DNA from: Candidatus Bathyarchaeia archaeon
GTDB lineage: Archaea; Thermoproteota; Bathyarchaeia; 40CM-2-53-6
Assembly (NCBI GenBank): GCA_035935655.1
Contig: DASYWW010000046.1
Location: forward strand, 90,709-154,708
Reading direction: 5' to 3'
DNA: 64,000 bases
Program-made: the position numbers and the translations under genes
Part shown: one piece after another, positions 1 to 64,000 of the stretch
Layout: each line of letters starts with the position of its first letter
Numbering within the stretch: the first letter of the stretch is position 1
Notes under the pieces: model-generated
Seen by the model: only the letters and a program-made list of their open reading frames with translations
What the model was told of the DNA's origin: nothing
The model's database searches: none

Positions 1-665
1 CGGCGAAGATTCACGCACTCCTGGTAGTGGACAACACCTTCGCAAGTCCCTACCTTCAGAACCCGTTGAAGCTTGGTGCCGATATCTCGGTGCACAGCAC
101 AACAAAATACCTCGGAGGTCACAGCGACCTAATTGGCGGTGCCGCCATTACAGCGGACACTAATACGGGCAAACGTCTCAAGTTTCTACAGAACGCCGTC
201 GGCGCAGTTCCTGGACCCTTAGACTGCTGGCTTGTATTGCGCGGAATCAAGACACTTGCAGTTAGGATGGATCGACATGACTCGAACGCGAAGCAGATCA
301 GCGGGTTTCTCCAGAAGCAGCCCATCGTAGAACACGTCTACTATCCCGGCCTCCCAGATCATCCGCAACGAGATGTAATCAAGCGCCAAATGCGGGGGTA
401 CGGCGGAATGCTCAGCTTCGAACTCAAAGGAGGATTCAGAGAATGCGAAAAACTCTTGACCAAACTCCGGGTCTTCACCTTAGCAGAAAGTCTAGGGGGA
501 GTCGAATCTCTCATCGAACACCCAGCGAGCATGACTCATGCTAGCATCCCGCGTCAGAGACGAATCGAGCAGGGGATCAAGGACACTCTCATACGCATGA
601 GCGTCGGAATAGAAGACGTCGAAGATCTACTCGAGGATCTTCAAAAAGGGTTCAGATCCCTTTAG
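1..665 (+). CDS. C-terminal part of a PLP-dependent Cys/Met metabolism enzyme (cystathionine gamma-synthase / beta-lyase / O-acetylhomoserine sulfhydrylase family). The 5-prime end lies outside the window.
   Basis: The ORF is open to the window start. It contains the conserved family block 'SVHSTTKYLGGHSDLIGGA...DCWLVLRGIKTL...YPGLPDHPQ'. Confidence 0.8.
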   Translation, partial: AKIHALLVVDNTFASPYLQNPLKLGADISVHSTTKYLGGHSDLIGGAAITADTNTGKRLKFLQNAVGAVPGPLDCWLVLRGIKTLAVRMDRHDSNAKQISGFLQKQPIVEHVYYPGLPDHPQRDVIKRQMRGYGGMLSFELKGGFRECEKLLTKLRVFTLAESLGGVESLIEHPASMTHASIPRQRRIEQGIKDTLIRMSVGIEDVEDLLEDLQKGFRSL

Positions 666-721
666 GGCTTGTTCTGGTGAATCTGGATGAGGGACCAATT
701 TCCCGACAAGTTCAGCCCGGA

Positions 722-1033
722 TCACTTCTTCCAGACCTCTCCGCCCGTGTAAGGATCTAGAAAGTTCAATTGCATATCTAGGACTTGCTGGTAGACCTTT
801 CCCGCATCCGTTCGAGAATAGTGCGTGAACCTGCCATCGGTACTGGCTATGATCAAAGATGTTCTCGTAAGAATGCCGCTGGGTCCGAGTAATCGATCGA
901 ACGCCTTGTCATCTCCCCCAAAGGGGCCGTTGAGCAGTGTGCTCTTGGGACACTTGTCGGCAAATACCTCTATCATCTTCAGCACGGTCAGTCGCTTCTC
1001 TGCCTCCTTCCTTGTTTCCGGTGAGAGGGGCAC
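722..1033 (-). CDS. Hypothetical protein (103 aa)
   Basis: ORF only; no recognisable motif. Confidence 0.3.
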   Translation of the reverse strand: MPLSPETRKEAEKRLTVLKMIEVFADKCPKSTLLNGPFGGDDKAFDRLLGPSGILTRTSLIIASTDGRFTHYSRTDAGKVYQQVLDMQLNFLDPYTGGEVWKK

Positions 1034-1036
1034 TTT

Positions 1037-1354
1037 TCATCGGCCGAGCTTCTCAGCCAAGGCCAACAGTCTGGAATATCTCCTTCGTAGGCCTAATAGG
1101 CTGTAGATTGAGATTAGGGAGAGCAAGAAGAGGACGACAGTCAGAGCGGTCTCCACGACAACTGATGGATCTAGCCTTGGAGCCATCATTAACCCGAACC
1201 CTCCTCCTGGCGGAGCAAAATACTCGAAGTAGAGCAACCTGACAAGCGAAGATATCGCCAGCAGTAGAGCAAAAGCTGCGATCAAAGCCTGGGTTGTAAT
1301 AGTTCTAAGCAGATCATCAGCCATGCGAGCCGCGTCCTCTTTGAAAGCGGCCAA
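1037..1354 (-). CDS. Hypothetical small membrane protein
   Basis: Two long hydrophobic segments are present; no known domain. Confidence 0.3.
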   Translation of the reverse strand: MAAFKEDAARMADDLLRTITTQALIAAFALLLAISSLVRLLYFEYFAPPGGGFGLMMAPRLDPSVVVETALTVVLFLLSLISIYSLLGLRRRYSRLLALAEKLGR

Positions 1355-1421
1355 TACTTCTTTTAGCAGAGGATCCTCGATCGACGACGCGTTCTATCCC
1401 TTCTCTCCGTGGAAATGAAAG

Positions 1422-2018
1422 GTGCTCACACTCGATTCGCAATCCAGTGGATTTAAGCAGATTCCTAGCAGCCAGCAGGACTCTCATCGACGGATCTCTG
1501 TCGTCGGGACTATCGGATCCGGCAAGACCACGTTTGCCCGCAAGACATCGAGGATTCTTGATGCTCCGCACATCGAGCTTGATGCTCTCCACTGGGAGCC
1601 AAACTGGGTAGAAGCGCCCAACGATCTCTTCCGAGAACGCGTTACGCGATCATTGCAAGGCGACTCTTGGGTGGTGGATGGAAATTACCATCAAGTACGG
1701 GACATTGTCTGGAACCGCGCCGATACGGTCATTTGGCTAGACTATCCCTTTAGAATCATCATTGGAAGGTTAGCCAGGCGGACCCTGAAGAGAATCCTCA
1801 CTCATGAGAAGTTATGGAACGGTAATCAAGAGCACATCCGGGGATTGTTCACTCGTGACTCCGTCTTCTTATGGGCGATCCGGACCTATCGAAGACGAAG
1901 GAGACAATACCCCCATCTCCTAAGCAGACCGGAGAACTCGCATCTTACAGTCGTAAGGCTCAGATCCCCAAGAGAGTCGGCAGAATTTCTCTCAACTTTG
2001 GACAAAAAAGAGATTTGA
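1422..2018 (+). CDS. P-loop NTPase, adenylate-kinase-like (AAA_18-type) nucleotide kinase family
   Basis: Walker A 'GTIGSGKTTF' lies near the N-terminus in a small ~190 aa protein. The true start may be downstream of the annotated Met. Confidence 0.5.
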   Translation: MLTLDSQSSGFKQIPSSQQDSHRRISVVGTIGSGKTTFARKTSRILDAPHIELDALHWEPNWVEAPNDLFRERVTRSLQGDSWVVDGNYHQVRDIVWNRADTVIWLDYPFRIIIGRLARRTLKRILTHEKLWNGNQEHIRGLFTRDSVFLWAIRTYRRRRRQYPHLLSRPENSHLTVVRLRSPRESAEFLSTLDKKEI

Positions 2019-2022
2019 AGAA

Positions 2023-2535
2023 TTGAGCCAAGCTAAGCAAGGCTATTCGGAGTCTCTCCGAACCACTCTCGTCTCAAAAGGAATCTGGCACCGTTTCATA
2101 GAGTTCACCGAGCCAGTTAGGACGGTCGAAGAAGCCTCAAGGAAAGTCGAGATAGATCGGATCATCAAGTCCATTGTCCTAGTAGGTTCAGACAACAAAC
2201 CGATCCTAGCAATACTACCGGCAAAGAACAAGATTAGCTACAAGAAAATCAAAACACTGCTCAAGATCAAAGACGTGCGGCTAGCACAGCCCGATGAAGT
2301 CCTAGAACACTCAGGCTATCCGGTCGGAGGAGTACCACCATTCAACAGAATCAATCGAATTCTATTTGACCCAACAGTTCAACGAAACGCAAGAAGTATC
2401 GCCGGCGGAGGAGACCCGAACAAACTCGTGGAACTTGAGACTCAGGACTTAGTCGCGTTTCTCGACCCAATAGTCGCAGACTTCAGCACCCGACGACAAA
2501 TGAATGAGAAATTAGTCCCTCTAAATACCACTTGA
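2023..2535 (+). CDS. YbaK/ProX-type aminoacyl-tRNA deacylase domain protein
   Basis: Size and the 'KSIVLVG...PILAILPA...YPVGGVPPF' pattern are typical of the YbaK trans-editing domain. Confidence 0.6.
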   Translation: MSQAKQGYSESLRTTLVSKGIWHRFIEFTEPVRTVEEASRKVEIDRIIKSIVLVGSDNKPILAILPAKNKISYKKIKTLLKIKDVRLAQPDEVLEHSGYPVGGVPPFNRINRILFDPTVQRNARSIAGGGDPNKLVELETQDLVAFLDPIVADFSTRRQMNEKLVPLNTT

Positions 2536-2557
2536 CCCCTGCAAACCCCCGAGCAGT

Positions 2558-3208
2558 ATGTCCGGGGAGAGAATCAGAGAGTCCTCTGAGAGTCCACGAA
2601 TCAAGATTAGGATCGAGTCGCTGTCGGACCTGGTCTTTGGCCTCGCGCTCTCGATAGGCTCCCTCGAACTTCTAGCCCGGACACCTCAGACCCCGACAGA
2701 CTTGGCAGCGAGTGTTGCGCTCTTCGCCTTCAGTTTCCTTATAGTAGTCTCCATCTGGTTCGGCTATGCGAGGATTATGGCCGTTATCCCCCAAGAGACT
2801 GGGGCCGCCATTTCCCTGAATCTGCTTCTTTTGTTTTGCGTCGTTCTTGAGCCATATCTCTTCTTCGTCCTACAATCGCAGCCTTCGAACATCTCGTTCC
2901 TCGATTGGGCATCATTTGGATACGCACTTGACGTCGGGGCCATGTTTCTAATATTGGGCGGTCTAATCCGACCTATCCTCCGGAAGAAGATCTCCGGAGT
3001 GGAAAGACCCGAGCTTCACCCCGTTTTATTGCGCAGATTTCGTATTGCTATGTTCTTCTACGCTTTCGTCGCAGTGACCTACTTCGTCTCGGCTCTTCCC
3101 TTCTTCTGGGTCGACACGCCGATTGGTCCTCTCAGGTTTGTCCTTTGGTACTCTGCGTTTGCCTTCGTTTTCCTCGGATTATTGAATCGCAGGCGCGAAA
3201 GAACTTAA
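2558..3208 (+). CDS. DUF1211 / TMEM175-like membrane protein (putative K+ channel family)
   Basis: The N-terminal 'RIESLSDLVFGLALSIG' matches the family signature R-x-E-x-FSDGVFAIA. About 6 predicted TM helices in ~215 aa. Confidence 0.55.
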   Translation: MSGERIRESSESPRIKIRIESLSDLVFGLALSIGSLELLARTPQTPTDLAASVALFAFSFLIVVSIWFGYARIMAVIPQETGAAISLNLLLLFCVVLEPYLFFVLQSQPSNISFLDWASFGYALDVGAMFLILGGLIRPILRKKISGVERPELHPVLLRRFRIAMFFYAFVAVTYFVSALPFFWVDTPIGPLRFVLWYSAFAFVFLGLLNRRRERT

Positions 3209-3263
3209 CAATCTAACTATTGCGGGGACACGCATTGGTTGAAGAGAGATTTAGCTGATCCGT

Positions 3264-4022
3264 CTAGCTGACAATTTTTCTGAACTCGTAGAACGTTGCA
3301 CCCAACGTTAGGACAGCTATCAGGGATATTACAGCGTAAGCTTCCGAAAACGATCCCCACACGTATCCGGTCATGATGAGATCCCGAATAGCATTCACAG
3401 CAAAGCTAATCGGATTGTACGAGGAAACATTCTGCATCCAAAGAGGCATTAGTCCCTGCTGCACTAGAGCTGTACTCATGAATAGAAGGGGAAAGGTCAG
3501 GGTTCCGGCTATTCCGAACACCGTCTCAGCACTCTTGGTTCTAAGTCCTAGGGCTAGTGATATTCCCGACCAAGCAAGGCCGAAGAAGGCTACAGTGATG
3601 AGGATGAGAATGTAACCGACGATCCCGGTCACCGGAAAGACCCCTAAACCATAGGCAAGTAATAGAATGATGAGCGTCTGAGCGAAAACCCTGAAAGCGT
3701 CGCTCAAGAGCCTGCCCAGTAGGATAGATGTGCGACTCGCGGGGGTCGCAAGTACCTTTGTGAGGAAACCGGATTTGATGTCGTCTACGACAGCGGTGCC
3801 AGATTGGAACGCGCTTGAGAACGAGTTCTGCAATATTATTCCTGCAGTAGCGAACACCGTATAGTTCGTTCCGAGAAGGAGGCCGAACTTGCTGAACAGT
3901 TGTGTGAACAATAAGAGGAAGATTATTGGTTGAAAGAGAGAGAAAAAGAGCAATATCGGGTTTCGTACAAGTTTCTTCATCCAGCGGACGAACATGTAAT
4001 ATGTGTCGGAGACGAATGTCAT
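3264..4022 (-). CDS. ABC-2 type transporter permease
   Basis: Six-TM hydrophobic profile. It lies immediately downstream of, and probably co-transcribed with, the ABC ATPase gene. Confidence 0.7.
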   Translation of the reverse strand: MTFVSDTYYMFVRWMKKLVRNPILLFFSLFQPIIFLLLFTQLFSKFGLLLGTNYTVFATAGIILQNSFSSAFQSGTAVVDDIKSGFLTKVLATPASRTSILLGRLLSDAFRVFAQTLIILLLAYGLGVFPVTGIVGYILILITVAFFGLAWSGISLALGLRTKSAETVFGIAGTLTFPLLFMSTALVQQGLMPLWMQNVSSYNPISFAVNAIRDLIMTGYVWGSFSEAYAVISLIAVLTLGATFYEFRKIVS

Positions 4023-4028
4023 TCTGGT

Positions 4029-5045
4029 CTACCTCCTTCTTCTACCGAACATTCCAGACGCTCGAGACTTGTCGATCTGCTCGGGTCGGATTCTCCTTCC
4101 CGTATGTTTTAGGAACACGTCGTCTAGGGTCGGGCTAGACACGCCGATAGACGAGAGCTTGATCCCGGCACTGTCAAAAGCTCGTACTATGTCGGGAACC
4201 AGGAATCCCCCATTCTTCGCGTATATTACAATCCCCTCGTCAGAGTCGACGATTTCAGTGATTCCCCCTAGGCTGCCTAGTAGTTGTTTGGCTCGGTCCT
4301 TGAGAGAGCCAGTCCCGGCGTTACCATTCTCGAATCCCAGCGTAATGCGATCCGCTCCAATCTCTGACTTTAGTTCTGAGGGGGTTCCCTGGGCGACAAT
4401 TTCGCCATGGTCTAGAATGGCAAGTCGGCGGCACAGCCGGTCAACTTCCTCCAAATACTGTGTCGTGATGAAGATCGTCATACCGGTCTGGTTCAACCCC
4501 TTGAGATACGCCCATACTTGAGCCCGCGACTGTGGATCCAAGCCGGTCGTAGGCTCGTCTAGAAAGAGTATCTTCGGTCTGTGAACAAGGGTTGAGGCTA
4601 GGTCGAGCCTCTTTTTCATTCCACCTGAATAGTATGCTGATCGTTTGTCCGCTGCGTCTCCAAGGTCAACGACTTTGAGCAGTTCGTTTACGCGTTCCTT
4701 CAACTCTTCCCCGCGCATCTGCTGTAGGTGTCCTTGAAGCAGCAGGTTCTCTCGACCCGTGAGATCTTCGTCAATGACCGTGTCCTGCATCTGGACTCCG
4801 ATTAACTTGCGTACTTTTTGTGCATCGTGCTCGATGTCGTGGCCAGCCACGGTAGCCAATCCCGAAGTCTTCCGTAGGATGGTGGTTAGGATCTTGATCG
4901 TAGTGCTCTTTCCGGCGCCGTTCGGTCCGAGAAATCCGAAGAACTCACCTTCATCGACTTTGAAAGAGATTCCCTTGACAGCCTGAGTGCCGTCACCATA
5001 GGTCTTTACAAGGTTCTCGACTTGGACTGCCGGCAACTCTACCAC
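4029..5045 (-). CDS. ABC transporter ATP-binding protein (DrrA-like exporter ATPase)
   Basis: Walker A 'GPNGAGKST', signature 'LSGGMKKRL' and Walker B 'ILFLDEPTTGLD'. Confidence 0.85.
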   Translation of the reverse strand: MVELPAVQVENLVKTYGDGTQAVKGISFKVDEGEFFGFLGPNGAGKSTTIKILTTILRKTSGLATVAGHDIEHDAQKVRKLIGVQMQDTVIDEDLTGRENLLLQGHLQQMRGEELKERVNELLKVVDLGDAADKRSAYYSGGMKKRLDLASTLVHRPKILFLDEPTTGLDPQSRAQVWAYLKGLNQTGMTIFITTQYLEEVDRLCRRLAILDHGEIVAQGTPSELKSEIGADRITLGFENGNAGTGSLKDRAKQLLGSLGGITEIVDSDEGIVIYAKNGGFLVPDIVRAFDSAGIKLSSIGVSSPTLDDVFLKHTGRRIRPEQIDKSRASGMFGRRRR

Positions 5046-5160
5046 TCTATCGTATTAGATATATCGCATCCGATATGGTTTCATATAAAGAGTTCTTTGA
5101 AAAAGCCTCTCTCTCGAAACGAGTTTATTAGCGAAGGTCTGCATCTTGTAAATTGAATGT

Positions 5161-5733
5161 ATGCCTGCCTCTAAGGTAATTATCGTCAAACATTCACAAC
5201 TTCATAGTACTCTCGCACATCCGCAAGGGATTCCCAGAGGGTTTCTGCGTCTCTACGTCTTGAAGCGAATCGCCGTGAGACCAGCTCACGGGTACGATCT
5301 CTTGCAAGAGATCGAGAGCAAGACTGAGGGAGTCTGGAGGCCGGGAGCTGGTTCCATCTATCCGATTCTGAAAGAGCTTGTAAAAGGGGGTTACATTAGG
5401 GCAGAATCTCACGAGAAGACCGGAAAGTCCCAGCGCATATATCACATCACGTCTGAAGGACGAGCGCTACTACAGCAATCGGGTGAGATGCTGTTGAAAA
5501 CTGGACAAAACTGGGGAGCCATGAGATCTATAATCATAGAACTCGTTGATCCGAAGAACATTCCTACCATGTTCACCCATATGACTGCCGGACAATTCGC
5601 GTTTCTCCGTGGAATCCTCGAAACGAAAAGAGACAAGATTCCGCGTAAAGAAATTCAGTTCATGTTGAAAGAATATGCCCTTAATCTTGAGAGACAACTC
5701 GACTGGACAAGGCGAATTCTCAAGAAATCATGA
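5161..5733 (+). CDS. PadR family transcriptional regulator
   Basis: 'HGYDLLQEIESKTEGVWRPGAGSIYPILKELVKGGYI' is the PadR winged-helix core. It is transcribed divergently from the ABC exporter. Confidence 0.7.
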   Translation: MPASKVIIVKHSQLHSTLAHPQGIPRGFLRLYVLKRIAVRPAHGYDLLQEIESKTEGVWRPGAGSIYPILKELVKGGYIRAESHEKTGKSQRIYHITSEGRALLQQSGEMLLKTGQNWGAMRSIIIELVDPKNIPTMFTHMTAGQFAFLRGILETKRDKIPRKEIQFMLKEYALNLERQLDWTRRILKKS

Positions 5734-6146
5734 AGATCCGTGAGTTCAGTCTAGACGACTACACGATTGTACGCGAACTCTGGCAAGCCGCGGGTTTGAT
5801 CCTTCGCCCGGGAGACGAGCTTGAAGATATCAAATTGAAACTTCAACGAGATCCGGATTTGTTCCTCGTAGCTGAACACGACGATGAGATCGTCGGCAGC
5901 GTGATTGGTGGCTGGGATGGACGGCGTGGTTGGATCTACCACCTAGCGGTGAAGCCCCAACAGCAACGAAAGGGAGTCGGCGTGGGACTCGTTCGCGAAG
6001 TCGAGAAGCGTCTTCTCGCCAAGGGGGCGAAGAAAGTGAACGCCCAAGTCTACAAGTCGAACGAGCGATCGTCCAGGTTCTTCAAGGCCATAGGATACGA
6101 AACGCAACCTGACCTCATAATGATAGGGAAACAGCTTAGAAAATAG
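5730..6146 (+). CDS. GNAT family N-acetyltransferase
   Basis: The 'IYHLAVKPQQQRKGVGVGLV' acetyl-CoA binding motif is present. The start overlaps the padR stop by 4 nt. Confidence 0.75.
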   Translation: MKIREFSLDDYTIVRELWQAAGLILRPGDELEDIKLKLQRDPDLFLVAEHDDEIVGSVIGGWDGRRGWIYHLAVKPQQQRKGVGVGLVREVEKRLLAKGAKKVNAQVYKSNERSSRFFKAIGYETQPDLIMIGKQLRK

Positions 6147-6634
6147 GAGAAGGGCCGGACCAAGCTCCAGCCCCAAGTGGTCATGTTTGGAACAGCATTC
6201 TGTTCGCAATTCCAGTCTCGCTCCAAAAGGTTCCCAGCTTAAGAAGGTCCCAGGATGAAACGAGCTGATATCCAAATGTTTGCTGAGCATCAGTCTTCGA
6301 GAACAACAGGTCCAATGTAGTCGCAATCCGCGCAATGATGGAGAGATCCAATGGAACCTCCGAGCCAGAGAAATACTTCCTCTGAGCCGCATATCAAGCA
6401 TCTTCGCATTTTCACATGCTCACCTCTACCGTGCGAGAAAAGCGGAGTAGGGACTATTCCGTTTTCCTAGGATTTTGCTTAAGTGCGAAATTACCCGGAC
6501 GTCCCGGGCCCCTCATTCGGCCGGGGAAAAATAAGAATATTCCAGAAAGAATATATTCCAACGGGAATGATATGGATTTTCCCTTGGGCAAGAGTCAATA
6601 ATATCAATCTTCACGGATGGGCTTGTGAATCTTT

Positions 6635-8212
6635 TTGGAGGGCCTCACTCCTCGGAGCATTCTCCGTGTAGCCCTGCTATCATTCTTCCCTTGGGCACCC
6701 GCGTATCTCTTTGAGAGGGCTAATTTCTGGTTTGGACAAACGAACAATGGCTATTGGTACTACCAGTTCTCTGGAACTAGACTTGAAGCTGACGTAGTCT
6801 CCTTCGCTCTTGGAGGAATACTCGTCGCGTATCTTCTCCGGCCTCGCTGGGCGGTTGTCCAGGTTTTCCTCAGCGCTTCACTCATCTATGTTCTATTCTA
6901 TCTGACGTGTCCAACGTACATGGCTGGACCGATTTGGAGGTCTGAGTGCTACTCTCTTGGACCGGACCGTCTTGCGGGGGTCCGACTATGCGCAATGATG
7001 TTTTCGTTCGGAGCACTGCCTGCGATCATGAGAGCATCCTACGAAGAAGACAGACTGAACAAGCGGTTACGCCCGTGGATTGCGATATTCGGGGCATTCA
7101 TCACGTCAGTGGTCACGACGTGGTTTCCCCTTACGGCTTGGTTCTCAGGCGTGACCTATCTCCCGCCACTCGTTCCCTTCCAAGCAGCACTCCTCTTCGG
7201 AGTCTCAGAAATGGCCGTTGGAATTCAAGCTGCCAAGATAAGCAGGTCTATCTTGGTCGCCGCCATTTCCGGCGTAACTTCTGCCCTCCTTCTCTCCGGG
7301 TTTCTCTGGTCGCTTCTCTGTCCATCCTGCGAGAGGAGCTTGTTGCTTCTCATCGTTCCATCATGGGGATTCTTCGCTTTGATTGGAGGTTTCCTGGAAC
7401 TCGGTATTCATAGGAAACTCGGCGTTGGTCCCTTGGAGCATTTCAATCCGAGACTAGAAAGCATCCGACGTGTTGGAATCGCTGTAGTCCTTCTCTTCTC
7501 GTTGTGGACACTCGTAGCCTTTCAATTCTGGGACCCGAGCGTCCTGTACTCCACCAACATCTCTCAAGGCCCCGGACAATCGACGCTCGGCGCACCAACG
7601 TATCCTTACGTTGCAGGCTATTACAACTCAACCCAGTACAGGATTTGCTGTCTTCAGGTCGGAGTTAGTTTCACCAGAGTGGATCTGAGAGCTCTAGCCC
7701 CGAATAACTTTCTCATGGCAGGGATGGGCGTGCAATCTCCCAATTGTTGCATTGACGGCTGGGATTTCGGATGGAGAGCCGATCTCTTCATCTTACCCAA
7801 CGGGACCCGAGTAGTTTCAGGCACTACCTGGGAGACTTGCGATGGAAATGCGAATTGCGGAGGGGTAATGTGGCAGCATCTCAGATATCACGCCGAGAGA
7901 ATCATAGATTCGGCAAATATCTCAACTCCGGTCTACCTCCGGATGATGTGGCACTGCGACCAACCCAACTGCCACGCGGATTGGTACTACAACTACACGG
8001 GACGGCCATGGACGAGGTTCGGTAGCTTTGTCCCAGACTTCCGCGAAGGCCGCTATTTCGACATCGGAGTAGTCGGAGGGGGAGCGGCAAATTATCCTTC
8101 AGCCTTTGCCTTCTTTTACCAGTTTGGCGTGGCGAGCAAGTTCCCGTTCCGGGATGGTCCGTTCAACTGCTGTACCCGTCCTTCGTGCATCCGGACGGGT
8201 CGTGGCGGCTAA
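6635..8212 (+). CDS. Polytopic membrane protein with a C-terminal Cys/Trp-rich domain predicted to be extracellular and glycosylated
   Basis: About 8 TM helices precede a ~230 aa domain carrying 14 Cys, many Trp and multiple N-x-S/T sequons. No known family. Confidence 0.45.
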   Translation: MEGLTPRSILRVALLSFFPWAPAYLFERANFWFGQTNNGYWYYQFSGTRLEADVVSFALGGILVAYLLRPRWAVVQVFLSASLIYVLFYLTCPTYMAGPIWRSECYSLGPDRLAGVRLCAMMFSFGALPAIMRASYEEDRLNKRLRPWIAIFGAFITSVVTTWFPLTAWFSGVTYLPPLVPFQAALLFGVSEMAVGIQAAKISRSILVAAISGVTSALLLSGFLWSLLCPSCERSLLLLIVPSWGFFALIGGFLELGIHRKLGVGPLEHFNPRLESIRRVGIAVVLLFSLWTLVAFQFWDPSVLYSTNISQGPGQSTLGAPTYPYVAGYYNSTQYRICCLQVGVSFTRVDLRALAPNNFLMAGMGVQSPNCCIDGWDFGWRADLFILPNGTRVVSGTTWETCDGNANCGGVMWQHLRYHAERIIDSANISTPVYLRMMWHCDQPNCHADWYYNYTGRPWTRFGSFVPDFREGRYFDIGVVGGGAANYPSAFAFFYQFGVASKFPFRDGPFNCCTRPSCIRTGRGG

Positions 8213-8437
8213 TGGAACGGGCTAACATCATACAAGGATGGCATTCGTTTTGGAAGGCCAACTATCGATGGGGAGGAGAGCCGTACAACGGAGTCTCTGC
8301 CCGGGCAAACGCGAATGATAAGTCCCTGCCCTCAGGAGTTCTAGAGCTAACATACTCCGGAATGGGAACGTTACAAGACAAGTCCACCCTTTGGTAGTAT
8401 TGAGGTTCTAGCCACCAGACTCTCAATCTGAATCGCG

Positions 8438-9856
8438 GTGGCGTCGGGAGCAGGTCTATCGGACAAGCAACACGGATTCGGGTCCATCTCCGGAATTATA
8501 GAGAAATGGTTTGCTTTGACGAATATGCTCAGCTCGTTGGGTAAAGAAGCGTCACAAAGTTACGACATCGTCTCATCTGCCGAGAGACTTTGCCCAATGT
8601 GCAAGAGAGTGAGGAGGCTATCGGGAGAGAAGAAATGTGCGATACATGTCAAGGCAGACTCCCTAGCAACACATCATCCAGAATTCGACCTGAAGTCCAT
8701 CGCAGGATCCAGTCCACCAGGAGTCTTCGTAGGAAGGTTCGGATACCCAAACGTCTACGTTGGACCGATGGTACCCGCAATCTCCGGCGACACGGAGATA
8801 CTTGATACTCCTGAATGGTGGATGGGCAAGGGCTTCGATGAGATAGTAGATTTCAGATACAGTTTGCTCCGAGGCTACAGCAAAGCGAACGTCTCAGACG
8901 CTCAGAAGGGAGGCAGACTCATCGAGATACTGCAAGACGTGGCCATGATGTCAAAACCAGTTGACACAGAGCTTGTCCTTACTCGACCGCCTCGGAAGGT
9001 GTTGGACCTGCGGGACGACTCTCAACCGTTCGGTCCAATTGGACCACTCGCCTCTTTTCGGGCCGGCAACTCCTCCGTTGACAACAGAATCGAGAAAGCC
9101 TTCTATGATAGCGATCTTCCCGCCGACGACGCAGTGCTACAACTGTACCGAAACGGAGTCTTGGTGACCCGAATTCAGCGAGCGTTTAGCCTCGGGATGT
9201 TCGGTGAGAGCAAAAGACGGAAGCTCGTCCCGACACGGTGGAGCATAACGGCAGTCGATAGCAATCTCAGCCTCAAGCTAATGGCTCGCGTAAGACACCA
9301 TCCCCCCATCGACGAATTCCGCGTCTACACCTACACGTATCTGGACAACATCTACGTGGGCATCCTCACCCCTGAAAACTGGAAGTTCGAATGGATTGAA
9401 GCCTGGTTCGAACCCGAGCTACTCGCCACTAGTTTTCCCGACGTAAACATGGCCGAGGACGTGGAAGAGAGCAGCTATGTTTCTCCGAAAGGATATCGGC
9501 CCGTAATGCTCGGCGATTCAGAAGGATTCCGAGGACGCAAGACCTACGCCAAGCCCGGTGGCTGCTACTATTCAGCGAGACTCGCGGTCTCAGAGTATCT
9601 CGATTCGATCCGGAAGCAAGCGGGTGCGATAATGCTGAGGGAGATTCATCCAGGTTACATAATGCCGGTTGGGGTCTGGAATGTAAGGGAGAGTCTGAGA
9701 GCACTCCTCAAGACACCGTTCGAGAGATTCGAATCCATGGACGCTGCGCTGAATCATGTGAGCAACATTTTCGAGATATCAAAGCTTGGTTGGATAGAGT
9801 CCTCGGCCCTACTTCAGAACGCGTATTTCCAGCGGAAGATCAGCCAATTCAACTAG
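8438..9856 (+). CDS. Putative archaeal Nre-family (NreA-like) DNA-repair-associated protein
   Basis: About 470 aa with an N-terminal Cys cluster 'CPMCKRV...KKCAIH'. The extreme C-terminus 'QRKISQF' resembles a PCNA-interacting (PIP-like) motif. The assignment is from recall of the family, not a search. Confidence 0.35.
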   Translation: MASGAGLSDKQHGFGSISGIIEKWFALTNMLSSLGKEASQSYDIVSSAERLCPMCKRVRRLSGEKKCAIHVKADSLATHHPEFDLKSIAGSSPPGVFVGRFGYPNVYVGPMVPAISGDTEILDTPEWWMGKGFDEIVDFRYSLLRGYSKANVSDAQKGGRLIEILQDVAMMSKPVDTELVLTRPPRKVLDLRDDSQPFGPIGPLASFRAGNSSVDNRIEKAFYDSDLPADDAVLQLYRNGVLVTRIQRAFSLGMFGESKRRKLVPTRWSITAVDSNLSLKLMARVRHHPPIDEFRVYTYTYLDNIYVGILTPENWKFEWIEAWFEPELLATSFPDVNMAEDVEESSYVSPKGYRPVMLGDSEGFRGRKTYAKPGGCYYSARLAVSEYLDSIRKQAGAIMLREIHPGYIMPVGVWNVRESLRALLKTPFERFESMDAALNHVSNIFEISKLGWIESSALLQNAYFQRKISQFN

Positions 9857-9935
9857 ACCTAGCTCATCAGCCAGCCAGCCCCTCTTTGGAGTATGACTTC
9901 GTAATTGTCCTCCAGACTGTGCTCACACCTGGTAA

Positions 9936-11417
9936 ATGCTTAAGCAGAGGCGTTTGTTATGCGATTCTGTGATTTCTACCAAGGACCTAGGCGAGGAACT
10001 CGCGAAGATATCTCTCGATCTTGCGAAGAGAGAGAACGCAAGCTATGCTGAGTTGAGGCTTGTTAACACTCGATCCGAGGCTGTTAGCGTCGTAAACGAG
10101 AATCCGGCCAGCGAAGAAGCGAGCACGATTGGCGTTGGAATTCGCGTTCTCTACAGGGATCTGGGCTGGGGATTCGCTGATACGGACGAACTCGAACATG
10201 ATAGCATAGGAGAGACAACCAAGAAGGCGCTCGCTCTCGCCAGGGGCGCGTCCAAACTCGGGATAAAAGTCACTCGCGCCTCGGAGCCCGTTCATGTCGA
10301 CAAGTGGGCCACACCGGTCAAGAAGGACCCGTTCCGCGTCCCAACCGAGACCAAGTACGAACTTCTCCAAGATACAACCAAGCGGATGAAGGAAAACGAC
10401 GTTGTGGCCAGAAGAGGTCAGATGACGTTTGATTTTATCGAGAAGTATTTTGCGAATTCAGAAGGGTCGAAGATATTCCAAACTCTCTCCTACGCGGGCG
10501 TATCGGTTATCGTTGCCGCAAAGGGACCTACAGGTGTCCAGAGGCGATCAGTTCAACAGAACGCTGGCGGTGGCTATGAGCTCATTGACGAGATGGACCT
10601 TCCCGGACAGGCAGTGGAGATTACAAAAGACGTCCTAGCGCTCACTCATGCGCCAACTATCAACGAGGGAAAGTCAGACATTATTCTCAGCGGAGACCAG
10701 GTTGCATTGCAGGTGCACGAGTCCTGCGGTCATCCAATAGAGCTCGACAGGGTTCTAGGTTACGAGGCGAACTTCGCGGGCCGAAGCTTTCTACAACCTG
10801 ACCAGTTGGGTAAGCTCCAGTATGGATCAGAACACGTGAACATAGTAATGGACGCAACCCTCGACCATGGGAACGGACTAGGAACCTTCGGCTACGACGA
10901 CGAGGGAGTGAAGGCTCAGCGAAAATATGCTGTCAAGAATGGAAAGTTCGTGGGATATCTTATGTCCCGAGAAACCGCCCCGAGAGTTGGAGAGACCCGG
11001 AGCAACGGATGCATGCGAGCAGAATATTACAAGCTTCCAATTATCAGAATGACCAACGTCAGTCTGGAACCCGGAGACTGGGACTATGATGAAATGATAG
11101 AGGATACACGTGACGGGTACCTTATGGTCACAAACTATGGCTGGAGCATTGACCAGAAGAGGTACAACTTCCAGTTCAACACCGAGAAAGGCTACAGGAT
11201 AAAGAATGGAAGTATTGGAGAAATGGTCAGAGGACCCACCTACGCCGGCATAACACCCGAGTTCTGGAACTCCTGCGATGCCATCGCCAACAAGAAGAGT
11301 TGGGTGCTGTGGGGAACGCCCAATTGCGGAAAAGGCCAGCCCGGTCAGACAATGATCACGGGCCACGGTGCCTCACCTAGCAGGTTTAGGAACATCCGAG
11401 TTTTTGGAGCATCTTAG
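9936..11417 (+). CDS. tldD: TldD family metalloprotease
   Basis: The 'HESCGH' zinc-binding motif is present in a ~490 aa protein, and the gene is paired with a PmbA-like gene. Confidence 0.85.
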   Translation: MLKQRRLLCDSVISTKDLGEELAKISLDLAKRENASYAELRLVNTRSEAVSVVNENPASEEASTIGVGIRVLYRDLGWGFADTDELEHDSIGETTKKALALARGASKLGIKVTRASEPVHVDKWATPVKKDPFRVPTETKYELLQDTTKRMKENDVVARRGQMTFDFIEKYFANSEGSKIFQTLSYAGVSVIVAAKGPTGVQRRSVQQNAGGGYELIDEMDLPGQAVEITKDVLALTHAPTINEGKSDIILSGDQVALQVHESCGHPIELDRVLGYEANFAGRSFLQPDQLGKLQYGSEHVNIVMDATLDHGNGLGTFGYDDEGVKAQRKYAVKNGKFVGYLMSRETAPRVGETRSNGCMRAEYYKLPIIRMTNVSLEPGDWDYDEMIEDTRDGYLMVTNYGWSIDQKRYNFQFNTEKGYRIKNGSIGEMVRGPTYAGITPEFWNSCDAIANKKSWVLWGTPNCGKGQPGQTMITGHGASPSRFRNIRVFGAS

Positions 11418-11419
11418 CC

Positions 11420-12820
11420 ATGTCACAGGAGATGGAGCGCCCGTCTGCTTCTCTCAAAGAGAGAGCCCACAAGATCTTCAGTATTGCAAAGAGTGTGGCG
11501 GGAAAGGCTGAGGCAGAGATAATACTCGTGTCCCGAGTTGACGAGTACCTTCGATTCGGAAATAATGAACTCGCACAATCACAGTATAGCACCAGTAGAA
11601 ACCTGTCCGTGAGGATCGCGTCCGAGAAGAAACAAGGACGAGTCACAACGGGCACCTTGGACAAGGCCTCGATCGAGACTACTGTTGCCAAGGCTCTCAG
11701 CCAAGCCCGCAATTCACCGGAAGACCCCGATTATCTGCCAATGCCGGGCCCACAGAAATACCAATCAGTCAACCGATACAGCGAGAAAACTGTCGAGGCT
11801 CCGGCCGAGCTGAAAGCAGGCCACATCGGCTCCGCAATCGATCTCGCCAAGAAAAACCACCTTCTTGCCTCTGGCGTTCTCGGAACTAGCGTTGAACACG
11901 TGACGATGCTCAACACATCCGGACTCGAAGCATCCTATCGAGGATCAGGTGGATACTTTTCGTTGACAATGGACGCCGACAACGGTAACCAGACAGGTTA
12001 CGCCCTGTCAACCTTTGGCGATATCGGCGAGCTGGACCCGGGCAAGGTCTCACAGACCGCTCTCGAAAGGGCCAAGCTGAACAAGAACCAAGCCGACATC
12101 GCTCCAGGAAAGTTCGACATTGTTGTTGATCCTTATGCGTGGAGCGAGATGCTAGCATACTTCGCCGTATCCGCATCCACAGGCAACAGTCCCGATCTGG
12201 GAATGCGACAGTACAAGGAAGGAAGAAGCTATCTCTCAGGCAGACTGGGAGAGAAGATTCTCGGCGACAACATCAGCATAGACGACGACGTTTATGATCC
12301 AAACCAGGCCGGGCCGCCATTCGACGGAGAAGGCTGCCAGAAGAACAAAGTCTCTCTTATCGAAAACGGGGTATTTCGAAACGTGGTATCCTCCCGAATA
12401 TCCCAACACCGCTATGGTGCAGCCCCGACAGGTCACGAGCTGCCATTGCCAAACCCCTTGGGCGAGCTACCCACCAACCTCGTAATTCGAGGCAAAGGAG
12501 CTACCAAGACCTCGGAGGAGCTAATTGGAGAGCTTGACAAGGGGCTATTGATTACCAGATTCTGGTACGTACGAGAAACAGAGCCTAGGACCAAGACCGT
12601 GACCGGCATGACGAGGGACGGCACGTTTTTGGTAGAGAATGGCGAGATAAAGAGGCCGGTGAAGAACCTGCGGTTCAACCAGAGCCTCTTGGAACTATTC
12701 AACAAGGTCGACGCTGTATCCGAGCCAGTGCGTAACTTCTCCGAGTTCCAGCAGTTCCGAATCCTGCAACCAGGTATTCTGGCAAGGGACTTTAACTTCA
12801 CAAGCGTCTCTCCTTTCTAA
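11420..12820 (+). CDS. pmbA: PmbA/TldE family protein (TldD partner)
   Basis: It lies 3 nt downstream of tldD and shares the paralogous TldD/PmbA fold. It lacks the HExxxH motif, as expected for TldE. Confidence 0.8.
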   Translation: MSQEMERPSASLKERAHKIFSIAKSVAGKAEAEIILVSRVDEYLRFGNNELAQSQYSTSRNLSVRIASEKKQGRVTTGTLDKASIETTVAKALSQARNSPEDPDYLPMPGPQKYQSVNRYSEKTVEAPAELKAGHIGSAIDLAKKNHLLASGVLGTSVEHVTMLNTSGLEASYRGSGGYFSLTMDADNGNQTGYALSTFGDIGELDPGKVSQTALERAKLNKNQADIAPGKFDIVVDPYAWSEMLAYFAVSASTGNSPDLGMRQYKEGRSYLSGRLGEKILGDNISIDDDVYDPNQAGPPFDGEGCQKNKVSLIENGVFRNVVSSRISQHRYGAAPTGHELPLPNPLGELPTNLVIRGKGATKTSEELIGELDKGLLITRFWYVRETEPRTKTVTGMTRDGTFLVENGEIKRPVKNLRFNQSLLELFNKVDAVSEPVRNFSEFQQFRILQPGILARDFNFTSVSPF

Positions 12821-12925
12821 CCAGCCTAACCAGATCCAGCGTAGTCTCGAAAGAACTTCCCGGGGACGGGACCTCTCGGTTCTAGAAAACTCATACTTCG
12901 CCCTGGAATCCATTCTCCGTGAGCC

Positions 12926-13765
12926 TTGACCTATAGGAAGGAGTATGTTCTAGGCATTCTATCGCTGATGCCTCTTCTTGCCGCGGGCACCTACAAGGGA
13001 CTGGGCTGGCTTGTCACAATTATAGTTGTATACGTGGGCATTCCGGTCCTCATCTGGAGCCTAGTAGTCGACCGTCTTGTATTCGTCGTCATCTGGACAA
13101 TTCGTCATTTCCGTCAGTCGTCGGGTCACCAGTACTATTTCGAGAGGCCAGTCGGACCTCCGGGTTTCTCTCGTCGTATCCTAAGGGATTTTCGTGTTCT
13201 ATTGTTCGTGTTTGTCCTGTCGGCGATAGTTGTTCCTCAGATAACTGATGTTAGCCCCGCGAACATCGCGATTGTCAGCAACGCGTTCGTGTATGTAGCC
13301 ATCTTTATCCTCGCGGTCCCATCCTCGATACACGTACTGTTCTGGGTCCTCGAAGACTCAGGATTACGATGTCACAATCCGAAGAGGGTCACCGTTACGG
13401 CTCCAGGGGCATGGATGTCGAACTGGCTGGCGTCAGTCGGAAGCCTCGGTGCATTCCTCACCTTCGCAGTGTCCTTGGGAGGAAGTCTCGACAAGGCGAT
13501 CGCGCTCACCACAACGCTGCTAGCCTCCCTACTACCCTCCTGCATTCTCGCTCCAACTCTCTTCTATCGAAGAGTCGAGCCAGGCATTCTAGCGAAGGTT
13601 AGGGAGAGCAAGACAGCTATGGCCATGGCACATCTCTTCACCCCTCCCGCCGGTCCCAGCATGCCCTCGTCCTATCCCCCCAGCTCACCAGCTCCGTTCA
13701 GACAAACTCCAGTTACCGGGCCGATTAGCAGGAAAGAGTCGCAGTCTGGAGCGCCATCTGGCTAG
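12926..13765 (+). CDS. Hypothetical polytopic membrane protein with a Pro/Ser-rich C-terminal tail
   Basis: Multiple TM segments; tail 'PPAGPSMPSSYPPSSPAPF'. Confidence 0.4.
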   Translation: MTYRKEYVLGILSLMPLLAAGTYKGLGWLVTIIVVYVGIPVLIWSLVVDRLVFVVIWTIRHFRQSSGHQYYFERPVGPPGFSRRILRDFRVLLFVFVLSAIVVPQITDVSPANIAIVSNAFVYVAIFILAVPSSIHVLFWVLEDSGLRCHNPKRVTVTAPGAWMSNWLASVGSLGAFLTFAVSLGGSLDKAIALTTTLLASLLPSCILAPTLFYRRVEPGILAKVRESKTAMAMAHLFTPPAGPSMPSSYPPSSPAPFRQTPVTGPISRKESQSGAPSG

Positions 13766-14014
13766 CCAAAAGCAAGGAAGAAATCGCCCATTATCGGCCC
13801 TGATCACGATTCTGGTAGTACCCCCGGATTCTGTCACAGAATCGTTCGGGAATCGTTATGATGACCCCTGCAAACGTCCTCTCAGCGAAGCCTGAATCGC
13901 GCCCCGAATCAGCAGACTCGCCCAGAATCATGCCAGACAGGAAATTTCTTCTAGAAAAAGGGGGTACTAGTGAGTTGACGTCGCGACGCGAGAGCGGTTA
14001 GCGAAGCTCTCGTG

Positions 14015-14539
14015 CTAGGTTACCGTAAAAGTGGCGACTACAGTTTTCGAGTAGATATTTGCTTGAAGAAGCCCGAGAAGGCTCACATGAGCTGTAATGC
14101 CTACATTGATCACGTAGGAACCAGAGACTCTAACGCCCTGATCGATCGACAGATAGACTGTATGCGTCCTGGTACCCAATCCGCCAGTGACGGTGGTGTT
14201 TCCCAGGTCCACTGTCTGACCTGACGGATTCGTCAACTTCAGGTCCATTAGGATGCTGGTATTGCCGTTTGAGCTGGATACGCTGGTATCACTTGTTCTG
14301 ACCATTCCTCCTGCGCGGATCGAAAAATAGTACTCATAAGCTGTGATCAATGAGACATTCGCGCTCGCCTGAGTCGTTGAGAGCGACCCTGTGGTCTCGC
14401 CGAAGACAACTTTGGAAACTGGAACCATCAAGCCTCCTGCCAAAGCTGGAGGAATAACTAGAACAATAGCGGCGACCATAATCACCAGGAGTACTAGAAG
14501 ACCTCTCCTCTTCGCTTTCTTGGCCGCAGAAGCTGACAT
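14015..14539 (-). CDS. Secreted pilin-like protein with a putative archaeal class III signal peptide
   Basis: 'KKAKRRG' followed by a ~25-residue hydrophobic helix, then a Thr/Ser/Val-rich beta-strand-type domain. The start was taken at the internal Met of ORF 14015..14599. Confidence 0.4.
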   Translation of the reverse strand: MSASAAKKAKRRGLLVLLVIMVAAIVLVIPPALAGGLMVPVSKVVFGETTGSLSTTQASANVSLITAYEYYFSIRAGGMVRTSDTSVSSSNGNTSILMDLKLTNPSGQTVDLGNTTVTGGLGTRTHTVYLSIDQGVRVSGSYVINVGITAHVSLLGLLQANIYSKTVVATFTVT

Positions 14540-14611
14540 TTCTGAGAGTGTTTTGTTAAGTGGTGAGGATTTTAGACTTGTGCAGATACAGCCACTCAAG
14601 ATTCCTGACGG

Positions 14612-15133
14612 CTACCAACGAGTCCTCTTGATTCCTAGCACGTATGCTCCGTAGTTCGTTCCGAGATGAATAGGCGGGGTCACAAGTACGACGATTAGAA
14701 TTGACGGCCAACTCAACGGAAAGACTAGTTGTCCGAGGAGTAGACCACCGAATACGAAATCTAGCTGGTCCACGATCGGGAGCGGGCTTCCCGGTCTTAT
14801 CCTGAATCGTCTTTTGAAAAAAGCGCCCAGAATGTCCCCGAGAACTGTCCCTAACCCGATCATGAACCCGCCCAGTAGAAGTCGGCCGTCAACTGGGGAT
14901 TCAGCAAGCCCTATTACGGACCCAGCTATGATTCCCGCGAACAGTCCTCTGATCGTCTTGTGTGAGCCAAGAATCCTTTCACCGTCGAGAAAGTTTTTTC
15001 CTCCATCTAGCGGAGTTCCGCCGCCGAGGAGAAGCGGGGCGGCGTTCGCCACATAAGATGGCCCTATGAACAATAACGCATCTAGAAATATTCCCAGACA
15101 GAATCCCCTAGAGCTTGGACCACTCCGGTCCAT
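14612..15133 (-). CDS. carS: CDP-archaeol synthase (CDP-2,3-bis-O-geranylgeranyl-sn-glycerol synthase)
   Basis: About 170 aa membrane protein with the 'PLDGGKNF...GSHKTIRG' CarS (DUF46) motifs. Confidence 0.75.
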   Translation of the reverse strand: MDRSGPSSRGFCLGIFLDALLFIGPSYVANAAPLLLGGGTPLDGGKNFLDGERILGSHKTIRGLFAGIIAGSVIGLAESPVDGRLLLGGFMIGLGTVLGDILGAFFKRRFRIRPGSPLPIVDQLDFVFGGLLLGQLVFPLSWPSILIVVLVTPPIHLGTNYGAYVLGIKRTRW

Positions 15134-15156
15134 CTTTGACAGTTATGAACCAAGCG

Positions 15157-15843
15157 CTAGACATCTTCTAACCCACTCTCACCTATTCGAAACAATGTCC
15201 GCGGACCTCTAACCTCTCTACCATCAATCTTCTCAAGGAGGCCTTCCCTCGTATCCCGTCTAGGAGTCGGGCGCAGTCTCAAAATGAGATGCGACCAGTG
15301 TCGCAACGTCCTCGTTGCGACTGGAGCGATAAGCCAATTCCCGCGACTCGGCTGGCCATGAACCTGTCCAGTCAAAAGGATCGTAAGTTCGAATCTCAAA
15401 GCGAGGTCGGAAAGGTAGGCCAGCTGCCTGTTCAGCTCGCGATTATTGAGAAAAGCCATCCCAGGCTTCTCAATATCGGCACGGTAGAGACCTGTCACAG
15501 AGTCAACGATCAACAAGGCCGGAGTTTTTGACAGCATTGCCTCCAAGCTCTCCGTTATCCGGACCTGTTCTCGAAAGTCTTCTGGCTGAAACACGACAAT
15601 GTTCTCGGAAAGCTCTCTTCCTCGGTCCAGGGATTCGAGCCTCTGAACCGAAAATGAAAGATCAGCGTCAACAAAGAAAACCTTGAAGCCAATCGCCGCG
15701 GCCGCCAACGCGGATTGCAGGGCCAAAACCGTCTTCCCAGTCGACGCTTCCCCATACACCAGGTTGATTTTTCTACGAGCAAAACCGCCCTTCAGCAAAC
15801 GGTCCAGGCCACTGTTCCCCGTGCTCACCCGTTCCATTACCAA
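15157..15843 (-). CDS. radB: RadB (archaeal RecA/RadA paralog; KaiC-like ATPase)
   Basis: 'NSGLDRLLKGGF' is followed by Walker A 'GEASTGKT' and Walker B 'LLIVDSV'. Length is ~228 aa. Confidence 0.7.
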   Translation of the reverse strand: MVMERVSTGNSGLDRLLKGGFARRKINLVYGEASTGKTVLALQSALAAAAIGFKVFFVDADLSFSVQRLESLDRGRELSENIVVFQPEDFREQVRITESLEAMLSKTPALLIVDSVTGLYRADIEKPGMAFLNNRELNRQLAYLSDLALRFELTILLTGQVHGQPSRGNWLIAPVATRTLRHWSHLILRLRPTPRRDTREGLLEKIDGREVRGPRTLFRIGESGLEDV

Positions 15844-16077
15844 GAATCAACAGGTCTGGGGAGACCAACGCTTCACTAGATTGAATAACTCTGCCTAGGA
15901 GGAAGATACTTCCCACAATCTACGCTTCAAAAGGAAAAGACCCTTCTCATTGACGGCCCCGCCTCGTTTGCTCTGGAAGAGGGAGCGGCTACTTCGCTCG
16001 GCGCCCCGATTCGAATCGGCGACGCAATCGTCGTCGCAAAACATCGAAGGTTCGCAATAGAGACCAATGCGGACGCT

Positions 16078-16998
16078 TTGTTTCAAGTCAGAATTGGAGC
16101 GGAAGGCGTTTGTAGACAAGTCAACGGTTCGACTATTCCCAAGAGCTGGCGAGACGCCGCGGGCGCTCTCAGACAATCGCGAGGATTCGCTGTTATTCTG
16201 GGAGATGTCGACTCGGGAAAGTCAACACTCTGCACATACCTCGCTAACAATTGCGTCGACCAAAGGATTCGGACGGGAATCATTGATGGGGATGTTGGAC
16301 AAGCGGACATCGGTCCACCAACAACCACTAGTTCCTCAATCGTTTCGAAGTACATCTTTAACCTCCAAGAACTAAGACCTGAAACGTCATATTTCATCGG
16401 CGACACCAGTTCCTCTTCAGTACCCGACAAGCTTGTACAATCACTCGTCCGTCTCAAAGATGAAGTCTCAAGACAAAACGAGATCACGATCCTAAACACT
16501 GACGGTTGGGTGCGAGAAAAGGAAGCGATCCAGCACAAGCTCAACCTCCTAAGCAGCCTCCAGCCAGATCTCGTCCTTAGCCTAAGCCTCGATCACGAGC
16601 TCGACCGCGTTCTTGAATTGCAGAAATATCAGACTCTGCATCTTGAGGCCTCAAGCTTTGCGCGGACAAGAACTAGGGAAGAAAGAAAGAAGGCAAGACA
16701 AGAAGGATACAGACGATTTCTCCAGAACGCCAAACAACTAGATCTTAGACTCAACACCATCAAGCTGAGAATGTTCGACAAGCCTCGACAACAAAGAATC
16801 GATCATGAAGCAACATACAAGGGAACTATTGCAGGACTAATCGACGAAAACGGAGCCCTGCTCTCGATAGGGAGGATTGTACGAATCCTCAACGGCTCTG
16901 TGCGTATGACAGCCAGGGCTGAGGAGCGGCCAAGAGTCGTTGAGCTTGGAGCTGTTATTTTGTCTCCAAGATTCGAGGAGGTTGGGTACGAGCCCTAG
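16078..16998 (+). CDS. Clp1/Grc3-family polynucleotide 5-prime-hydroxyl kinase
   Basis: Walker A 'GDVDSGKSTL' plus the Clp1-type 'IDGDVGQADIGPP' (DxDxGQ) motif. Confidence 0.65.
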   Translation: MFQVRIGAEGVCRQVNGSTIPKSWRDAAGALRQSRGFAVILGDVDSGKSTLCTYLANNCVDQRIRTGIIDGDVGQADIGPPTTTSSSIVSKYIFNLQELRPETSYFIGDTSSSSVPDKLVQSLVRLKDEVSRQNEITILNTDGWVREKEAIQHKLNLLSSLQPDLVLSLSLDHELDRVLELQKYQTLHLEASSFARTRTREERKKARQEGYRRFLQNAKQLDLRLNTIKLRMFDKPRQQRIDHEATYKGTIAGLIDENGALLSIGRIVRILNGSVRMTARAEERPRVVELGAVILSPRFEEVGYEP

Positions 16999-17498
16999 AT
17001 CGAGTAGGCGTCAGGAATCGAGTACACGTAGATCGTATGCTCGTTGTAGTTCTCTTTCCTCGAGGGCTTCCAACCGTTTATCATGAAATCATGGCTCACA
17101 ATCCTCGAGCCAGGTCGTGCCTCGGATCTCAGCTTAGGTTTCAACCGTTCGTTAGCATAGGTGGTAAGATACAGAGTGATCAGGGTTGCGTCTTTCAGAT
17201 CTGCCTGAAACAGGTCCTTGTTGAAGATCCTCACCCTCTCGACCAGGTTCAGCTTATCAACTTCGCCAGACGCCTGTTTGAACAGGTCCTCCCTGATCTC
17301 ATAACCGACTGCGGATTTGATACCGAAATCCTTGACGGCTGTAGTCAGAATGCGACCGTCGCCGCATCCAAGGTCACAGAGAACGTCGTCCTTGCTTGCT
17401 CTAGCGACTTCCAGCATCTTCTTGACCACATCGTGTGGCGATGATACAAATGGTGCGCAACTCATTATTTTCACTATCTGGTCCGATGTGAAGTGCAA
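16995..17498 (-). CDS. Class I SAM-dependent methyltransferase
   Basis: Motif I 'VLCDLGCGDGRI' and an acidic post-I residue. Confidence 0.65.
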   Translation of the reverse strand: MHFTSDQIVKIMSCAPFVSSPHDVVKKMLEVARASKDDVLCDLGCGDGRILTTAVKDFGIKSAVGYEIREDLFKQASGEVDKLNLVERVRIFNKDLFQADLKDATLITLYLTTYANERLKPKLRSEARPGSRIVSHDFMINGWKPSRKENYNEHTIYVYSIPDAYSI

Positions 17499-17633
17499 GC
17501 GGGATTCAAGCTATTTTAACTCTCCCCCCGAAAAACGGGCTATTTTCGTCCGCAGATGAATTGCAATCCTACTTCTCGCAACATGTGATGCTGTCGTGAA
17601 TGATTCCTTCAACAGGTCCGTTTCAGATACAGA

Positions 17634-17927
17634 ATGCTCATTACACATGATGAAGGTGAAGACTGCAGAGACGAGTTAGGCGTGCCGAGAAGAAAAGAAC
17701 GGCTCACAATCAAGCCCTCAGCAGACAAGTTCGAAGGGACTGTTCAGATCAGGCAACGGCATGACCCACAAGAGCTCAAGATCTACATCAAACAATTATC
17801 GAAAGCTTTGAAGTTCCTGCCACTTGGAAGCCGAGCCTACTACGCTGTTACTGGAGAACTCCTCAGAGCAAGTACCCAGCTGAAAGGCCTATTCCCATCT
17901 GGTTCTACGGTGAAAGGCGAGCATTAG
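17634..17927 (+). CDS. Hypothetical protein (97 aa)
   Basis: ORF only. Confidence 0.25.
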   Translation: MLITHDEGEDCRDELGVPRRKERLTIKPSADKFEGTVQIRQRHDPQELKIYIKQLSKALKFLPLGSRAYYAVTGELLRASTQLKGLFPSGSTVKGEH

Positions 17928-18045
17928 CTTACGCTGCTTGAAAGATGATCAAACACGCGATGTTCGAGCCCACAACCTTGTCCTAAGAGAGCTTTCGAAA
18001 TAACTATAAGCCACAGAGCCCGCGAGAGCCAGAAAGCGTTCCTTC

Positions 18046-18834
18046 ATGGCTTCTCAAACGCTCGGTGACACTAGGATACACGAGCTCGCACAAGTCGAAC
18101 TAAAGGAACCGGTCCTGATCCAAGGCCTCCCCGGTCTCGGCTATGTGGGAAAGGTCGCGGTCGACTATTTCATCGAAAAACTCAAACCTCGGAAAATTGC
18201 TGAGCTGTACTCGAGCTACCTCCTCTTCCCCGACGGCAATCTCGGCATCAACATCTCGGAAGACGGGACGTACTCTCTTCCACGATACGAATTCTACGGT
18301 TACGGTGAGCAAAATCCTAACGTAATTCTTCTCACTGGTGACGCTCAGCCAAGCGTAACGGGTCAGTATGAGGTCGCAAGCATCGTTCTAGATTTCGCGC
18401 AACGATTCGGGTCCAACGCAGTTTATACCATGGGTGGATACGGCACCCGTTCCGGAAATGATGTCGGAGCTGTCTATGCTGTCGTTGGAGAGGCCACGCT
18501 AGGTGAACGGTTGAGAAAAATGGGAGCAAAACTTGCGAAAGGAGGCGCGGTCACGGGAGCTGCTGGAGTAATACTTGGTATTGGTCGACAACGTGGCCTG
18601 CAGTGCGCAGGCCTGCTGGGTGCAACGACAGGTGCCTATCCGGATCTGGAAGCAGCTAGAGCTGTCATCCAAATGTTGACCGGTCTAGTGAGTATTCCAG
18701 TGGACTTGAAAGAGTTGGATACCGAGATTGAGGACATGCGCAAAAAGATGGAACGCTTCAGACACGCGGAAGTTGAAGAATCCAAGGAGGGCGAAGAGAG
18801 GCCTGAGGAAGGAAAGGATCGATACATTACCTAG
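18046..18834 (+). CDS. PAC2-family proteasome assembly chaperone (PbaB-like)
   Basis: 'VLIQGLPGLGYVGKVAVDYFIE' N-terminal signature. About 260 aa with an acidic C-terminal tail. Confidence 0.55.
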   Translation: MASQTLGDTRIHELAQVELKEPVLIQGLPGLGYVGKVAVDYFIEKLKPRKIAELYSSYLLFPDGNLGINISEDGTYSLPRYEFYGYGEQNPNVILLTGDAQPSVTGQYEVASIVLDFAQRFGSNAVYTMGGYGTRSGNDVGAVYAVVGEATLGERLRKMGAKLAKGGAVTGAAGVILGIGRQRGLQCAGLLGATTGAYPDLEAARAVIQMLTGLVSIPVDLKELDTEIEDMRKKMERFRHAEVEESKEGEERPEEGKDRYIT

Positions 18835-18933
18835 CCGAGAAATTCTGTCTCCCTCACATACAAGTTATCGATGCTTCTCTGTTCCCTTCGCTCTTATAGC
18901 AAGAGAATTACCGAGGAGTGAGTTGAGAGAAAA

Positions 18934-19287
18934 TTGCTCGAAGCAAGTTTGGAACTGAACGGCGCAGTCCACAAGGTGAGCCTCCTTCCGGTAGAAAACG
19001 CGGTCCTCGCCTTTTTCTACGAAGACAAAATCAAAATCGGCACTTTGGCCGTTTCGACCCCAGGATTGCGCGAGGGAGGACCAGGGACCTCATCTGTTCT
19101 TCTTGGCGGGAAATACCTGATCGTTGCAAGAGCCCTATCTGAGAGGGTCGCTGCAGTCTACAACAAGATGAGCATAATATCGATAAACACTAAACTTTCG
19201 GAAGGCGAGGCACTCCGTCTCTACGCGAGCCTCTTTGACAAGGCTCGGTCTGGACCAGGTGCCGACTCAGGTTCTCCTAAAGATTGA
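18934..19287 (+). CDS. Hypothetical protein (117 aa)
   Basis: ORF only. Confidence 0.3.
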   Translation: MLEASLELNGAVHKVSLLPVENAVLAFFYEDKIKIGTLAVSTPGLREGGPGTSSVLLGGKYLIVARALSERVAAVYNKMSIISINTKLSEGEALRLYASLFDKARSGPGADSGSPKD

Positions 19288-19613
19288 AGAGGAAACCTAC
19301 TGCGATCGTGATTACTGCAGCAGCGAAGGTAATCGCTGCCACAGTATCATCCAGTCTCTCAACGCTCATCGAATCGTCATCCTGCGGGTTATCATTGAGA
19401 GAATGGTCTGCACAGTAGTCGAGTACGTCGGCTTGTTATCGGACATTTTTTCTCACTGAGACAGAGTTGAGGTCTAGGCTGGCGTTATCCTCTCCGTAAC
19501 AACGCGACCTCCTCGTTTCCTTCCGCGATTCTTTAATAGGAAAGAAAGGATTTTGACGTGTTGCCTGTCGCGTGCTCTCTCGACTAGAGTGTTGGCTCTA
19601 GAGTTGGTGGGAG

Positions 19614-19877
19614 CTAGCGCCAATTATTCAGTTTCGATGTGGTAGGATCCTTGCCCTCGACACCGTTGAGCCCATTTATCCACTCTGGTACTATTACTGC
19701 CCTGATCAATTCTTGGATGGTAATTCCTCGTCGTTTCGCGATCTTTTCTAGCTCGCGATAAATTATGTCGTCAAGCGTTTGCATGAACTTAGGCAGTCTA
19801 GACACCACGGTTTCTCGGGATATCAAAGTCATTTCAGGGGTTGAAATAAAGTGCTGGTGTAACTTGTAGAATTCCAA
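19614..19877 (-). CDS. Hypothetical small protein, possibly DNA-binding (RHH/HTH-like)
   Basis: 87 aa with a basic helix 'EKIAKRRGITIQELIRAVI'. Confidence 0.3.
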   Translation of the reverse strand: MEFYKLHQHFISTPEMTLISRETVVSRLPKFMQTLDDIIYRELEKIAKRRGITIQELIRAVIVPEWINGLNGVEGKDPTTSKLNNWR

Positions 19878-19913
19878 CGAAGTGACAGGATCGAGGCGTT
19901 GGACGAATTAGAA

Positions 19914-21185
19914 TTAGTCGATCCGTTTCGATGTAGCTGTTGTTCCGAGAATCTGGCTCGCCGCAGATTCGACTCTCGATCGGTATGATTCCCTAGTGTA
20001 GACCCTCACTAGGTTCATGAACGTGTGGAGAACGCCAGCAATCTTGGAAACGTCCGTTAGAGGAACGATCTGTTTCTTTCCATTAGGAGCCCGCATAAAC
20101 ACGGGTACATCCATGGAGCTTAAGTCCACAGTATTGTGGTAGGGAACTGATGGTAGGCTGGGTGCGTCGATGATCACATCCTCCGGTGAAATCCTCGCCT
20201 TCTTGGCAATCTGTTGCTCGATTTCCCCGCGAATGTGCTCGTTTGATACTCTATCAGTCACCAGCTCCTTGCGGGAAAACAGTGTGCGTTCGTATGCACA
20301 TTTTAGGAGCCGCCTAGCCTCGAGGTCCTGCATTATCTTCCTAGACTTCTTACACTCCTTCAGTGCGGTCCATACTTTGTAATCATCGAGTCTGAGGAAA
20401 TCCTCAGGTTCATCAAAGTCTAGCAAATGGAGCTCATCTCTTGCAGCTTCCAAGGCCTTCACCATCATGATCTGAACTGCCCTGGAAGCCTTGTGGAAGT
20501 ATATTGTTCGAAAGGATTCGAACCGTGCAAGGAGGAAGCTCTCAAGCGTTGCAACTGCTGATCCATCAATTGAAAGGGTCTTGTCAATGATGTCCATCGC
20601 GTACAGCAGGCGGTGAACGTCTATTGAGCCGTATCCTGCGCCTGTGTGGAAGGAGTCTCTGACAACGTAATCCATCTTGTCGACATCGACGTCGCTGCTG
20701 ACTATCTGGTCCAAGTACGGATACGTTCTATTCGCTAAGTTTCCAACCGCGAGTTTACCTAGGGTCCTGGCATTGAGGCCAGCCGCCTCAAGTCTTTCGG
20801 AGATCTCGGTCTCGTTCACAAGCCATGGAACAAAGTCCTCGTGATTCTTTCCAAGGTATTTTGTCAGGAGGGGCTCAAAGACGTGTGAAAATGGGCCGTG
20901 TCCAACGTCATGAAGAAGTGCGGCCAAGCGAAGCTGTTCCTGTAGTTGTCGGGGGAGGTCGATAGGTAACGCCTCTGCGAGAGATCCGGCTAGATGCATT
21001 GCGCCGATTACATGTTCGAACCGAGTGTGGTTTGCTGCAGGATAGACAAATTCTGACCCGGCAAGTTGGCGAATGCGCTTGAGCCTCTGAACGGGCTCCG
21101 TGTCGATTACCGATCTCTCTGTCTGGCTGATTCTGACATAGCCGTGAATAGGGTCTTTGATGAATCCTCCAGACTTCTGGGTCAA
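19914..21185 (-). CDS. HD-domain phosphohydrolase (dGTPase-like)
   Basis: 'RFEHVIGAMHLAG...LLHDVGHGPFSH' HD motif. Confidence 0.75.
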   Translation of the reverse strand: MTQKSGGFIKDPIHGYVRISQTERSVIDTEPVQRLKRIRQLAGSEFVYPAANHTRFEHVIGAMHLAGSLAEALPIDLPRQLQEQLRLAALLHDVGHGPFSHVFEPLLTKYLGKNHEDFVPWLVNETEISERLEAAGLNARTLGKLAVGNLANRTYPYLDQIVSSDVDVDKMDYVVRDSFHTGAGYGSIDVHRLLYAMDIIDKTLSIDGSAVATLESFLLARFESFRTIYFHKASRAVQIMMVKALEAARDELHLLDFDEPEDFLRLDDYKVWTALKECKKSRKIMQDLEARRLLKCAYERTLFSRKELVTDRVSNEHIRGEIEQQIAKKARISPEDVIIDAPSLPSVPYHNTVDLSSMDVPVFMRAPNGKKQIVPLTDVSKIAGVLHTFMNLVRVYTRESYRSRVESAASQILGTTATSKRID

Positions 21186-21296
21186 TTTTCTCCGCCTTGT
21201 TTTGGGCGACTCTACTTAGTTAACTTCTCATTTAATTGGGAAGTCTCTTTTTATCCAGGCTATCTGTTATTCTTAGAAATTACGGGCTTGGCTTGC

Positions 21297-21488
21297 ATGG
21301 TTCAAGATAAGATCCTCTGCTTCATGTGCTCAGTGAAGGGTATCGAGAGGACATTCGCAACCTATTACGAATTGCAGGACCATCTCTACAAGGATCATGA
21401 CATGACCAAAGACCAAGCCATGGAGATTTTCACGAGGTCCAAATTGTTAACTTCCAAGGCTGCGAGTGTTCAGGAACCGCGAAAGTAG
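21297..21488 (+). CDS. Small zinc-finger-like protein (63 aa)
   Basis: C-x2-C...H-x5-H spacing ('CFMC...HLYKDH') like a C2H2 finger. The start was taken at an internal Met of ORF 21066..21488. Confidence 0.25.
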   Translation: MVQDKILCFMCSVKGIERTFATYYELQDHLYKDHDMTKDQAMEIFTRSKLLTSKAASVQEPRK

Positions 21489-21587
21489 TTACGAATTGGC
21501 AGAGTCGTCCTTGACATCAGTTAGACGACTTGCCTTTTCTTCCCAAGAGGGATTTGAGTTGGAGCATCGATTAGATCGGGGGCCTAT

Positions 21588-22175
21588 CTAGAAGCCGAGG
21601 AATTGGACTATGTATAAGACCAGTGCGCCGACAAATATGATGAGAACGACGCTGGTTATGAATGTCAGCATGCTCTGCTGAGTGTTAATGCGCGCGGCGT
21701 TCTTTACTGCGAATACGTTTGCGATACCAATCCAAATGGTACCTGCGGCGCGAACAATTTCTGAAATTGTGGGGATTGGAGTGGCCATGAGAATGAACAA
21801 GACGCCTGGTGACCAAGAAAAGAAGAAAGGGCGAGCGAGCTCCCAGTAGCCAATCGATCCTCGGAAGAGTTTCCTGACGACTAAGTAGGTGGTTCCTGAC
21901 CAGATCAAAGCAATGATGATGGCTGAGAGCACATCGATCGCGGTTACTGTAAGTATGTCGAAGAGGGACGTCCCGGCGACAAGGAATCCAAAAAGACCCA
22001 AGCCAGCGCCGTAGCATAGCCCGATTATCGCAGGGAGAGAAATGGACTGAAGAGTCGCGGTTGGATCATCTCGTAGTTCTCTGGATATGTCCGCGTCAAA
22101 TATTGCGGCTTTGAGCACCCGGAGTGCTAACTTTTTGACGCTGAGATCCTGTCTACTAGAGAAGTGCCAGATCAA
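21588..22175 (-). CDS. Yip1-domain-like polytopic membrane protein (paralog A)
   Basis: Five-TM profile. It is paralogous to the next gene, with the conserved block 'TAT.Q...L.....GL.YG.G...F'. Confidence 0.5.
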   Translation of the reverse strand: MIWHFSSRQDLSVKKLALRVLKAAIFDADISRELRDDPTATLQSISLPAIIGLCYGAGLGLFGFLVAGTSLFDILTVTAIDVLSAIIIALIWSGTTYLVVRKLFRGSIGYWELARPFFFSWSPGVLFILMATPIPTISEIVRAAGTIWIGIANVFAVKNAARINTQQSMLTFITSVVLIIFVGALVLYIVQFLGF

Positions 22176-22212
22176 CGTGTTCAGTTTTTCCTTCGTCTCT
22201 ATCGGTCCCGGC

Positions 22213-22225
22213 GCTTATCAACTAA
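22213..22225 (-). promoter_or_regulatory. Shared upstream motif TTAGTTGATAAG (sense of the downstream genes), 38..50 nt before the start of Yip1-like paralog A. A second copy at 22938..22951 sits at the same distance from paralog B.
   Basis: Identical 12-mer at the same spacing upstream of both tandem paralogs. Confidence 0.35.
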
Positions 22226-22334
22226 CGGGAAGATTTGTCGATTTTCTCCCGCATCGTGTAAGGTTGAACCTCTTGGAATGTACGGGTAATCTCTAAACAA
22301 CTATGGATCCTCCAAAGTCTTGACTTCGGTTCGG

Positions 22335-22901
22335 CTAGACCGTCATTTGGATGAAGGCGAGGACTAACAGGCCTACAACTGAGGTTAATAGCGCCCGTTG
22401 CGTGTTGAAACCCATCGCGTTCTTGAGGGCGACGAACTCCGCTGACACAATCCAGGCCGAGGCGATAACTGCCGTAGTTACAATGATCGGCGAGAATGGT
22501 ATGGCGATCAAGATAAACAGGGTGCCTGGGGCAGTAGAGAAGAATAGAGGTCTGGCTAATTGCCAATAGCCGGTTTTGCCCTGGAAAAGTTTTGCTCCGA
22601 CGAGGAAGACCGTCGCGGACCATATGAACACCGCGAAGTCGGTAAAGATCATGTTGGCTATGGTTCCTGATATGAGCTGGTTGGGTGATAGGCTGCGTGT
22701 TTGGAGTCCCGTGAAAATGCTGTATCCGAGTCCGTAGGACAGGCCCACTAGGAGCAGTACGGCGACTGCCTGCCCGGTTGCGGTCTTGTCTTCTTTGAGC
22801 TCATGAATGGTCTCGGTGTCAAACTTTGCAGTGCGCAGTATTCGGGATATGAGTTGTTGGATCTTGTGTCTTGTTATGGTGTGCTCGTGTTCCTCGGGCA
22901 T
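22335..22901 (-). CDS. Yip1-domain-like polytopic membrane protein (paralog B)
   Basis: Tandem paralog of 21588..22175. The start was moved to Met 'MPEEHEH' by alignment with paralog A, which places the shared upstream motif at the same distance from both starts. Confidence 0.5.
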   Translation of the reverse strand: MPEEHEHTITRHKIQQLISRILRTAKFDTETIHELKEDKTATGQAVAVLLLVGLSYGLGYSIFTGLQTRSLSPNQLISGTIANMIFTDFAVFIWSATVFLVGAKLFQGKTGYWQLARPLFFSTAPGTLFILIAIPFSPIIVTTAVIASAWIVSAEFVALKNAMGFNTQRALLTSVVGLLVLAFIQMTV

Positions 22902-22986
22902 GTTTCGGTCCAAGTTGTTTTGTATTGTTCGAGCGAGCCTTATCAACTAATAGTAGGAAAATACGATCAATTATGGTGACAAATAT

Positions 22987-24060
22987 TTGTCTCGGCTTGC
23001 ATCTACGCTGAAGGAAAAGGCAGCAGGCAAACACGCGTTCAAGGTTGTTGCGATGCCGGACTTCTATCTCGACTACATCCTCACCTTTGCCGGCGAGCTT
23101 GACGAGATGGCTAAAGCAATGGTTGATGTTGCGGCCAGAGGAGGTGGAAACCTGCTTGGCTGGAAGCACTTGGTTGGTAGAGGCGGAAATGCTTCCAACT
23201 TTTCGGCCCAGCTCGCCAAGCTAGGCGTAAACGTGGTTCCTGTGATCGAGACAGACGAGTTTGGCGGTATGGCTCTCGCTCAATTTCTGAAGAGCGCCGA
23301 TCTGTCTCATGTCAGAACTACTGGATCTCTCTCTAGCACTCTCGCTTTTGAGGCTCAGCATTCGGGGAGACAGGTCAACATCATGGCAAGCGATCCCGGA
23401 TCGTTATCGAAGTTCGGCCCTGAGAAACTGGCCGAAAAGGACCGGGAGCTGATACGCGAAGCTGATTTTGTATGTGTTTTCAACTGGAACCAGAACTTGA
23501 AGGGGACTGAGTTGGCTGAGGAGGTGTTTCAGACCGTGAAGAATGAGGGAAAAGGGGTAACTTTCTTTGACCCTGGAGATCCCACTTCGAGGGCAAGCGA
23601 GATTCCGAGGCTCAACGATCGGGTTCTCTCCAAGGGGCTCGTTGACGTTCTTAGCGTTAACGAGAATGAGCTCACCCAACTGGCCGCTGCTGTCCGCGAG
23701 GAGACGGGAGGGTTTGAAGGGGATGAGGAGAATCCATTATTCAAGGCCGCCGGTGTCTTCAGCATGCTTGGAAGTAGGGTTGATCTTCACACTCCGGTCT
23801 TCTCCGCGACTTTCATTGACGGCCAGAGAGAACGAGTCCTCTGTGCCAGCACACCTCCGCTCAAGGTCACGGGGGCTGGAGATGCGTGGAACGCGGGTGA
23901 CGTTTTTGCGCAGGGCATAGGCCTTGGTCACACGGAACGATTGTCCTTCGCGAATGCAACCGCTGCCGCATACATGAGAAAACCTGATCTCGATCCTTGC
24001 CCATTGGATGAGATTCTCGAGCGAGTCGGAGAGATAGAGAAACTCAACATTCGCGAGTAA
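22987..24060 (+). CDS. PfkB-family carbohydrate/nucleoside kinase
   Basis: C-terminal 'VTGAGDAWNAGDVF' anion-hole motif of the ribokinase superfamily. Confidence 0.7.
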   Translation: MSRLASTLKEKAAGKHAFKVVAMPDFYLDYILTFAGELDEMAKAMVDVAARGGGNLLGWKHLVGRGGNASNFSAQLAKLGVNVVPVIETDEFGGMALAQFLKSADLSHVRTTGSLSSTLAFEAQHSGRQVNIMASDPGSLSKFGPEKLAEKDRELIREADFVCVFNWNQNLKGTELAEEVFQTVKNEGKGVTFFDPGDPTSRASEIPRLNDRVLSKGLVDVLSVNENELTQLAAAVREETGGFEGDEENPLFKAAGVFSMLGSRVDLHTPVFSATFIDGQRERVLCASTPPLKVTGAGDAWNAGDVFAQGIGLGHTERLSFANATAAAYMRKPDLDPCPLDEILERVGEIEKLNIRE

Positions 24061-24228
24061 ATTTCGAATCGTGAAACTCATTTCTATGGACTGGTGATGC
24101 CGTGCGTTCGGTTCACCATTCTTAAATTGGCTCGCGATGGGTCAAGCGTGAAGGCCAGGGTAGGCATTGAGCGGAGCAAGATTCTATCGCAAAAACATGG
24201 GTCGGGAATAGAAAGGTAGTCTCTCTAG

Positions 24229-25005
24229 TTGCGCAAGATTGCTGAGGGGGTTTACAGGGTTCCTGCTCGAGCGGCCAACACCTACCTTGTTGAGGCTCCA
24301 AAAGGTCTCGTGTTAGTGGACAGCGGTCTGCCCGGGAGCGAGAAGGGAATTCTCAAGGCCGTCGCAAAACTCGGAAGGAAACCTTCGGACCTGAAGCTTG
24401 TACTGTTGACTCATCGGCACCTGGACCATATCGGGAGTGCGGCTGCTTTGAAAAAACAGACAGGAGCGAAGCTGGCTTCTCATCCCTTTGAGAAGCCATA
24501 CGCGGCTGGGACTCTCGTGATAACGGCTCCGAGTGCTTGGAGCTTCTATGGAAGAATGGTGAGAAGGCTTACAACGCTTGAATATTGGTCGTTGAAGCTT
24601 TTTCGGATTATCAAGTTTCATACGACTAAGGTGGATCTCGCTGCGGACGAAGAATTTGTGTTGGAAGAAGTGGGTTTGGATGGGTCTGTGATCTGGACGC
24701 CTGGACATACGAAGGGGTCGGTTACGCTGTTTCTTAACCAGCCAAGTGTAGCCATTGTCGGGGATCTCGTTAGAGCTCGTCGTGGCCGGCTTGTGGAGCC
24801 GTTGTTAATGGAGAGTATTCCTCAGACCGGGGCGAGCATTAGACGGGTCTTGGATCTGGGTCCAGAGATTATCTGTCCGGGGCATGGCAAGCCGCTTCCG
24901 GCGTCCAAGGTCAAGGTCAAAGCGCGTGCGGTAAAGCCTGTGGCCGTAGCGAAGAAAAAGGAAGAGGAGGAAGACTTGGAGGAGCTAGCGTCTGGCCTTT
25001 TCTAG
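24229..25005 (+). CDS. MBL-fold metallo-hydrolase
   Basis: 'LTHRHLDHIG' HxHxDH motif. TTG start. The low-complexity acidic C-tail is encoded antisense to the SOD 3-prime fragment. Confidence 0.8.
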   Translation: MRKIAEGVYRVPARAANTYLVEAPKGLVLVDSGLPGSEKGILKAVAKLGRKPSDLKLVLLTHRHLDHIGSAAALKKQTGAKLASHPFEKPYAAGTLVITAPSAWSFYGRMVRRLTTLEYWSLKLFRIIKFHTTKVDLAADEEFVLEEVGLDGSVIWTPGHTKGSVTLFLNQPSVAIVGDLVRARRGRLVEPLLMESIPQTGASIRRVLDLGPEIICPGHGKPLPASKVKVKARAVKPVAVAKKKEEEEDLEELASGLF

Positions 25006-25080
25006 CCGCTTCTCGACATCGTCCCAGCTGACAACGGTCAGCCGAGCATGAATGTAGTTCGCCAGTCGTTCTTCTTTAGG
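24985..25080 (-). pseudogene. Orphan 3-prime fragment of a superoxide dismutase gene (last ~25 codons plus stop)
   Basis: The minus-strand translation '...NYIHARLTVVSWDDVEKRLEKARR*' matches the intact SOD C-terminus '...AYVDAWWNVVNWDDVEKRLEKARR*' at 25725..25800. There are many synonymous differences. Confidence 0.65.
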
Positions 25081-25157
25081 TCACCCAGGCGTATAATTCT
25101 GATAGATCGAGTCGAATAGTTTCGTCGACCAGTGCGAGAAAAGACGATCTCAAGCAA

Positions 25158-25679
25158 ATGGGTCCATTCTGTAACAGGGACATGCAGAAGTCAGCGGTCT
25201 TCAGCATTCGTGCTCGAAAGAAGAAAATTCAAGGTCAGGTAACACGAGCTCTTCGTTGCGGAGAGGACCGAGCTTGGTTGGCGGGAATCATAGAGGGCGA
25301 GGGGTCAGTTCTCTGGGCAAGTTACGGGAATGACGAGTGGCGTGCGAAGATTAGCATCATAATGAATGATCGAGCGGTGATTGCATATGCGGCGAGACTG
25401 ATGGAAGCAACTCCTTTCTACGACAAGAAGAGGAAACGTTGGCATACTTACGCGGAAGGATTCCGAGCAGTCCAAGTAGCCAAACTAACTGGTCCTCACA
25501 TGCACGGTCAGAAGAAGGAGCTAGCACTCGCTTTGGTTACCGCGGGACACGTTTTCAGGGGACGAGAGCCGCCGTGGCACTTCAGATTGGCCTATGACAA
25601 TGACCTTCAGAAGAATGTTAGAACTCTGGAAATGTCTCCGGCTTCTAGAATTGAAGTTGCAGAATCTCTGGCGCCTTGA
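25158..25679 (+). CDS. Free-standing LAGLIDADG-family homing endonuclease (single-motif type)
   Basis: The 'LAGIIEGEGSV' motif is followed by a basic ~150 aa body. It lies between the orphan SOD fragment and the intact sod gene, on the opposite strand to sod. Confidence 0.6.
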   Translation: MGPFCNRDMQKSAVFSIRARKKKIQGQVTRALRCGEDRAWLAGIIEGEGSVLWASYGNDEWRAKISIIMNDRAVIAYAARLMEATPFYDKKRKRWHTYAEGFRAVQVAKLTGPHMHGQKKELALALVTAGHVFRGREPPWHFRLAYDNDLQKNVRTLEMSPASRIEVAESLAP

Positions 25680-25724
25680 AGAGGACAAAAATGAAAAAGG
25701 GTTCGAGTTTGGGGGGGCGCGCGT

Positions 25725-26333
25725 CTATCGTCTGGCTTTTTCAAGACGCTTTTCGACGTCGTCCCAATTGACGACGTTCCACCAAGCGTCGACATATGCG
25801 GCTCTATCATTTCGGTATTGCAAGTAGTATGCGTGTTCCCAGACGTCGAGGACGAGTATTGGGACTACTCCTTGTACCGTTAGGTCGTTGTGTTTCTCGG
25901 CCTGGAGCGTGATCAATTGCTGGGTCCACGGTTCGTATGCTAGGACAGCCCAGCCGCTTCCTTCAACCTGTTTGGCGGCGGTGCCGAATTGTTCTTTGAA
26001 CGATTCCCACTTGCCAAAGTCAGTGTTGATCTGGTCTGCTATCTTGCCGCCTGGTTTTCCTCCAGCGTTCGATTTCATGTTGGGCCAGAAAGTGCTATGC
26101 ATTGTGTGGCCTGAACCGTGGAAGGCGAGGTCTCGCTCGATTGCTTTGATGTCGACGCCGGCGAACCCGGTCTCGCGCGCCTTCTGCAGCTTGTCCAGGG
26201 CGGCGTTTGCGCCGTTTACATAAGCGAGATGGTGTTTGTCATGATGTAACCGCATGATCTCCTCGCTTATTGTCGGGACGAGGGCGTTGTACGCGTAAGG
26301 AAGGTCAGGTAGCTTGTACCGATGATGTGGCAT
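25725..26333 (-). CDS. sod: Fe/Mn superoxide dismutase
   Basis: 'HHDKHH', 'GSGW', 'DVWEHAYY' metal-ligand motifs across 202 aa. Confidence 0.9.
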   Translation of the reverse strand: MPHHRYKLPDLPYAYNALVPTISEEIMRLHHDKHHLAYVNGANAALDKLQKARETGFAGVDIKAIERDLAFHGSGHTMHSTFWPNMKSNAGGKPGGKIADQINTDFGKWESFKEQFGTAAKQVEGSGWAVLAYEPWTQQLITLQAEKHNDLTVQGVVPILVLDVWEHAYYLQYRNDRAAYVDAWWNVVNWDDVEKRLEKARR

Positions 26334-26659
26334 GAGGTCTCGGCTGTTGCTTTGTTGATAAAACTATGCTCAAAACTGCGCGTGGAACTCTCAACCATCA
26401 ACCACTCTTGCGGTGCGAGGGTCGGTCGCTAAGACCCCCTATTTTCCAGAAACCATTTCCCGTCTGGTGCTTATAACAGCCGAGACAGGCGATTCAGGGC
26501 GCAATTGTGGGCTCGGATGGACTTGAAAGAAGCGGACAATTCCGAACGAATTTCAGGATAGTAAGGTGTCTCTTTCCAGAATCGAGATTCGGGCTTGAAA
26601 TGGGCGAGTTTTTATTCTAACAGGTCCAGACTCAGCTTCTAAAGGATCCTGAATTCGTA

Positions 26660-27070
26660 TTGACCATCCCCATGGAAGGAACCGAATACCCTGACCACTT
26701 CACCGAATTCCTAGCGTTCTTATGCCAAAAATACCGTGTGGATAGGAGCCGATTATTGATAGAGTACAGTCACAGACCGCCTCCCCCCATCAAAGGCACT
26801 AGAGCAGGCTACTACGAGGGACTACTCTCTTTCCGCGAAAAGAATAGTCGTACCGAGTTTCTGATCACGGTCTTCGAGCTCTCACGCGAGCCTCTCGTGA
26901 CCTTGGCACACGAGTTCGCCCACCTCGTCAAGAATCTGATGTCTGGAAACATCGACAAGCATATGCGTCCGCCAGACGACGAGACTGAAGGATTACTTGA
27001 CCGTCAGGCAATTGCAGACCTAACAGAGTTCCAAGCACTCGATCGTTCTATTGCGGGGTCAGAGAGATAG
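26660..27070 (+). CDS. Hypothetical small protein with an HExxH motif (putative metallopeptidase-like)
   Basis: 'LAHEFAHL' in a 136 aa ORF. Confidence 0.3.
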   Translation: MTIPMEGTEYPDHFTEFLAFLCQKYRVDRSRLLIEYSHRPPPPIKGTRAGYYEGLLSFREKNSRTEFLITVFELSREPLVTLAHEFAHLVKNLMSGNIDKHMRPPDDETEGLLDRQAIADLTEFQALDRSIAGSER

Positions 27071-27073
27071 CTC

Positions 27074-28342
27074 TCAGTATTTTGCATCTCGCACTTCTTG
27101 GAAGATGAGATATGCGCCTGCGGTCACGATTATCATGAGAATCCCGTAAAGTTGTAGCGTGGGACCGATCTGTAGAGTGGTTGCGACACCGCCGGTTGTG
27201 ACCGCGGCAATTGGGGTCGCAACGGTTACCAGCGCTCCGAGGGAGGTGAAGACACGTCCCAGCAAGTTGCCGGGAACCTTCGCTTGGATGAGCACTTGCA
27301 GTGGGAGATTTGCAAAGGCTAGAGAAACGCCGATTACAAGCATGAGCATGATGCTATACGATGCTACTGTGGTGAACCCGATGACAGACACGGAGCTTCC
27401 CGTTCCCAAGACGCCGAGGAACAACAGTTTTCCGACATACTTTCTCGCCTCTATCTTGCCGATCACGATGGAGCCGAGCACTGTTCCGAGCGACAGTGCG
27501 GCTAGCATTGCACCATAAATTCCAGAGTTGCCGTGGACAGTTATCTTTGCGTAGGGTGCTATGAGAGCTTGGATTCCTCCGCCGAAAAAGTTTAGGACTA
27601 AGGCCAGAGCGATGATCTCCAACAAGAGACGACTGGTCCGTATGAAACGTAGTCCTTGGAGAAACTTGTCCATGAACGAAGAAGGATTCTCGCCGTCGAT
27701 GGACGCCGAAGATGTGACGGAAGGAACATCGAGAACCGATCGAGCGATCAAGAACACGCTAGCAGAAGCGAATACGAAAGTGAAGCTATCGTAATAGATC
27801 GGGAGCTCTATTCCCAAAAATAGGACCAGCAACCCCCCTATCCCGAATCCAGCAATCTGGTTCAGAGATGAGCTGATCGTGAAAAGACTGTTTGCTGCTG
27901 CAAGATCCTCCTTAGCCATAAGCCCCGGGATGATCGCCGTGACAGCGGGTCTGACAAACTGAGCGCCAGCGTTCAAGAGAAACAGTAGTACGAGTAGAAT
28001 CGGGAAGGTGAGAGCCTCCAATGTATAGAGAACTGCGATAGCTGCGACTGTTGTGGCCTGGAAAATATTGCTGAGGAGAATGATGTCTCGACGGTTGAAC
28101 TTGTCCACGTAGACCCCTGCGAGAGGGCCGATCACAACTGGAGGGAGGAGAATGGTCGCAGTTGTCAACCCTACTTTGAAAATGTCCCCTGTCAGTTGCA
28201 GGACCAGCCAGAGCGCTACAATGTCGAAGATGTAGTCTCCTGACTGCGAAACCATTTGACCGATCCAGAGAAGACTGAAGGATCTGTTGGAGAACACCCG
28301 ACGGAAGCTAGGTTTCCGCTGCTCTATCTGATCGAGGGTCAC
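27074..28342 (-). CDS. MFS transporter
   Basis: 12-TM profile, 422 aa, two-halves organisation. Confidence 0.75.
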   Translation of the reverse strand: MTLDQIEQRKPSFRRVFSNRSFSLLWIGQMVSQSGDYIFDIVALWLVLQLTGDIFKVGLTTATILLPPVVIGPLAGVYVDKFNRRDIILLSNIFQATTVAAIAVLYTLEALTFPILLVLLFLLNAGAQFVRPAVTAIIPGLMAKEDLAAANSLFTISSSLNQIAGFGIGGLLVLFLGIELPIYYDSFTFVFASASVFLIARSVLDVPSVTSSASIDGENPSSFMDKFLQGLRFIRTSRLLLEIIALALVLNFFGGGIQALIAPYAKITVHGNSGIYGAMLAALSLGTVLGSIVIGKIEARKYVGKLLFLGVLGTGSSVSVIGFTTVASYSIMLMLVIGVSLAFANLPLQVLIQAKVPGNLLGRVFTSLGALVTVATPIAAVTTGGVATTLQIGPTLQLYGILMIIVTAGAYLIFQEVRDAKY

Positions 28343-28384
28343 GTATAAACTCCCTTGATACGTAACAATTAAATTGACGCGTAT

Positions 28385-28996
28385 TTGAGCCTTCTGGTAA
28401 TGTCAAAGAGAGATATCTACAACGTACTCCTAAACACGCTCCAGAATCCCACAAAGCTCGGCATTCTAATGCTTCTCACTCACCAAGACAAAATGACTGT
28501 GACTCAGATGTCAAAGCTCGTAAGGGTCAGCAAAGCAAACCTCTACCACTTCGTAAGTCAAATGGTAAGGGACGGTATTCTCGCCAAGCCCGAGGCCCTC
28601 GTCAAGAAGAACTATGTTGAGAAGTACTACCGCCTGGACGAAAAGTTCTTCGAAGCCTTAGACCCCTCTGAACAGAGGAAAAGGCTCAAGGCCGCGAGAC
28701 CTGAAGAACTCAAGACCATTCTCCAGTCGACCCTCGTTTCAATAGGATTGGATTTTCGCCTCATGGCCGAAGAGATCGCCAGCGCAGACGAAAAGACATT
28801 GAAACAAATCGCCAACGCGGTCGCTGAAGAACGAATCACCCTTTCCTACTCAATTCTGTCAGACAAAGCCTACAATCACGCTCTGGCAGAACTCAAACGA
28901 ATCAACAAAACCATAACCGAAGTAGAGAGACACGATAAGCCATCCTTGCAAGGAAACAGACTGATACTCGTCAGCCTACCCCGCCTCGGAACCTAG
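28385..28996 (+). CDS. Winged-helix (ArsR/TrmB-like) transcriptional regulator
   Basis: N-terminal HTH 'MTVTQMSKLVRVSKANLYHFVSQMVRDGIL'. Confidence 0.5.
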   Translation: MSLLVMSKRDIYNVLLNTLQNPTKLGILMLLTHQDKMTVTQMSKLVRVSKANLYHFVSQMVRDGILAKPEALVKKNYVEKYYRLDEKFFEALDPSEQRKRLKAARPEELKTILQSTLVSIGLDFRLMAEEIASADEKTLKQIANAVAEERITLSYSILSDKAYNHALAELKRINKTITEVERHDKPSLQGNRLILVSLPRLGT

Positions 28997-29073
28997 AATC
29001 CTAAGCAGAAAAATGAGCCCACTCTTTTCAAGGGAGCCTTTTTTACGAAACAAGCCTCTAGCCGCGAGGGAAT

Positions 29074-30372
29074 TTGGTTCTCTCCACGACAATAGGCGTC
29101 ATAGTTATCGGAGTCTTCATCGGCACCTACATTCTCATCCTCTCGGATCGCTTCCACAAGCCCTCTGCAGCCGTTCTAGGCGCAACGTTGATGGTGGGAA
29201 CCGGCGTTCTCACGGAATCGGATCTAGCTTCAGCAATCAACTGGCAGGCGCTCGGAGTATTGCTGGGAATGTTCATCATCGCCTCATCACTCCGCGAAGC
29301 AGGATTCTTCGAATGGGTGGGACTACACCTTGCAAGATCGGTCGATGCTCATCCCCTCCGCATGTACGTCCTTCTCCCACTCATGACCGCCGGAATGGCC
29401 TCCCTCCTTGATATCGTGACGGTCGCACTCTTCATCGTGCCTCTGACGGTAGAAGTGTTTGAAGGCCTGGAGATCGACCCGGTTCCATTCGTCATTGCAG
29501 AGGTTCTCGCCGCAAACATAGGCGGCCTGGCTACCATGGTAGGAGACCCAACAAACGTGATAATCGGCTCTTCTCTCGGATTGACCTTCAACCAGTTTCT
29601 ACAGAACACAGCACCGATAGCTCTTGCCGCAATTGCGGTGAACGGCGCGTTACTCTATCTAAAAAATCGGAATTTTCTCCATCGGGACGCGATGAGACGT
29701 CATCGGCAGAGACCCGTTCTCGATCTGCGGAGCCCCTCAGAAGCTGTGAAGGACCGTGGACTGTTGCGGGTTAGTCTCGTATCCCTATTGCTCGCAGTTA
29801 GCTTTCTTGTCGTCCACAGTTTTCTCGGGGTCTCAGCCGCTCTCGCAACTCTTCTCCCCGCATTTCTCATACTGGTCTACGAATCGTCCCGGTCGAACGA
29901 GGTTCAGCACGTCCTCGCTCGAATAGACTGGCAGATTTTCTTCTTTTTCGGAGGCTTGTTCATTCTCGTAGCCGCCCTCGGAAAAACAGGAGTCCTCTCA
30001 ATGCTAGGGAGCGAGATGATACAGATCTCTGGAGGAAACGTCGCGTTGGCAGTGACCTTGGTTCTCTGGGTAACCGCGCTGATCTCACAGGTTGTAGACA
30101 ACGTGCCATTGGCCACGGTTTTCATACCGGTCATTGCGGTTATGGCTAACACTCCCGGCGTGCCCATCGCGCCACTTGCCTGGGCGCTCGCTGTGGGCAC
30201 TGGGATAGGAGGAATGGCTACGCCTGTGGGTACGGCTTCCAACATTGTCGCGTTGAACATTCTAAACAAGCCTAAACAAAGGTTGAGTTTCGCCCGGTTC
30301 GCGAAGAGATCCATTCCGTTGACAATAATCGATCTAGCTATCGCGAATCTGATTCTTCTGCTGCGTCTCTAA
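29074..30372 (+). CDS. ArsB/NhaD-superfamily (CitMHS-like) anion permease
   Basis: About 12 TM helices with internal duplication and a central hydrophilic loop typical of the family. Confidence 0.6.
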   Translation: MVLSTTIGVIVIGVFIGTYILILSDRFHKPSAAVLGATLMVGTGVLTESDLASAINWQALGVLLGMFIIASSLREAGFFEWVGLHLARSVDAHPLRMYVLLPLMTAGMASLLDIVTVALFIVPLTVEVFEGLEIDPVPFVIAEVLAANIGGLATMVGDPTNVIIGSSLGLTFNQFLQNTAPIALAAIAVNGALLYLKNRNFLHRDAMRRHRQRPVLDLRSPSEAVKDRGLLRVSLVSLLLAVSFLVVHSFLGVSAALATLLPAFLILVYESSRSNEVQHVLARIDWQIFFFFGGLFILVAALGKTGVLSMLGSEMIQISGGNVALAVTLVLWVTALISQVVDNVPLATVFIPVIAVMANTPGVPIAPLAWALAVGTGIGGMATPVGTASNIVALNILNKPKQRLSFARFAKRSIPLTIIDLAIANLILLLRL

Positions 30373-30442
30373 GGCAGAGGTTGGGGAGCCTCGGTGTCAG
30401 ATTGATAGATACAGCATTCTTTTCTAGCCCGTCCGGGCTGAA

Positions 30443-31186
30443 TTGTCAAGGTCGCTTAGATACCCTCTCTCTTTCCAGTGGAGAATGATTGTTATGAACC
30501 AAGTGATTCGTCGCGTCAAAGGCTTCTTCCAGCTGGGCGAGAGGGACGCTTTCACCCGGATCGATGAGCTCGCTAGCCTCGGCGAGGAGTCGCTTCATCT
30601 TCTAATCAAGATACTTACTAACTCTCCCAATGGACTCTCGGATATTGAAACATGCACTAACAGGATTAGTCTATTGGAGAAGAAGGGAGACACGATAGTT
30701 CAATCGCTTGAGGAAATGTTCGGGAAGGGATCCATATCGGCGCTTCTAATGAGAGAGTTCGAGAGGTTAGCCGACTCTGTTGACGGTGTTCTCGACAGAG
30801 CTCACGCGTTGTCACGCCAGATCAGAAGGGTGAGCAAGAGGCCGTTGCGGGAGGCCAAAGAATTCGACGCGATCATCCGCAAAGATCAAGTTCGCTTGAT
30901 AGAGATTGGGCTCATGCAGCTTCAGGTGCTACGGAAACTCTTCAACATCGCAGGCTCAGACATGAGGCAATCTCTTGAACTCGCCAAGAAGATTGAACGA
31001 TTGGAAGAACAGGGAGATGATGTTAAGGACAATATGCTCGACGAGATTTATGGATCTTGGGAAGTGCTTGACTACGCTTCCTTCCACAACTACATCGAGA
31101 CCACGATCGAGGCCGATGATATTCTCGACCGTTGCGAGGACGCGTCGGACCTTGTTATCGCGATAATGAAGGGTCTCGGCGCCTAG
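30443..31186 (+). CDS. DUF47 (PhoU-like) phosphate-transport accessory protein
   Basis: Two-helical-bundle repeat protein lying directly upstream of a PiT-family transporter, which is the canonical pairing. Confidence 0.6.
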   Translation: MSRSLRYPLSFQWRMIVMNQVIRRVKGFFQLGERDAFTRIDELASLGEESLHLLIKILTNSPNGLSDIETCTNRISLLEKKGDTIVQSLEEMFGKGSISALLMREFERLADSVDGVLDRAHALSRQIRRVSKRPLREAKEFDAIIRKDQVRLIEIGLMQLQVLRKLFNIAGSDMRQSLELAKKIERLEEQGDDVKDNMLDEIYGSWEVLDYASFHNYIETTIEADDILDRCEDASDLVIAIMKGLGA

Positions 31187-31196
31187 GAAGCCCAAT

Positions 31197-32124
31197 ATTG
31201 AACCTTTCCCTTGACGCTCTTTCCCTTGTTTTAGCGGGGCTTTTGGGAGCCGTCGTAAGCGGAAACAATCTCTCAGCATGCTGTGGGACGATTATCGGTA
31301 GTAGAATGGTCAACAAACGCTCGGGAATCATGATCGCCCTTGCAGGATATCTACTGGGATTGTTGGTCGAGGGTCCCAAGCTCTTTCGAGTCAGGCAAAC
31401 CTTTCTTCCAGCCGAAACTAGCACGGAAATTTTCTCGATACTCCTAGCTACACTGCTAATTTTCATCGGAGGAGAACTGTCCAAGATCCCTCTATCTCTT
31501 TCAAAATCGCTAACCGGGACAATCTTGGGTGTGAGTTTCGCTGTCCGCGCGCTACATCAGACCGATTATCTGGTTCTCATTCTCCTCTTCTGGATAAGCG
31601 CGCCAATAGTAGCGACAGGTCTCGGACTGCTCTTCGTCCGACTCGACGACCGATATAGCGTACGAAACCTATGGCTGAAACTCTCACTACTGAAGGCCGG
31701 GTTGATCGTGATGGCCTTTCTCTCCGCATACGTCACCGGCAGCAACGCTCTAGGACTTATCGCCGGCGTGCCCTCCAACCAGTCTCAGGTTGCAACTGTG
31801 GTGGTCGGGACTGGAAGCGTTCTTGGAGTGTTTGCTCTCGGTAGAGGCGCTCTAAGAAGACTGACGGAGGGAATCTACAACCTCCGGTACCCTAACGCGT
31901 TCTATTCCCAGCTACTGGGCGCCGGAACAGTTGAATTGGCGAACCAGCTTGGAGTTCCATTATCCACCACTGAAACAGTCTCCTCGGGAATCATAGGGTC
32001 CGGCTTGGCCAGCAAGATGCGGGTCATGAACGCCAGAAACGTCTTCCTCATCATTGCAAGCTGGGCTATCTCGCCAGCTCTAGGATTTGCTCTCGGATAT
32101 GGGTTAACTCTGATTATCGGGTAA
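31197..32124 (+). CDS. PiT-family inorganic phosphate transporter
   Basis: Two copies of the P-x-S-T-T..G..IG.G signature ('SLSKSLTGTILGVS', 'PLSTTETVSSGIIGSG'). The start was moved to the TTG after the DUF47 stop. Confidence 0.6.
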
Positions 32125-32243
32125 CTCGGGAAATAGGGGTCCCCATGATGGGTCCGGGCAGCTCTGCCAATATTTGGGAAAAACCTCCAGACATTATCGA
32201 ATAGAAGCTGAGGGTGTGAAGCCCAAAGTTTCGCCGAGGATCG

Positions 32244-33191
32244 TTGGTCCGCGCTAGCTTTTATTTTGAGAGTAATTTCACGAGAAGAATCTTGGACCTT
32301 CCTTCGCATCTCTCGTTCGGATTGGCCATTGGAGCGGTCTTTTTCGGGAACAATCCTGAGATCGTGTTATTGATCGGTCTCGGAACGTTGATCCCTGATC
32401 TTGACAGGGAATACTGGTACGTCAGACAGCAAGTCTACGCCGAAGAGCAGTATCACCGCGCAAGATTCCACAACGTATTCATGATACTCATCGGTTACTT
32501 GGTAAACCCATTCTTCTCCCTGGGGATCTTTCTCCACATGCTTCAAGACTCCTTCACAACCGCGAAGGACAGGGGCGTCGAATGGTTCTACCCTCTAACG
32601 AGACTCGTGAAACGAGGAATGTACGACCAGACCATGAGCCAGAGTACGCCCGACCCGAACGTAAGAGTCTACTTCTATCAGGAGGATGTACTCGGATACG
32701 TCAACGCCGCGGACCCGGACCTAAGGGAGGGAAGCCAGCCTGTTCCCTGGAGACGAGTCTACGGATTCGCCCAGAATAGTCATCTTCTGGATCGTGGATT
32801 CCTAGTAGGTTCTCTAGCAGTCATTGCAATCTGGCTGGCGTACCCGTTTGGACTTGCCCATGCGCACCCGTTTGCAGAACTCATTGAATCCAACCCAGTC
32901 TGGGCGGTCGGCTACTCGGCGATTGCGATGCTGTTCGCAGCGGGGGAAACGCAAAGGAGAGACAAGCTTCCAAAGCTGCCGCAGTTAAAACCGTTTCAGG
33001 TTCCATTGTTTGTGGTCGGCATCGCTCTTCTCGCGGGTTGGTTCGTATTGTTCCGGTTGGAAATCCTGGCGAACTTGCAGAATATTCTCGCCGATCCGAT
33101 TCCCTTGCTTGAAGGCGTGGTTGCAATCCCCGTTATCTCATACATCCTCGTTCGATATTACACTCGAGGCGGTAGGAAGGCTATCGTTTAG
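32244..33191 (+). CDS. DUF457-like membrane-bound metal-dependent hydrolase
   Basis: N-terminal 'HLSFGLAIG...LIPDLDREYWY...HNVFMI...LHMLQDSF' His/Asp pattern followed by a C-terminal TM domain. Confidence 0.5.
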   Translation: MVRASFYFESNFTRRILDLPSHLSFGLAIGAVFFGNNPEIVLLIGLGTLIPDLDREYWYVRQQVYAEEQYHRARFHNVFMILIGYLVNPFFSLGIFLHMLQDSFTTAKDRGVEWFYPLTRLVKRGMYDQTMSQSTPDPNVRVYFYQEDVLGYVNAADPDLREGSQPVPWRRVYGFAQNSHLLDRGFLVGSLAVIAIWLAYPFGLAHAHPFAELIESNPVWAVGYSAIAMLFAAGETQRRDKLPKLPQLKPFQVPLFVVGIALLAGWFVLFRLEILANLQNILADPIPLLEGVVAIPVISYILVRYYTRGGRKAIV

Positions 33192-33816
33192 CAGATTTTC
33201 GCCTCGAACTCACCAACTAACGAAGTAATCGGTTTGCACCGCAGATGTTATGAATGAGATTGGAATAATGCGCCGTTTGGAGCAATGGAGCCGTTAGTAG
33301 CTCCAACCGCTGAGCCTCGAGGTTCTTCAGAAATTGGGAACGAGTTATTTTTCATGAGACTCCTCCTTCACCACACGACGGATTCAGTCTCGCAGGCGGG
33401 AGCGACCCTGATTGAAACAGAACTTTTCGGAGTCGACAACCGAGTAGAGGGATTCAGCTTCCCCTCCAGACCTGCTGTTTCTCGGGTTCCTTAGTCTCGA
33501 GGCCAACTCGAAGGCCCTTGGGCACTGTGCTTCCACGCAAGACTGCAGTGGTGACTGGGCAGGAGAACCCGAATCTTGGACAAGAGGTTCGGTATCGCCT
33601 ATACCGAAAATGCATGGTATACTAGTTTCTTGCCGAGGAACTCGCTCACAACAGGGAGTCTGGTTCTCGTTCGGCAGTGCGAGCAGACCGTTCGGCTCGG
33701 GCCATAATCATCGCGCCCGAGGTCGTGAAGGAATGTTGAGATTGAGAACAAGAAATGGTATCGTTAGATCCGCACCCGGAGCACAGCGTTGCCGGGTTCA
33801 AACCTGAAGGAGAACG

Positions 33817-35193
33817 TTGAGATTGAGAACTCTATTACTAGTCGCATTGCTAGTCATTGGGATGATTGCAGTGCCTGCTCTTCCGCGGGCACATGCAGCG
33901 TCAGGAACCTACTTCGACAGTGTCGTTGTCGTAGCGATGGAGAACCAGAATTATGCAGATGTTATGGGTACCGGAGCTGGAAGCTCGAATGCTCCATTTA
34001 TTGCAACCCTGTTGGCCGCTGGAGCGACGATTCCTCTTTACCATGGTTACGGTGCCTCCGGGAGGACTATTGGAGGATGTTCAGCTGGCTGCTATACGGC
34101 GTTGATTTCCGGATCTGACCAGGGAATCTCTGACGGGTACTCTTGCTGTATCAACGCTCCCACCCTCATGGATCGAATGGCCTCGGGAGGTCTGAAATGG
34201 CAGGCGTTCTGCGAGGACGGATGTCCGAGAGGAAACGACCACTTCCCCTTCACAGGATTTTCCAGCATTCACACGAGTTCCAACATTCACGGGAGCACTG
34301 GTCCGCTCGATCCCGAGTATGTGGCAGCGTTGAACTCCGGATCGCCTGCCAATTTCATCTGGCTGACTCCAACGGATGGCCACAACATGCACGACAACTC
34401 CATCCAGACCGGAGACTCATATCTCCACGACCTCCTCGTCGGATCGTCAGGATCTTTGGCGAGTCCAGCTTCAGGATCGGTTCTGGCCAGCACTCTCTTT
34501 GCGCCCGGGTACAGGACTATGCTGATGCTCTGGTGGGACGAGTACGACCCAGCTCCGATCATGTTCTACAGTCCAGGAATTGTCAAGCAGGGTTACGTTT
34601 CCTCTAGCGACGTGTATGACGAGTTCTCGATTCTCCATCTGATGGAGAACAACTTCGGTCTGTCAACTCTGGCCGCGAACGATGCCGCTGCAGCGCCGAT
34701 GACCGAAATCTTTGGAATGTCTAATCCGTCGGACCTGACAACGAGCTTCACACTCTCTCCCTCAATCCCTGTCGTGAACTCACCTGTAACGTTCACGGCA
34801 ACAATCCTGGGAGGAATGGGCCCCTACACTATAAGCTGGGATTTCGGTGATGGTAATACCGCCACTGGAGCCTCAGTCACCCATACCTACGCTGGTGTTC
34901 AGTCGTACATAGTGACTGAGACCGTTCAAGACTCGTCTACTCCACCGAAAACCTCTACCAGCTCTCAAACAGTCAATGACAAAGCGGCTTCTGGAAGCTC
35001 AGGCGGAGGATCAGGAGGAGGTCCCAGCGGAGGCTGCTTCCTCTGTGGGACGTTCTCTGCGATCTCTACCAGCATGTGGCTGCTTGTTATCGGTGGGCTT
35101 TTGGGGTTGATTGGCTCGCTTGTTCTGCTCACGGTTAGGGCGCGGGCGAATCTGGCGCGGACGAAGCGACGGATGAATCACACGCATCGCTAA
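33817..35193 (+). CDS. Secreted phosphoesterase-family (PLC/AcpA-like) protein with a PKD domain and C-terminal membrane anchor
   Basis: Signal peptide, 'VVVVAMENQNYADVMG' phosphoesterase N-motif, PKD 'WDFGDGNT...HTYA', Gly/Ser linker, and a TM helix with a basic tail. Confidence 0.6.
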   Translation: MRLRTLLLVALLVIGMIAVPALPRAHAASGTYFDSVVVVAMENQNYADVMGTGAGSSNAPFIATLLAAGATIPLYHGYGASGRTIGGCSAGCYTALISGSDQGISDGYSCCINAPTLMDRMASGGLKWQAFCEDGCPRGNDHFPFTGFSSIHTSSNIHGSTGPLDPEYVAALNSGSPANFIWLTPTDGHNMHDNSIQTGDSYLHDLLVGSSGSLASPASGSVLASTLFAPGYRTMLMLWWDEYDPAPIMFYSPGIVKQGYVSSSDVYDEFSILHLMENNFGLSTLAANDAAAAPMTEIFGMSNPSDLTTSFTLSPSIPVVNSPVTFTATILGGMGPYTISWDFGDGNTATGASVTHTYAGVQSYIVTETVQDSSTPPKTSTSSQTVNDKAASGSSGGGSGGGPSGGCFLCGTFSAISTSMWLLVIGGLLGLIGSLVLLTVRARANLARTKRRMNHTHR

Positions 35194-35196
35194 TCA

Positions 35197-35571
35197 CTAG
35201 CGGGGCTTCGCGAGCCGTTTTTCCCTTAGGGACAGGAAGATAGTCACGAGGCCGATGAGAGTTCCAGGCAAAGCGTAGAACAGCGTGATGATAGATATCG
35301 CGATAGCACGCTCGTATCTTGTGCTGGATCCGAGCAAGACGATAGCTCCGTTGACGATCCAAAGTATGCCGAGGAAGACGAACGGGAGGGCCGTATCTGA
35401 TGTTCGTATTCCTATGGTGGAGACGGTTGTGGCCCAGGGTCCTAGTCCGATCGTCTGTTCTCCGGTGTAGTATCCTGTGACCAGTTTTCGTGTGGCGTCG
35501 AAGATGAGCCAGGATCCGAGGATGAAGCTGAGAACGGAGATAGTTGTGGTGGCGAGGCTGGGTCTCTGCAC
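35197..35571 (-). CDS. Hypothetical membrane protein (124 aa)
   Basis: Four hydrophobic helices. Preferred over the overlapping R/H-rich 262 aa ORF. Confidence 0.35.
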   Translation of the reverse strand: MQRPSLATTTISVLSFILGSWLIFDATRKLVTGYYTGEQTIGLGPWATTVSTIGIRTSDTALPFVFLGILWIVNGAIVLLGSSTRYERAIAISIITLFYALPGTLIGLVTIFLSLREKRLAKPR

Positions 35572-35618
35572 GTCGTCTCTTCTCGTCGTGTCTCTTATTT
35601 AGCCGATAATCTTCTCTC

Positions 35619-35933
35619 TTGTCTATGTCTGATTCGGGTCCTGTGCTTTCTGATATGGAGGAGGGCGGGGACGGTATGGCGAAGTATGCGCGTATGGTCT
35701 TGGAGTTCATCAAGAAGGACGTTTTCGAGGACCGGAAGCAGGTGTCGGTGGAGGAGGTTGTGACGCTGATTGCGGCGTTGACGGATATCTCTGTTAGTCT
35801 ATTGTCCCGGTTCCGGAAGGACCTGGTTGACTCGGAGAAGGCGACGGAGGTTGGAAGGGACGTTTTCAAGTACATGGTCGGACGACTGGGCTTCGATCTT
35901 GACAAGCTGGGCAGGTCCAACATCTACGTGTAG
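35619..35933 (+). CDS. Hypothetical protein (104 aa)
   Basis: ORF with plausible codon usage; no motif. Confidence 0.25.
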   Translation: MSMSDSGPVLSDMEEGGDGMAKYARMVLEFIKKDVFEDRKQVSVEEVVTLIAALTDISVSLLSRFRKDLVDSEKATEVGRDVFKYMVGRLGFDLDKLGRSNIYV

Positions 35934-35935
35934 AC

Positions 35936-36208
35936 TCATCTCTGGCGCGAGACTCGACTAGGCCTCGAGGGCCGAGAAAAATTCGCTATTACCCACCTGG
36001 ACAGCATTGTTGGGTCCTTGAATACGGGGACCTTTTGTTTTTCTTGGTAATGCGGATTTGGGTTATAGCGTCTATCGATTTCTATGCGGAGGATTAGTAT
36101 TAGTTCCTCGACCTTCATTGGAATAGATTCTTTCTTCTCCCAGGTGTCGAAGACCTCGAGGACTTCTCTCGCAAACCCTGGAGCCAGCCCGATGTATTCC
36201 GGACCCAA
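35936..36208 (-). CDS. Small conserved hypothetical protein (paralog of 53874..54062)
   Basis: Shares 'IGLAPGF(A/V)REV...W....E..PMK...L' with the second copy 18 kb away. Confidence 0.3.
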   Translation of the reverse strand: MGPEYIGLAPGFAREVLEVFDTWEKKESIPMKVEELILILRIEIDRRYNPNPHYQEKQKVPVFKDPTMLSRWVIANFSRPSRPSRVSRQR

Positions 36209-36332
36209 AGATATCCGATCGTCAATATCTGATGGAAGAACATAGATAGGTCAGCTAGCTGAAACTACCGTAGCCCAATCGTACCGACCACGGCAGTAGA
36301 GTTAGCAAATGATCTGATGCACAGTTGCTCAT

Positions 36333-36744
36333 ATGTAGAAGATCACGCCATTCTTCTGGTTCGACGACAAGGCAGAGGAGGCGCGAAATTCTTACACTTC
36401 CGTTTTCAAGAATTCAAAGATTGGAAAGATTAGTCTGCTATGGAAAAGAGGGGTATTGAGATCCATCGGAGGCCGGCGGGAAGGTGATGACTGTGGAAGT
36501 CCAAATCGAGGGACAAGATTTCATCGCATTAAACGGTGGACCCCAATTCAAGTTCACCGTAGCCATATCGTTCTCGGTGGACTGCAAAACACAGGAGGAA
36601 GTGGACAGGCTTTGGCAGAAGCTTACCGACGGCGGAGAAGAAGGAGCGTGCGGCTGGCTCAAACCAGGGAACCCAAGTAGTTGCGAGTCTCACTTTTTCT
36701 TGAGCCAATCTTCGTACTGGACCACTGGTTTCCCTTCAAGGTAG
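36333..36744 (+). pseudogene. Decayed VOC-family PhnB-like gene (3-demethylubiquinone-9 3-methyltransferase-domain / glyoxalase-type protein)
   Basis: ATG is immediately followed by TAG, where the family has Ser. 'KITPFFWFDDKAEEA...FKNSKI' continues in frame 0. After a +1 frameshift near 36440..36460 comes 'GKVMTVEVQIEGQDFIALNGGPQFKF...EEVDRLWQKL...GACGWLK'. The C-terminus is replaced by sequence antisense to the SRPBCC gene. Confidence 0.6.
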
Positions 36745-37172
36745 GCTTTCAGATTGAAAAGCGCCCAGCTCCAGCCGGACACGTTGGAAGAGTAGTGTTC
36801 GAAATCCTTCCTCTTGCTAAAACCGTGATGTAATAGTGAAACGGTTGTTCCTTCCCGGTTTCTGGTGAGGACTATTTCCACTATGGTTCCCGGTGCATGA
36901 TCCGGGTTGTCCCATGTGAACCGGAGGCGTTTGTTGGGCACAATCTCGAGAAATCTTCCAGCATCCTTGTCCTTATTGGTGTAGCTTCCTCCGACGCGGA
37001 GGTCGACCTTGGACCCTGTTGTGAACCACGTGTCCAGCTTTGCGGGCTTTGTCAGGGCGGCGAAAACTCCTGACGGGACAGCGCGAATAGAAATCTCCTT
37101 AATGGCGATTCCACCGCTCACCAGGCTCTTGACCGATCGGCTAGAACTGGGTCTCGGTTTCAACCGCAACAC
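36690..37172 (-). CDS. SRPBCC-superfamily (AHSA1/Aha1-like) protein
   Basis: 'AVPSGVFAALTKPAKLDTWFT...RLRFTWD' pattern, 160 aa. Confidence 0.55.
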   Translation of the reverse strand: MLRLKPRPSSSRSVKSLVSGGIAIKEISIRAVPSGVFAALTKPAKLDTWFTTGSKVDLRVGGSYTNKDKDAGRFLEIVPNKRLRFTWDNPDHAPGTIVEIVLTRNREGTTVSLLHHGFSKRKDFEHYSSNVSGWSWALFNLKAYLEGKPVVQYEDWLKKK

Positions 37173-37192
37173 CCCAGTGTGTCAGCTGGGTC

Positions 37193-37474
37193 CTAGACGG
37201 GGGTTAAGCGGTGGCCCCTGATTGGGGCTTTCTCCCCCGCGTCAAAATCATCCTTCTCTGTCACCTTCATCAAGGCAGGCCTAGCAGCCAGAAATGATTC
37301 TTTCGAGGACCATATGGCCATTCCAATAAGCTCGCCAGTGTTCTCATCTTTCAGCGTGTGTACGCTGACAAGGCCAGGCTGTTTCTTCGCTATCTCACCA
37401 TATCGATGCATAGAATCGATCACTAGCTTTTCTTTGTCCGGATGTGGGCTGTGGATGGAAATACTAACGTACAA
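37193..37474 (-). CDS. ABM-domain (antibiotic biosynthesis monooxygenase-like) protein
   Basis: About 93 aa ferredoxin-like fold pattern 'LVSVHTLKDENTGELIGMAIWSSKESF'. Confidence 0.45.
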   Translation of the reverse strand: MYVSISIHSPHPDKEKLVIDSMHRYGEIAKKQPGLVSVHTLKDENTGELIGMAIWSSKESFLAARPALMKVTEKDDFDAGEKAPIRGHRLTPV

Positions 37475-37548
37475 ACCGATTCGCGCCTCCCTTCTGGTCG
37501 TGTCTATTAGGTTGCAGTCATTGCAAGGTCAGGAATTTCGGGGGTCCG

Positions 37549-38211
37549 CTAGCCCTCCCAGGGAGGAAGGTTTAGCGCGCGTTCAAAGGCGGCGCGGTTG
37601 TGCACCGGCTCATGGTCAGCGTGAGAAATGATTACTTTCTCGAATGGAACCTTGAGTAACTCTCGCATTGCTGGCAGTGCTCGCTTTTCATGCCACGGTG
37701 AACCCCAGATCCTGAGATCGCCACCTCGCTCAGTTAGCCCATCTCCAAAGACTATCGCTCGCTGCTCAGGCAGCAAAAGAGGTGTCTCAAGCCGCCCTCT
37801 TCCATCATAGAGAGCAACAAAGCCTCCAGGAAGCACCTGGTCCGATTCGATCATCGTCAGCGGCGTCTTTGGGACGTCGTCAGGCCAGAACAGCCTCGGA
37901 CCGAAGCCGCGGGCTCCATAGCGACGGACGAATTCGTCAATGTCGCGCACGTGGTCAGGAATTATCGCTGCAGCCATCGTTGGCGGCCGGCTGTCTAGAC
38001 GTTTCCACAGTTCTTCAGCTGCCGCTTTCGGAACAAGCGGGTCAATCACCAGTCTCTCCCCTCCAGATTCGACATAGGTCGAGGTGACAATTGGTTGCCA
38101 GTCGTCGCCGGGCTTCCAGTGATGGTGCTCTGCACGCCAGATCCACAAGCCAGGTGCTAGATCGCGAATCTCGACCTTACTGGTTACAGATTGCATAACG
38201 TGCTTCCCCAT
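37549..38211 (-). CDS. MBL-fold-like hydrolase (divergent)
   Basis: Size and the 'IIPDHVRD...VIISHADH' pattern suggest a degenerate HxHxDH fold. Confidence 0.35.
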   Translation of the reverse strand: MGKHVMQSVTSKVEIRDLAPGLWIWRAEHHHWKPGDDWQPIVTSTYVESGGERLVIDPLVPKAAAEELWKRLDSRPPTMAAAIIPDHVRDIDEFVRRYGARGFGPRLFWPDDVPKTPLTMIESDQVLPGGFVALYDGRGRLETPLLLPEQRAIVFGDGLTERGGDLRIWGSPWHEKRALPAMRELLKVPFEKVIISHADHEPVHNRAAFERALNLPPWEG

Positions 38212-38258
38212 GTGTCCCTCGTCGAGTTAAGAGTTGCTGAAGAGATGACGTTGGGGAG

Positions 38259-38657
38259 CTAAGAGCTGGGAGAGACTGGTCCTTTCCCAAAGAATTTCTT
38301 CGGCCCGACCCGGGTAAGGTACAGTGGGATGACTATTCCGGCCACTATTCTGATGACTCCGCCGACTCCTCCGATAGTACCCCCATAGACTATCTCTAGG
38401 ATTCCGAGCAGAATCGAGACGATGTAGATCGCGATTCCTCCCATCCAGGCCCAGCGTGCTCCAGTGTAGAACCCGACGCCGAGTGCGAGGCCTAGGATGC
38501 CGAAGATTGCTACTACGACTGCCAGCCAGCTGGGACCTGTGGCGTTGCCGGAAAAGACGGACGCGGCTCCGAACAATGACAGCAAGCCGCCTGCGGCAGC
38601 GATTAGCGCGATTGCGATGACTCCGGCTGGCTTTTTCGGCTTCGGTTGAGGTTGCAT
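38259..38657 (-). CDS. Hypothetical membrane protein (132 aa)
   Basis: Four TM segments. Confidence 0.35.
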   Translation of the reverse strand: MQPQPKPKKPAGVIAIALIAAAGGLLSLFGAASVFSGNATGPSWLAVVVAIFGILGLALGVGFYTGARWAWMGGIAIYIVSILLGILEIVYGGTIGGVGGVIRIVAGIVIPLYLTRVGPKKFFGKGPVSPSS

Positions 38658-38746
38658 GGTTTTCGAATCTCTCTCATCTGGGTCCGATAAGAGTGTTCGG
38701 GTCGGGTTTCATGCTCTGAAAGAGCGAGTGCAATGTAGTTGGTCGC

Positions 38747-39187
38747 TTATTTCGAGCGGGCGGCGGCTGCTTTGGCTGCGAGTGCTGCGAACTCTGTTCG
38801 GCCGTAGGCTGTGCCTGAGAGTCCCCAGCCGCCTTCTGCTGCCTCGGTGAGTATTACCCAGGTGCGGCTTGCTTGGGTCGGGTCGCCGGAGATCCTGGTG
38901 ATGATGTCGGTGATTTCCTTGACGAGTTGTTTCTGGCCGTCGCGTGTTAGTGCTGCTGGTGGGGTGATGACTTGGACGCGGACGGTGCGGGCGGAGTCTG
39001 TTGCTGCGGTGTGTACGGCGTGCGGGTCTAGTCGGTGGATGAAGGCGGCGGTGTTGTTCAGGTGGAATGGGCCGGGGGTTGCGACGCCTTCGGCGCGGAG
39101 AACGGCCATGGTGAGTTCTTTGCCGAGTCGACTGTCGGTGCCGGCTGGGAAGAGGTCGCTTGGTGCGTAAACATCAATCATTGGCAT
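38747..39187 (-). CDS. Tautomerase-superfamily protein (long-form, Pro1 type)
   Basis: It begins 'MPMIDVY', which places the catalytic Pro1 after Met removal, in a ~146 aa body. Confidence 0.55.
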   Translation of the reverse strand: MPMIDVYAPSDLFPAGTDSRLGKELTMAVLRAEGVATPGPFHLNNTAAFIHRLDPHAVHTAATDSARTVRVQVITPPAALTRDGQKQLVKEITDIITRISGDPTQASRTWVILTEAAEGGWGLSGTAYGRTEFAALAAKAAAARSK

Positions 39188-39452
39188 AGGTGGCAGGATG
39201 GGGCTGGGGCTGGATATATTGACTGGCTCAGCCGTGCGTGAGCATGCTGGGTTTATGGCTGACGGTTGCTGTTAGTGGCGGGCGACTTGAGTAGGCCCCC
39301 GGACCCCTTGAGAATTCACGGTACAGATTCACTTCTGGTTTTAGTACCTGTTTCAGACGCGAGTTTCAAGAACGATTCCAGAAACGTTTTTCCATCGTCG
39401 ATTCCAAAGTGGTCTTCGATTGCGTATTTCCCGTTCTAGTCGCTTGGTGGGG

Positions 39453-42400
39453 TCAGGTCCTGCGAGGTAGTCCGCTGGTCTTGCAGAATATGTTGTTCCT
39501 GTAGATATTGCCAGTGCTCGTCGTGTCCTGATACGCGTCAAAGATGCTGTTCGTGCATGCAAGATTACTCTGAACAAGGTTGTTGGAGGAATGTGAGGTC
39601 AGTGCGAATCCATAGGCGCCGTTCCCGTTCGCGCTGTTGAATAGAATACCGTTCGATGGTGAGCTGATTAATAGAAACCCGTTATCATGGTTGATGTTTG
39701 CCCGGTTGCCTGCGAGACCGATAAGGCTTGATGCTTCCAAGCGGAAACCATCGTGAAGATTATTGGTCGCATTGTTGAGGAACAGCGCATCGAGGGTAGA
39801 CTGGGTTATCATGTATCCGTAGCTGTTGGAATAGGCGCTGTTATGGAAGACAAGACTTCGCGTTGAGGATAAGAGCTGGATTCCTATGTAGAAGTTTGTG
39901 ACTCGACAGTTTTCAACAATCACTCCCCTCCGATTATTCAACAGAATGCCTGGATATGCGCCTGCGAGCTGGTCTGTTGTGATTCCCTGGATAGTGTGCC
40001 CGTTACAATTCAACGTGACATTGTCCGCACCGATCACTATGCGACCGGTAAGGTCAGTGGTTAGAGTAGTATTGGTGCTAACTGGGAAGGTGGGGAAGGA
40101 GAGGCCGTTGATCGAGGTGGACCCGCTGCTGCCGAGGTGGCTCACATCCCCTGCATAGCCACCGGTAATAGTCTGGGGGCCGACAGAAGTAGCGGCGGGG
40201 CTGTAGCTTACTGCGCAGGTCGCGGTCGCCCCAGTGCCCGTCAAGGAGCAGGTGGAAGGAGTGAATGTTCCCGACTGGCTGCTCAGGAAGCTAACGGTCG
40301 TGGTGGGGGTTTTTGATGTCCCAGAGTCGGCATCGCTCACCGAGGCAGTGCAGGTGCTAGGATTGTTCACTACGACGGAAGCGGGAACACAGTTGACGCT
40401 CATGGATGTGGAGCGATGCGGTGTCGAGAAGTAGGCAGCCCAGCTAGCCTCGATCGCGACTGCTGTCGGGCGGTTAAGTTCCTGGCCAAAGTCGCATCCT
40501 ATCCGACACCCAATGTCGCACCCTATGCGACAGCCTATGTCACAGAAGATCCTGCATCCGATATCACAGTTAATTCGGCATCCGATGTCGCAGTTTATCC
40601 TGCAGCCAACATTGAAGTTGTCACTCTGGACGAAGTTGAACCGAAGATTTGACCAGTCATCATGACCGGTCAGAACGCTTTTCAGAGTGTCATTATTGAG
40701 ATCGTTCACGATGCCTGCGGTGAAGGTTCCACTGCAGCTCCAGTCCAACGGATGATTCAGCAGGTCTCTCTTCACGGTTCGATGGTCAGGACATACCCAG
40801 CTCGTATAGTCGCTCGCGTTCGACAAGACCGTCCAGTCGTTCAGGCTAGTCTCGTTAAGCGTCGGCAAGGCTTGGCTTGAATAGTCGAATCGGGTCACGT
40901 TTCCTGTCGGAGTCTTTGTTATGATGCCTACTACTTGGTGTTCGTAGCTCATCACGCTAAGATAGTTGGGTTTTCTGTTGACCTCATCAGTGCCACCATG
41001 CATTAGACCAAGGTTGTGACCTAGCTCATGCATGAGCGTGCCCGCTTGCTCGTTTACTGATCCTACCTTGTTGGTCCAAAGACCAAGACTGACAATGAAG
41101 TTGCTTCCGAATGTCTCCCCAACGCCGGACTCAGTGTCGCCTGGAGATGTCTGGTTGATGAACAGGCCATAGTGGAAGTAGTGCGCCCTGTTAGCGTCGA
41201 AGTAGGTTGCCTTCACGGTGTCGAACGACATGGGTTCGCTATGTGTGAAGCTAAGGGCATCCTGCTCGGGAATCGCGTTCCTGACATCAAATATGAGCTT
41301 GATGCCGGTTGACTTCAAGGGAAATCCTTGGTATGGACAACTTGCGGCAGCTGGAGTAGGAGCCGAGTCGAAAGCATTGGTCACAATGTCAAGAGCCTGT
41401 TGAAGCGGCTTGAAAGTGTAGAGACCTTGAGCTGGCTGCATGTAGTCCAGTTGTACTAGCACGGTTTTCCGGCATGGATCGACCCCAAGAGCTTGCATCT
41501 CCGGGGATAGAGCGACGAAGTCAGGTATTCCATCCCCTGGGGTGTCGAGCTTAGCTGGAGAAGGTTGAATTGTTATCTCGACGGCCGGTGCGGATCCAGG
41601 GAGTGTGCCTGTGAAAATGTCCGCTAGATTGATTGTGCCGTTGAGAGGAACGTTCCTCGTAACGATCCTTGCTGAGCCGGTAACATTCGTGGTTGGATAC
41701 TCATAGATTCCGTAGGTGGAATTTGACTGGATTGTAAGCCCGATGAAATCGCCAGGGAGAACAGTGATCAGACTGTCCGTGTAGTAAGGTATGACTGTCC
41801 ATTCAGTGAGCACAAACGGATAATCGGGTAGTCTGGCTGAAAGCACGGGTCTCGGATCATGGATTGGCCCTGCCTCAGCAACTGTGAGGAGGGTTGGTGC
41901 GGTCGGGATGGTCTTCCTGAATACTTTGAGCTGGATCCCTATGGGGGTTGGTGGGACGGTAGTCGAATTTATTACGCCGTTCATGAACTGGGCTTTCCAG
42001 CCGGTGATGTTGCCCGGTAGCACGACCTGATAGGGCAAGACCCATGTGTCAGCGAAGTTCGGCGCGCCGCCTCCCGTAAAAATGCCTGTGATATTGCCTG
42101 GACGTGGTACCGAAGAGAGAGCAGTTGGAAGATGCACTCCTAGCGATTGTGATTGAACACTTTCAGGGTCCGCTGTTAGGGTTGCTATGCAAAGGGTCGT
42201 GCAGATAGTGGTCGTGAACATGCCCAAGATCAAACATAGATCAGTGTTCGGTACGCTGCCCGTTGTCGAGGCAAATCCGATTGAGATTGTGGAACAGCCC
42301 GTTGCAAATCCGATGTGAGGATCTGCTCCGGCTGGTCCTATGAGAGATATTTTGAACAGTCGGCCCGAGGATGGAGCGGCTGTGTTGGCGCCGATGATAT

Positions 42401-42863
42401 CAAGATGTGCGACGCCGAAGCCATCGTGCGATCCACATCCAGATCCGACATTGTTGATGCAACTATCACTGATGTGACTAGCGAGAATTGTGTTCGTCAG
42501 GTCCAGGCCAGTCGCGTTCATTACGGTTGGGTCCCAGTGAAGGTATACCCCTGACGCGTTGAAGCTGGGTGATCCGAGAACGTTTACCGAGACGTCTAAC
42601 CGACCGGTAGAGTCTGCAGTCAGGCGAGGAAGAGTTTGCGGACAGGCAGTAGAATCCCCCGGGACTAGGCATACTCGACCGACGAAGGGTGGAAGCATGG
42701 GTGTTGCAGCCGCCTCCGGGGAAGGCGCCGGAGTCGGTGTCACTGATTGTGAACTGATTGTTAACAGGAGCTGTGACGAAGCAATCGCGAGGCTCAGAAG
42801 TAAGACTATCTTATATGAGGCGGATTTGCGTCCCTGACTCAGCCAACTGATTACTATCTGCAC
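39453..42863 (-). CDS. Giant secreted multidomain protein with a metzincin zinc-metalloprotease domain, a Cys-ladder repeat and a C-terminal right-handed parallel beta-helix (NosD/pectate-lyase-like)
   Basis: Signal peptide. 'HELGHNLGLMHGG' (HExxHxxGxxH) with a 'SVMSY' Met-turn. A 5 x 8 aa 'GCRIxCDI' repeat. C-terminal beta-helix repeats 'NCRVTNFYIGIQL...NSAYSNSYGYMI...NATNNLHDGFRL'. Confidence 0.7.
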   Translation of the reverse strand: MQIVISWLSQGRKSASYKIVLLLSLAIASSQLLLTISSQSVTPTPAPSPEAAATPMLPPFVGRVCLVPGDSTACPQTLPRLTADSTGRLDVSVNVLGSPSFNASGVYLHWDPTVMNATGLDLTNTILASHISDSCINNVGSGCGSHDGFGVAHLDIIGANTAAPSSGRLFKISLIGPAGADPHIGFATGCSTISIGFASTTGSVPNTDLCLILGMFTTTICTTLCIATLTADPESVQSQSLGVHLPTALSSVPRPGNITGIFTGGGAPNFADTWVLPYQVVLPGNITGWKAQFMNGVINSTTVPPTPIGIQLKVFRKTIPTAPTLLTVAEAGPIHDPRPVLSARLPDYPFVLTEWTVIPYYTDSLITVLPGDFIGLTIQSNSTYGIYEYPTTNVTGSARIVTRNVPLNGTINLADIFTGTLPGSAPAVEITIQPSPAKLDTPGDGIPDFVALSPEMQALGVDPCRKTVLVQLDYMQPAQGLYTFKPLQQALDIVTNAFDSAPTPAAASCPYQGFPLKSTGIKLIFDVRNAIPEQDALSFTHSEPMSFDTVKATYFDANRAHYFHYGLFINQTSPGDTESGVGETFGSNFIVSLGLWTNKVGSVNEQAGTLMHELGHNLGLMHGGTDEVNRKPNYLSVMSYEHQVVGIITKTPTGNVTRFDYSSQALPTLNETSLNDWTVLSNASDYTSWVCPDHRTVKRDLLNHPLDWSCSGTFTAGIVNDLNNDTLKSVLTGHDDWSNLRFNFVQSDNFNVGCRINCDIGCRINCDIGCRIFCDIGCRIGCDIGCRIGCDFGQELNRPTAVAIEASWAAYFSTPHRSTSMSVNCVPASVVVNNPSTCTASVSDADSGTSKTPTTTVSFLSSQSGTFTPSTCSLTGTGATATCAVSYSPAATSVGPQTITGGYAGDVSHLGSSGSTSINGLSFPTFPVSTNTTLTTDLTGRIVIGADNVTLNCNGHTIQGITTDQLAGAYPGILLNNRRGVIVENCRVTNFYIGIQLLSSTRSLVFHNSAYSNSYGYMITQSTLDALFLNNATNNLHDGFRLEASSLIGLAGNRANINHDNGFLLISSPSNGILFNSANGNGAYGFALTSHSSNNLVQSNLACTNSIFDAYQDTTSTGNIYRNNIFCKTSGLPRRT
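40488..40607 (-). repeat. Coding tandem repeat, 5 x 24 nt, encoding (GCRI-xCDI)x5. This gives a Cys every 4th residue across 40 aa.
   Basis: Read directly from the sequence. The units have diverged at synonymous positions (agg/cga/cgc/cgg for Arg). Confidence 0.8.
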
Positions 42864-43028
42864 TCACCTCGAGAGCAATTTTCTATTCAACCCGCCTGCG
42901 GGCCCGCCCTAGAAGAGGGAGCAAGCTGGTGTGGAATCGAAATTCAGCTTCTCGGTGATGAGAATTTAACATTGTCGGAATCGGGGGATTGACAAGGGAA
43001 GAAACGGATACAAGTACGAGAGTGTGGC

Positions 43029-46000
43029 TTAGCTGGGACCGCGAATCCAGCCTAGAAAGCCTGTCTCTCTTGACCGGACCATGACAGGGTCGAATGCGTA
43101 GGAGCCATGCTTTCCATTCTCGTCAAGAAAAGTCAGGCGAGGTCTCAGCACGTAATCACCTTTCCTACGAGCGCGAACGGTGACACTCGCCGCGTAGCTC
43201 TTGAGATGCTCGAGGCGTCTTCCCCTCAAGCTGATACCGTGACTTTCTATCGAGAGCTCTCCCTCTCGTGCTTGAAGCTCTAAGCCCTTGACGGCCAGAC
43301 TCTCTATCATGCCAAGAATCGCAGGGGCCTTTCCTATATTGACGAGCTGGAGGTCGATCGTGATTTGTTCGCCGGCTGTCACGTCTGTCGCGGATAATCG
43401 CATGCTTCCCACAACGTGAGCGTTCTCAAATTTCTCAAGACCAGTCGCGCGGTCTTCAGCTAAGGACATTGGTGAAATTGTCACATCGGCGACCGTAGGG
43501 CTTTCTGCTAGAACTTCCACTGGCATCAACAGTAGCTGCTTTTCCTCGCGGGCTCTCTCTAGATGTCGGAGAGATTCTTCTCTCTTCGCCACGTAACCGG
43601 CTTCTCCGTAGATCGTTGCGGCCAGTTGTAAGTGGTTTTCAGCGAGCTGAAACAGTTCCTTTCTTTTCTTAGAATCGATCTCAATCTCGGCCTGTCTCAG
43701 ATAGGTTAGAGCGTCGAAATACCTCTGGGTTGCCCTCGTCCAATCCGCAGCTTTTCGAATTCCCGCTTCTTCATAGAAGTCTGCGGCGGTTTCCAGATTC
43801 GTTTTTATCGACTGGTAGAGTCCGGGGTCTCGTGTTCGACGAAAAGTAACACCCAACTCTAGCGCTTTACACATCGCAGAGTTTGCTAGAGCGCCTAGCT
43901 TGGTTTTCTTACTGCCCGGCTTAGATTCGACCAGCTTGAAGGTCGAAGCGGCCTCCGCGTATAGCTCAGGTGAAGCTGTAGCCTCCGCGCTTTTCATCTT
44001 CGCCCAAGCCTCGCAGAGGGTGCTCAGCGTGTCGAGTTCAGCTCGTGTTCCCTGGTGAAGAGTCTCATTGGACAATTTCCTGAAGCTGTCAGAAGATAGA
44101 CGGTATTTGGCGGAGCTAGCTTCCTCTTCCATCCTTGAATCGAGAATCTTCGCTTCTTCGAGCTGCAATCTCGCCAGAGTATACTTGAGCCTCCCCCGAG
44201 TCATCTCGAGCCAGTTGTCCAGTTCTCTTCTTTCGGTATCGGCCGGAGTTGTTGCGGGTTTCTGTTCCAGCTCAACTAATCCTTCTTGGAAGTTGGTTTT
44301 TGCGGCGTTGAAAGATTCGATCGCGGATTGTTGCCTTTCTTGGCGGCTCATGCCCTCTCCCAGTTCGAGAAACGAGCAGGCAGTATAGTGACGTGAGAGA
44401 TGACTCCAGTTCTTGATGCTTCTCAGGTGCTCGGCAGCCTTCGTATACGCTTCAGCGGAGGCCGTGTACTGCTCTCGATCATGTTTCAGTCTGGCCTCTT
44501 CTATGACTTCCCAAGCTTCCATGTACCGAGCATATTCTTGGAATACTTCGTTCAACGCTTGGATCTTTTTTCCAGCCAGGCCATAGTCCTGTGCTGCTTG
44601 TCGGAACGATTCGGAGGCTTCTTGATATTCTCTCAACTGATCGTGGGCCTGCGCAATTTTCCACCGGATAGGCGCGATCGAGGCCAGGCTTCCAGACTTG
44701 GCGAGATGCGATATGGATTGTTGGTAAGCGTGGATGGCTTCTCGTCCTATGGGGGCTTCACTCGTCAGGTTGTAGAGCTTTTGGAGAATGTCACCATGCC
44801 ACTCCGCGTATTGTGCTTGAGCGCGGACTTGTCCCGGGAGACCGGGGACTATTCCTGTGATTGTTGCGCACAGTTTTACGCATTGGGCCATGTCTGAAGC
44901 TGCTTCCTTGAGCATGTTGAGTTTCTGTTGGTGGTTATTTTCTAGATCTGATAACTCGGCCTTGATCAGAGCGAGATAGTTTATCATCGCTCCCCTACTG
45001 AAGGAGTGAGGGCTTAGGAGTCCCAGAACGCGAACTGTTTCCTCCCTGATAGGCAAAGCCTCTTTGAGGAGGCGGGTTTTCTCTTCGTTTCCAGCATCCA
45101 TCATGGCAAGCAGGTACATGGCTCTGCTGAGCTGGTGTCCCATTCCGGTCAAGAAGGACTGATTTTCATATCTCATCGCACTCTTTGTCGTCTCTATGGC
45201 TTTCCGGAGAACGCTTCTCTTCTTGTCGATGTTGGTCTCAACTGTTAGTGCGAGATAGTTGGAGGCGTCAACTTGTATTCCGTACGCACGTTTCAGATAT
45301 TCGCCAGGTGATGAGGGTTGGAGATTGACGATCGCGTATTGTGCTAACTCGATCGTTTTCTCGAGCTGTTCTCTTCGTTTTTCCGCGTACTCCTCTCCCA
45401 AGCCCGCCCATCGTGTCATGGCTGCAGCGGGGATGTGAAATCTTCCGATCACGTATTGGTCCTGTAGCTCTTTTGCCATTCCCATGCCCTTCTCGTACAG
45501 ACCGAGGGCTTTGGGAATGTCTCCTTCGAGGTCACCTGCCAAGATGAGTAGTGCCTCCGCGGATAGGGCGTCGGCGTAGGTTGTTCCTATTTTTTCTTGG
45601 ATTTTGGGTATGCGATCCTTTAGCTTCTCCAGTTTTCTTTCGAGTTCTTCGTATCTCGGTTTTTCTAGAACGTAGTCTCCTGACATGTACAACCGGGCGA
45701 GAAGGTTAACCGCTCCAAGTCTGATCTCTTCTTGAGCGAGAGTCTCGTCCTCAACTATTCTCCAGGCAGTCTCGAGAGCAGACTCGAAGAGGTCAACTAG
45801 CTCTCTTCGTTCTTGTGAGAGATGGATAGCCTTCTCCTTGTAGGACAGTAGGTCCAATAAGGTCTCCGCAAGTTCAGCCTTGTGACCGCGAACCTCGAGA
45901 AAGTGGGCCGATTGTTGCGCTAACCGCACACACTTTCCTAGAACATCTCGCTTTTCGTTTACATCGTCCAGAGCCCAGAATTTAGAGAAGGAGGCTCGGG

Positions 46001-46313
46001 CTTGCGCTCTCTTTGCGAGGTCTTCTAAACCAGAGGTCTGGTAAGCGTGGACCGCTTTTTCCTCGGCATCTTGTGAAAGACCCATGAGATTTTTGAATTC
46101 GTCTCTTGTTCTAGATTGGAATGATGCGTAAAAGAAAGATCTTGCGAGACGCTCGGACACGTCTGCTATTCGGGCCTGATCGTTTGTGTTTTCGAGCTGA
46201 CTTAAGATTCGCTGATAATCTTCGGCCGCTTTCGTCCACTGGTATTTGCCCACATGCTGCGTCGCTTCAGCTAGCGACTTCTCGATAGCTGGCGGAGGCT
46301 CCAACGTGGACAA
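43029..46313 (-). CDS. Giant (1094 aa) cytoplasmic helical-repeat (TPR-like) protein with a C-terminal CARDB-like beta-sandwich domain
   Basis: No signal peptide and no P-loop. About 900 aa of amphipathic helical pairs rich in E/A/L/K. The C-terminal ~170 aa 'VTAGEQITIDLQLVNIGKAPA' is CARDB-like. Confidence 0.5.
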   Translation of the reverse strand: MSTLEPPPAIEKSLAEATQHVGKYQWTKAAEDYQRILSQLENTNDQARIADVSERLARSFFYASFQSRTRDEFKNLMGLSQDAEEKAVHAYQTSGLEDLAKRAQARASFSKFWALDDVNEKRDVLGKCVRLAQQSAHFLEVRGHKAELAETLLDLLSYKEKAIHLSQERRELVDLFESALETAWRIVEDETLAQEEIRLGAVNLLARLYMSGDYVLEKPRYEELERKLEKLKDRIPKIQEKIGTTYADALSAEALLILAGDLEGDIPKALGLYEKGMGMAKELQDQYVIGRFHIPAAAMTRWAGLGEEYAEKRREQLEKTIELAQYAIVNLQPSSPGEYLKRAYGIQVDASNYLALTVETNIDKKRSVLRKAIETTKSAMRYENQSFLTGMGHQLSRAMYLLAMMDAGNEEKTRLLKEALPIREETVRVLGLLSPHSFSRGAMINYLALIKAELSDLENNHQQKLNMLKEAASDMAQCVKLCATITGIVPGLPGQVRAQAQYAEWHGDILQKLYNLTSEAPIGREAIHAYQQSISHLAKSGSLASIAPIRWKIAQAHDQLREYQEASESFRQAAQDYGLAGKKIQALNEVFQEYARYMEAWEVIEEARLKHDREQYTASAEAYTKAAEHLRSIKNWSHLSRHYTACSFLELGEGMSRQERQQSAIESFNAAKTNFQEGLVELEQKPATTPADTERRELDNWLEMTRGRLKYTLARLQLEEAKILDSRMEEEASSAKYRLSSDSFRKLSNETLHQGTRAELDTLSTLCEAWAKMKSAEATASPELYAEAASTFKLVESKPGSKKTKLGALANSAMCKALELGVTFRRTRDPGLYQSIKTNLETAADFYEEAGIRKAADWTRATQRYFDALTYLRQAEIEIDSKKRKELFQLAENHLQLAATIYGEAGYVAKREESLRHLERAREEKQLLLMPVEVLAESPTVADVTISPMSLAEDRATGLEKFENAHVVGSMRLSATDVTAGEQITIDLQLVNIGKAPAILGMIESLAVKGLELQAREGELSIESHGISLRGRRLEHLKSYAASVTVRARRKGDYVLRPRLTFLDENGKHGSYAFDPVMVRSRETGFLGWIRGPS

Positions 46314-46442
46314 CGCAGGACGCTATTGAACCCCGAACACGATATTAAACCGTAAGGGGAAGCTAGTGCACCTGGTGCAATTTTCCGAGCTCCGATCCCC
46401 TAGGGGAGGTGGTCTAAAGACGGATAGATTTCGAATGGATAA

Positions 46443-46778
46443 TCATGAAGAAGGACGCTGTTCTCGAAACGCCGTTATCTTCCGCGCATCATTGTAGGCC
46501 AATGTGATCAATTCCTTCGCCTTCTCGACATCTCCCTCGGATCGTACATGGAAGGTAACCCATCCGGCCCGTGCCGGTGTAAACCGGTGCCTCTCAGCCT
46601 TGCCTTCACGAAGCACCCGCTCTTGGTCCTCGCGCGACAAGTGAATGTCCAGATATCTCGGGCCATGGCTGTGCATGAACTGGCGACCGTTGACCTGATA
46701 TTCAGTTCCGCCAAAACTATGCGGTCCTTCAACAACACCCGGCAATTGTAACAACCACTCTCTCAATCCACTAGTCAT
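46443..46778 (-). CDS. Small conserved hypothetical protein (possibly DUF5519/luciferase-domain-like)
   Basis: 'GGTEYQVNGRQFMHSHG...LDIHL' pattern; weak recall only. Confidence 0.25.
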   Translation of the reverse strand: MTSGLREWLLQLPGVVEGPHSFGGTEYQVNGRQFMHSHGPRYLDIHLSREDQERVLREGKAERHRFTPARAGWVTFHVRSEGDVEKAKELITLAYNDARKITAFREQRPSS

Positions 46779-47338
46779 GTTCGTCCACCACGCGAGTATT
46801 CTGGAGGGTTGAGTGATCCTAAAAGGACTGAATCCTAGCGTTCTTCGTCACAGCAATAACGCTGAAGCGCGCCTAAGAGAGGGAAGTCTATAGTTGTGGG
46901 GGTGATTACACATCCGAGACAAGTGACTCAACAAAAGCGATACAGCCCCCCTGAGGGGGCCTTCAGTAAGTGGGCGAGCTCTTCGACGAATTCATCAGAG
47001 ACAGATTGATACTAGGTTAGTTGCTCGTCGAGGGCTGCTCTAGGTCCAAGCTGAATTCAGGCCTGCTCATTAGACTTGACCGACTTCCTGAGATTATCAT
47101 CTGCCCCTTTCATTGGAGTAAGATTTGAACGAGAGGACGACGATATCTTAAACCGTGACCGGTTCTCTTGAGCCGTGATACTTTCAAGATAGGATAAACC
47201 GGGGTGGTGGGCTAGCTGAAACCTGGAGGAGAGGGGCTGGGGATCAAGGGTTGGCTGCGAGGTCCGAAACAGAAAGGTGCTGGTCCCAAGGTTGAGAGGG
47301 TCGCGGCGGGGAGAGAGCGAATTGCCATTCTGCCGTTC

Positions 47339-48694
47339 GTGAACATTAGTCCAGATCCCAAGGACGAGTATTTTGCCGATGGTATGACTGAAGAGTTGAT
47401 CTCTACTCTTTCGAAGATTGGGAGGTTGAAGGTGATCTCGAGAACATCTGTGATGAGGTACAAGCAGACTGCCAAGAGCGTTGAAGAGATCTCGCAAGAA
47501 CTCAACGTCGGCAGTATCCTTGAGGGAAGCGTGAGGAAAGCTGCGGATGATCTGCGGATCACAGTGAAACTGATCGATGTCAGGCGGGACGAGCACGTAT
47601 GGTCACAGGACTATGAGAGGAAGATCGAGAATGTCTTCGCTGTTCAGAAGGAGATAGCCCGGAAGGTCGTGGACTCGTTGCAGATCGAACTATTGCCGGG
47701 GGACAAGCGGAACATCGAGAAACAGGGGACTAGAAACGTTGAATCCTACGAGTTGTACTTGAAGGGCCGGTTTCTCTGGAACAAACGCTCGAAGGAAGGA
47801 ATGACCGAGGCAATCGAGCATTTCCGGGCCGCGGCTCAGAAGGACCCCTCATTCCCCTTACCTCACGTCGGGATCGCAGACTGCTACAATCTGCTAGTTA
47901 TCAACAGCTACTTGCCGGCGAAGGATGGGTATCCGCAAGCAGAGAAGGCGATTGCGCGTGCATTGGAGCTGGACAACAATCTCGCTGAAGGGCACGCTTC
48001 GTTAGGCTTACTCCGGTCCGATGCCGACTGGGACTGGGCTGGCGCGGAGCGCGAGTATCGGAAGGCGATCGAGCTGAACCCTAACTATGCCACAGCTCAC
48101 CACTGGCTCTCGATACTTCTCGGACCGACTTTGGGGCGGGTAGACGAGGGGATGATGGAAGCGAAGAAGGCGCTTGAGCTCGACCCTTTGTCTCCAATCA
48201 TCAACGTCAATCTCGGCCATGGATACGAGTCGATTGGGAATCTCGACTTGGCTGAAGAATATGCGCAAAAGGCGCTCGACTTGGATCCGAGCTTTGTCGG
48301 GGGTCTAGCTCTGCAGGCGTTGCTAGCGGTTGACCGGGGGTCTTATGGGGAGGCAATTAATCTCATCGAGAAGATTGCCTCTCTCATCCCATCAGCGTAC
48401 AAGGCGATCAGGATTGGGGTGGCTTGCGTATATGCTATGGCAGGGAACCTTGCGAAGGCGAAGGAGGTCTTCGAGGAGACTGCCGCGGTAGTGGGGAAAG
48501 ATCAGGTCACCGCGTTCCATCTCGCACGATACTATGCTGTTATCGGAGATCGGGATCGGGCGTTCGACTTGCTGGAAAGAGCGTTTGTGGATCGCGATCC
48601 TGACCTCTGCACCGTCAGCGCCGAGCCCTTTCTCAGAAGCCTCGCATCCGACGAGCGATTCGCCGACCTCCTCAAGAAAATGAAAGTACGATAG
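47339..48694 (+). CDS. TolB-N-terminal-like domain plus TPR-repeat protein. In bacteria this architecture is the C-terminal part of winged-helix or cyclase regulators.
   Basis: '[43 protein letters not shown]' followed by TPR repeats. The ORF is open upstream to 47216 without any ATG, GTG or TTG, so the gene appears to lack its usual N-terminal domain. Annotated start is GTG. Confidence 0.55.
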   Translation: [451 protein letters not shown]

Positions 48695-48753
48695 AACAGC
48701 TCAGACCCCTCTCAATTCTCAAAAAGCTTAAGACATATTTCAGCCAGCCCGAG

Positions 48754-49635
48754 TTGGCCGAAATGTCAACCTTACAGTCGGACGAGATTAAGCAGCGTCA
48801 ACGAATGCAGTGGGACGCATCTGCGCCAGGCTGGAAAAAGTGGGAGAGACAGTTCATCCACAATCTTCAACCTCTCACCAACCTACTGGTGAAGAGTACC
48901 GGCATCAAACCCGGATACTCGGTTCTCGACCTGGCCTGTGGAACAGGCGAACCCGGGTTGACGATTGCGAACATTGTCGGGTCAAACGGAAGAGTTGTGG
49001 GAGTCGACTTGGCTCCGGGTATGTTGGTCGTGGCGAGGGAGCGAATGGCTTCTCAGGGTCTCAAGGATGTGACGTCTCAGGTGAATGAACACGACGATCT
49101 GCCAGCATTACAGGATAGCAGTTTCGACGCCGCAGTTTGCCGTCTAGGACTGATGTTCATGCCTGACCCTGTTCGCATGCTCAAGGCCATTCGCCGGGTC
49201 CTCAAGCCTGGCGGGAAAGCTTCCGTCGTTGTGTGGGGTCCTCCCGAAAAAGCTCCATTCTTCTCCGTGCCCATGAAGGCCGTAATGAAACATCTTCCAG
49301 ACACTAAGCCTCTTCCGCCAGGGACCCCCGGAGGACCCTTCGGTATTCCAAGCCAAGAAATGCTTGGGGGACTCTTCACAAAAGCTGGCTTTTCAAACTT
49401 CAAGTCTCAGACAGCCGATGTAACCGTGTTTGACGCGAAGAGTCCGGAAGAATACTGGGAAGCGTCAACAGAGACAGCAGGACCCATCGTTCTACTTCTC
49501 TCGAAAATGTCTCCCGAAAAGAAAAAGGACGTGAGAGAAGAATTGGTCCAAACATTACGCGGCATGTTTCCATCAGGTCCAGTTAGACTTGGAGGAGAAG
49601 CGATAGTCGGGACAGGCACCAAGGCCGCAATCTGA
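48754..49635 (+). CDS. UbiE/COQ5-like class I SAM-dependent methyltransferase
   Basis: 'VLDLACGTGEPG', 'VGVDLAPGML' and 'LKPGGKASVVVWG' motifs. Confidence 0.7.
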   Translation: MAEMSTLQSDEIKQRQRMQWDASAPGWKKWERQFIHNLQPLTNLLVKSTGIKPGYSVLDLACGTGEPGLTIANIVGSNGRVVGVDLAPGMLVVARERMASQGLKDVTSQVNEHDDLPALQDSSFDAAVCRLGLMFMPDPVRMLKAIRRVLKPGGKASVVVWGPPEKAPFFSVPMKAVMKHLPDTKPLPPGTPGGPFGIPSQEMLGGLFTKAGFSNFKSQTADVTVFDAKSPEEYWEASTETAGPIVLLLSKMSPEKKKDVREELVQTLRGMFPSGPVRLGGEAIVGTGTKAAI

Positions 49636-49689
49636 CCGCCAACAGTCCTGATCGATTTCCAAAAAAAGAAAAAAGAGGGAAGTTAGTTG

Positions 49690-50190
49690 TCAGACTGGGC
49701 AGAAAGAGGTTGCGCAGTCCATGGCCCAGGTCGAGAGTGTTGTTGACGCTCCAGTCGGGACATAGGTCACGGTCAACGTGTAGCTAGGAGATCCGTCTCC
49801 TGTCCAACTCTCCCAGGTACCTGTGCTCCCTAGGTCGAGGGAGCTATTGGGACAGATATTCGATGTAGAAACGACCTGGCTGTACGCTACCGACCAGTCG
49901 CGTTTGTAGCCTACGAAATCGTAGGCTCCGCTTCCGAAGCTCCAGTCACTTGATGGGCTGCTGGTGCTGCACCTCACTTCATTATGGGTGCTGGTGAATG
50001 TCCCCGTGCCCCTGCCGCAGGCAATTGCTGTGATCTGAATGTACTTGCCTGTGACAGGAGTCCAAGAGGCGCTACCATAGGTGTAATTGCTGCCGCAGAG
50101 CGAAGCGTGCGCCCGTTGAACAAGGCTAGGTGAAGCAAAAACCATCACCGTCATCGAGAGAATGCATATCGCTAGTGTGCGAGCCTTCAA
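49690..50190 (-). CDS. Secreted Cys-containing protein rich in Ser/Thr/Trp/Tyr (hypothetical)
   Basis: Signal peptide ending 'AHA'; 8 Cys; beta-rich composition. Confidence 0.4.
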   Translation of the reverse strand: MKARTLAICILSMTVMVFASPSLVQRAHASLCGSNYTYGSASWTPVTGKYIQITAIACGRGTGTFTSTHNEVRCSTSSPSSDWSFGSGAYDFVGYKRDWSVAYSQVVSTSNICPNSSLDLGSTGTWESWTGDGSPSYTLTVTYVPTGASTTLSTWAMDCATSFCPV

Positions 50191-50281
50191 TTTTTTCTCC
50201 GGTCGCAGAACAGATTGACTGATGACTTAAACCATGAAGAAACTGTGATCTAGAACACTGATACTGGGATTGTAGGGTGGA

Positions 50282-50539
50282 CTAGAATTTCTCGTGGAGA
50301 AGGGAAAGGGCGTTGCGGTAGTGCTTCAAAGCATCCAAGCCCGCTCGTGTCGTGCCGACAACTTTTCTCCTCTCTTCTACGTCCAGACTAACTAGTTTGG
50401 ATTTTGCGAGACGATCAAGGCAGGACTTCAATAGTTTGTAGGATAGGTTCTGCGAGATCATGATCTGGTATACTGATAATCTGTCGTAGGCGCATGATTT
50501 CAGAATGCCGAACAGTATTTCTTCCCTTGACCTTCGCAA
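50282..50539 (-). CDS. Small winged-helix DNA-binding protein
   Basis: 85 aa with a 'LSVYQIMISQNLSYKLLKSCLDRLAKSKLV' HTH-like segment. Confidence 0.35.
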   Translation of the reverse strand: MRRSREEILFGILKSCAYDRLSVYQIMISQNLSYKLLKSCLDRLAKSKLVSLDVEERRKVVGTTRAGLDALKHYRNALSLLHEKF

Positions 50540-50710
50540 TCATTCTCCGAGGTTCCTTTACAATAAATAAGTACAGTGAACGATTACTTTGAGTAAAAGT
50601 AGAATCGTCAAGACTGGGACTCAATAATTTTTTCGAGACTCGTCATGAATGTGAAAGTTGGATGTGTGGGAGAGTGGAGGTGTGTGAGCGTCTCCGACGA
50701 GCTGTTTCTC

Positions 50711-50896
50711 TTACGAATCCCCTGCCGCCTTCCGCCACGTTGACCCGCAGAGGCTGCAGTTGTGGAAACCGTCTACCGTAAAGCATCGAGCGATCTGCCC
50801 GCATACCGGGCAATGGTGGATAGGATCGTATGCGATAGCTTCGACTTGCGCGGCTGATCCGAGGTCCATTGAGCCCCTTTCTTCGCTTGCTTGCAC
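50711..50896 (-). CDS. Small zinc-ribbon protein
   Basis: 'CPVCG...CSLCG' pair of CxxC motifs. Confidence 0.25.
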   Translation of the reverse strand: MQASEERGSMDLGSAAQVEAIAYDPIHHCPVCGQIARCFTVDGFHNCSLCGSTWRKAAGDS

Positions 50897-51305
50897 TTTG
50901 CTCTCCCTCTTACCTGATCTGATTCCTCAGGTTGGACAGGTAGGCCTGGTTTCGTTTACGCTCGATTTCTGCAAGGAATCTCGGACTCATGGTACTCCTG
51001 ACGAAGAGTTTTGTCTGCGGGACCCTTGGAGGAATTGGAATGCTAGTGCGGCTGCTCTTTGACGCTCCTGTTGAAGGGATGAGCGCCGAGATGAAACTGT
51101 GAACGCTTCGTGTGATTCTCGTCCAATCTTCTCTAACTGCCATTTCTTTTTCACCTAAGTGAAGGAGGACGTGTTCGTTGCGGATTATCTTTGAGCCGTC
51201 CTGCGCTGGTAGTTATTTTGCCGTCGTCCAACTGGTATTAGTTGCTGGCGTACGCCGGCACACCGGTTATATGCCCGTCTTACGATAACAACTCTCGTTC
51301 ATATC

Positions 51306-52124
51306 ATGTTCGAGTTGTTCTTCCGGTTTCAGCCGGGTCCCGGGCACGGAGATTCCTACAACGAGCTCACAGAGAAATTTCCGACAGCACGGTTCTCGCT
51401 CTGGTGTAATGGTGGTACGGATGTTCTGGAGATAGAGGCTGCTGGTCTCGCTTCGTATGAGGAGTTGCAGAAGGAGATCACCGCGACCACGAAGGCGCAT
51501 CTTGATGGGAAGATTATCTCAAGGACGTACTGCCAGGACAAGTTCCAGTTGGTGGCAAGGACTTGTTGTTGCGGTTCTGATCACAAGGGGACGCCGATTA
51601 GTCCGATTATTAACCGGAGCGGCTTCATGCGAATTCCACCGCTAGTTATGGCCGGAGGATGGGAGTACCACCGTTTGGTAGGATATGATGATAACGATCT
51701 GAAGGGTCTCCTCAGGGGATTGGACAGGATCGGGACCGCGGAAGTGCTGCACAAGAAGAGTGTCACGGAAGGAATGACCGACGACACATTTCTCTTGTCA
51801 CTGAGCAGTTTGTTTGGACAGTTAACAGAGAAGCAGATGAGGGCGCTGGTGACCGCGGTGGAAAACGGGTACTACGAGATTCCGAAAAGGGTCACTGCGG
51901 ATGAATTGGCTCGGAAGCAGGGGCAGCCCAGGAGCACCTTGGAGGAGCATATTCGGAAAGCTGAGAGCAAGATTGTGCTGGCGATGGCCCCGTACATGAT
52001 GATGTACGCAAGGGTCCCGGAGAATCCATTGTTGAACAAGACGAAGGCCGCAGGAGCGACTGTGGGCGGGAGAATGATGAAGCAGGTTGCTATGCAGATG
52101 GCCGCCAAGAAAGCGAACAACTAA
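51306..52124 (+). CDS. HTH_10 (Bat/bacterio-opsin-activator-type) transcriptional regulator
   Basis: C-terminal 'LTEKQMRALVTAVENGYYEIPKRVTADELARKQGQPRSTLEEHIRKAE' is the HTH_10 domain. Confidence 0.6.
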   Translation: MFELFFRFQPGPGHGDSYNELTEKFPTARFSLWCNGGTDVLEIEAAGLASYEELQKEITATTKAHLDGKIISRTYCQDKFQLVARTCCCGSDHKGTPISPIINRSGFMRIPPLVMAGGWEYHRLVGYDDNDLKGLLRGLDRIGTAEVLHKKSVTEGMTDDTFLLSLSSLFGQLTEKQMRALVTAVENGYYEIPKRVTADELARKQGQPRSTLEEHIRKAESKIVLAMAPYMMMYARVPENPLLNKTKAAGATVGGRMMKQVAMQMAAKKANN

Positions 52125-52136
52125 CGAGCATCAGCA

Positions 52137-53039
52137 TCATGCCGATGACTTCACTCTGACTTTCTTGTGTCCTCGCGATTTCGATGGAACCCATCCGCCA
52201 TCCTTGGTACGTTTGTAGCCATCATTGTAGTATTTTCCGAAGTCGGTGGGGTTGAGGAAGGCCTCTGCCGGGACAAGAGCGCCCCACCCTCGTCCTCTCA
52301 TGAAAATCTCGTTGAAATCGGGATTATGGATTAGATCTTTGGCGTTGTCGGGGCGGTCGTGCCATACCTCCATGTCAAGTATACGCAGGACTTCCCCCCG
52401 ATCCGCGATAAGCTGGGACGCATCGTCTGGCCCTGTTGGCTTTCCAATAAGATCCCCCCGGTTGACCGTCACTTCTTTGTCGTTGAATCTGAGGGTTCCC
52501 GACCCGTCGAGGATCAGATAGTATTCGTCGACTTCGCTGTGGCTGTGGAGTCGAGCAGATGATTCACCATTTTCGATCACTTCGACCCTGAAGGCCGCCC
52601 GGCCGATCCCGAGTAGCGGATTGAGGAACCGTGTATAGTATCCTTCCCGTTTCCTCGTTAGCGAGCTTTCAGATCCATCTAGACGGCTATCATCAAAGAC
52701 GTTTACGACTGGCTTCCTCCAAAGGTTCTCTGAAAGCACTCCGTCCTTCTTCAGGTAAACCTCGCTCGACCAGAAAGATGCTAATCTTAACAGGAAATCC
52801 ATCGCCTGCTCACTTAGAGAGGGTATGGTCAGAGTCAGCACATCGACGGAGTTCCGGTTCAGGTTTCCTGCCTTCCTGCCCAGCTCGTCCCAGAGCCAAT
52901 TAGCAAACGGCAGCAGCCTCCCACCATGTCCTTCAGGTATGGTTGGCTTCTCAAAGAACAGGGTCCAAGCTAGGTCTACCCTTATCGCTCCTTCACGGAC
53001 GGCTTCCTCGAGAATCAGCTTCATGAGCGGACAATCCAA
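52137..53039 (-). CDS. Cupin-domain protein with an N-terminal domain of unknown function
   Basis: 'HSHSEVDEYYLILDGSGTLRFNDKEVTVNRGDLI' conserved cupin barrel. Confidence 0.5.
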   Translation of the reverse strand: MDCPLMKLILEEAVREGAIRVDLAWTLFFEKPTIPEGHGGRLLPFANWLWDELGRKAGNLNRNSVDVLTLTIPSLSEQAMDFLLRLASFWSSEVYLKKDGVLSENLWRKPVVNVFDDSRLDGSESSLTRKREGYYTRFLNPLLGIGRAAFRVEVIENGESSARLHSHSEVDEYYLILDGSGTLRFNDKEVTVNRGDLIGKPTGPDDASQLIADRGEVLRILDMEVWHDRPDNAKDLIHNPDFNEIFMRGRGWGALVPAEAFLNPTDFGKYYNDGYKRTKDGGWVPSKSRGHKKVRVKSSA

Positions 53040-53070
53040 GAAGGTGTTGAAGAGGGTTTTCCTCTTGAGA

Positions 53071-53253
53071 GAGGAGGATATTCAGAAGGCTGAGAGCAAG
53101 ATTGTATTGGCTATGGCGCCGTACATGATGATGTACGCAAGGGTCCTGGAGAATTCTCTGTTGAACAAGACGAAGGCTGCGGGGGCAACGGTTGGCGGGC
53201 GGAGGCTGAAGCAAGTGGCTAGGCACATTACTGCGAAGAACAAGAACGCATAG
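53071..53253 (+). pseudogene. Orphan 3-prime fragment (~60 codons) of an HTH_10 regulator gene. It forms a direct repeat with 51943..52124.
   Basis: Translation '...EEDIQKAESKIVLAMAPYMMMYARVLENSLLNKTKAAGATVGGRRLKQVARHITAKNKNA*' matches copy 1 '...EEHIRKAESKIVLAMAPYMMMYARVPENPLLNKTKAAGATVGGRMMKQVAMQMAAKKANN*'. There is no HTH domain upstream. Confidence 0.65.
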
Positions 53254-53308
53254 CGCAATTGTTCTAACTGCAGTCAGGAGTTGCGGTCTCGGACTTACTG
53301 TGTGCCGT

Positions 53309-53728
53309 TCAGCCGTTGTCTTCCGTCAAGATTACGACGGGGATTTCCCGTTTAGTCTTAAGCTGGTAGTCGCCGTACGCCGGGTACATCTCGGTCAGCA
53401 ACGGCCAGAAATCGCTTTTCTCTTCCTCTGATGCCTTTCTCCCAATCATCGTCTTCTTTCTTCCCTTTATCTGGACCTCTGCGTGCGGATCGTGTCTAAG
53501 GTTTGTCCACCAGGAGGGCTCCCTGTCGCTGCCACTATTAGATGCGACTATGATGATGCGCTCGCCGTCTCTAAGGTAGAGAAGGGGCGTTGTCCTCTTC
53601 TTGCCTGCCCTACGCCCGATGGTTGTTAACAGAAGGACTGGCGCATTCCATAACCGGCCTCCTATTCTTCCTCTCGAGACGCGGTAGAATGACACGTGGG
53701 TCCTACTGAAGAGTCTCTGGCCTTTCAT
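53309..53728 (-). CDS. Deazaflavin (F420)-dependent nitroreductase-family oxidoreductase (DUF385/Ddn-like)
   Basis: 'PVLLLTTIGRRAGKKRTTPLLYLRDGERIIIVASN' family signature. Confidence 0.6.
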   Translation of the reverse strand: MKGQRLFSRTHVSFYRVSRGRIGGRLWNAPVLLLTTIGRRAGKKRTTPLLYLRDGERIIIVASNSGSDREPSWWTNLRHDPHAEVQIKGRKKTMIGRKASEEEKSDFWPLLTEMYPAYGDYQLKTKREIPVVILTEDNG

Positions 53729-53873
53729 CCGGCATCCCGTACTGTCTTGTCGCGTTGGTGTTGTTCCTTAAAGCTCCGCAGCCGAGAGCTTCAGCATAGC
53801 CTAGTGTCGGTGTAGACCGGGATTTTCGGCTTTTCCTGGGGACGGACGCCTGTCTTGTAGAGCCGGTAGACAT

Positions 53874-54062
53874 CTATCCGGAGGTTAGCATCAACTGCTG
53901 CAGCTTCATCGGCGCATTCTCTTTTCCGTCCCACGCCTCCCAGGCTGCAACCACCTCCCGCACGAACCCCGGAGCCAACCCGATCTCATCCAGCAAAGAC
54001 CATCCTATTCCCATTCTCCACAGGGTAGAACATAGACGGGTAAGCACCCCGAAACTACTCAC
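53874..54062 (-). CDS. Small conserved hypothetical protein (paralog of 35936..36208)
   Basis: 'IGLAPGFVREVVAAWEAWDGKENAPMKLQQL'. It lies 23 nt downstream of the glutamate-synthase-like operon. Confidence 0.3.
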   Translation of the reverse strand: MSSFGVLTRLCSTLWRMGIGWSLLDEIGLAPGFVREVVAAWEAWDGKENAPMKLQQLMLTSG

Positions 54063-54084
54063 GATCTCTGTGGCGCGCGACTCG

Positions 54085-56658
54085 TTAGGCCAGCTCTTGT
54101 AGAGAGGTGGGTATTATCTTCCGATAAACTTCTTCCGGTCTCACGTGTTTTCGATGGATCGTCAAGAGATCACTGTTCACTGATATCCCAAATAGTTCTT
54201 CGTTTCTTTCTAGCAAAGGCGAGATCAATTGCCAGTCCTTCGCTGTGAAGTCCGTTAGTCGTCCACCGTTCAATTGATCGCTCGAAACTTTTCGGTGGGG
54301 GTCCCTGATGAATATCGCTCCACCAGAGGCTAGTGAGAACAAGTTGCTTCCCGGATATGGGAACTCTTGCTCCACGAATCGTCCATCAATCGATGGTTTC
54401 AACCCGTTGAGAACAACGAACCCGCCACCATTGTACAGGTCTCCTGCCATGAACGATTCTGCAAGATAATCCAGACACGTCCCATTGATCACGACTCTTG
54501 GTCGACCAACCGCGTTGATGAGGGGGCGTCCGGCTGCGTTGCCGAGCACGTACACATCACCGCCCTTTGCTGCGTACATAAACGCCTGGCCTACGTCACC
54601 GTGAACCACTAGTTTTCCGTACTTGAGGATCTGCGCGGCCTGGTCCTGAGCAGCTCCATGAACCGTGATCTCGCATCCATCAATGCCCGACGCGACGTAA
54701 TCCCCGACATCCCCGTAGCAGTCGATCTTCAAACCATTCGTTTGTGGACCGAGACCGCTTCCGATGAATCGGTGGCCGCGGAGGTTGTAGAGTAGAATGT
54801 TCTTCCAGCCTTGACCGTACGCATTAACCACGAACCGGGCGGCGCTCTCTTCTCCTTCGGCGGGAAACTCTAGCGCGTCGACAACCAGTACCTGCGAGTC
54901 GAATAGTGGATGGATCAGTCTAGTTTTGTTCTTCCAATCGAGTCGAATGTACAGGTCGTAGTTCGATAGTGAAACAACGGAGAACACGTCGTTCAACGCT
55001 TCATGGTACAGTTGCAGTAGTGAGCTTCGTTTCTTCTGCCCTGTGTCGTAGATTCTATCGTAGAGTAGTGAGAGTGATTTTATCGCGAATTGTCGGGACT
55101 CTTTTCCCTTCTTAGCCAGTCTTTTCAGTTCTTCAAGAATCTCTCCCACATACTGGAAGCCAGCATCCCTCAGCGCGGGACGAACATACTCATAGAATCC
55201 CAACGGGTCCTGCGTACTGGGACCCTTCTGCAGCTGAATCGCAATACTCGCGTTCAAAGAGACACTAGACCCTGCTTGAGGCAACCAGTCTTGCTTGAGA
55301 AGATCGATAACCTTTCCAAACTTGTCAGCACACTCCAACTCCTTCCCATCCTCTCCATCTCTGACAGTAAAGAGAAACGCTCCGCCATCCGTGAAGCTTC
55401 CACCCCTCGCATTCCAGTACGAGTCTGCAAACCTGCTGGGTATCTTCTGATCTTCTTGCAATTTTCCGAGAACAGCATTAATCGCTTGTCTCTCTGATGC
55501 AATGATCCCGATCTTGATCGGCCCCTCCTGAACAGCAAACACTTGGGGTCTCAGCATCGACGTATCAGTAATCCCGATCAACTGCCACGCATTCTTCTCC
55601 ACGTCATTCCGCGCAACGATGAAGAACCATGGGCCGTCAGGGGACCCGTGAATATGCGTCGACTGTATCAATCGGTAGATCTGTTTCTTCTCCTCCGGCA
55701 GCATCTCAAAATCTCTCTCCGTTGTGGGTGCCAGAGCTTCAATAAGATACTCAAGCGGATACTTGTAGACGCGGCTGAGAAGATCGAATAGTAACACTGA
55801 GACCTCCGTATCCGTCAAGAATAACGGGTGAATGTTCCTCTGGGCTAGATATTCCACTATGGAATGATAATTCGCAAAATCCCCGTTATGCACCAAGGCC
55901 TCATGCAATCCCACGAACGGATGCGCGCCACCAGGATGCCAGACCCTGCCCTTCGTCGGATACCGATGATGACCAATCCAGACATGAGCCTTGAAATTTT
56001 CTAGCTGATAATACCTGACGACATCATCCCCAAAACCCACCAGCTTCAAAACAACCATGTTCTTTCCATGGGACACGACGAAGGCCTTCTTCTTGCCCAG
56101 CGACGAGTAATACCGCTGATTCAGTCGGTAAGAGTTCTGATAGAGAAATTCATCTTCAACCTCGTTTTCCTTGAGCCCTTCTAGACCATTCAAACGGGCA
56201 AAGTTTGCAAGAGCATTTCTTTTGATCTTCACAAAGTATCTGTAAACTTCAGGCGGTTCAACCTCAAGACCAGAAATCGAGTGATAATCGTCGACAGAAT
56301 CCACTCTTGCCTCATGATCAACGGCAAAGAATGGTCGAATATGCTCGTCCTCGACCTGTTTTCTAACAGATTTATCGAGGTAGGCAACCTGTAAGATGTA
56401 ATCCTCATCCAGAATTTTCTTGGAAACCCCTAACTGTTCCGGGACCAATCCGACAGCCGCAATTCCCCCGCCCTTACCATTTCCCCTGTTCCGCATCTGG
56501 ACGAGGGACTGGAGGAGATATTTTCCTTCGAGTGGAGCATTACATGCCAAACCGACAACGCCGCATCCACCCTCGGCCTCCTGCTTGCCCACCGGGACCC
56601 TGTCGACTGGCAGTGATTTTCTTGAATCGATAATTTGTTGTCCGGGCAATGTTCTCAC
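54085..56658 (-). CDS. Glutamate-synthase-like protein fusing a class II (Ntn) glutamine amidotransferase domain with a GXGXG (GltB domain 3) beta-helix domain
   Basis: N-terminal 'GGCGVVGL' places the catalytic Cys at the mature N-terminus. C-terminal repeats 'GSGLGPQTNG...CYGDVGDYVASG...VHGAAQDQAAQ...VHGDVGQAFMY...VLGNAAGRPL'. Confidence 0.75.
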   Translation of the reverse strand: MRTLPGQQIIDSRKSLPVDRVPVGKQEAEGGCGVVGLACNAPLEGKYLLQSLVQMRNRGNGKGGGIAAVGLVPEQLGVSKKILDEDYILQVAYLDKSVRKQVEDEHIRPFFAVDHEARVDSVDDYHSISGLEVEPPEVYRYFVKIKRNALANFARLNGLEGLKENEVEDEFLYQNSYRLNQRYYSSLGKKKAFVVSHGKNMVVLKLVGFGDDVVRYYQLENFKAHVWIGHHRYPTKGRVWHPGGAHPFVGLHEALVHNGDFANYHSIVEYLAQRNIHPLFLTDTEVSVLLFDLLSRVYKYPLEYLIEALAPTTERDFEMLPEEKKQIYRLIQSTHIHGSPDGPWFFIVARNDVEKNAWQLIGITDTSMLRPQVFAVQEGPIKIGIIASERQAINAVLGKLQEDQKIPSRFADSYWNARGGSFTDGGAFLFTVRDGEDGKELECADKFGKVIDLLKQDWLPQAGSSVSLNASIAIQLQKGPSTQDPLGFYEYVRPALRDAGFQYVGEILEELKRLAKKGKESRQFAIKSLSLLYDRIYDTGQKKRSSLLQLYHEALNDVFSVVSLSNYDLYIRLDWKNKTRLIHPLFDSQVLVVDALEFPAEGEESAARFVVNAYGQGWKNILLYNLRGHRFIGSGLGPQTNGLKIDCYGDVGDYVASGIDGCEITVHGAAQDQAAQILKYGKLVVHGDVGQAFMYAAKGGDVYVLGNAAGRPLINAVGRPRVVINGTCLDYLAESFMAGDLYNGGGFVVLNGLKPSIDGRFVEQEFPYPGSNLFSLASGGAIFIRDPHRKVSSDQLNGGRLTDFTAKDWQLISPLLERNEELFGISVNSDLLTIHRKHVRPEEVYRKIIPTSLQELA

Positions 56659-56662
56659 ACGG

Positions 56663-57034
56663 TCACATCGTTTCTAAGATCGGTTGGAGGTCGGGTGGTC
56701 TGTAGTTCTTAGCCTTCTGTATCTTACCATTAATGACGCGGACATCGGGATCTCCCTTGCTCATGTTCGACCTGTGGACCTCTCTGAAGATGGGTTCTAG
56801 ATCTATTCCGTAGGACACCCCTGTCCCATAGATCACGTAAAGGAGATCGGCGAGTGCGTCAGCTATCTTGACCAGATCCTTATCGTTCGCCGCCTTCTCG
56901 AATTCTCCCAGTTCCTCCCGAATCAGCCTTATCCTCAGTTCCTTGGTCGCTTGATCGACGAGGCCGGGAGAGGAGCGGATGAGTACTCCGAACATTTTGT
57001 GGAATTCTTTGGCCATCTGTTGTTGTGAATTCAT
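56663..57034 (-). CDS. MazG-like nucleotide pyrophosphohydrolase
   Basis: 'RLIREELGEFEKA...IADALADLLYVIYG' EExxE/D motifs. The start was taken at internal 'MNSQQQ', overlapping the upstream stop by 4 nt. Confidence 0.5.
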   Translation of the reverse strand: MNSQQQMAKEFHKMFGVLIRSSPGLVDQATKELRIRLIREELGEFEKAANDKDLVKIADALADLLYVIYGTGVSYGIDLEPIFREVHRSNMSKGDPDVRVINGKIQKAKNYRPPDLQPILETM

Positions 57035-58311
57035 TTGTATCTCACCAGCAGATCCTTTCTTCCTCGGAGATCCTGGACACTCTTCAATCCGAAACCAGCT
57101 AGTATGGATCTCAACCGCTTGGTCCAAGCTGTGTAGAGATTGACAATTCTCTTCTCTCCCCATTCAGGCTCGATAAGCCGTGACAGCTCCGGGTCTGTTG
57201 TCGTTATGCCGACCTGGCAGCCGCGTCCTCTCTCACAATTGCCACAATGAGTACAACCAACAGCAACCGCTTCCGCCGTCGCTACCACACACCCATCAGC
57301 TCCTAGAGCGATCGCCTTCGCGATATCGTCAGCTGTCCTGATGCCGCCGCTAGCTATCAATACGATATCGTCCCGGACGCCTTCCGATACGAGATAATCG
57401 TGGACCTTCGGAATCGCATACTCAACCGGCATCGCAATGTTTTTTTTCGCAATTTCTGGCGCCGCCCCCGTCCCACCATACCCACCGTCGATATGGATGA
57501 TGTTCGCCCCAGCATAGTAGCTCCCAATCGCTACCATATCCACATCAGTTGGCGTGGACACTTTCACAGATACCAACGCTCGAGGATTCACAGTCTTGAT
57601 CCAGTCAACATGCTTCTTGTGATCTTCAACTGAGTAAACGCTATGGAAGGGAAACGGCGAGTAAAGACTGGTAAACATGGATGACTCCCGCATCTTCGCA
57701 ACCTCCGACGTCACCTTATCCGCCAGCAGATGCCCGCCGAGACCCGGTTTCGCGCCTTGAGCGTACTTGAACTCGACAATCGGAGCGTACTGTATCGTCT
57801 CCTCCCGAACCCCGAACATTCCTGTCGCCACCTGCGTAATCACATGATTCCGATACGGAACAATATCATCCGGATAACCACCCTCGCCAGTCGACGTGAA
57901 AGTATCCAGCTTCTTCGCAGCCCTCGCCCTCGCAAGCATGAAGTTCAAACTGATTGAACCAAAGGACATCCCACCACCATAAATCGGCAAAGGAATCTTG
58001 ATTTTCCGACCTTCCCCCCTCTTGTTTAGAGAAATTGAAAGGTCAGCATCGCGTTCATCGATCTTTGCGAAACCATTGTTCTTCCAGCCGAGAACATCAA
58101 AACCCCCACCTGAATTCCCAATCTTGTACTCCAGATCGTTTTCCGGTAAATCCCCGGTTAACGCCATCTCGTAGGTCGCCAAGATCAACTCCGCGGTCCA
58201 GCGCTTGTTTCCCAGCCCCGCCGGCAACCCATGACGAAGAGACGGAAGAACCTCTAACCCGTGATGGATTCTCTCCGAATGCTTCTCAACAATCAGCTCT
58301 TGGTTGCCCAT
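57031..58311 (-). CDS. Glutamate synthase FMN-binding domain protein (GltB domain 2 type, with 3Fe-4S cluster cysteines)
   Basis: 'IASGGIRTADDIAKAIALGADG' FMN/TIM-barrel motif and a 'CTHCGNCERGRGC' cluster. Confidence 0.75.
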   Translation of the reverse strand: MGNQELIVEKHSERIHHGLEVLPSLRHGLPAGLGNKRWTAELILATYEMALTGDLPENDLEYKIGNSGGGFDVLGWKNNGFAKIDERDADLSISLNKRGEGRKIKIPLPIYGGGMSFGSISLNFMLARARAAKKLDTFTSTGEGGYPDDIVPYRNHVITQVATGMFGVREETIQYAPIVEFKYAQGAKPGLGGHLLADKVTSEVAKMRESSMFTSLYSPFPFHSVYSVEDHKKHVDWIKTVNPRALVSVKVSTPTDVDMVAIGSYYAGANIIHIDGGYGGTGAAPEIAKKNIAMPVEYAIPKVHDYLVSEGVRDDIVLIASGGIRTADDIAKAIALGADGCVVATAEAVAVGCTHCGNCERGRGCQVGITTTDPELSRLIEPEWGEKRIVNLYTAWTKRLRSILAGFGLKSVQDLRGRKDLLVRYK

Positions 58312-59690
58312 GGTATCCCCTTGAACGACTGCTCCCTAAGCTCCGCGTCCATCATCGATCTTCCAATATCCCCGCGCAACCGTCTAACATCACGCATTCC
58401 CATAGCGCTGAGAATCTCGATCAACTGATCATGCCAGACACCGAAGAGATTCACAAGACGCTGAGCACCCCACTCTGGATCAATTTTTCTTGGTTTCAAC
58501 TGACAGTCTGCCCTATCCCGGGTCTCCCCCTTGAACTCCGCTTGGAGAGCGACGAGAGTAGTTGTGTCAATACCGACAAGATCCGCGCCGCAGATAATCG
58601 CCTTCGGAACATGCTCCGCCAAAGTTATCCCTCCACTCGCGATAATCGTGACTTGGTCCCGCAATCTCTCCTTCACCAACCGCTGATGGACCTCCTTCAG
58701 AGATTGGGAGATGTGCTTCGGCTCCTTCGAGTAATCCTGGCCATGATAATCAGCATACAGATGCAAGCCGTGCACTCCCTCCCGTGCTAGCTTGCACGCT
58801 TGATCTCCCGTGTCCTCTCGGAGAGGCAATCGAGCAATAACAATGGAGCGTGAAAGCCCGCTAGCCAGCTTATCGAACAAATCCGACTTCTCAGCATCAT
58901 ATTCCACTATTGATGAAGGGCTTTCGAGGACGTCCTGAACGCTCTCCTCGTCAACAACTGGTATGAGATTTCCGGGGCCGAAATCGAAAGCAGTTCTTTG
59001 TCTCGAGATATAGAACGTCCCGAGCTTCTCTGCCGCCATTCCAACCGCCGACCTAGCAGCCCTATCCCCTACAGGAAGCTTGTCGAAGATTATCGGAACA
59101 GGAATTTCTATTGTCCGAGAAGCCTGGTCGATCTTGGCAAAGTCGACACTGGTAGGTTTTCTGCCAATATCCACACTGGTCGAGATGTACTCCCGACCAT
59201 ACACGCCGTCCCTTGTGGGCCGAACAATCTCTGACATGTCCGTCCATATACCATCAAACCCCTCCCCACCAAACGCGCCCTTGTAACCCATCCCCTTCAC
59301 CGGAATCTTCCCAGTCGACGCCTCATTCCATATCGTGAACACGGCCTCAGGCGTCCAGAACGAATCACCCAGTCTCTTGTAACTTTCAGAATGTTTCACC
59401 GTCATAATGTGCGGATATTCCTGGACACACCTCATGCACCCAACACACTTGTGCTTCAAGGGCTTGAAACCGCCAAACCGTCCCCCGAAGACGCCGTAGA
59501 TGCACGGCCTACTCAGAACGACTTCCTTGTTGAGCTTGTACTCGAAAGCCTCATGCACAAGCATAGCCGCAAGCCGCACTTTCTTCGCGCTCACGTCAAA
59601 CTTGTTCGGAATCTGATGCACATGCGGAGCAGGTTTCGTCTCTATCTTGAAACGCTCATAATTGGAGGGCTTGATAGTTTCATTTTCCAA
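58293..59690 (-). CDS. Glutamate-synthase-related FMN-binding protein paralog with an N-terminal Fe-S ferredoxin-like segment
   Basis: 'CIYGVF...HKCVGCMRCVQ' followed by 'IIASGGITLAEHVPKAIICGADLVGID'. Confidence 0.6.
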   Translation of the reverse strand: MENETIKPSNYERFKIETKPAPHVHQIPNKFDVSAKKVRLAAMLVHEAFEYKLNKEVVLSRPCIYGVFGGRFGGFKPLKHKCVGCMRCVQEYPHIMTVKHSESYKRLGDSFWTPEAVFTIWNEASTGKIPVKGMGYKGAFGGEGFDGIWTDMSEIVRPTRDGVYGREYISTSVDIGRKPTSVDFAKIDQASRTIEIPVPIIFDKLPVGDRAARSAVGMAAEKLGTFYISRQRTAFDFGPGNLIPVVDEESVQDVLESPSSIVEYDAEKSDLFDKLASGLSRSIVIARLPLREDTGDQACKLAREGVHGLHLYADYHGQDYSKEPKHISQSLKEVHQRLVKERLRDQVTIIASGGITLAEHVPKAIICGADLVGIDTTTLVALQAEFKGETRDRADCQLKPRKIDPEWGAQRLVNLFGVWHDQLIEILSAMGMRDVRRLRGDIGRSMMDAELREQSFKGIPWATKS

Positions 59691-59827
59691 GTACCATGCC
59701 CTCTACAAACGCACAGGAAGAGGGGAATTTGTCGAACAAATATAAGTTCTCTGCGAGTCGGACCGAACGTTCGTCCAGAAATTCCGCTGGTCGGAAATCC
59801 CCCCGAATATAAGGACACCAAGGCATT

Positions 59828-60622
59828 ATGATCAGGCGGAAAATGGTTGCAAGAAGTCCGGACGAGTTCGAGAGACTGATTGCAGAAGCACAATCACAGA
59901 AATTCTCGGGATGGGATTTCTCGTGGCTCAGAAACCGGCTCGTCGAAGAAACCCCGCCCTGGAATTACAAACGGCAGGTAGCAAAGGAATTTCCCAAGAT
60001 CAAGTCTCTTCTCGACTTGGGAACCGGGGGTGGCGAACTTCTTTCTTCCCTTGGACAACTTCCTAGCCGAACCTTCGCTACAGAAGGATACTCGCCGAAC
60101 TCGGTCATCGCAAGGGACAGGCTGAAACCGCTACGCGTCGACGTGATACGGACATACTCTGAAGACAATACGAATAGACCCCAAGTGGGCGCGTTGCCCT
60201 TTCGCACTGAATCATTGGACATGATAATCGACCGGCATGAATCTTTTGTCCCTAGCGAAGTCTACAGAGTTCTGAAGAGGGGCGGGATCTTTTTGACGCA
60301 GCAGGCAGGATCTTCAAACTATCCTGAACTAAACGAATTTCTAGGTGCTTCGAACGTCGAAGCACTTTGGGACCTGCGGGTGGCTAGGCAACAGATAAGC
60401 GAGGCAGGTCTCCGTGTGACCGCTGGACGAGAAGCCCGACTTAATTCACGTTTCAGAGACGTAGGTGCGGTAATCTTCTTCTTATTGGCTGTTCCATGGC
60501 AGCTTGAAGGGTTCGTTGTAGGTCGCTACTTGGACAAGCTCAGAGAGTTGCATGGATTGATCGTTCGAACCGGAAGCTTTCGGGTTACAGCTCGAAGATT
60601 CTATCTCAGGTGCGTGAAATAA
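59828..60622 (+). CDS. Class I SAM-dependent methyltransferase
   Basis: 'LLDLGTGGGELL' motif I. Confidence 0.6.
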   Translation: MIRRKMVARSPDEFERLIAEAQSQKFSGWDFSWLRNRLVEETPPWNYKRQVAKEFPKIKSLLDLGTGGGELLSSLGQLPSRTFATEGYSPNSVIARDRLKPLRVDVIRTYSEDNTNRPQVGALPFRTESLDMIIDRHESFVPSEVYRVLKRGGIFLTQQAGSSNYPELNEFLGASNVEALWDLRVARQQISEAGLRVTAGREARLNSRFRDVGAVIFFLLAVPWQLEGFVVGRYLDKLRELHGLIVRTGSFRVTARRFYLRCVK

Positions 60623-60727
60623 TAGGCGTACTTAGCTTGGGTACCTAGCGGTGACCTATGGTCTCAGTTTACAGTAACGTGAGCCTTTAGGCAGAACCGT
60701 TTTCCTTCCATTTCGCTAAGCAATGCC

Positions 60728-62014
60728 ATGGACGGTCGCTCTTCGGCTTCTTCCGCGGGAACAGTGAGCGAGGTGCTTCGCCGGAGGATCCCAGCCATCC
60801 TAGCCGTCTTGCTCCTAGTCCTTTCTGCAGTAAGCCAGCTCTTACCCGCACATGCGGCTGCAACCTTGGCGATCAATCCAACCAGAACGCAGGAGGGCAG
60901 CTCGTCAGGGGTGACCCTAGTCTTAACCGTCAGAGGCGTTGTTGGAGGGCAGAGCTACAGCGACTATTGGGCTGTCAGTGATCCTTCAGGGAAGAACTAT
61001 ACCATAGCCACGACAAGTGTCGCTTCGCCCTCAGGCAACTATACTCTCAACGAGGTCTACCCTCGCGACTTCGGGGTGGGAGCGGGAATCACCTACGTCG
61101 GCCAATATTCAGTAGCCATCTTCCAGACAGCGCCTACCATTTCACTCCTAGGAACTGGACAATTCGGAATAGGGATCACGGACAAACTTCTCTACCAGCG
61201 TACACAACTGGTCTCCATCAAAGCCACCGGATACAAAGCCAGTGAGACAGTAACGCTCTACATAACCAAAGGAGGAATCGCCGCTCCCGGATACCCCATT
61301 CGTGTCCCGGCAGACGCGAGCGGCAACGTCATCACAAGCTGGCTAACGACCGCCAGAACACTGACCGGCAACTACACAGTCTCCCTCAACGGGGCGACTA
61401 CAGGCGCCAAGAACCCTCCTGACTCACAATGGTTCATCATTCTCCCCGCGAGCCTAGACCTCTCCCCCATTGCCGCAGCCAATTCAGCTAACTCTCTATC
61501 AGTCTCGACCTCGGTCACTCAGCCTGACGGATCAAACTTCATCCGAGGAAACGTCACTGGTCAATTCTCCCTCTCAGGGACCGAAATTGGAACCCCGATA
61601 AAGCTGCTCTACGACCAGGTGCGAGGCAAATGGACAGGAAACTACACCGTTCAGAGCACTGATCCAGAAGGAGCATGGACCCTACAGGTCACCGCCATCG
61701 ATCCCTACGGAAACAACGGCCAGGGCTCAACCTCTCTCTACGTCATCCCTCCTCCCGCGCCTGCTCCCCGGCCACCCCCGGAGAATCAGCTCGCAAGCCT
61801 CTGGTTCCTCACAGTCATAACAATGATCGCGGCAAGCGCGCTGATCGGTTTCGTATTTCTGAGACGAAAAAGAATGCTCCCACCACATCTGCAGGTTGAC
61901 ATGGAGGCAGTTGACGTCGAAGCCTCACGATTCATGGACCAGGACTTCTTCAAGTCAATTCAGGAACAGCTCGCGAAGAACAAAGACCCTCTGGAAGGAG
62001 AGAAGCATGGTTAG
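60728..62014 (+). CDS. Surface protein with an N-terminal signal peptide, a Pro-rich stalk and a C-terminal TM anchor
   Basis: 'ILAVLLLVLSAVSQLLPAHAAA', then a beta-rich body, then 'PPPAPAPRPPP' followed by a TM helix and a basic tail. Confidence 0.45.
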   Translation: MDGRSSASSAGTVSEVLRRRIPAILAVLLLVLSAVSQLLPAHAAATLAINPTRTQEGSSSGVTLVLTVRGVVGGQSYSDYWAVSDPSGKNYTIATTSVASPSGNYTLNEVYPRDFGVGAGITYVGQYSVAIFQTAPTISLLGTGQFGIGITDKLLYQRTQLVSIKATGYKASETVTLYITKGGIAAPGYPIRVPADASGNVITSWLTTARTLTGNYTVSLNGATTGAKNPPDSQWFIILPASLDLSPIAAANSANSLSVSTSVTQPDGSNFIRGNVTGQFSLSGTEIGTPIKLLYDQVRGKWTGNYTVQSTDPEGAWTLQVTAIDPYGNNGQGSTSLYVIPPPAPAPRPPPENQLASLWFLTVITMIAASALIGFVFLRRKRMLPPHLQVDMEAVDVEASRFMDQDFFKSIQEQLAKNKDPLEGEKHG

Positions 62015-62774
62015 GAGCATCGCCGTCCACTCGTTCAAGGGCGGAACAGGGAAAACTACCATAACCGCAAACCTAGCGGTCGCACTCGTCTCGCATGGAA
62101 AAAATGTCGGCGTAATGGACATGGATCTCGAAGGGCCGGGATTGCATGTTCTCTTCAACGTAGACCCCGAACAGATCCCGCACACCCTCAACGACGTTCT
62201 ACTGGACAAGGCCCGAGCGGAAGAAGCCGCAGTGCCGATGAACGATCGGCTCGGCCTCAAGGGCCAGGGGAAGCTCTACTTCAGCCCGGCCAGCACAAAA
62301 ATCGAGGAAATGTTGAAGACTCTTCGAACAGGGTTCGAAGTCGAATCCTTCTCGAAAGCTGTCTCAAAACTCCAGGACCAGTTCGAGCTTGACTATCTTC
62401 TCATCGACACTCACCCTGGACTGGAGAACGACACACTTCTCGCAATGGGCGTTTGTAATCATCTACTCATCGTCTCAAGACTCGACCACCAGGACATATT
62501 CGGAACCGGCGTACTGGTCAAGGTTGCCAGTAACCTAGGAAAATCCACCCATCTGATTGTCAACATGATACCTGCAGGCTTGAAAAGCTTCCAAGCATCG
62601 AAGCTGGCAAACGGCATCGGAGACCAGTTCAACGTACCTGTAGTAGGCTGGCTCCCATTCTCCGACGAGGTTCAAAGGTCTCTAAGCAGATCAGTGTTCA
62701 TCCTATCCGAGCGAAGACACTCGATGACAGCTAAGTTTCAGGAGCTAGCGAGACAAGTGGAGCAGTTCAGCTAG
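62007..62774 (+). CDS. ParA/MinD-family P-loop ATPase
   Basis: Deviant Walker A 'KGGTGKTT' at the N-terminus. The start Met is taken from the 'GGAGAG' RBS, overlapping the preceding stop. Confidence 0.75.
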   Translation: MVRSIAVHSFKGGTGKTTITANLAVALVSHGKNVGVMDMDLEGPGLHVLFNVDPEQIPHTLNDVLLDKARAEEAAVPMNDRLGLKGQGKLYFSPASTKIEEMLKTLRTGFEVESFSKAVSKLQDQFELDYLLIDTHPGLENDTLLAMGVCNHLLIVSRLDHQDIFGTGVLVKVASNLGKSTHLIVNMIPAGLKSFQASKLANGIGDQFNVPVVGWLPFSDEVQRSLSRSVFILSERRHSMTAKFQELARQVEQFS

Positions 62775-62784
62775 GAGAATCACC

Positions 62785-63366
62785 ATGTCCGGGTCAACAG
62801 ATCGTTTCGCGGCCAATGGTATTCGTCGGCTGGTTGGTTCGTTAAACTCCATCAGATTCAAGGATGAAATCGGTGAAGTCGAGTATTTTGGGCAGAAGGT
62901 CGTTATGCTCCGCAGGGACGCCTTCTCTTTGATGCGCAAAGAAATGATGCGTATCAGCGGCAACTCAGCGAACATTATCCTCGGAATAGCGGGCCGCCGC
63001 GTGGGAACCGAGGAAGGCAAGGCTCTCTTGTCGAAGGCCCAGGCCCTCGGATTGAAGACTCCTCAGGCCATGCCAGAATTCGTACGAGTAGCGGTGGAAG
63101 AGACAAACATGGGCTTCGGAAAGATTCAGGTCGACGAGTTGAACCTAGAATCCGGACAAGCAAGTGTGTCCATCGCTAACAGCTTCGAATCAGAGCCCGT
63201 TGCTAGTTCCCCGAGGCCCGCGTGTATCTTCACTCTGAGCTACCTTGAAGGAATATTCTCCCAGTTGATCGCGAGAGATGTTAGAGGAAGGGAGGTAGAC
63301 TGTAGAGCTAAAGGCGACAAGCTATGCCGATTTATCCTCCTGCCGGAACCCAGTCCCGGATCCTAG
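62785..63366 (+). CDS. V4R (4-vinyl reductase) domain protein
   Basis: Conserved Cys pair context 'ACIFTLSYLEGIFSQL...VDCRAKGDKLCRF'. Confidence 0.6.
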   Translation: MSGSTDRFAANGIRRLVGSLNSIRFKDEIGEVEYFGQKVVMLRRDAFSLMRKEMMRISGNSANIILGIAGRRVGTEEGKALLSKAQALGLKTPQAMPEFVRVAVEETNMGFGKIQVDELNLESGQASVSIANSFESEPVASSPRPACIFTLSYLEGIFSQLIARDVRGREVDCRAKGDKLCRFILLPEPSPGS

Positions 63367-63499
63367 GACGACCCGACGGCTCACTGCGAAGCACTGATGA
63401 GAGCTGTACCGGTTAACATTGGTAAACTTGGGTTTGGACCCATGGGTTTTGGCCTGACTTGAACCAAGCGGTTGTCCAGAAGAATTACGATATCAAAGT

Positions 63500-64000
63500 A
63501 TGAGTCTTAAACTCCTGGCATCCCCCGACAATCCATGTTCTACATCGGTGTTCGAAAATATCGAGTTTCGATATTATCTAGTTTCGAAATTCTCGACGCT
63601 AGAGACTTTCCTTATCTTCCCATATCTGTCAACCGGTGTTTTGAAGAAAAAAATGGTCAATGACAAGACAATCAAGATAGCCAGCGTCTTACTCCTACTT
63701 TCCGTCTCTGCCCTCGCGGTCATGGCTTTAGGCGTCAGAGCAACACTAGCCTGTGTTCCTGTCTCTACAAGCAGGGGCCCGCTCACAACCGCTGCAATGG
63801 ATTAGACTACCGGAACAATCGACGCAACCAATTGTGATATCGGCGATTACATCACCAGCAGCATTAGCGTCTCCGGATTGACCGTTCATGACGCGAACCA
63901 GTACGGCATCTTCGTCGACTCAGGAGGACTAGTACCATCTGCAATAACGGTCTCAATTTCGTCAGCGATAATCTACAACATTGGCGCCCACACAACGCTC
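63500..64000 (+). CDS. Signal-peptide-bearing beta-helix surface protein interrupted by an in-frame TAG at 63803..63805. The 3-prime end lies outside the window.
   Basis: 'KTIKIASVLLLLSVSALAVMALG' signal peptide, then a stop, then the same frame continues as 'TTGTIDATNCDIGDYITSSISVSGLTVHDANQYGIFVD...' to the window edge. Confidence 0.35.

Follow-up and report, generated by a model that had tools for sequence, protein, structure and literature searches.

The host protein and its domains

The window, by which we mean the whole 64-kb stretch of DNA analyzed here, carries a gene for a large secreted multidomain protein in which five tandem octapeptide units place a Cys at every fourth residue (Table 1). 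Because the open reading frame is 100% identical to an NCBI protein from a Candidatus Bathyarchaeia MAG and has 19 close homologs, we regard it as a real gene. The homologs originate from forest-soil metagenomes, and paralogs of the protein carry dockerins. Assignments based on Pfam and on AF2 secondary structure give the domain order as a hydrophobic, signal-like N terminus, beta-rich domains, a metzincin-like module, the Cys array, a helix, an Ig-like domain, and a right-handed beta-helix. The neighboring genes encode tautomerase-like, metallo-beta-lactamase-like, AHSA1-like, and TPR proteins and a methyltransferase; because these annotated neighbors are unrelated, a local maturase or operon partner for the array was ruled out.

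Table 1. Features of the host gene and of the Cys array in the window
Feature	Coordinates	Strand	Residues	Basis and conserved positions
Host gene, 1136-aa secreted multidomain protein	39453..42863	-		ORF and translation
Metzincin-like catalytic module	40614..41546	-	~440-750	tblastn coverage and invariant columns of the family alignment
Zinc-binding motif HELGHNLGLMH (HExxHxxGxxH)	40998..41030	-	612-622	H612, E613, H616, and H622 invariant
Candidate Met-turn SVMSY	40944..40958	-	636-640	S636 invariant; M638 and Y640 nearly invariant
Conserved segment DWSNLRFNF	40632..40658	-	736-744	Directly upstream of array; D736, W737, and F744 invariant
Five tandem octapeptide units	40488..40607	-	753-792	10 Cys, spacing 4; from translation
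Array unit 1, GCRINCDI	40584-40607	-		
Array unit 2, GCRINCDI	40560-40583	-		
Array unit 3, GCRIFCDI	40536-40559	-		
Array unit 4, GCRIGCDI	40512-40535	-		
Array unit 5 (F-cap), GCRIGCDF	40488-40511	-		
Conserved helix ELNRPTAVAIEASWAAYF	40428..40481	-	795-812	Directly after array; A801, I804, and E805 invariant
Ig-like domain	40113..40388	-	826-917	Pfam Big_3_5, E = 2.8e-4, below gathering score
Right-handed parallel beta-helix	39504..40007	-	953-1120	Pfam Beta_helix, 1.7e-11; NosD, 5.3e-11

The catalytic module keeps 30–40% identity across many bacterial phyla, and tblastn matches at 80 genome loci cover query residues ~420–745, ending before the array. It has the features by which metzincins are recognized, namely an HExxHxxGxxH zinc motif and a downstream candidate Met-turn, both invariant or nearly so in 19 sequences; we take SVMSY to be the Met-turn from the general layout of metzincins. 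None of the curated metzincin families (M10, M12, M43, and M66 among others) matched above the Pfam cut-off, and the matches obtained cover the zinc motif only: sub-threshold Pfam matches to Reprolysin_3/5, M66, Astacin, and M10 were centered on it, and phmmer against PDB sequences gave weak matches to adamalysins and MMP-12 (E 0.2–0.9). The AF2 pLDDT was <50 over residues 616–816, leaving the catalytic module poorly predicted, 72–85 for the Ig-like domain, which was modeled as a beta-sandwich, and >90 for the C-terminal beta-helix, which also exceeds the Pfam gathering scores (Beta_helix, 44.4 versus 25.9 bits; NosD, 42.8 versus 23.6 bits). Outside the array, the protein has 20 further Cys that form 10 neighboring pairs, kept or lost pairwise across the family (both Cys are present in 6 of 19 sequences for C221/C225, in 12 of 19 for C953/C986, and in 10 of 19 for C1103/C1127), as is characteristic of structural disulfides in exported proteins.

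The array is real and occupies a loop of the catalytic module

Translation reproduced the repeat as first described in its coordinates, its unit sequences, and its 24-nt period. TRF and a repeat search recovered a period of 24/12, with the DNA copies only 60–84% alike. When the protein was shuffled 20,000 times, no spacing-4 Cys ladder exceeded 4 Cys, compared with the 10 observed, and the analytic expectation for a 10-Cys ladder is ~2e-13, excluding a chance origin. Six-frame translation of 1.06 Mb of DNA revealed in-frame ladders like this one in family members only. An RNA feature and an opposite-strand feature at the array were also considered and ruled out, as the window has 0 Rfam matches and there is no overlapping ORF.

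The first-pass annotation had placed the repeat between the protease and the beta-helix. It does lie upstream of the beta-helix, but inside the final loop of the catalytic module, before what is probably the C-terminal helix of that module, ELNRPTAVAIEASWAAYF. DWSNLRFNF is the last element that the protein has in common with the bacterial homologs before a variable loop, and the corresponding motif DW[AS]NL[RQ][YF][NK]F is also present in metagenome relatives. The helix that follows the array is predicted in both AF2 models, and in repeat-less paralogs and bacterial homologs its equivalent, E-[IL]-T-F-x-x-A, comes after a Cys-free loop of ~10 aa; in the window protein the Ig-like domain and then the beta-helix come after it. 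Because the helix is kept in homologs that have no array, the array is a loop insertion whose two ends possibly lie close together, an arrangement that favors a hairpin. The array is thus not a plain interdomain linker.

Unit grammar and copy number in the family

About 18 relatives carry 2–5 units of the form G-C-x-h-(G)-C-[D/E/N]-[I/V/L/F] at the identical site, and five paralogs (P0012, P0018, P0019, P0049, and P0061) carry none, so that copy number in the family is either 0 or 2–5 and the window array, with five, is the longest seen. In these five paralogs, as in the bacterial homologs, a short Cys-free loop, e.g. FRHGGHIDAPAGVELTF, takes the place of the array, which indicates that the array is dispensable for fold and catalysis.

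A family logo built from 51 units shows G1, C2, and C6 to be invariant, with D, E, or N at position 7 and I (84%), F, L, or V at position 8. The even positions of these units are Cys or hydrophobic and the odd positions Gly or polar, a period of 2 such as beta strands with two distinct faces typically show. Two details of the original description do not extend to the family. It had read the array as symmetric x-C-(R/D)-I tetrapeptides, but the conserved period is 8 and conservation is limited to the C-[D/E/N]-[I/V/L/F]-G half; it had also pointed to an alternating charge, which is peculiar to the window protein, the position of its Arg being R, A, H, S, V, G, or K in relatives. Asn stands at the acidic position in P0008, P0014, and P0015. 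The number of Cys per array is always even, and even the irregular caps GCRV-CDF and GCKE-CAF retain two.

Scanning genome contigs yielded only distant bacterial relatives of the catalytic domain and no further arrays, and a scan of metagenome contigs gave five loci, one of which was a known family member, suggesting that the family is rare. A padded-unit profile run against 5.8 billion proteins returned short ORFs only, including the small peptides P0024, P0025, and P0027; this profile is insensitive, since it did not re-find the known family members.

Selection and homogenization of the array

Within arrays across the family, pS was 0.83 and pN 0.077 (pN/pS ~0.09), and in three arrays pN was 0 with pS of 0.87–1.02. 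In the window array, within-array pS is ~1: 46 of 68 codon pairs for the same amino acid differ between units, and the Arg codons of the units read, in order, AGG, CGA, AGG, CGC, and CGG. Comparison of loci L081 and L090 gave a pN of 0.018 for the array against 0.141 for the 40 codons upstream, so that conservation is higher in the array than in its flanks. The array is kept by selection.

The synonymous differences between units had initially been taken as a sign of maintenance at the protein level rather than of fresh slippage. For the window array, with its pS of ~1, this stands, but the family as a whole was shaped by slippage or conversion, as indicated by the copy number, by units that differ between sister proteins but are uniform inside each array, and by one array (P0007/L084) with three DNA-identical units. 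Taken together, the near-identical protein units, the synonymous saturation, the differences between sisters, and the single DNA-identical array indicate episodic homogenization followed by strong purifying selection: rare slippage or conversion homogenizes the array, and strong purifying selection then keeps the units while synonymous sites saturate. A simple spacer role leaves the identity of units within a protein, and their difference between sister proteins, unexplained.

Comparison with known Cys-repeat systems and structure prediction

Searches of the array against Pfam, NCBIfam, and PDB sequences gave no match, and we found no published description of the module in the literature searched. 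The earlier view that it is not a described domain therefore holds for sequence models; Cys-Xaa-Xaa-Xaa repeats as such are, however, a described class (TIGR04117, PF27846, the minicollagen CRD, and C_tripleX). Pfam PF02363 (C_tripleX), an animal family of unknown function found mainly in Caenorhabditis elegans, is likewise defined by a Cys at every fourth residue, but the array does not match it at E <= 10 (gathering threshold, 22.9 bits), and the related Cxxx ladders described below score 10–14 bits against that cut-off. Also like the array, the class comprising TIGR04117 (Syntroph_Cxxx), PF27846, and the maturase TIGR04115 (rSAM_Cxxx_rpt) has an uninterrupted run of Cys at every fourth residue. 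These radical-SAM targets contain tens to >100 Cys, compared with 4–10 in the family arrays; the array has a period of 8 with an acid or amide after every second Cys only, and its place is a loop in an exported protease of an archaeon, whereas the Cxxx targets are a small peptide or a phage tail fiber. Cxxx ladders hundreds of residues long were found in phage tail-fiber proteins.

The antimicrobial peptides tachyplesin, polyphemusin, and gomesin have a Cys spacing of 4 on each strand of a hairpin, with a cross-strand disulfide ladder and, between the Cys, hydrophobic residues that share their face. The hairpin proposed below for the array would have this geometry, but the peptides are free, cationic, and 17–18 residues long, with two disulfides, no tandem repeat, and no homology to the array. 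The minicollagen CRD of cnidarian nematocysts (CX3CX3CX3CX3CC) resembles the array as a short spacing-4 Cys run in a secreted, structural context. It is a eukaryotic module with a fixed six Cys, a terminal CC, a conserved Pro, and flanking collagen, and it has no sequence similarity to the array, which itself lacks CC, Pro, and flanking collagen repeats. The Cys of the minicollagen CRD form intramolecular disulfides that can reshuffle to intermolecular links or trimers (PMC4863159).

AF2 runs on the full-length protein (19-sequence alignment) and on a 108-aa segment (16 sequences) both gave a pLDDT of 25–30 and no secondary structure over the array; with alignments of just 16–19 sequences, these low values are no evidence of disorder. 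An alpha-helical Cys stripe of the twin-CX3C or copper-storage type was ruled out by the content of Gly and of beta-branched residues (two of each per octad) and by the period-2 polarity.

A disulfide-laddered finger as the favored reading

We infer that the array is a lineage-specific structural insertion, probably a disulfide-laddered, beta-type finger or stalk, a tentative reading to which we give a probability of roughly 0.45. The starting point would have been an ancestral loop of 8–9 residues, G-G-H-I-x-x-P-x-G, between the last conserved strand and the C-terminal helix of the catalytic module; gain of two cysteines would have converted it to G-C-H-I-G-C-D-I-G, and tandem duplication of this Cys-bearing loop would have given the 2–5 copies. 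The units are most likely extended and beta-type, with Cys and Ile/Val on one face and Gly and polar residues on the other, and the array is probably locked by disulfides, its host being a secreted, disulfide-using protein. This could take the form of a laddered hairpin with its strands bridged at every fourth residue, in the tachyplesin/gomesin-type CX3C...CX3C geometry, or of a chain of small Cys-x3-Cys loops; the family has too few sequences for covariation to support the hairpin topology. The result would be a rigid finger or stalk, resistant to proteases and variable in length, that stands out from the protease module. It would play no catalytic part but might help to place or protect the enzyme, or touch the substrate or the cell surface. 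This reading draws on the family-specific site and copy number, the strong selection, the two-faced unit pattern, the even number of Cys, the paired Cys elsewhere in the protein, the conserved helix behind the loop, and the lack of radical-SAM genes in the window and at eight homolog loci; a disulfide or metal beta-ladder, as first suggested, is plausible. Counting against the disulfides, many Bathyarchaeia inhabit reducing habitats in which extracellular disulfides are unstable, and the present evidence does not discriminate among disulfide, metal-thiolate, and thioether cross-links.

Alternative readings of the array

A metal-thiolate module is unlikely. In this view the ten Cys, assisted by the five Asp, would coordinate Zn, Cu, Fe, or Ni, and the module could act as a structural cluster, store metal, or provide the neighboring zinc protease with a latency switch. 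The density of Cys, the conserved carboxylate or amide beside every second Cys, the Gly before every Cys, and the closeness of the array in sequence to the zinc active site are consistent with such a role, as are the reducing, metal- and sulfide-rich settings in which Bathyarchaeia are often found and the binding of copper by Cys-x3-Cys motifs in Sco proteins and copper storage proteins. However, the acidic position may be Asn (in the three proteins named above), the array contains no His and matches neither metallothionein nor any other metal-binding family, and copy number ranges from 0 to 5 with the active-site motifs unchanged. In an extended chain, Cys i and i+4 would be too distant to chelate one ion unless strands pair, and the remainder of the host protein looks disulfide-bonded.

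We consider it improbable that the Cys link different chains. The array would then be an oligomerization element held together by disulfides between chains, in the manner of antibody hinges or the C-terminal CRD of minicollagen, and it would fold, for instance, as a short beta-helix of three strands like that of phage T4 gp5 (VxGxxxxx), whose octapeptide it may resemble, or as a parallel in-register zipper. The octapeptide period, the invariant Gly, and the alternating inside/outside pattern fit this arrangement, and the related Cxxx ladders replace the fiber part of phage central-tail-fiber-J-like proteins, which are trimeric rods. Moreover, register shifts would do little harm between identical units, a possible reason why uniformity within an array is selected for, and the minicollagen CX3C domain does trimerize via disulfides (PMC4863159). 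On the other hand, two to five octads would provide just 2–5 layers, and the repeat-less paralogs have the same overall architecture.

Similarly doubtful is a reading in which the array belongs to the Cys-Xaa-Xaa-Xaa-repeat class, as a short case embedded in a larger protein, and a radical SAM/SPASM maturase joins Cys sulfur to a carbon of a neighboring Asp, Glu, or Asn, forming redox-insensitive thioether staples of the type [D/N/E]-x-x-C or C-x4-D. Searching with a profile of the array region brings up proteins that contain very long (C-[E/Q]-x-x)n ladders, the tetrads of which (n = 817) consist of C, an acid or amide, an aliphatic or beta-branched residue, and a small residue, i.e. the C-[D/E/N]-[I/V]-G half of the array. 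These ladder proteins bear PF27846 (tSAM_targ_Cxxx_rpt) and adjoin radical-SAM genes (L095/L096, L097, and L088), and NCBIfam contains both TIGR04115, for a CXXX-repeat target maturase, and TIGR04117. Further, PapB-type enzymes join Cys to Asp or Glu, and in the PapA/PapB ranthipeptide freyrasin, repeated Cys and Asp/Glu motifs become thioether rings (PMC9413430). Freyrasin, however, is a small peptide that depends on a leader, has its SPASM maturase adjacent, and shows a Cys-x3-Asp spacing, whereas the array offers C-x4-D, C-D, or D-x-x-C.

The searches argue against this chemistry at the array. Neither the 50-aa array segment nor the whole protein matched TIGR04117 (hmmscan, NCBIfam, E <= 1), and PF27846 is absent from the precomputed Pfam list of the family proteins P0001–P0019 but present for the ladder proteins P0069, P0074, and P0075. 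CxxxCxxC occurs in 0 ORFs of at least 100 aa in the 64-kb window, two ladder-associated radical-SAM queries gave no phmmer match (E <= 10) among 810 ORFs of the window plus L081–L087 and L090, and the annotated neighbors at the window and homolog loci are unrelated. In addition, the array has one acid or amide per two Cys, compared with E or Q after 92% of Cys in the 817 ladder tetrads, and the protein that carries it is large, with many apparent disulfide pairs and an N terminus that looks like a signal. With no model match and no radical-SAM gene nearby, the array probably falls outside the Cys-Xaa3 radical-SAM target class. A context-shifted target, in which an unlinked radical SAM/SPASM enzyme would staple [D/N/E]-x-x-C or C-x4-D in a metalloprotease loop, appears to us quite improbable; if true, it would mean ranthipeptide-type chemistry on a folded exported enzyme rather than on a small peptide or phage fiber, and a finger whose cross-links withstand redox changes, as would suit anoxic habitats in which disulfides do not last.

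There is very little chance that the array is a neutral low-complexity expansion, i.e. a functionless product of slippage inserted in a surface loop that tolerates it: the copy-number range, the absence of the module from some paralogs, the DNA-identical units of the L084 array (recent slippage or conversion), and the lack of structure in AF2 would suit such an origin, but it is already largely refuted by the selection signal, namely the low pN/pS with saturated synonymous sites, the invariance of G1, C2, and C6 in proteins just 45–63% identical overall, and the conservation of the array above that of its flanks.

Significance

Should the array prove to be merely a disulfide-stapled loop, it would be a minor, family-specific embellishment of a soil-archaeal protease. 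Its motif grammar is now linked to the little-studied Cys-Xaa3-repeat radical-SAM targets, and learning whether this archaeal array has the same chemistry would tell whether ordinary enzymes, too, contain cross-links of this kind. For a protein-coding micro-repeat, the family offers an unusually clean pattern, with units identical inside a protein and synonymously saturated but different in sister proteins, and so lets one measure the tempo of homogenization against that of purifying selection. If the array is a self-contained, cross-linked beta finger of variable length, its unit of 8 residues and 2 Cys would be among the smallest known repeat units to build a stable extracellular structure, and it would provide a compact design element for rigid, protease-resistant spacers.

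The cysteine array is real and under purifying selection

Because the longest ladder of Cys residues spaced by four comprised 4 Cys among 20,000 shuffles of the host protein, compared with 10 in the protein itself, and because the analytic expectation for a 10-Cys ladder is ∼2e-13, a chance origin of the array is excluded. Translation of the minus-strand ORF confirmed the units and their coordinates exactly as the first-pass annotation gave them, and no opposite-strand ORF was found over the array, nor any Rfam match within the 64-kb window. The same annotation had noted synonymous differences between the units and proposed that the repeat is maintained at the protein level. Both points were borne out for the window array: of the 68 codon pairs that encode the same amino acid, 46 are non-identical, the DNA copies are only 60–84% alike, and Nei-Gojobori counts for nine arrays gave a within-array pS of 0.83 and pN of 0.077 (between arrays, 0.82 and 0.21). 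In three arrays, pN was 0, with pS of 0.87–1.02. Further, between homologue loci L081 and L090, the array is more conserved (pN 0.018) than the 40 codons upstream (0.141). The low pN relative to pS, together with the better conservation of the array than of its flanks, indicates strong purifying selection on every unit.

The array family also shows concerted evolution. Sister proteins, as defined by a neighbor-joining tree of the catalytic module, have internally uniform but differing units (P0009 RTG versus P0007 AAG; P0004 RVG versus P0005 ALS), and within-array pS spans 0 (L084), 0.55 (L083), and saturation. P0007 stands apart in that its three units share one DNA sequence, whereas every other array examined has reached, or nearly reached, saturation at synonymous sites; the P0007 array is a recent homogenization or expansion in a single lineage. 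The simplest account of the sequences is that rare slippage or conversion would re-found an array, which would then remain under long purifying selection.

Table. Features of the protease and its neighborhood (host protein in N- to C-terminal order) and of the comparison loci
Feature	Residues	Nucleotide coordinates	Strand	Remarks
Host ORF		window 39453-42863	minus	encodes 1136 aa
Signal-like hydrophobic segment	N-terminus		minus	putative, from sequence
Beta-rich region	64-434	window 41562-42674	minus	AF2 pLDDT ~60-90
Catalytic module	~440-750		minus	invariant HELGHNLGLxH; candidate Met-turn SVMSY
Cys array	753-792	window 40488-40607	minus	GCRINCDI GCRINCDI GCRIFCDI GCRIGCDI GCRIGCDF
Conserved helix	795-812		minus	directly after Cys array
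Ig-like domain	826-917		minus	Big_3_5 sub-threshold; AF2 pLDDT 72-85
Right-handed beta-helix	953-1120		minus	Pfam above threshold; AF2 pLDDT above 90
Upstream neighbor, co-directional		window 43029-46313	minus	1094 aa, helical, without Pfam match
PKD-domain ORF		window 33817-35193	plus	458 aa; weak phosphoesterase-family match
P0007 array		L084 5149-5220		three units
Ladder locus		L095 8001-9860		
Ladder locus		L096		
Ladder locus		L097 673-4103		
Locus of the P0027 peptide		L088 242-1727		58 aa

The array is an insertion in a putatively exported protease

An NCBI entry from a Candidatus Bathyarchaeia MAG has the same sequence as the host protein, for which there are 19 close homologues (45–63% identity), several of them from forest-soil metagenomes. 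Only the motifs support the metzincin label: for the catalytic module, every Pfam and PDB match is sub-threshold and limited to the zinc motif. N-terminal to this module, the beta-rich region matches no Pfam or NCBIfam model; it may be a prodomain or serve in binding. Outside the array, the protein has 20 Cys in 10 neighboring pairs that are retained or lost jointly across the family, the hallmark of an exported protein with structural disulfides.

The motif occurs at the same alignment position in ∼18 relatives, with two units in P0008, P0013, P0014, P0015, and P0038 (P0039 is truncated after two), three in P0002, P0004, P0005, P0007, P0009, P0011, P0016, and P0017, three plus an irregular cap (GCRV-CDF, GCKE-CAF) in P0003 and P0006, four in P0010, and five only in the window protein. 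The number of Cys in every array is even, and the irregular caps retain two. In a logo built from 51 units, Gly-1, Cys-2, and Cys-6 are present in 100%, position 5 is Gly in 71%, position 7 is Asp in 37 units, Glu in 8, and Asn in 6, and position 8 is Ile in 84% (otherwise Phe, Leu, or Val); position 4 is Ile, Val, Ser, Leu, or Thr. The conserved period is therefore 8. Family-wide, Cys or hydrophobic residues at even positions alternate with Gly or polar residues at odd ones; the alternating charge initially described is confined to the window protein, position 3 being variable (Arg, Ala, His, Ser, Val, and others) in relatives.

The catalytic module is common in bacteria (30–40% identity), and the matches stop at about residue 743, just short of the array. 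At the array site, the five paralogues P0012, P0018, P0019, P0049, and P0061 and the bacterial and metagenomic homologues have a Cys-free loop of ∼10 residues (for example, FRHGGHIDAPAGVELTF and FADGIHLSVLNVEEITF), followed by the same helix, E-[IL]-T-F-x-x-A...IE. It follows that the array has been inserted into the final loop of the catalytic module, before its C-terminal helix, and is not a plain interdomain linker. Judged from the alignment, the unit GCHIGCDIG looks like an ancestral GGHIxxPxG in which two Cys were substituted before duplication.

In the paralogues P0010, P0013, P0018, P0019, P0038, and P0061, the place of the C-terminal beta-helix is taken by another beta-rich module with a type I dockerin at its end, a hint that Bathyarchaeia may assemble extracellular proteases in cohesin-dockerin fashion. 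The upstream neighbor of the window protease is 56% identical to residues 1–1079 of the 1260-aa neighbor of P0002, which has a Guanylate_cyc domain, and the window copy stops ahead of that domain. Similar cyclase proteins of 1230–1260 aa flank P0003, P0007, and P0009, which points to a conserved gene order linking the protease to a large signaling protein of the cyclase type. The PKD-domain ORF near the protease gene probably encodes another exported protein.

Relation of the array to known Cys-repeat classes

The first-pass annotation did not recognize the array as a described domain, and no match to Pfam, NCBIfam, or PDB sequences was found. The array lacks the defining features of minicollagen CRDs (CX3CX3CX3CX3CC; PMC4863159) and of PapA (CX3D/E motifs; PMC9413430), and against Pfam C_tripleX it stays below threshold.

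A search of 1.84 billion representatives with a HMMER profile for the array region recovered family members, along with unrelated proteins that contain enormously long (C-[E/Q]-x-x)n ladders of up to ∼220 uninterrupted residues. The latter include metagenomic proteins of 600–1400 aa with ∼80–117 Cys each (P0040–P0043, P0046, P0048, P0051, P0055, P0057, P0058, and P0065). Several ladder proteins have Phage-tail_3 or central-tail-fibre-J-like N-terminal parts, and smaller ones belong to the recent Pfam family PF27846 (tSAM_targ_Cxxx_rpt). NCBIfam has entries for a target (TIGR04117, Cys-Xaa-Xaa-Xaa repeat radical SAM target) and for a maturase (TIGR04115, radical SAM maturase, CXXX-repeat target family).

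We looked up four ladder contexts (L095/L096, L097, L088, and L098). In the phage tail/baseplate module of L095/L096, the gene next downstream of the ladder protein encodes a radical-SAM enzyme; the L095 enzyme is like the thioether-forming maturases SCIFF, PapB, and QhpD but falls below their cut-offs. In L097, a radical-SAM gene lies two genes off, and the visible part of L098 contains none. Together with the tail-type N-terminal parts of several large ladder proteins, the phage-module context suggests that phage tail fibers may be cross-linked by radical-SAM chemistry, on which a literature search found no paper. In L088, P0027 directly follows a 432-aa radical SAM/SPASM enzyme that scores under the cut-offs of all named NCBIfam maturase families. 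The peptides P0027, P0024, and P0025 (58–61 aa) end in ...CETGCDIGCDQACDIGCDNACDVGCDYGGP, and P0027, with its Cys-Asp tetrad ladder, is probably an uncharacterized RiPP precursor.

The ladder tetrads (n = 817) consist of Cys, then Glu (63%) or Gln (29%), then T/S/V/L/A, then G/S/A/T, and this grammar matches the conserved half, C-[D/E/N]-[I/V]-G, of the window unit. Unlike the Cxxx-ladder class, however, the window array has one acid or amide per two Cys, and the tests available came out against its membership among radical-SAM Cxxx-repeat targets. Neither array nor host protein matched the target family models, the 64-kb window contains no CxxxCxxC ORF among those of 100 aa or more, phmmer with ladder-associated radical-SAM enzymes gave no match in the window or eight homologue loci, and the neighboring genes are unrelated.

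A disulfide-cross-linked finger is the favored reading

AlphaFold2 gave a pLDDT of 25–30 and no secondary structure over the array, both for the full-length protein (19 sequences) and for a 108-aa segment (16 sequences); because these alignments are shallow, the low confidence is not evidence of disorder. We favor, with a probability of roughly 0.45, a disulfide-cross-linked, beta-type mini-structure that would stand out from the protease module, forming a rigid finger or stalk that varies in length and resists proteolysis. This reading is favored because Cys are paired throughout the proteins of the family, the array Cys count is always even with two kept in the caps, the polarity of period 2 is suggestive of an extended strand with two faces, the two flanks are parts of a single module, and paralogues can dispense with the array. 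Tachyplesin- and gomesin-type hairpins have CX3C...CX3C geometry, and the same geometry would arise if Cys k bonded Cys 2n+1−k, so that every Cys would be paired whatever the copy number. In the window protein, the odd unit GCRIFCDI would then form the tip and separate a strand of N-type units from one of G-type units, an arrangement that is suggestive. Alternatively, the connectivity could consist of local C2-C6 loops.

It is unlikely that the array Cys instead form a metal-thiolate site. A thioether target whose radical-SAM maturase would be encoded unlinked elsewhere in the genome is improbable, and equally so is a ladder of bonds between chains. Neutral expansion, contradicted by the selection signal, is highly improbable. 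Overall, the array is a real and selected variant of the Cys-x3 tandem repeat, confined to a small protease family of soil Bathyarchaeia.

Follow-up and report, generated by a model that had tools for sequence, protein, structure and literature searches.

Organisation of the regulator and cupin locus

The window, i.e. the complete 64,000-nt stretch of Bathyarchaeia DNA analysed here, carries a regulator gene whose 3' end recurs on the far side of a convergently oriented cupin gene. The features of the locus and of the two novel junctions are as follows (related loci are numbered with an L; where no strand is given, none applies).

50711-50896, − strand: small CxxC...CxxC ORF
50730-52110: conserved two-gene module, consisting of the small CxxC...CxxC ORF and the regulator gene
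51306-52124, + strand: regulator gene, 272 aa
51942-52124, + strand: copy 1, the functional regulator 3' end (final codons KKANN*, TAA, at 52111-52124)
52125-52136: regulator/cupin convergent spacer of 12 nt, homologous by alignment to the junction in L102 and L106
52137-53024, − strand: Cupin_2 gene (Pfam), 295 aa when started at the ATG at 53024, whereas the mechanical ORF extends to a TTG at 53039
53025-53070, − strand: retained cupin-upstream sequence of ~45 nt, homologous to the spacer that, in L012, L102 and L106, separates a DUF1579-like gene from the cupin gene
53064-53076: left novel junction, …GGGTTTTCCTCTTGAGAGAGGAGGATATTCAG…, where cupin-upstream sequence is joined to the start of the regulator tail at a microhomology, CTTGGAG(A/G)AG / GAG run
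53071-53253, + strand: copy 2, a decaying orphan regulator 3' end (ends KNKNA*, TAG)
53071-54091: block of 1,021 bp comprising the orphan tail, the F420 gene and the small ORF, colinear with relatives in which the F420 gene follows the regulator
53309-53728, − strand: F420H2-dependent quinone reductase gene (F420 gene), 139 aa; Pfam F420H2_quin_red over its full length, E=1e-43
53791-54062, − strand: small ORF ('..DEIGLAPGFVREV..WEAW..') with a 1-nt deletion at ~53887/53888
54085-56658, − strand: glutamate-synthase-like (gltS-like) gene, 857 aa, with GXGXG and GATase domains (Pfam)
54086-54091: right novel junction, TAGGCC, at the stop codon of the gltS-like gene; the sequence joining the small ORF to this gene is …GGCGCGCGACTCGTTAGGCCAGCTCTTG…

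The regulator comprises an HVO_A0563_N domain (E=1.5e-10) followed by an HTH_10 domain (E=8e-18), each of which exceeds its Pfam gathering score. Bat proteins of the PAS/GAF kind are different, and the label "Bat-type" given to the regulator in the first-pass annotation was dropped. Its 102 homologues were from Bathyarchaeia wherever the source names them. The cupin gene (303 homologues, the best at 84–87% identity) belongs to a family that is widespread in soil archaea. It had been placed at 52137–53039 with 300 aa; the gene and its strand were confirmed, and the start is probably the ATG at 53024 used in homologues.

A repeat search returned a single direct-repeat family, in which 51942–52118 matched 53071–53247 (177 nt, 82% identity, spacing 1129), and self-blastn identified 51942–52096 versus 53071–53225 (84.5%, E=1e-37) as the sole long internal repeat of the whole window. 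Clear similarity between the copies spanned ~169 nt (51942–52110 and 53071–53239) with a longest exact run of ~28 nt, while the final ~13 nt of the repeat were more divergent, with copy 1, and not copy 2, deviating from all 34 distinct homologous tails. Each copy was in frame with its own stop codon (TAA at 52122–52124 and TAG at 53251–53253). The repeat search, self-blastn and translation thus bore out the earlier description of a ~82% identical repeat of the regulator 3' end around the cupin gene with separate stops. Copy 2 was also found to be an orphan gene tail, as first proposed, since it starts within the last helix of the HTH_10 domain and no regulator sequence lies 5' of it. A tblastn extension of copy 2 to 52990 (52990–53070, regulator residue 193) was attributed to chance, as it overlaps the conserved cupin N-terminus and the upstream spacer.

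The arrangement was present in two Logan contigs from a single run, SRR12347814, possibly also the source of the window itself. Contig L001 corresponded to 51181–53185 at 100%, spanning the cupin/copy-2 junction and running 115 nt into copy 2, and L108 corresponded to 53162–54946 at 100%, spanning copy 2, the F420 gene, the small ORF and the gltS-like gene. Since together they cross every junction at 100%, mis-assembly is unlikely. A chimera of two strains assembled at a shared tail might be suspected because strain mixtures of these archaea, with many variants, are common in the same soils and because both Logan contigs break within copy 2. We regard this as exceedingly improbable, however, given that contigs carrying regulator, cupin and 115 nt of copy 2, or copy 2, F420 gene and gltS-like gene, each matched at 100%, that the copies have no exact run beyond ~28 nt, and that a join at a shared repeat would yield one tail and not two.

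Two versions of the locus and their junctions

Related loci presented two arrangements, each of which accounted for part of the window. Locus L102 (7682–5970) was contiguous with window positions 51312–53025 at 83% nucleotide identity, with the regulator 95% identical at the amino acid level, and L106 was contiguous with 51681–53067. In both, the regulator and cupin genes converge at the same junction, the regulator likewise ends in KK[A/V]NN*, and the orphan tail was absent; thus the cupin gene and copy 1 would represent an older unit instead of a new cassette with a target duplication, and the cupin gene is probably not a freshly inserted cassette. The terminal codons of copy 1 were common only to the clade in which the cupin gene adjoins the regulator (L102, L105 and L106 end in KK[A/V]NN*). 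Among the fetched loci, a gltS-like gene was found near the regulator only in this clade (L102 and L105, at 87%), and it was absent from L002–L101 by tblastn.

The second arrangement matched the DNA on the other side of the cupin gene. By blastn, the block at 53071–54091 aligned with L019 (712–1722) at 82% without a break, and 53071–53732 matched L022, L026 and L082 at 83%. The first-pass annotation had predicted an empty site with the regulator directly followed by the F420 gene, and this order was found in 12 related loci, L019 included. The F420 gene was intact and under purifying selection (dN/dS of ~0.09–0.13 relative to L019 and L022), and the small ORF was frameshifted relative to intact homologues of 81–86 aa in alignments to L019, L013 and L012, with an identical sequence in L108. 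Within the block, to judge from these comparisons, only the F420 gene looks maintained.

The left junction was compared side by side in the window, L106, L102 and L012 and against the tail starts of L019, L003, L022 and L006. Homology to the cupin-upstream sequence of L012, L102 and L106 ended exactly where tail homology began; the DNA to the left was colinear with L102 and L106 and the DNA to the right with L019 and the other loci in which the F420 gene follows the regulator. At the right junction, TAGGCC was common to the sequence upstream of the small ORF (L019, L003, L012) and to the stop-codon region of the gltS-like gene (L102, L105). The microhomologies were short, at only 6–8 nt. No recombinase, transposase or endonuclease domain was detected by Pfam in the larger ORFs between 43 and 62 kb, in agreement with the earlier statement that no integrase or endonuclease is visible, the repeat search gave no terminal inverted repeats, and tRNA and Rfam scans of the window and L035 gave zero matches.

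Three types of element were rejected on these grounds: a tRNA-type integration target (no tRNA or Rfam match in the window or L035), an integron gene cassette (borders without inverted repeats, no integrase, mixed gene orientations) and a mobile element with a target-site duplication or att site (no recombinase or transposase, no inverted repeats, and copies with different lineage markers).

These comparisons suggest that the repeat is probably the scar of illegitimate recombination, possibly facilitated by homology, between two versions of the locus that had diverged in related soil Bathyarchaeia. Version 1, seen in L102, L105 and L106, combines a regulator ending in KK[A/V]NN* with a convergent cupin gene, and the gltS-like gene lies a few kb further on; version 2, seen in L019 and 11 further loci, has a regulator ending in KNKNA*, with the F420 gene directly after it and then the small ORF. 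A version-2 piece that begins ~180 nt 5' of the regulator stop would, in the window lineage, have been joined just upstream of the cupin gene at the GAG-rich microhomology, while its other end would have been fused, at TAGGCC, with the region around the gltS-like stop codon. Because both versions contain the regulator 3' end, the recombinant has two tail copies, of which copy 1 still belongs to the gene and copy 2 is a passenger that decayed afterwards.

We infer the enzymology and the order of events, and two routes fit. In the first, a single double-illegitimate or template-switch event would have placed the block in a genome of version 1, with loss of whatever genes lay from the cupin gene to the gltS-like gene; this route leaves unexplained why the block derives from the orthologous locus and landed 0.9 kb from the resident tail. 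In the second, two successive homology-facilitated illegitimate recombinations would each have used the regulator as homologous anchor, the last bringing in the regulator 3' end and the cupin gene and displacing the resident tail. None of the related loci showed the intermediate that this second route requires, in which the regulator would be followed by the F420 gene, the small ORF and finally the gltS-like gene.

By either route, the cupin gene likely lost its former upstream partner gene. Since the F420 gene is now its same-strand upstream neighbour, at a distance of 285 nt, it may be transcribed by read-through from that gene. There was no obvious promoter in 53025–53070 upstream of the cupin gene, and promoter and terminator scans of the spacer between the F420 and cupin genes were at chance level.

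Origin of the two copies and decay of copy 2

Nucleotide identities among the tails (82–89%) are compressed by synonymous saturation, and we thus used codon-level markers and counts of synonymous and nonsynonymous differences instead of building a tree from the 169-nt tails. Copy 2 shared its terminal codons and its TAG stop with all, or most, of the 34 distinct homologous tails, while copy 1 had the end of the cupin clade. Synonymous sites differed at 0.30–0.34 between copy 2 and the L019, L003 and L022 tails and at 0.52 between copy 2 and copy 1, in tail-only comparisons that cover ~36 synonymous sites and of which none was individually significant (copy 1 versus copy 2 site patterns, p=0.18). 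Over longer segments, site patterns placed the upstream region, gene body and copy 1 toward the L006 type (129:75) and copy 2 with the F420 gene toward the L022 type (41:62), a discordance (Fisher p ~3e-4) that could stem in part from recombination in the reference loci and not in the window lineage. No crossover switch point was visible in the site patterns within 50733–52110, and no parent nearer than ~84% nucleotide identity was found. As the closest sampled relative is only ~83–84% identical at the nucleotide level, the parents themselves are not in the sample, and the resident and incoming pieces are not assignable.

Copy 2 had eight unique nonsynonymous changes (53077, 53084, 53147, 53155, 53204, 53222, 53229 and 53230) at sites that were invariant in the 34 distinct homologous tails, conserved Pro residues being among the altered positions, compared to pairwise differences of 0–3 among functional tails; copy 2 is thus decaying. 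The same changes weigh against its retention for a function, whether as a small protein (46-aa MAPYMMMYARV...), as a promoter or 5' leader of the cupin gene or as an antisense element. In translation, the middle of copy 2 still resembles the regulator tail, and the antisense RNA of the interval from the F420 gene to the cupin gene folds somewhat better than shuffled sequences (z=-2.5), but such a fragment was conserved in no other lineage among the related loci and the promoter and terminator scans were at chance. Overall, we consider retention for function highly improbable.

The first-pass annotation had also raised the decay of a tandem paralog, with the cupin gene replacing its 5' part. 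On this view the regulator, whole or in its 3' part, would have been duplicated in tandem in situ, after which the second copy would have diverged and lost its 5' part; the direct-repeat geometry and the presence of a second HTH_10 gene near the cupin gene in L012 and L102 would agree with this. That second gene, however, is a paralog only 34–36% identical and has no long tail, so that it cannot be the source of copy 2. Tandem orthologs were present in 0 of ~100 loci, copy 2 was colinear with the F420 gene as in the 12 loci in which that gene follows the regulator, and it was synonymously nearer to version-2 tails than to copy 1. By our own estimates, neutral drift of copy 2 throughout the divergence of the two copies would have produced ~40 changes where ~11 unique ones were seen, and synonymous to nonsynonymous differences stood at 19:10 versus the ~0.66:1 expected under the same model. 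This origin was refuted in its original form, and we judge any version of it very unlikely.

Recurrence at the regulator 3' end and comparison with known systems

A second regulator-tail duplication was observed in L035/L083, where a 1.83-kb insert lies between 104-nt repeats (76% identity) of the regulator end. The left side of this insert was colinear with L038 and the right side with L059, and the junction fell in a GCGACCGTT microhomology and truncated another gene; it is a second, independent scar of the same type as that in the window. The breakpoints lie ~183 nt before the regulator stop in the window and ~69–80 nt before it in L035. A 255-nt segment next to the L035 orphan tail, which is also present in L012, L028 and L055, was considered as a mobile or RNA element and rejected, as it is the 3' part of a protein gene that is truncated in L035 (window homologue at 46443–46778, − strand). 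Separately, contig L097 (VBBT01000153.1) of MAG BA_25 begins 6 nt into the tail and runs on into the F420 gene.

The conserved two-gene module was present in more than 60 related loci, with homology that began at 50730–50733 and stopped at 52110/52111 in nearly all of them (blastn). The flanks varied on both sides, with at least 13 upstream and at least 8 downstream contexts among the related loci, which we read as general loss of gene order at 75–85% nucleotide identity. Mobility of the module itself was rejected: its left edge is simply where the small CxxC ORF ends, the hairpins beyond that point differ, and there are no terminal repeats.

The first-pass annotation had raised the possibility of cassette insertion that targets gene termini and regenerates them. 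A dedicated process of this kind, acting at the regulator 3' end or at gene ends in general, would be comparable to integrase att sites in tRNA genes or to insertion driven by homing endonucleases. In keeping with this idea, tail duplications arose independently twice at the same gene (window and L035/L083), the BA_25 contig begins 6 nt inside the tail, the window also has a sod 3' duplication of similar appearance, and at least 8 different contexts are found downstream of the regulator. Against it, no recombinase or endonuclease occurs in or near the insert, the breakpoints are unequal, the repeats diverged before they were joined and carry differing lineage markers, the junctions are plain microhomologies (one of them truncating a gene), and the regulator/cupin unit occurs without any repeat. 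The recurrence at the regulator is an ascertainment effect, as the search covered the regulator tail only, and upstream contexts are equally variable. We therefore regard a dedicated process as very unlikely. The mechanistic part of the proposal was not supported as first worded, given the tail-less L102 and L106, the differing markers of the copies and the microhomology junctions. The outcome that it described, namely the joint arrival of a neighbouring gene and a working 3' end in place of the old one, may hold as a by-product of recombination between diverged versions of the locus, without dedicated machinery.

The ORF between the sod 3'-end repeats is LAGLIDADG-like, and the sod case, first taken as the same phenomenon, thus looks mechanistically different. 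Free-standing homing endonuclease genes can carry a replacement 3' end of the host gene, as in Allomyces atp6, where the old terminus persists as a pseudogene fragment. By analogy, such terminus replacement may well apply to sod; between the regulator-tail repeats, in contrast, there is only a Cupin_2 gene and no endonuclease fold or motif (Pfam).

It is very doubtful, in our estimation, that the regulator 3' end is a recurrent, possibly nuclease-provoked exchange point at which the downstream gene is swapped and the terminus regenerated. The two tail duplications, the BA_25 contig break, the at least 8 downstream contexts and the LAGLIDADG-like ORF with the duplicated sod terminus are observations that fit such a point. 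If real, it would offer soil Bathyarchaeia a natural landing pad where single-gene cassettes could be received without an integrase.

Recombination of the favoured kind, between diverged versions of the locus, has experimental counterparts. Homology-facilitated illegitimate recombination (HFIR) is described in the naturally transformable bacteria Acinetobacter, S. pneumoniae and P. stutzeri. In HFIR, foreign DNA enters via one homologous anchor and is sealed at its other end at a microhomology of 3–10 bp (PMC6382021). Integration in this way and by double illegitimate recombination has been demonstrated experimentally in bacteria (PMC6382021 and PMC12359135, with reference to de Vries & Wackernagel 2002, Prudhomme et al. 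2002, Meier & Wackernagel 2003 and Hulter & Wackernagel 2008); for the double event, PMC12359135 cites Hulter & Wackernagel 2008. A join that falls inside the anchor region of the recipient duplicates part of the anchor; L035/L083 fits this exactly, and the left junction of the window fits if the regulator was the anchor. Here, in contrast, the event is read from comparative sequence of uncultured archaea, the parents are ~17–25% apart at the nucleotide level, and a second illegitimate junction is needed. Double illegitimate recombination or template switching leaves microhomology at both ends with resident DNA deleted, and the 1,021-bp block has exactly that anatomy. Such double events are very rare in experiments, and derivation of the block from the orthologous locus would be a coincidence unless homologous pairing helped.

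Other known systems resembled the locus in part. At rhs/cdiA loci, a new 3' end arrives with its downstream gene and the old 3' end is left as a promoterless orphan; the exchanged C-terminal modules there are toxin domains that diverge strongly and are paired with immunity genes, which gives the swap a selective rationale. The window tails, in contrast, are orthologous (80% at the amino acid level), with an orphan in decay and, as associated genes, metabolic ones that are unrelated. As at att sites and transposon target-site duplications, direct repeats of a gene 3' end flank DNA and the gene is intact, but the window has no integrase, transposase or inverted repeats, the repeats are 169 nt long and diverged beforehand, and breakpoints vary from case to case.

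No new mechanism is revealed at this locus, which is an ordinary recombination scar and not a dedicated cassette-insertion system. As a lesson for annotation, a "cassette bracketed by repeats" misleads as to which gene moved. The locus documents gene-order remodelling in an uncultivated archaeal lineage with both parental arrangements sampled, in which a short piece of a neighbouring lineage's locus would have been joined at microhomologies, carrying a useless gene fragment along. Orphan 3' ends could thus be natural markers of illegitimate recombination, and a genome-wide count of them would estimate the frequency and route of single-gene acquisition, here of an F420H2-dependent quinone reductase.

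The regulator-tail repeat and the genes around it

The 3' end of the regulator gene was the sole long internal repeat found by self-blastn of the whole window (E=1e-37), and a repeat search delimited it as a direct repeat at 51942-52118 and 53071-53247 (177 nt, 82%). Both copies (copy 1, the end of the regulator gene itself, and copy 2, an orphan tail beyond the cupin gene) are in frame, each with its own stop codon. Regions 51181-53185 and 53162-54946 were 100% identical to two Logan contigs, both from a single run (SRR12347814) that is possibly also the source of the window; since these contigs span every junction, a chimeric assembly is unlikely. The repeat around the cupin gene described in the first-pass annotation was thus borne out, and Pfam confirmed the regulator, cupin and F420 genes it had placed there.

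Features around the repeat
51306-52124, plus strand: regulator gene (HVO_A0563_N plus HTH_10, Pfam)
52137-53039, minus strand: Cupin_2 gene (Pfam), likely start codon ATG at 53024
53309-53728, minus strand: F420H2-dependent quinone reductase gene (F420 gene; Pfam)
53791-54062: small ORF (DEIGLAPGFVREVVAAWEAW..), frameshifted by a 1-nt deletion at ~53887/53888
54085-56658: glutamate-synthase-like gene, stop codon at 54085

The regulator had 102 homologues, from soil Bathyarchaeia wherever the source names the organism, and the tail of ~60 residues after the HTH was conserved in its ortholog group. We fetched 100 loci around these relatives and compared them with the window. Common to the regulator loci was a module equal to 50730-52110, in which a conserved spacer separates a small CxxC ORF from the regulator. 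The ~575 bp 5' of the regulator (50711-51305) showed 75-80% nucleotide conservation in all orthologous loci, with equivalents in more than 60; the 61-aa ORF (50711-50896, minus strand), which is divergent from the regulator and carries two CxxC pairs, had no Pfam match. Contexts outside this two-gene module varied on both sides, with at least 13 upstream contexts; in one locus (L011), HTH_45 and 166-aa genes lie downstream of the module, and the same genes lie upstream of it in the window.

Genes 3' of the regulator in the 100 fetched loci
22 loci, directly 3': small ORF ('..IGLAPGFVREV..WEAW..'), the commonest 3' neighbour and the family of the ORF at 53791-54062; no Pfam match
12 loci, directly 3': F420 gene, the empty site predicted in the first-pass annotation
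15 loci: 375-aa gene
9 loci: internally deleted F420-gene remnant
Remaining loci: other contexts

The remnant (L042, 3716-3950; L044, L050-L052, L054, L063, L065 and L084) retains residues ~2-20 and ~113-134 in about 130 nt, is followed by a PLP-enzyme-like gene, and is a further gene-fragment scar at the regulator locus. One contig (L097, positions 1-171; VBBT01000153.1, MAG BA_25) lacks the regulator body: its first base lies 6 nt inside the tail (equivalent to window 51948), and the F420 gene follows; this could reflect plain fragmentation, or an assembly-graph branch from a similar orphan-tail structure or strain variation.

Two versions of the locus and the putatively captured block

The contexts of the closest cupin homologues were examined. 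In L102 and L106 the regulator is convergent with the cupin gene, and the orphan tail is lacking. L102 matched the window at 83% over 1,714 contiguous bases (regulator protein 95% identical), L106 was contiguous with it from 51681 to 53067, and the regulator/cupin junction was homologous in all three. The regulators of these loci end in KK[A/V]NN before the stop codon, as copy 1 does and differently from all other tails, and the last 13 nt of copy 1 were present only in the clade with a cupin gene next door. By these alignments the cupin gene is probably not a newly inserted cassette. Further 5' of the cupin gene in L012, L102 and L106 comes a DUF1579-like gene, followed by a distant HTH_10 paralog (34-36% identity), beyond which L102 and L105 have the same glutamate-synthase-like gene as the window; this gene was found in 0 of the 100 regulator loci. 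The cupin partner set in relatives (L012, 3165-6192; L102, 4586-6873; L105, 4612-6551) comprises the DUF1579-like gene, a Glycolipid_bind gene and the HTH_10/HVO_A0563_N paralog (34-36% to the regulator), in varying order and orientation; all are lost from the window.

Window 53071-54091 was matched by L019, in which the regulator is followed by the F420 gene, in a single unbroken alignment (82%) running from copy 2 across the F420 gene and the small ORF; the F420 gene therefore adjoins copy 2 just as it adjoins the ordinary regulator end in such relatives. At the left junction, the spacer 5' of the cupin gene remains homologous to L012, L102 and L106 until ~53070-53073 and tail homology begins at 53071, with CTTGGAG(A/G)AG in both partners. 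At the right, homology to the region 5' of the small ORF (L019, L003, L012) runs until ~54091 and homology to L102/L105 sets in with the glutamate-synthase-like gene's stop codon (54085), with TAGGCC in both partners. The window thus holds a 1,021-bp block bounded by two microhomology junctions, in place of the 3.6-4.4 kb that separates the cupin gene from the glutamate-synthase-like gene in L102/L105.

Sequence comparison indicates that the two copies are derived from different lineages. Copy 2 ends in KNKNA and TAG, like all or most of 34 distinct homologous tails, and the proportion of differing synonymous sites was 0.30-0.34 relative to the L019, L003 and L022 tails and 0.52 relative to copy 1. 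At sites separating L006-type from L022-type loci, the upstream region, gene body and copy 1 leaned toward the L006 type (129:75), whereas copy 2 and the F420 gene leaned toward the L022 type (41:62; Fisher p ~3e-4); the tails alone pointed in the same direction, not significantly (10:5 vs 8:13). Synonymous and nonsynonymous differences between the copies stood at 19:10, compared to the ~0.66:1 that we estimate for neutral drift of copy 2 throughout divergence, which makes in-situ duplication hard to fit. Decay of a tandem paralog, the alternative offered in the first-pass annotation, is refuted.

Copy 2 carries 8 nonsynonymous changes absent from all 34 distinct homologous tails, hitting both conserved prolines of 'RVPENP'; functional tails differ among themselves by 0-3. 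Compared with its intact homologues (81-86 aa) in L019, L013 and L012, the small ORF is frameshifted, and its deletion was also present in L108, a Logan contig matching the window. The F420 gene is intact (dN/dS ~0.1) and appears to be the sole part of the captured block still maintained.

Possible recombination routes and other duplicated gene ends

The window repeat probably arose when illegitimate recombination joined the two diverged forms of the locus and carried the orphan tail along. Either of two routes would fit. A single double-illegitimate or template-switch event could have placed the block into an L102/L106-type genome; or two homology-facilitated illegitimate recombinations could have occurred in succession with the regulator as anchor, the last bringing in the regulator 3' end and cupin gene and displacing the resident tail. 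The closest sampled relative was about 83-84% identical in nucleotides, and the intermediate of the successive route was not found among the sampled loci. Homology-facilitated illegitimate recombination is known from experiments with transformable bacteria, where the joins carry microhomologies of 3-10 bp (PMC6382021), and so is double illegitimate recombination (Hulter & Wackernagel 2008, as cited in PMC12359135).

In L035 (2745-4780) and L083 (2169-4204), the regulator 3' end has been duplicated independently, on either side of a 1.83-kb insert. The direct repeats (104 nt, 76%) comprise the regulator's last 69 nt and 35 nt past the stop; between them are a 375-aa coiled-coil/beta-rich gene and a second gene truncated to its 3' part. 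On the left the sequence is colinear with L038-type loci, on the right with L059-type loci, and the junction lies within GCGACCGTT, a microhomology that occurs both in the truncated gene and in the tail of the regulator. This is a textbook product of a homologous anchor and one illegitimate join inside the anchor region.

A process targeting gene termini, as suggested in the first-pass annotation, is neither needed nor supported: breakpoints differ between the window and L035/L083, the copies had diverged beforehand, and recurrence at the regulator is an ascertainment effect because only its tail was searched for. What stands of that proposal is its outcome, in that a new functional end with its neighbour gene would displace the old end under successive recombination. 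Consistent with the earlier remark that no integrase or endonuclease was visible, Pfam found no integrase, transposase or endonuclease in the larger ORFs of 43-62 kb; a repeat search found no inverted repeats at the borders, and the window had no tRNA or Rfam match.

The superoxide dismutase case (24985-26333), which the first-pass annotation set beside the cupin case as another gene flanked by a duplicated neighbour end, appears to differ in kind.

Features of the superoxide dismutase case
25725-26333, minus strand: Fe/Mn superoxide dismutase gene (sod)
25158-25679, plus strand: ORF between the two copies of the sod end, with an invariant 'AWLAGIIEGEGSVLWA' motif

The last ~63-78 nt of sod recur at 24985-25062 (79% nucleotide identity), the orphan tail translating as ANYIHARLTVVSWDDVEKRLEKARR and the real end as AAYVDAWWNVVNWDDVEKRLEKARR, each before a stop codon. 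The intervening ORF matched Pfam LAGLIDADG_3 below threshold (E=0.2), and all 50 PDB fold matches listed for its AlphaFold model (pLDDT 60) belong to the LAGLIDADG family, almost all of them homing endonucleases (best E=4.5e-3, TM 0.3-0.4). These features suggest a free-standing gene of the homing-endonuclease type with a regenerated sod terminus, a mechanism unlike that of the cupin/F420 case. It is an old arrangement: the gene order recurs in L109-L116, and L109, where the orphan tail was checked, has it.

A likely consequence is that the cupin gene has been parted from its former upstream partner; the F420 gene, in the same orientation, is now 285 nt upstream of it, and the cupin gene may be transcribed from there. 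The window repeat is best read as an ordinary recombination scar, though a well-resolved one, and belongs to a phenomenon already known; its modest interest is as evidence from nature that uncultured archaea capture genes through microhomology.
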